A DNA stretch of 11,609 nt from a virus (taxonomy: Duplodnaviria > Heunggongvirae > Uroviricota > Caudoviricetes): IMG/VR virus record IMGVR_UViG_2537561686_000004; one strand, given 5' to 3'. Both the position numbers and the translations under genes were made by a program. Below are positions 1 to 11,609 of the stretch, in pieces (positions within the stretch are counted from its first letter, which is position 1; each line of letters starts with the position of its first letter). Below the pieces are notes generated by a model. It was given only the letters and a program-made list of their open reading frames with translations. It was not told the origin of the DNA and did no database searches.

Positions 1-1
1 G

Positions 2-430
2 TTTGATCCGAAAGGCTGGGCGCTGTTCCGTTCCTTCAAAGCCGTCAAGGAGAAGCTGGATACCCGTCGCGGCTCTAATTCCGAGCTGGAGACAGCGGTA
101 AAAGACCTGGGCGAAGCGGTGTCCTATAAGGGGATGTATGGCGATACGGCGATCGTCGTGTATTCCGGACAGTACGTGGAAAACGACGTCAAAAAGAACT
201 TCCTTCCGGACAACACGATGGTGCTGGGGAACACTCAGGCACGCGGTCTGCGCACCTATGGCTGCATTCAGGATGCGGACGCACAGCGCGAAGGTATTAA
301 CGCCTCTGCCCGCTACCCGAAAAACTGGGTGACCACCGGCGATCCGGCGCGTGAGTTCACCATGATTCAGTCAGCACCGCTGATGCTGCTGGCTGATCCT
401 GATGCGTTCGTGTCCGTACAACTGGCGTAA
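2..430 (+). CDS. E: major capsid protein, lambda gpE family (C-terminal part; gene starts upstream of window)
   Basis: Frame is open from the window edge (first full codon at 2) to TAA at 428-430. Translation FDPKGWALFRSFKAVKEKLDTRRGSNSELETAVKDLGEAVSYKGMYGD...ARYPKNWVTTGDPAREFTMIQSAPLMLLADPDAFVSVQLA matches the C-terminus of lambda E as I recall it. Followed by FI-FII-Z-U in lambda order. Confidence 0.88.
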   Translation, partial: FDPKGWALFRSFKAVKEKLDTRRGSNSELETAVKDLGEAVSYKGMYGDTAIVVYSGQYVENDVKKNFLPDNTMVLGNTQARGLRTYGCIQDADAQREGINASARYPKNWVTTGDPAREFTMIQSAPLMLLADPDAFVSVQLA

Positions 431-432
431 TC

Positions 433-460
433 ATGGCCCTTCGGGGCCATTTTCTCTCTG
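433..460 (+). terminator. terminator-like stem-loop between E and FI (possible transcript-stabilising or attenuating hairpin)
   Basis: Perfect inverted repeat ATGGCCC (433-439) / GGGCCAT (444-450) around a TTCG loop, followed by a T-rich tract (450-459, TTTTCTCTCT), immediately after the E stop codon. Confidence 0.3.
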
Positions 461-471
461 TGGAGGAGTTC

Positions 472-858
472 ATGACGAAAGATGAACTGATTGCCCGTCT
501 TCAGGAGCTGGGTGAGCAACTGAACCGTGATGTCAGCCTGACGGGGACGAAAGAAGAACTGGCGCTCCGTGTGGCAGAGCTGGAAGAGGAGCTTGATGAC
601 ACTGCCGATCAGGATACCCCTCTCAGCCCGGAAAATGCGCTGACCGGACATGAAAATGAGGTGGTATCAGCGCAGCCGGATACCGTGACTGATACGGCTG
701 CTCTGGTCACGGTTGTGGCACTGGTGACGCTGCATACCGATGCACTTCACGCCACGCGGGATAAACCTGTGGCATTTGTGCTGCCGGGAACGGCGTTTCG
801 TGTCTCTGCCGGTGTGGCAGCCGAAATGACAGAGCGCGGCCTGGCCAGAATGCAATAA
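472..858 (+). CDS. FI: DNA packaging / head assembly protein FI (lambda gpFI family)
   Basis: ATG at 472 preceded by GGAGGAG (462-468). Translation MTKDELIARLQELGEQLNRDVSLTGTKEELALRVAELEEELDD...AFVLPGTAFRVSAGVAAEMTERGLARMQ resembles lambda FI. The ORF-track start at 433 lies inside the upstream hairpin and lacks a ribosome-binding site, so 472 is preferred. Confidence 0.85.
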   Translation: MTKDELIARLQELGEQLNRDVSLTGTKEELALRVAELEEELDDTADQDTPLSPENALTGHENEVVSAQPDTVTDTAALVTVVALVTLHTDALHATRDKPVAFVLPGTAFRVSAGVAAEMTERGLARMQ

Positions 859-869
859 CGGGAGGCGCT

Positions 870-1223
870 GTGGCTGATTTCGATAACCTGTTCGATGCTG
901 CCATTGCCCGCGCCGATGAAACGATACGCGGGTACATGGGAACGTCAGCCACCATGACATCCGGTGAGCAGTCAGGTGCGGTGATACGTGGTGTTTTTGA
1001 TGACCCTGAAAATATCAGCTATGCCGGACAGGGCGTGCGCGTTGAAGGCTCCAGCCCGTCCCTGTTTGTCCGGACTGATGATGTGCGGCAGCTGCGGCGC
1101 GGCGACACGCTGACCATCGGTGAGGAAAACTTCTGGATAGACCGGATTTCGCCGGATGATGGCGGAAGCTGTCATCTCTGGCTTGGGCGGGGCGTACCGC
1201 CTGCCGTTAACCGTCGCCGCTGA
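870..1223 (+). CDS. FII: head-tail joining protein FII (lambda gpFII family)
   Basis: GTG start at 870 preceded by GGGAGG (860-865); 117 codons. Translation (M)ADFDNLFDAAIARADETIRGYMGTSATMTSGEQSGAVIRGVFDDPENISYAGQGVRVEGSSPSLFVRTDDVRQLRRGDTLTIGEENFWIDRISPDDGGSCHLWLGRGVPPAVNRRR matches lambda FII in sequence and length. Confidence 0.88.
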   Translation: MADFDNLFDAAIARADETIRGYMGTSATMTSGEQSGAVIRGVFDDPENISYAGQGVRVEGSSPSLFVRTDDVRQLRRGDTLTIGEENFWIDRISPDDGGSCHLWLGRGVPPAVNRRR

Positions 1224-1234
1224 AAGGGGGATGT

Positions 1235-1813
1235 ATGGCCATAAAAGGTCTTGAGCAGGCCGTTGAAAACCTCAGCCGTATCAGCAGAACGGCGGTGCCC
1301 GGTGCCGCCGCAATGGCCATTAACCGCGTTGCTTCATCCGCGATATCGCAGTCGGTGGCACAGGTTGCCCGTGAGACAAAGGTACGCCGGAAACTGGTAA
1401 AGGAAAGGGCCAGGCTGAAAAGGGCCACGGTCAAAAATCCGCAGGCCAGAATCAGGGTTAACCGGGGGGATTTGCCCGTAATCAAGCTGGGTAACGCGCG
1501 GGTTGTCCTTTCCCGCCGCAGACGTCGTAAAAAGGGGCAGCGTTCATCCCTGAAAGGTGGCGGCAGCGTGCTTGTGGTGGGAAACCGTCGTATTCCCGGC
1601 GCGTTTATTCAGCAACTGAAAAATGGCCGGTGGCATGTCATGCAGCGTGTGGCCGGGAAAAACCGTTACCCCATTGATGTGGTGAAAATCCCGATGGCGG
1701 TGCCGCTTACCACGGCGTTTAAACAGAATATTGAACGGATACGGCGTGAATGTCTTCCGAAAGAGCTGGGCTATGCGCTGCAGCATCAACTGAGAATGGT
1801 AATAAAGCGATGA
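1235..1813 (+). CDS. Z: tail completion protein Z (lambda gpZ family)
   Basis: ATG at 1235 preceded by AAAGGGGGA (1222-1230); 192 codons, the same length as lambda Z. Translation MAIKGLEQAVENLSRISRTAVPGAAAMAINRVASSAISQSVAQVARETKV.... Stop overlaps the U start (ATGA at 1810-1813). Confidence 0.88.
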   Translation: MAIKGLEQAVENLSRISRTAVPGAAAMAINRVASSAISQSVAQVARETKVRRKLVKERARLKRATVKNPQARIRVNRGDLPVIKLGNARVVLSRRRRRKKGQRSSLKGGGSVLVVGNRRIPGAFIQQLKNGRWHVMQRVAGKNRYPIDVVKIPMAVPLTTAFKQNIERIRRECLPKELGYALQHQLRMVIKR

Positions 1814-2205
1814 AACATACTGAACTCCGTGCAGCCGTACTGGATGCACTGGAGAAGCATGACACCGGGGCGACGTTTTTTGATGGTCGCCCCGCTGTTT
1901 TTGATGAGGCGGATTTTCCGGCAATTGCCGTTTATCTCACCGGCGCTGAATACACGGGCGAAGAGCTGGACAGTGATACCTGGCAGGCGGAGCTGCATAT
2001 CGAAGTTTTCCTGCCTGCTCAGGTGCCGGATTCAGAGCTGGATTCGTGGATGGAGTCCCGGATTTATCCGGTGATGAGCGATGTCCCGGCACTGTCAGAT
2101 TTGATCACCAGTATGGTGGCCAGTGGCTATGACTACCGGCGCGACGATGATGCGGGCCTGTGGAGTTCAGCCGATCTGACTTATGTCATTACCTATGAAA
2201 TGTGA
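1810..2205 (+). CDS. U: tail terminator / tail tube terminator protein U (lambda gpU family)
   Basis: ATG at 1810 overlapping the Z stop; 131 codons. Translation [131 protein letters not shown]. The ORF-track start at 1750 is an upstream in-frame ATG lying inside Z. Confidence 0.88.
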
Positions 2206-2212
2206 GGACGCT

Positions 2213-2947
2213 ATGCCTGTACCAAATCCTGTAATGCCGGTGAAAGGTGCCGGGACCACCCTGTGGGTTTATAAGGGGAAGCGGTGACCCTTATGCGAAT
2301 CCGCTTTCAGACGTTGACTGGTCGCGTCTGGCTAAAGTTAAAGACCTGACGCCCGGCGAACTGACCGCTGAGTCCTATGACGACAGCTATCTCGATGATG
2401 AAGATGCAGACTGGACTGCGACCGGGCAGGGGCAGAAATCTGCCGGAGATACCAGCTTCACGCTGGCGTGGATGCCCGGAGAGCAGGGGCAGCAGGCGCT
2501 GCTGGCGTGGTTTAATGAAGGCGATACCCGTGCCTATAAAATCCGCTTCCCGAACGGCACGGTCGATGTGTTCCGTGGCTGGGTCAGCAGTATCGGTAAG
2601 GCGGTGACGGCGAAGGAAGTGATCACCCGACGGTGAAGTCACCAAGTGGGCGTCCGTCATGGCAGAAGATCGCAGTACGGTACGCGGCAACCGGTATGAC
2701 TGTGACGCCTGCCAGCTCCTCGGTGGTGAAAGGGCAGAGCACCACGCTGACCGTGGCATTCCAGCCGGAGGGTGCAACTGACAAGAGCTTCCGTGCGGTG
2801 TCAGCGGATAAAACAAAAGCCACCGTGTCGGTCAGTGGTATGACCATCACCGTGAAAGGTGTTGCTGCAGGCAAGGTCAACATTCCGGTTGTATCCGGTA
2901 ATGGTGAACTTGCTGTGGTTGCAGAAATCACCGTCACCGACAGTTAA
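2213..2947 (+). pseudogene. V: major tail tube protein V (lambda gpV family), reading frame disrupted by small indels
   Basis: ATG at 2213 (GAGGA at 2204-2208) gives [22 protein letters not shown], then an apparent +1 insertion near 2276-2281 produces a TGA at 2285-2287. V sequence resumes in another frame ([36 protein letters not shown]...[20 protein letters not shown], to about 2630), then shifts again after a cluster of roughly seven 1-bp deletions at about 2625-2690, where MAEDRSTV is readable only in an alternate frame. The C-terminal Ig-like portion ([28 protein letters not shown]...[10 protein letters not shown]) ends at TAA 2945-2947. Confidence 0.8.
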
Positions 2948-2962
2948 TCCGGAGAGTCAGCG

Positions 2963-3385
2963 ATGTTCCTGAAAACCGAATCATTTGAATATAACGGTGT
3001 GAGCGTCACGCTTTCTGAACTGTCAGCCCTGCAGCGAATTGAGCATCTCGCCCTGCTGAAACGACAGGCAGAACAGGCGGGATCCAGTCTCAATCGACAG
3101 GTGAGCGTGGAAGATCTCGTCAGAACCGGTGCTTTTCTGGTGGCGATGTCCCTGTGGCATAGCCATCCGCAGAAGACAAAGATGCCGTCCATGAATGAAG
3201 CCGTTAAACAAATTGAGCAGGAAGTGCTTACCACCTGGCCCACAGAGGCAATTGCTCAGGCTGAAAATGTGGTAATGCGTCTGTCCGGTATGTCTGAGTT
3301 TGTTGTGAATGATGCACCTGAACAGGCAGATGACGCCGGGCCAGCAGAGCCTGTTTCTGCGGGAAAGTGTTCGACGGTGAGCTGA
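2963..3385 (+). CDS. G: tail assembly chaperone G (lambda gpG family)
   Basis: ATG at 2963 preceded by GGAGAG; 140 codons, the same length as lambda G. Translation MFLKTESFEYNGVSVTLSELSALQRIEHLALLKRQAEQ...PAEPVSAGKCSTVS. Contains the GGGAAAG slippery heptamer near its 3-prime end. Confidence 0.9.
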   Translation: MFLKTESFEYNGVSVTLSELSALQRIEHLALLKRQAEQAGSSLNRQVSVEDLVRTGAFLVAMSLWHSHPQKTKMPSMNEAVKQIEQEVLTTWPTEAIAQAENVVMRLSGMSEFVVNDAPEQADDAGPAEPVSAGKCSTVS

Positions 3386-3801
3386 GTTTTGCCCTGAAAC
3401 TGGCGCGTGAGATGGGGCGACCCGACTGGCGCGCCATGCTTGCCGGGATGTCATCCACGGAGTATGCCGACTGGCACCGCTTTTACAGTACCCATTATTT
3501 TCATGATGTTCTGCTGGATATGCACTTTTCCGGGCTGACGTACACCGTACTCAGCCTGTTTTTCAGCGATCCGGATATGCATCCGCTGGATTTCAGTCTG
3601 CTGAACCGGCGCGAGGCTGACGAAGAGCCTGAAGATGATGTGCTGATGCAGAAAGCGGCAGGGCTTGCCGGAGGCGTCCGCTTTGGCCCGGACGGGAATG
3701 AAGTTATCCCCGCTTCCCCGGATGTGGCGGACATGACGGAGGATGACGTAATGCTGATGACAGTATCAGAAGGGATCGCAGGAGGAGTCCGGTATGGCTG
3801 A
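2963..3801 (+). CDS. GT: tail assembly chaperone GT fusion (G frame 2963-3367 joined by -1 frameshift to T frame 3367-3801)
   Basis: The T frame is open from 3367 to TGA at 3799-3801 (144 codons: VFDGELSFALKLAREMGRPDWRAMLAGMSSTEYADWHRFYSTHYFHDVLLD...SEGIAGGVRYG) and has no independent ribosome-binding site. It is reached only by frameshifting from G, giving a predicted fusion of about 279 aa. Confidence 0.8.
3361..3367 (+). promoter_or_regulatory. programmed -1 ribosomal frameshift slippery site (G GGA AAG) for the G-T fusion
   Basis: Heptamer GGGAAAG at 3361-3367 with GGA and AAG in the G zero frame, so a -1 slip re-pairs to GGG AAA and continues in the T frame (GTG TTC GAC ...). Same heptamer and position as the lambda G/GT frameshift site. 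Confidence 0.85.
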
Positions 3802-6373
3802 ACCGGTAGGCGATCTGGTCGTTGATTTGAGTCTGGATGCGGCCAGATTTGACGAGCAGATGGCCAGAGTCAGGCGTCATTTTTCCGGTACGGAAAGTGA
3901 TGCGAAAAAAACAGCGGCAGTCGTTGAACAGTCGATGAACCGGCAGGCGCTGGCTGCACAGAAAGCGGGAGTTTCCGTCGGGCAGTATAAAGCCGCCATG
4001 CGTATGCTGCCTGCACAGTTCACCGACGTGGCCACGCAGCTTGCAGGCGGGCAAAGTCCGTGGCTGATCCTGCTGCAACAGGGGGGTCAGGTTAAGGACT
4101 CCTTCGGCGGGATGATCCCCATGTTCAGGGGGCTTGCCGGTGCGATCACCCTGCCGATGGTGGGGGCCACCTCGCTGGCGGTGGCGACCGGTGCGCTGGC
4201 GTATGCCTGGTATCAGGGCAACTCAACCCTGTCCGATTTCAACAAAACGCTGGTCCTTTCCGGCAATCAGGCGGGACTGACGGCAGATCGTATGCTGGTC
4301 CTGTCCAGAGCCGGGCAGGCGGCAGGGCTGACGTTTAACCAGACCAGCGAGTCACTGACGGCGCTGGTGAATGCCGGTGTGCGTGGTGGTGAGCAGTTTG
4401 AGGCGATCAGCCAGAGTGTGGCGCGTTTCTCCTCTGCATCCGGCGTGGAGGTGGACAAGGTCGCTGAAGCCTTCGGGAAGCTGACCACAGACCCGACGTC
4501 GGGACTGACAGCGATGGCACGTCAGTTCCATAACGTGACGGCGGAGCAGATTGCGTATGTTGCTCAGTTGCAGCGTTCCGGAGATGAAGCCGGGGCATTG
4601 CAGGCGGCGAACGAGGCCGCAACGAAAGGGTTTGATGACCAGACCCGCCGCCTGAAAGAGAACATGGGCACGCTGGAAACCTGGGCAGACAGGACAGCAC
4701 GGGCATTCAAATCCATGTGGGATTCGGTGCTGGATATTGGTCGCCCGGACACTGCCCAGGGAATGCTGGAGAAAGCAGAAAAGGCTTTTGATGAGGCGGA
4801 CAAAAAATGGCAGTGGTATCAGAGCCGGAGCCACCGGCGCGGTAAAACCTCAGCATTTCTTGCCAATCTCCGGGGAGCATGGGAGGACAGAGCGAATGCG
4901 CAACTTGGGCTTTCAGCCGCCACGTTGCAGGCCGATCTTGAAAAGGCCAGAGAGATGGCAGCAAAGGACTGGGCCGAGTCTGAGGCATCACGGCTGAAAT
5001 ATACCGAAGAGGCGCAGAAGGCTTACGAACGGCTGCAGACGCCGCTGGAGAAATATACCGCCCGTCAGGAAGAACTGAACAAGGCACTGAAAGACGGGAG
5101 AATCCTGCAGGCAGATTACAACACGCTGATGGCGGCGGCGAAAAAGGATTATGAAGCGACGCTGAAAAAGCCGAAACAGTCCGGCGTGAAAGTGTCTGCG
5201 GGCGATCGTCAGGAAGACAGTGCTCATGCTGCCCTGCTGACGCTTCAGGCAGAACTCCGGACGCTGGAGAAGCATGCCGGAGCAAATGAGAAAATCAGCC
5301 AGCAGCGCCGGGATTTGTGGAAGGCGGAGAGTCAGTTCGCGGTACTGGAGGAGGCGGCACAACGTCGCCAGCTGTCTGCACAGGAGAAATCCCTGCTGGC
5401 GCATAAAGATGAGACGCTGGAGTACAAACGCCAGCTGGCTGCACTTGGCGACAAGGTTACGTATCAGGAGCGCCTGAACGCGCTGGCGCAGCAGGCGGAT
5501 AAATTCGCACAGCAGCAACGGGCAAAACGGGCCGCCATTGATGCGAAAAGCCGGGGGCTGACTGACCGGCAGGCAGAACGGGAAGCCACGGAACAGCGCC
5601 TGAAGGAACAGTATGGCGATAATCCGCTGGCGCTGAATAACGTCATGTCAGAGCAGAAAAAGACCTGGGCGGCTGAAGACCAGCTTCGCGGGAACTGGAT
5701 GGCAGGCCTGAAGTCCGGCTGGAGTGAGTGGGAAGAGAGCGCCACGGACAGTATGTCGCAGGTAAAAAGTGCAGCCACGCAGACCTTTGATGGTATTGCA
5801 CAGAATATGGCGGCGATGCTGACCGGCAGTGAGCAGAACTGGCGCAGCTTCACCCGTTCCGTGCTGTCCATGATGACAGAAATTCTGCTTAAGCAGGCAA
5901 TGGTGGGGATTGTCGGGAGTATCGGCAGCGCCATTGGCGGTGCTGTTGGTGGCGGCGCATCCGCGTCAGGCGGTACAGCCATTCAGGCCGCTGCGGCGAA
6001 ATTCCATTTTGCAACCGGAGGATTTACGGGAACCGGCGGCAAATATGAGCCAGCGGGGATTGTTCACCGTGGTGAGTTTGTCTTCACGAAGGAGGCAACC
6101 AGCCGGATTGGTGTCGGCAACCTGTACCGCCTGATGCGCGGCTATGCCACCGGCGGTTATGTCGGTACACCGGGCGGCATGGCAGACAGCCGGTCGCAGG
6201 CGTCCGGGACGTTTGAGCAGAATAACCATGTGGTGATTAACAACGACGGCACGAACGGGCAGATAGGTCCGGCTGCTCTGAAGGCGGTGTATGACATGGC
6301 CCGCAAGGGTGCCCGTGATGAAATTCAGACACAGATGCGTGATGGTGGCCTGTTCTCCGGAGGTGGACGATGA
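3794..6373 (+). CDS. H: tail tape measure protein H (lambda gpH family)
   Basis: ATG at 3794 preceded by AGGAGGAG (3780-3787), overlapping the T-frame stop; uninterrupted 859 codons. N-terminus MAEPVGDLVVDLSLDAARFDEQMARVRRHFSGTESDAKK, a long coiled-coil-like Ala/Gln/Glu/Lys/Arg-rich middle, and a Gly-rich C-terminal region (GSIGSAIGGAVGGGASASGG...GGLFSGGGR) as in lambda H. Stop overlaps the M start (ATGA at 6370-6373). Confidence 0.92.
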   Translation: MAEPVGDLVVDLSLDAARFDEQMARVRRHFSGTESDAKKTAAVVEQSMNRQALAAQKAGVSVGQYKAAMRMLPAQFTDVATQLAGGQSPWLILLQQGGQVKDSFGGMIPMFRGLAGAITLPMVGATSLAVATGALAYAWYQGNSTLSDFNKTLVLSGNQAGLTADRMLVLSRAGQAAGLTFNQTSESLTALVNAGVRGGEQFEAISQSVARFSSASGVEVDKVAEAFGKLTTDPTSGLTAMARQFHNVTAEQIAYVAQLQRSGDEAGALQAANEAATKGFDDQTRRLKENMGTLETWADRTARAFKSMWDSVLDIGRPDTAQGMLEKAEKAFDEADKKWQWYQSRSHRRGKTSAFLANLRGAWEDRANAQLGLSAATLQADLEKAREMAAKDWAESEASRLKYTEEAQKAYERLQTPLEKYTARQEELNKALKDGRILQADYNTLMAAAKKDYEATLKKPKQSGVKVSAGDRQEDSAHAALLTLQAELRTLEKHAGANEKISQQRRDLWKAESQFAVLEEAAQRRQLSAQEKSLLAHKDETLEYKRQLAALGDKVTYQERLNALAQQADKFAQQQRAKRAAIDAKSRGLTDRQAEREATEQRLKEQYGDNPLALNNVMSEQKKTWAAEDQLRGNWMAGLKSGWSEWEESATDSMSQVKSAATQTFDGIAQNMAAMLTGSEQNWRSFTRSVLSMMTEILLKQAMVGIVGSIGSAIGGAVGGGASASGGTAIQAAAAKFHFATGGFTGTGGKYEPAGIVHRGEFVFTKEATSRIGVGNLYRLMRGYATGGYVGTPGGMADSRSQASGTFEQNNHVVINNDGTNGQIGPAALKAVYDMARKGARDEIQTQMRDGGLFSGGGR

Positions 6374-6699
6374 AGACCTTCCGCTGGAAAGTGAAACCCG
6401 GTATGGATGTGGCTTCGGTCCCTTCTGTAAGAAAGGTGCGCTTTGGTGATGGCTATTCTCAGCGAGCGCCTGCCGGGCTGAATGCCAACCTGAAAACGTA
6501 CAGCGTGACGCTTTCTGTCCCCCGTGAGGAGGCCACGGTACTGGAGTCGTTTCTGGAAGAGCACGGGGGCTGGAAATCCTTTCTGTGGACGCCGCCTTAT
6601 GAGTGGCGGCAGATAAAGGTGACCTGCGCAAAATGGTCGTCGCGGGTCAGTATGCTGCGTGTTGAGTTCAGCGCAGAGTTTGAACAGGTGGTGAACTGA
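6370..6699 (+). CDS. M: tail tip protein M (lambda gpM family)
   Basis: 109 codons, the same length as lambda M. Translation MKTFRWKVKPGMDVASVPSVRKVRFGDGYSQRAPAGLNANLKTYSVTLSVPREEATVLESFLEEHGGWKSFLWTPPYEWRQIKVTCAKWSSRVSMLRVEFSAEFEQVVN. GGAGGTGG ribosome-binding site upstream; stop overlaps the L start (TGATG at 6697-6701). Confidence 0.9.
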   Translation: MKTFRWKVKPGMDVASVPSVRKVRFGDGYSQRAPAGLNANLKTYSVTLSVPREEATVLESFLEEHGGWKSFLWTPPYEWRQIKVTCAKWSSRVSMLRVEFSAEFEQVVN

Positions 6700-7349
6700 T
6701 GCAGGATATCCGGCAGGAAACACTGAATGAATGCACCCGTGCGGAGCAGTCGGCCAGCGTGGTGCTCTGGGAAATCGACCTGACAGAGGTCGGTGGAGAA
6801 CGTTATTTTTTCTGTAATGAGCAGAACGAAAAAGGTGAGCCGGTCACCTGGCAGGGGCGCAGTATCAGCTACCCATTCAGGGGAGGTTTGAACTGAAGGA
6901 AGGCATCCGCCACCTGACGGTTCTAACCTGACGGATGTCACCGGGATGGCGGAAGATGCAGAGTCTGGTCGGCGGAACGGTGGTCCGGCGTAAGGTTTAC
7001 GCCCGTTTCTGGATGCGGTGAACTTCGTCAACGGAAACAGAGCCGATCCGGAGCAGGAGGTGATCAGCCGCTGGCGCATGAGCAGTGAGCGAACTGAGGC
7101 GGTAGTGCCTCTTTGTCTTCCACCCGACGAAACGGAGGGCTGTTTTTCCGGGCGATCATGCTGGCCAACACCTGCACCTGGACCTATCGCGGTGAGAGTG
7201 CGGTTATCGGTCCGGCGTCGCGATGAATATGACCAGCCGACGTCCGATATCACGAAGGATAAATGCAGCAAATGCCTGAGGGCTGTAAGTTTCGCAATAA
7301 CGTCGGCAACTTTGGCGGCTTCCTTTCCATTAACAAACTTTCGCAGTAA
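6699..7349 (+). pseudogene. L: tail tip protein L (lambda gpL family), heavily frame-disrupted
   Basis: ATG at 6699 gives MQDIRQETLNECTRAEQSASVVLWEIDLTEVGGERYFFCNEQNEKGEPVTWQGR, then the frame is lost at about 6855 (stop at 6894-6896). L-like peptides reappear in shifting frames (NFVNGN-ADPEQEVISRWR at about 7020-7080, TCTWTYRG at about 7170-7200, DEYDQPTSDITKDKCSKCL at about 7220-7280). The C-terminus CKFRNNVGNFGGFLSINKLSQ is back in the original frame with TAA at 7347-7349. Span is 651 nt versus about 699 expected. Confidence 0.78.
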
Positions 7350-7353
7350 TCCC

Positions 7354-8095
7354 ATGACAAGACAGAATCAGCGATTCTGGCGCACGCCCGGCGATGTGCG
7401 CCAGCGGAGTCGTGCGGCTTCGTGGTGAGAACGCCGGAGGAGGAAAGATATTTTCCCTGCGTGAATATCTCCGGTGAGCCGGAGGCGTATTTCCGGATGT
7501 CGCCGGAGGACTGGCTGCAGGCAGAAATGCAGGGTGAGATTGTGGCGCTGGTCCACAGCCACCCCGGTGGTCTGCCCTGGCTGAGTGAGGCCGACCGGCG
7601 GCTGCAGGTGCAGAGTGATTTGCCGTGGTGGCTGGTCTGCCGGGGGGCGATTCATAAGTTCCGCTGTGTGCCGCATCTCACCGGGCGGCGCTTTGAGCAC
7701 GGGGTGACGGACTGTTACACGCTGTTCCGGGATGCTTACATCTGGCGGGAATTGAGATGCCGGATTTTCATCGCGGGGATAACTGGTGGCGTCACGGTCA
7801 GAATCTCTATCTGGATAATCTGGAGGCCACAGGGCTGTATCAGGTGCCGTTGTCAGCGGCGCAGCCGGGCGATGTGCTGCTGTGCTGTTTTGGTTCATCG
7901 GTGCCGAATCATGCCGCCATTTACTGCGGCGACGGTGAGCTGCTGCACCATATTCCTGAACAACTGAGTAAACGAGAGAGGTATACCGACAAATGGCAGC
8001 GACGCACACACTCCCTCTGGCGTCACCGGGCATGGCACGCATCTGCCTTTACGGGGATTTGCAACGATTTGGCCGCCGCATCGACCTTCGTGTGA
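7354..8095 (+). pseudogene. K: tail tip assembly protein K (lambda gpK family; JAB/MPN metalloprotease plus NlpC/P60 peptidase domains), frame-disrupted
   Basis: ATG at 7354 opens MTRQNQRFWRTPGDVRQRSRAASW, which stops at 7426-7428. The JAB-like part is in frame 0 (…FPCVNISGEPEAYFRMSPEDWLQAEMQGEIVALVHSHPGGLPWLSEADRR…GVTDCYTLFRDAY) with the HxHx7Sx2D motif at 7554-7595 and the NlpC/P60 Cys at 7713-7715. After about 7740 this frame becomes nonsense, and the K sequence continues in frame 2 from about 7757 (MPDFHRGDNWWRHGQNLYLDNLEATGLYQVPLSAAQPGDVLLCCFGSSVPNHAAIY…STFV) to TGA 8093-8095. The catalytic Cys and His (7910-7912) are therefore in different frames. Confidence 0.75.
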
Positions 8096-8639
8096 AAACG
8101 GGGGCCGAAGCCATCCGGGCGCTGGCCATGCAGATCCCGGCGTTTCGTCAGAAACTGAGCGACGGCTGGTATCAGGTACGCATTGCCGGGCGTGATGCAG
8201 GTGAAACCGAATTGTCTGCCCGTCTTAATGAGCCGCTGGCAAATGGTGCCGTGATCCATATCGTGCCGCGTCTGGCGGGAGCTAAAAGTGGCGGTGTGTT
8301 TCAGGTGGTGCTGGGGGCGGCGTTGATTGCGGTGGCATGGTGGAACCCTGTGGGCTGGCTGGGTGCCGCGGCTGTATCGGGCATGTATGCGGCAGGGGCC
8401 AGTATGATCCTGGGCGGAGTGGCGCAGATGCTGGCACCGAAAGCCAGGACGCCCACGGCAGCAAGTACAGATAACGGCAAACAGAACACCTATTTCTCCT
8501 CACTGGATAACATGGTTGCCCAGGGCAATGTTCTGCCTGTTCTGTACGGTGAAATGCGCGTGGGGTCACGGTGGTTTCTCAGGAGATCAGCACGGCAGAC
8601 GAAGGGGATGGTGGTCAGGTTGTGGTGATTGGTCGCTGA
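7993..8639 (+). CDS. I: tail tip assembly protein I (lambda gpI family), with an apparent frameshift near the C-terminus
   Basis: ATG at 7993, overlapping the last 103 nt of K in a different frame. Translation MAATHTLPLASPGMARICLYGDLQRFGRRIDLRVKTGAEAIRALAMQIPAFRQKLSDGWYQVRIAGRD...TDNGKQNTYFSSLDNMVAQGNVLPVLYGEMRVGSR. After about 8565 this frame reads WFLRRSARQTKGMVVRLW and stops at 8628, whereas a 1-bp-shifted frame reads the protein-like VVSQEISTADEGDGGQVVVIGR ending at TGA 8637-8639. Span is 647 nt, not a multiple of three. Confidence 0.75.
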
Positions 8640-8657
8640 TGCAAAATGTTTTATGTG

Positions 8658-8689
8658 AAACCGCCTCCGGGCGGTTTTGTCGTTTATGG
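8658..8689 (+). terminator. terminator-like stem-loop between I and J
   Basis: Inverted repeat AAACCGCC (8658-8665) / GGCGGTTT (8670-8677) around a TCCG loop, followed by TGTCGTTTATGG, just upstream of the J ribosome-binding site and start. Confidence 0.3.
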
Positions 8690-8699
8690 AGCATGACGA

Positions 8700-11609
<2,910 letters not shown>

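Follow-up and report, generated by a model that had tools for sequence, protein, structure and literature searches.

The interrupted major tail gene V in a draft lambda-type prophage contig is very probably an assembly error

The window analysed here, a stretch of 11,609 nucleotides, was identified by an exact look-up of its two V fragments as the complete draft contig AQBZ01000022.1 (11,609 bp) of GCA_000358675.2. It contains the 3' end of E, followed by FI, FII, Z, U, V, G, T, H, M, L, K, I and most of J, and is a lambda-type head-tail module in which V lies between U and G-T-H of the tail operon. The nearest relatives were prophages in ETEC isolates, the best being that in the chromosome of ETEC L5_E1779 (designated L003). 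The called V fragment at 2247-2636 matched Pfam PF16461, the N-terminal lambda-type tail tube domain, while the fragment at 2633-2947 matched PF02368 (Big_2).

Several neighboring genes showed features of their own. The -1 slippery heptamer GGGAAAG at 3361-3367, which we take to be the programmed frameshift site for G-T, was intact at the end of G (2963-3385), and the T frame was open from 3367 to 3801, as in lambda. H (3794-6373) was an intact ORF of 859 codons, the lambda H record being labelled 853. The H gene of L003 was annotated as frameshifted, with indel differences at 4271, 5100 and 6019 that were private to L003, and the exact H protein of the window was found on no other contig in the collection searched, so that the window H may be a chimera of alleles. 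In FI (472-858), a 9-nt in-frame deletion near position 601 was common to the window and L003 relative to three other alleles, giving a protein of 128 rather than 131 residues; this is a natural allele difference and not one of the artefacts described below.

Gene V occupied 735 nt (2213-2947), compared with 741 nt in natural alleles, as a result of one extra base and seven single-base deletions, a net change of -6. The lesions were mapped by aligning the nucleotide sequence to lambda V (J02459) and PhiR11_1 V and by pairwise comparison with six V alleles. The features of the gene are as follows.

2213-2215, + strand: ATG start codon of V (translation)
2213-2279, + strand: N-terminal segment of V, codons 1-22, in the ATG frame (translation, alignment)
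2275-2281, + strand: extra base within GGGGAAG (alignment; placement ambiguous)
2280-2628, + strand: central segment of V, tube domain, legible in the +1 frame only (called fragment matches PF16461)
2629-2683, + strand: seven single-base deletions (alignments; no substitutions relative to L003)
2684-2947, + strand: C-terminal Ig-like (Big_2) segment of V, again in the ATG frame

The initial annotation had described an intact start and 22 intact codons, a single insertion and a TGA at 2285-2287, and both translation and alignment agreed with this description: codons 1-22 were followed by K, R and the TGA, which is codon 25 and arises because of the one extra base at 2275-2281. The extra base lies within AAGGGGAAGCGG (2275-2281) and was seen on alignment to lambda V, PhiR11_1 V and the six V alleles. 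The central part of the protein (SGDPYANPL...KEVITR) was read in the +1 frame, in an ORF that extends from 2247 to the stop codon TGA at 2634-2636, and the segment 2280-2628 had one substitution relative to the ETEC chromosomal allele. The annotation had also placed roughly seven deletions in a cluster; the alignments gave exactly seven, at about 2629, 2635, 2645, 2650, 2658, 2681 and 2683, all inside 55 nt that correspond to codons 139-157, the linker joining the tube domain and the Ig-like domain. The peptide MAEDRSTV was legible, as had been proposed, only in an alternate frame, the third, from 2659 onward. The C-terminus (MTVTPASSS...VTDS, with the TAA at 2945-2947) was in the same frame as the ATG, since the net change is -6.

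As written, V could not be read as an uninterrupted ORF of about 246 codons, and the absence of a full-length product that had been claimed on this basis was borne out. The description of the gene as three segments captured the displacement of the central part into another frame but was a simplification, the frame changing eight times in total. An intact V ORF was obtained only once one base was removed and seven were restored. The alignment with lambda gene V that had been proposed as a check thus showed the extra base and the seven deletions to be present, and the observation of a broken V gene in the contig text is confirmed.

One way in which a gene so written might still be expressed is programmed recoding, with V made by ribosomal frameshifting in the manner of G-T, for which a real -1 slippery site is located nearby. 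The ribosome would have to change frame eight times, seven times inside 55 nt, at sites lacking a slippery motif, and the homologues of V are uninterrupted. The alignment excludes this explanation.

The lesions were found in no other copy of the gene examined, and the interruption goes far beyond what chance would give. V was an intact 741-nt ORF in all 37 natural copies that lay wholly inside the fetched loci. When the region was used as a query, 3,526 complete E. coli genomes matched at least 80% of it, and every best match listed aligned 767 nt with the window's 761. Among the phage matches listed, those that span the query aligned 1007 nt for 1001, or 987 nt for 981, and among the plasmid matches listed, nine aligned 208 nt for 201 and one 205 nt for 198. 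Thus, the listed phage, plasmid and complete-genome matches over the deletion cluster all have the seven missing bases, and those over the whole gene are a net six longer. An exact match to a 76-nt string across the V cluster was absent from the GTDB representative genomes and from 2.9 million IMG/VR contigs, an exact scan of the 2.9 million IMG/VR viral contigs for the +1 string found none, and an exact look-up of both V fragments found them on no other contig in the collection.

Once repaired, V encoded a protein of 246 residues with an exact match in public data (P0004). PF16461 was recognized with 236 bits at residues 18-152 and Big_2 at residues 161-239, and residues 1-245 matched the lambda tail tube protein of known structure, with PDB 2L04 matching at 158-245. 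Because all seven deletion sites are synonymous, the same protein results whichever base is put back; the sole ambiguous residue is S or N at position 23. Public data contain an exact match for each of the four combinations of S/N23 with S/T171. The strict repair, S23/S171 (P0004), occurred in one metagenome contig (designated L109), N23/S171 in five contigs, S23/T171 in 247 contigs and N23/T171 (P0001) in at least 1000 contigs. The repaired DNA, for which the best ungapped identity was 98.8%, had no exact match and is a mosaic at the allele level.

Missing bases were not limited to V. A global alignment of the window with L003 gave 225 substitutions, with 117 bases deleted and 15 inserted. 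About 100-110 further missing bases, similar in kind to those in V, were found in L, K, I and J (6699-10620), among them gaps of 6 bases at 6907 and 3 bases at 7040, and from this region the gene caller yields about 10 short ORFs. The main clusters are as follows.

6859-7359, + strand: about 50 deleted bases, gene L fragmented (alignments)
7738-8570, + strand: scattered single-base deletions in K and I (alignments)
9085-10604, + strand: about 49 single-base deletions, gene J fragmented (alignments)

The stretches 1-2274, 2684-6858 and 10605-11609 had no such errors, although natural alleles vary there too. The K/I overlap at 8250-8500 was hypervariable, with 37 substitutions and several compensating indels relative to L003, and agreed with the Tritos-type allele (see below) at about 50 sites, a pattern that indicates natural mosaicism or a copy switch.

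E. coli commonly carries defective lambdoid prophages whose tail genes are frameshifted, and a real pseudogene would be a natural reading of the contig, with V, L, K, I and J frameshifted in vivo in a decaying cryptic prophage. V is untranslatable as written, and in L003, the closest complete relative, H, L and K are marked as pseudogenes. However, decay would bring substitutions, whereas the V cluster had seven deletions and no substitutions relative to L003, and the contig was identical to L003 over its first 1,500 nt and its last ~600 nt. When four references were compared, private deletion columns numbered 107 in the window, together with 1 private insertion, but only 0-11 in each of the four natural relatives, which had 121-248 private substitutions apiece, so that the ratio of private deletions to substitutions was at least 1.3 in the window and at most 0.06 in the natural relatives. 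Lesions of this kind shared by descent with related strains were not found in the records searched, the repaired protein has an exact natural counterpart, and decay does not pick out the class of sites described next. We consider it very unlikely that V is a real pseudogene.

The position of the deletions relative to natural variation was determined from pairwise alignments in which equivalent positions within a run were treated as the same; a three-way MAFFT alignment that included Tritos merged adjacent gaps and under-counted the coincidences. With a panel of four other alleles, 61 of the 117 deletions were at polymorphic sites. Taken gene by gene against four references, the count was 6/7 in V (null 0.20, P = 3e-4), 17/50 in L (P = 2e-9) and 30/49 in J (P = 7e-19). 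A second test, which is independent of the panel, asked whether a deletion was at, or run-equivalent to, the third codon position. The isolated deletions compatible with the third position numbered 7/7 in V, 27/28 in L, 5/6 in I and 37/39 in J, or 76/80 overall, with a null of about 0.51.

The seven V sites were CGT/CGC, AAA/AAG, AAT/AAC, GGC/GGA, TCG/TCA, GTA/GTG and ACG/ACA, all of them synonymous, at the third codon position and variable among natural alleles. The one V site outside the 6/7 given above, TCG, was TCH in 85 IMG/VR contigs. The commonest haplotype, represented by 39 of those 85 contigs, departs from L003 at exactly three sites, all of which are deleted in the window, and the other four deletion sites are accounted for by the lambda-type haplotype. 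None of the natural V alleles in the panel differed by itself from L003 at all seven sites; therefore two haplotypes, or an unsampled one, are needed. The extra base overlies polymorphisms at Gly22 (GGA/GGG) and at residue 23 (AGC/AAC, Ser/Asn), for which the natural variants in the fetched loci were GGGAAC (19), GGGAGC (17) and GGAAGC (3), and GGGGAAGC at this site reads like two variants retained side by side.

In L, the relevant second allele was that of phage Tritos (OV696610.1, designated L013). Tritos L and L003 L differ at 40 sites in the span 6859-7359, and 34 of the 40 are exactly the missing bases. Known variant sites accounted for 43/48 of the L deletions with a small union panel and for 42/50 with a different panel. 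About 5 of the 48-50 L deletions and 10/20 of those in J at 9480-9930 were off the sites that are polymorphic in a small panel. Tritos has a non-lambda head, V, G, T and H, but its L-K-I-J region is ~90% identical to the lambda type, and a Tritos-kind prophage would overlap the window module from L onward only, which is where the largest deletion clusters start. Tritos was also considered as the second allele beyond L and was rejected, as it fitted poorly in J and its V was not homologous.

These counts also bear on whether the bases were lost at random, as drop-outs in base calling from low-coverage or low-quality reads in which paralogous copies were not involved. The errors were deletion-biased and locally dense (3-20% per base), the window is a 2013-era draft contig and assembly indel errors are a known cause of false frameshifts (PMC13577107), all of which would suit such a process. 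It would not, however, account for the third-position compatibility of nearly all of the isolated deletions, for the loss of most of the Tritos-type differences or for the polymorphism of all seven V sites. Moreover, a homopolymer bias of the deletions was tested across the contig and none was found, so that homopolymer-type errors were ruled out. Random drop-outs are therefore a very unlikely cause of the lesions.

The implication of the initial annotation, that V is a disrupted or degenerate tail gene, thus did not hold, since the lesions are private and fall on synonymous sites that differ between alleles, and the repaired protein is a natural one. Neither mutation nor random base-calling error can select synonymous inter-allele sites, and a process that compares alleles is therefore required. 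The ordinary process that does so is computational. We conclude, with high confidence, that the V lesions are an assembly error produced by merging two or more co-resident lambda-like prophage copies.

Consensus algorithms can drop SNP columns that they do not resolve, which would turn SNPs into indels. In the proposed sequence of events, 1) the sequenced E. coli would carry two or more diverged copies of the lambda-like head-tail module, 2) reads, or correcting reads, of two or three paralogous copies would be stacked during read correction or consensus calling, 3) where the copies agree, the consensus would be perfect, 4) where they differ, mostly at synonymous third-codon SNPs, neither base would have a majority and the column would be dropped, leaving a one-base deletion, and 5) once, at 2275-2281, both variants would be retained, giving the +1. 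The absence of errors from the stretches 1-2274, 2684-6858 and 10605-11609 means that the merging must have been local. A review of assembly errors lists collapsed repeats among them and, separately, notes that indel errors cause frameshifts (PMC13577107).

We infer that the source strain carried two or more copies of the module and that a consensus step made the errors. Genomes that match the module, which are related genomes and not the source strain, do so at a median of 3 places and at up to 15, and in two genomes one chromosome carries the same V allele twice. Like repeat contigs, the window is short and stands alone, with its ends inside E and J. A second phage copy was also seen in ETEC L5_E1779, whose 'plasmid 2' (NZ_LR883007.1, designated L008) is a 46-kb circle that is 96.9% identical to the window and in which six genes (FI, U, G, H, K and J) carry frameshift annotations; this circle could be a prophage that has excised or is replicating, or long-read indel errors could be responsible.

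A biological process that also compares alleles can be envisaged. If co-resident diverged prophages recombined and the mismatched bases of the heteroduplex were excised, real one-base deletions would be left at the former SNP sites, and these would also coincide with inter-allele differences. The V deletion cluster lies at a switch of the nearest allele, which also fits the merging of copies, because the substitution counts change across it: upstream there was 1 substitution in 416 nt relative to L003, while downstream there were 8 relative to L003 and 2 relative to L109. Nevertheless, five tail genes would have been inactivated at once, a search of 5,426 complete genomes, of the phage and plasmid collections and of IMG/VR found nothing similar, and no such outcome of heteroduplex repair is known in E. 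coli. If true, recombining prophages would be inactivated by a mismatch-templated deletion process not described before, but we regard this as extremely improbable, and the merging of copies during assembly is the preferred explanation.

The broken V gene is almost certainly not a real biological feature, and V is otherwise of the ordinary lambda type. In the strain itself, the V genes are most likely intact, each 741 nt long and coding for an ordinary 246-residue gpV tail tube protein. The biological significance of the lesions is thus close to nil. An annotation of the contig would nonetheless report a prophage in which about five tail genes are pseudogenised, and the false V pieces of 129 and 104 residues are already in protein databases. 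The pattern also provides a diagnostic that needs no reads: deletions that far outnumber substitutions and are confined to synonymous third-codon sites differing between alleles distinguish a mixed-copy error from a real pseudogene.

Compared with lambda gpV (J02459 8955-9695; PDB 2K4Q, 2L04, 6P3E and 8IYK), the window V had 21 substitutions in 741 nt, and 7 of the 246 residues of the repaired protein differed. PF16461 and Big_2 are common to both, and the lambda gene order Z-U-V-G-T-H-M-L-K-I-J is that of the window. Unlike lambda V, the window ORF is broken by one +1 and seven -1 lesions that are absent from the other V genes examined. Defective lambdoid prophages, such as the cryptic ones of K-12 and O157, resemble the window in that an E. 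coli lambda-like tail module has unreadable tail genes, but in them decay leaves lesions that are inherited in common, occur alongside substitutions and ignore codon position, whereas none of this applies to the window. The window also resembles the consensus errors of collapsed repeats or merged haplotypes in draft and long-read assemblies: it is a short contig of an element that is multi-copy in related genomes, and its indels are confined to the sites where copies differ, with a large excess of deletions and false frameshifts that split genes; the errors in the window do coincide with copy-differing sites, as expected if copies were mixed.

Follow-up and report, generated by a model that had tools for sequence, protein, structure and literature searches.

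The small deletions that break up the tail genes in the window, by which we mean the whole 11,609-nt stretch of DNA analysed here, are very probably an assembly artefact, in which two merged lambdoid copies would have been collapsed into one consensus contig. The underlying L gene or genes are best read as intact, in effect two L alleles that were garbled by consensus calling, and the genes of the underlying tail module are most likely intact too. A preliminary description of this DNA had called the tail tip gene L fragmented; the word fits the sequence as written, but not the gene itself as we read it. Since the deletions fall on wobble or polymorphic columns, come without substitutions and can be regenerated from two natural alleles, it is very unlikely that they are physically present in the DNA.

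Organization of the window

The window is a late operon of the lambda type; it contains the end of E, followed by FI, FII, Z, U, V, G/T, H, M, L, K and I, and the first two thirds only of J. The order of the ORFs (E-FI-FII-Z-U-V-G-T-H-M-L-K-I-J) is collinear with that in annotated prophages of enterotoxigenic (ETEC) and other E. coli. The G, T and H genes, of which H encodes the 859-aa tape measure, are intact, and the GGGAAAG heptamer, which directs the programmed −1 frameshift of lambda G/T, is located at positions 3361–3367, in the overlap of the G and T ORFs. The top full-length match to the window is NZ_LR883006.1, with an identity of 97.0% between the 11,609 nt of the window and 11,711 nt of the record. 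In the region 4000–8353 of this record (L001), both H and K are annotated as frameshifted, and L contains an internal stop, a TAA in place of the TAC of lambda. The same isolate has a separate 46-kb circular record, NZ_LR883007.1, which carries the same phage module. The coordinates of the features discussed below are listed in Table 1.

Table 1. Positions of intact, deleted and reproduced features in the window
Feature	Position	Strand	Remarks
V, one extra base	2275	+	tandem G and A at a glycine codon with a variable wobble base (GGA/GGG/GGC/GGT)
V C-terminal part, seven single-base deletions	2630..2684	+	V split into ORFs 2247-2636 and 2633-2947
Deletion-free block (G, T, H, M, start of L)	2950..6855	+	3906:3906 nt, no indel
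Remnant of the lambda-type minor tail protein L gene	6699..7349	+	651 nt vs 699; reading frame kept for 54 codons only
L deletion cluster	6860..7360	+	~37 events, 49-50 nt removed, mostly single bases, 0 insertions
K, isolated single-base deletions	7739..7849	+	three vs the ETEC reference, one vs the best natural allele
I, single-base deletion near the 3' end	8571	+	I C-terminus changed; one gap vs the best natural allele
Tail tip gene J, deletion cluster	9086..10605	+	about 40-44 events, 46-49 nt removed
J stretch of 278 nt	9617..9894	+	exact product of deleting the 9 columns discordant between L093 and L122

Gene L is broken by closely spaced small deletions

As in the lambda tail operon, L is located between M and K; it opens with the ATG at 6699, which overlaps the stop codon of M. 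Like its position, the N-terminal sequence of L agrees with that of lambda gpL (PF05100): the first 54 residues are identical, through ...VTWQGR. The intact start reported in the preliminary description is therefore real, whereas its count of 52 codons falls short of the 54 identical residues. The ORF that begins at 6699 encodes 65 aa and stops at 6896; the remainder of the gene is scattered over three frames. Different from lambda gpL, L in the window has no intact ORF of ~232 codons, it is left with this 65-aa N-terminal fragment and out-of-frame pieces. The Phage_tail_L (PF05100) profile matched the window fragments with scores of 35.4 and 36 bits (cutoff 25), covering profile positions 1–32 and 163–188 only; the first ORF accounts for positions 1–32. 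Among the L-like peptides, MQSLVGGTVVRRKVYAR starts from 6956, VNFVNGN-R-ADPEQEVISRWR from 7018 and IMLANTCTWTYRG from 7155, the last one in the frame of the start codon. Such peptides were found in all three frames, as had been described.

The deletion events in L were counted by aligning the window with lambda and with a prophage of ETEC, and on both alignments a lambda-type L broken by dense small deletions was seen, in agreement with the earlier observation. From start to stop, L spans 651 nt instead of 699, so the 48 nt missing are those that had been estimated. The very high deletion density reported for 6855–6960 was also confirmed, with 15 deletion events and 26 nt gone between 6860 and 6956. 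Against the ETEC reference, the region 6501–7500 has 37 deletions, 8 substitutions and 0 insertions. One earlier detail had to be revised: the presumed in-frame 3-nt loss at NGN-R-ADP consists of three separate single-column losses, which turn AGT TAC GCC into AG..A. GCC.

In principle, the pieces of L could be joined during translation by programmed recoding with multiple ribosomal frameshifts. Lambda tail genes use one programmed −1 frameshift, at G-T, and the G-T heptamer of the window is intact. Recoding of L, however, would take ~37 events in 500 nt without slippery sites; moreover, the missing bases take codons and parts of codons away, and the natural homologues are plain intact ORFs. 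The probability that L is expressed in this way is negligible.

The damage extends to V, K, I and J but spares a 3.9-kb block

Aligned globally over its full length, the window shows 99 deletion events, which remove 117 nt, and 13 insertions. Clusters of deletions are located in V (2630–2684), L, K, I and J (9086–10605), and no deletion is present in the 3.9 kb of G-T-H-M. Not L alone but five tail genes, V, L, K, I and J, are broken; the damage had been placed at 6850–7349 in the preliminary description, which is correct for L but missed the other four.

At 2275, the window reads AAGGGGAAGC, compared to AAGGGAAGC or AAGGGGAGC in natural alleles. The extra base, the single insertion specific to the window, is missing in both prophage copies of an ETEC genome (strain 120899, see below) and frameshifts the start of V. 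The deletions in K suffice to split this gene into two ORFs.

The block between 2950 and 6855 is 99.5% identical to many E. coli prophages without any indel. It can be used as an internal control, which indicates that the contig is not generally indel-noisy. Similarly, no gap was observed at positions 8700–9080 and 10650–11609 when they were compared with the best natural loci.

The deletions follow natural allelic variation

For the polymorphism test, ~200 natural lambdoid loci from IMG/VR were projected onto a reference, and columns with a minor-allele frequency (MAF) of >2% were taken as polymorphic. These loci were picked on L only, so the test is unbiased for J. With regard to codon position, 48 of the 55 in-gene single-nt deletions that could be placed unambiguously are at position 3 (binomial P=1.6e-16); the placement of a further 29 is ambiguous, with position 3 among the options. 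Within L, 19 deletions are clearly at position 3, 7 are ambiguous including position 3 and 1 is at position 1.

The polymorphism test gave a similar picture. In J, 38 of 39 single-nt deletions are at columns with MAF>2%, against a background of 22% (P=3.5e-24), and in L this is true of 26 of 29, against a background of 18% (P=1e-16). The same holds for all single-nt deletions in V, K and I (16/16), with 7/7 of the V deletions at polymorphic sites. Four deletions, three of them in L, are below the MAF cut-off, at columns that are still polymorphic at 1–2%; all single-nt deletions lie at columns that vary among the ~200 natural IMG/VR lambdoid loci. In an independent panel of eight phages, 32 of 50 gap columns were polymorphic, compared to 17% expected. 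Neither the codon-position test nor the polymorphism test relies on a chosen relative, and together they indicate that the deletions follow natural allelic variation.

The deleted bases showed no enrichment in homopolymers (55 of 86 are in runs of length 1, against a background of 55%) and no base bias, the four nucleotides being lost about equally. Base-specific editing and a diversity-generating retroelement were considered and rejected, owing to the equal loss of all four bases and the lack of run-length bias.

These distributions bear on ordinary random indel error, such as might arise when long reads (nanopore or PacBio) of one phage copy, with alleles unmixed, are assembled and left unpolished. 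The deletion bias and the many frameshifts do look like those of unpolished long-read assemblies, and the long-read-like record CP061244.1 has similar damage in L. However, homopolymer noise should be enriched in runs and evenly spread, whereas the run lengths here equal the background, and the deletions are strongly clustered, leaving 3.9 kb free of indels. Random error cannot know which columns are third codon positions or polymorphic, nor would it yield exactly the columns shared by two natural alleles over 278 nt, as described below for J. We therefore consider it a highly improbable source of the damage.

Even less probable is genuine pseudogenisation, by which a cryptic lambdoid prophage would truly have gathered many small tail-gene deletions in the chromosome. 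Defective lambdoid prophages whose tail genes are broken are common in E. coli, and L, H and K are annotated as pseudogenes, with an internal stop or frameshifts, in the closest RefSeq relative (NZ_LR883006.1). Decay, however, ignores both reading frame and population polymorphism, while the deletions here keep to position 3 and to variable sites. It also produces more substitutions than indels; L has ~37 deletions, no insertions and, compared to natural alleles, 0 substitutions, and the neighbouring 3.9 kb is untouched. The codon-position-random mutations, accompanied by substitutions, that mark a pseudogene were not observed. The earlier remark that the damage is hard to reconcile with ordinary mutational decay is in line with this placement and with the lack of substitutions.

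The lesions of a pseudogene should also be inherited in related genomes, and no such inheritance was observed in the collections searched. A megablast search with 6855–7365 found the broken L in 0 of 5,426 complete E. coli genomes, the best full-coverage match being 91.3% identical; in the plasmid collection, the best match was 91.1% identical. An exact 83-nt string of the broken L was absent from IMG/VR, GTDB genomes and JGI metagenome contigs. Searches of genome, phage and plasmid records with the full 11,609 nt likewise yielded no record sharing the broken L.

Loss of discordant columns between natural alleles reproduces part of the window

Six natural L alleles can be converted into L of the window by deletion alone, with 0 substitutions and 0 insertions. 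One of the six, L013, encodes a full 232-aa Phage_tail_L protein (336.8 bits, profile positions 1–206 of 206). With the deleted columns restored, L of the window thus matches natural alleles of the lambda gpL family that encode the full 232-aa protein. After rewriting of the window L with N at the deleted positions, two IUPAC patterns of ~195 nt were obtained, each of which is exactly present in >100 natural contigs. Among the matching contigs, 17 of 18 and 24 of 26 N positions of the two patterns are polymorphic, and pairs of natural haplotypes differ at up to 16 of 18 and 17 of 26 N positions per L half.

The clearest case is located in J. The J alleles of two natural IMG/VR loci, L093 and L122, are 96.9% identical; removal of their discordant columns regenerates all nine deletions (9/9) of the stretch 9617–9894 and gives its exact sequence (Table 1). 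For other segments, natural pairs that differ at the deletion sites and otherwise agree with the window were identified for V (7/7, for example L024/L028), for two segments of J (8/8 in each) and for the 3′ half of L (20/24). For L024/L028, L032/L122 and L009/L046, however, an exact match to the window was prevented by 1–3 further discordant columns in each pair. In one L example worked out by hand, the window sequence GGCATCCGCCACCTGACGG consists of the columns common to GGCACCAGTACGCGCCCCACGCTGACGG of lambda and GGCAGTGCTGCCCGTCCGACACTGACGG of phage 473R12. Over the whole of L, the shared columns of all pairs among 57 unique natural alleles, a pattern-biased sample, came within an edit distance of 29 of the window at best, and no single natural pair that regenerates the whole gene was found in the sampled databases.

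Two related lambdoid prophages carrying the tail module of the window (L222 and L223) are present in one genome, that of ETEC strain 120899 (NZ_CP025916.1). As the two parents they were rejected, because they do not reproduce the window. At the sites in G-T-H where L222 and L223 differ, the window simply agrees with copy 2; the two do not differ from each other in the 5′ half of L, yet the window has gaps there.

Proposed collapse of two copies into one consensus

To account for these observations, we propose that two near-identical (~99%) mosaic lambda-like late regions were merged, which could have been paralogous prophages in one E. coli or a mixture of phages. The two copies would be identical over long blocks (1–2629, about 2690–6859, about 8600–9085 and about 10650 to the end) and would differ by ~3–9% in the patches within V, L, K, I and J, with ~9% in L, ~3% in J and ~1% overall. 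We infer that both alleles were together in the sequenced sample and that the assembler left the copies unseparated. At a discordant column, two alleles at ~50% each, minus read error, would leave neither tag at half of the coverage; neither base would have a majority, the column would be skipped and the consensus would emit nothing. Once, at 2275, it would instead have emitted both allelic bases. The output would be made up of the columns common to both alleles, it would look like a set of 1-nt wobble deletions, and the reading frame would be lost in L, V, K, I and J.

The likeliest candidate for the software step that dropped the columns is a match/indel-only alignment from which the consensus is taken by majority or by the highest-weight path, in the manner of falcon_sense or pbdagcon-style correction. 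Alignments of the falcon_sense type contain matches and indels only, so a mismatch is represented by one deletion plus one insertion. Stripping of IUPAC ambiguity codes at mixed positions is a less likely cause; the tandem bases at 2275 argue against mere stripping. As described in the Canu paper, falcon_sense correction combines Myers O(ND) alignment with a DAG and its highest-weight path (PMC5411767). For simulated repeats without spanning reads, Canu separated copies only at a divergence of at least 3%, and FALCON only at 5% (PMC5411767). The overall divergence of ~1% proposed here would be below the level at which an overlap/consensus assembler separates copies.

We also built a toy consensus, in which simulated noisy reads of the natural J alleles L093 and L122 were subjected to match/indel-only alignment and majority rule. 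At a ratio of 50:50, an average of 4.8 of the 9 discordant columns were deleted, and no other column was. Nothing was deleted with a single allele or with a 25% minority, and at 75% net deletions remained at discordant columns. With an exact 50:50 mixture, the toy thus drops no more than about half of the discordant columns; in the window nearly all seem to be gone, which means that the details of the real pipeline must be different.

The window resembles the known collapsed-repeat or mixed-haplotype errors of falcon_sense- and pbdagcon-type consensus in several respects. In such errors, as would be the case here, copies below the separation threshold are merged, errors appear at inter-copy differences alone and the concordant sequence is perfect. 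The toy matched this selectivity, and the apparently near-complete loss of columns in the window exceeds that of the toy. Errors at inter-copy variant sites are what the polymorphism and codon-position tests revealed, and identity of the window with the columns shared by two plausible parents was obtained for 9617–9894, though with no pair in the sampled databases for the whole of L. The concordant regions (2950–6855, 8700–9080 and 10650–11609) are free of indels.

The positional statistics alone would also be compatible with real deletions, if some unknown process excised 1 nt per heteroduplex mismatch between diverged lambdoid prophage copies, as these too would sit at sites that vary between alleles. 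No mismatch-processing pathway is known to us that takes out 1 nt at each mismatch along hundreds of bases, and in mismatch repair one of the two alleles is restored. Such a process would have inactivated five essential tail genes at once, its product was found in no other genome of the collections searched, and the tandem bases at 2275 are typical of alignment-based consensus, not of repair. If true, it would constitute a mismatch-directed micro-deletion pathway that inactivates recombinant prophage modules, but we regard this as scarcely credible, less so than either random error or pseudogenisation.

Related records and consequences for annotation

Bases are missing in another deposited record as well. 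In CP061244.1, a 1.41-Mb 'plasmid' (pSTEC411_1) of E. coli STEC411, the L region is unannotated and lacks bases at several of the spots affected in the window; the variable spots shared by the two are AACAG[TT]AC, the GGCACCAGTACG block and GCAT[T]GAG. Its L (L224, 875756–876906) is altered more mildly, with 6 events removing 10 nt and with 10 substitutions compared to the nearest natural allele. The pattern suggests that CP061244.1 is a deposited assembly with the same kind of consensus artefact. It has fewer deletions than the window and is not its source.

Like the window, defective lambdoid prophages have broken tail genes in a lambda-like module within E. coli. Their lesions comprise single stops or frameshifts, substitutions, deletions of larger size and inserted IS elements, such as ISCro1 in Z of ETEC 120899; different from these, the window has 1-nt losses by the dozen, all at wobble or polymorphic columns. 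The window probably holds nothing biologically new, the underlying L being of the ordinary lambda type and the tail module probably intact. The contig should not be annotated with pseudogenes of L, V, K, I and J, nor should it be counted as a defective prophage. Two lambdoid phages or prophages, closely related and merged in the contig, are probably present in the sample from which it came. The signature of 1-nt deletions on wobble or population-polymorphic columns, with no substitutions and with clean flanks, provides a cheap, read-free means of recognizing, in public assemblies, mobile-element regions with consensus errors from collapsed copies.

The two prophage copies of ETEC 120899 illustrate the mosaicism that makes such copies collapse. 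G-T-H-M of the window tracks copy 2 (99.5%), whereas the head end and J track copy 1. In one of the two copies, gene Z is split by an insertion of ISCro1, an element of the IS66 family. At the head end, in the FI region, positions 1–2620 of the window differ from the best natural locus (L206) by one 9-nt indel in addition to the 1-nt insertion at 2275. FI is 141 aa in length in the window, and annotated relatives have an FI of 128–131 aa; the difference probably reflects ordinary variation in length among alleles.
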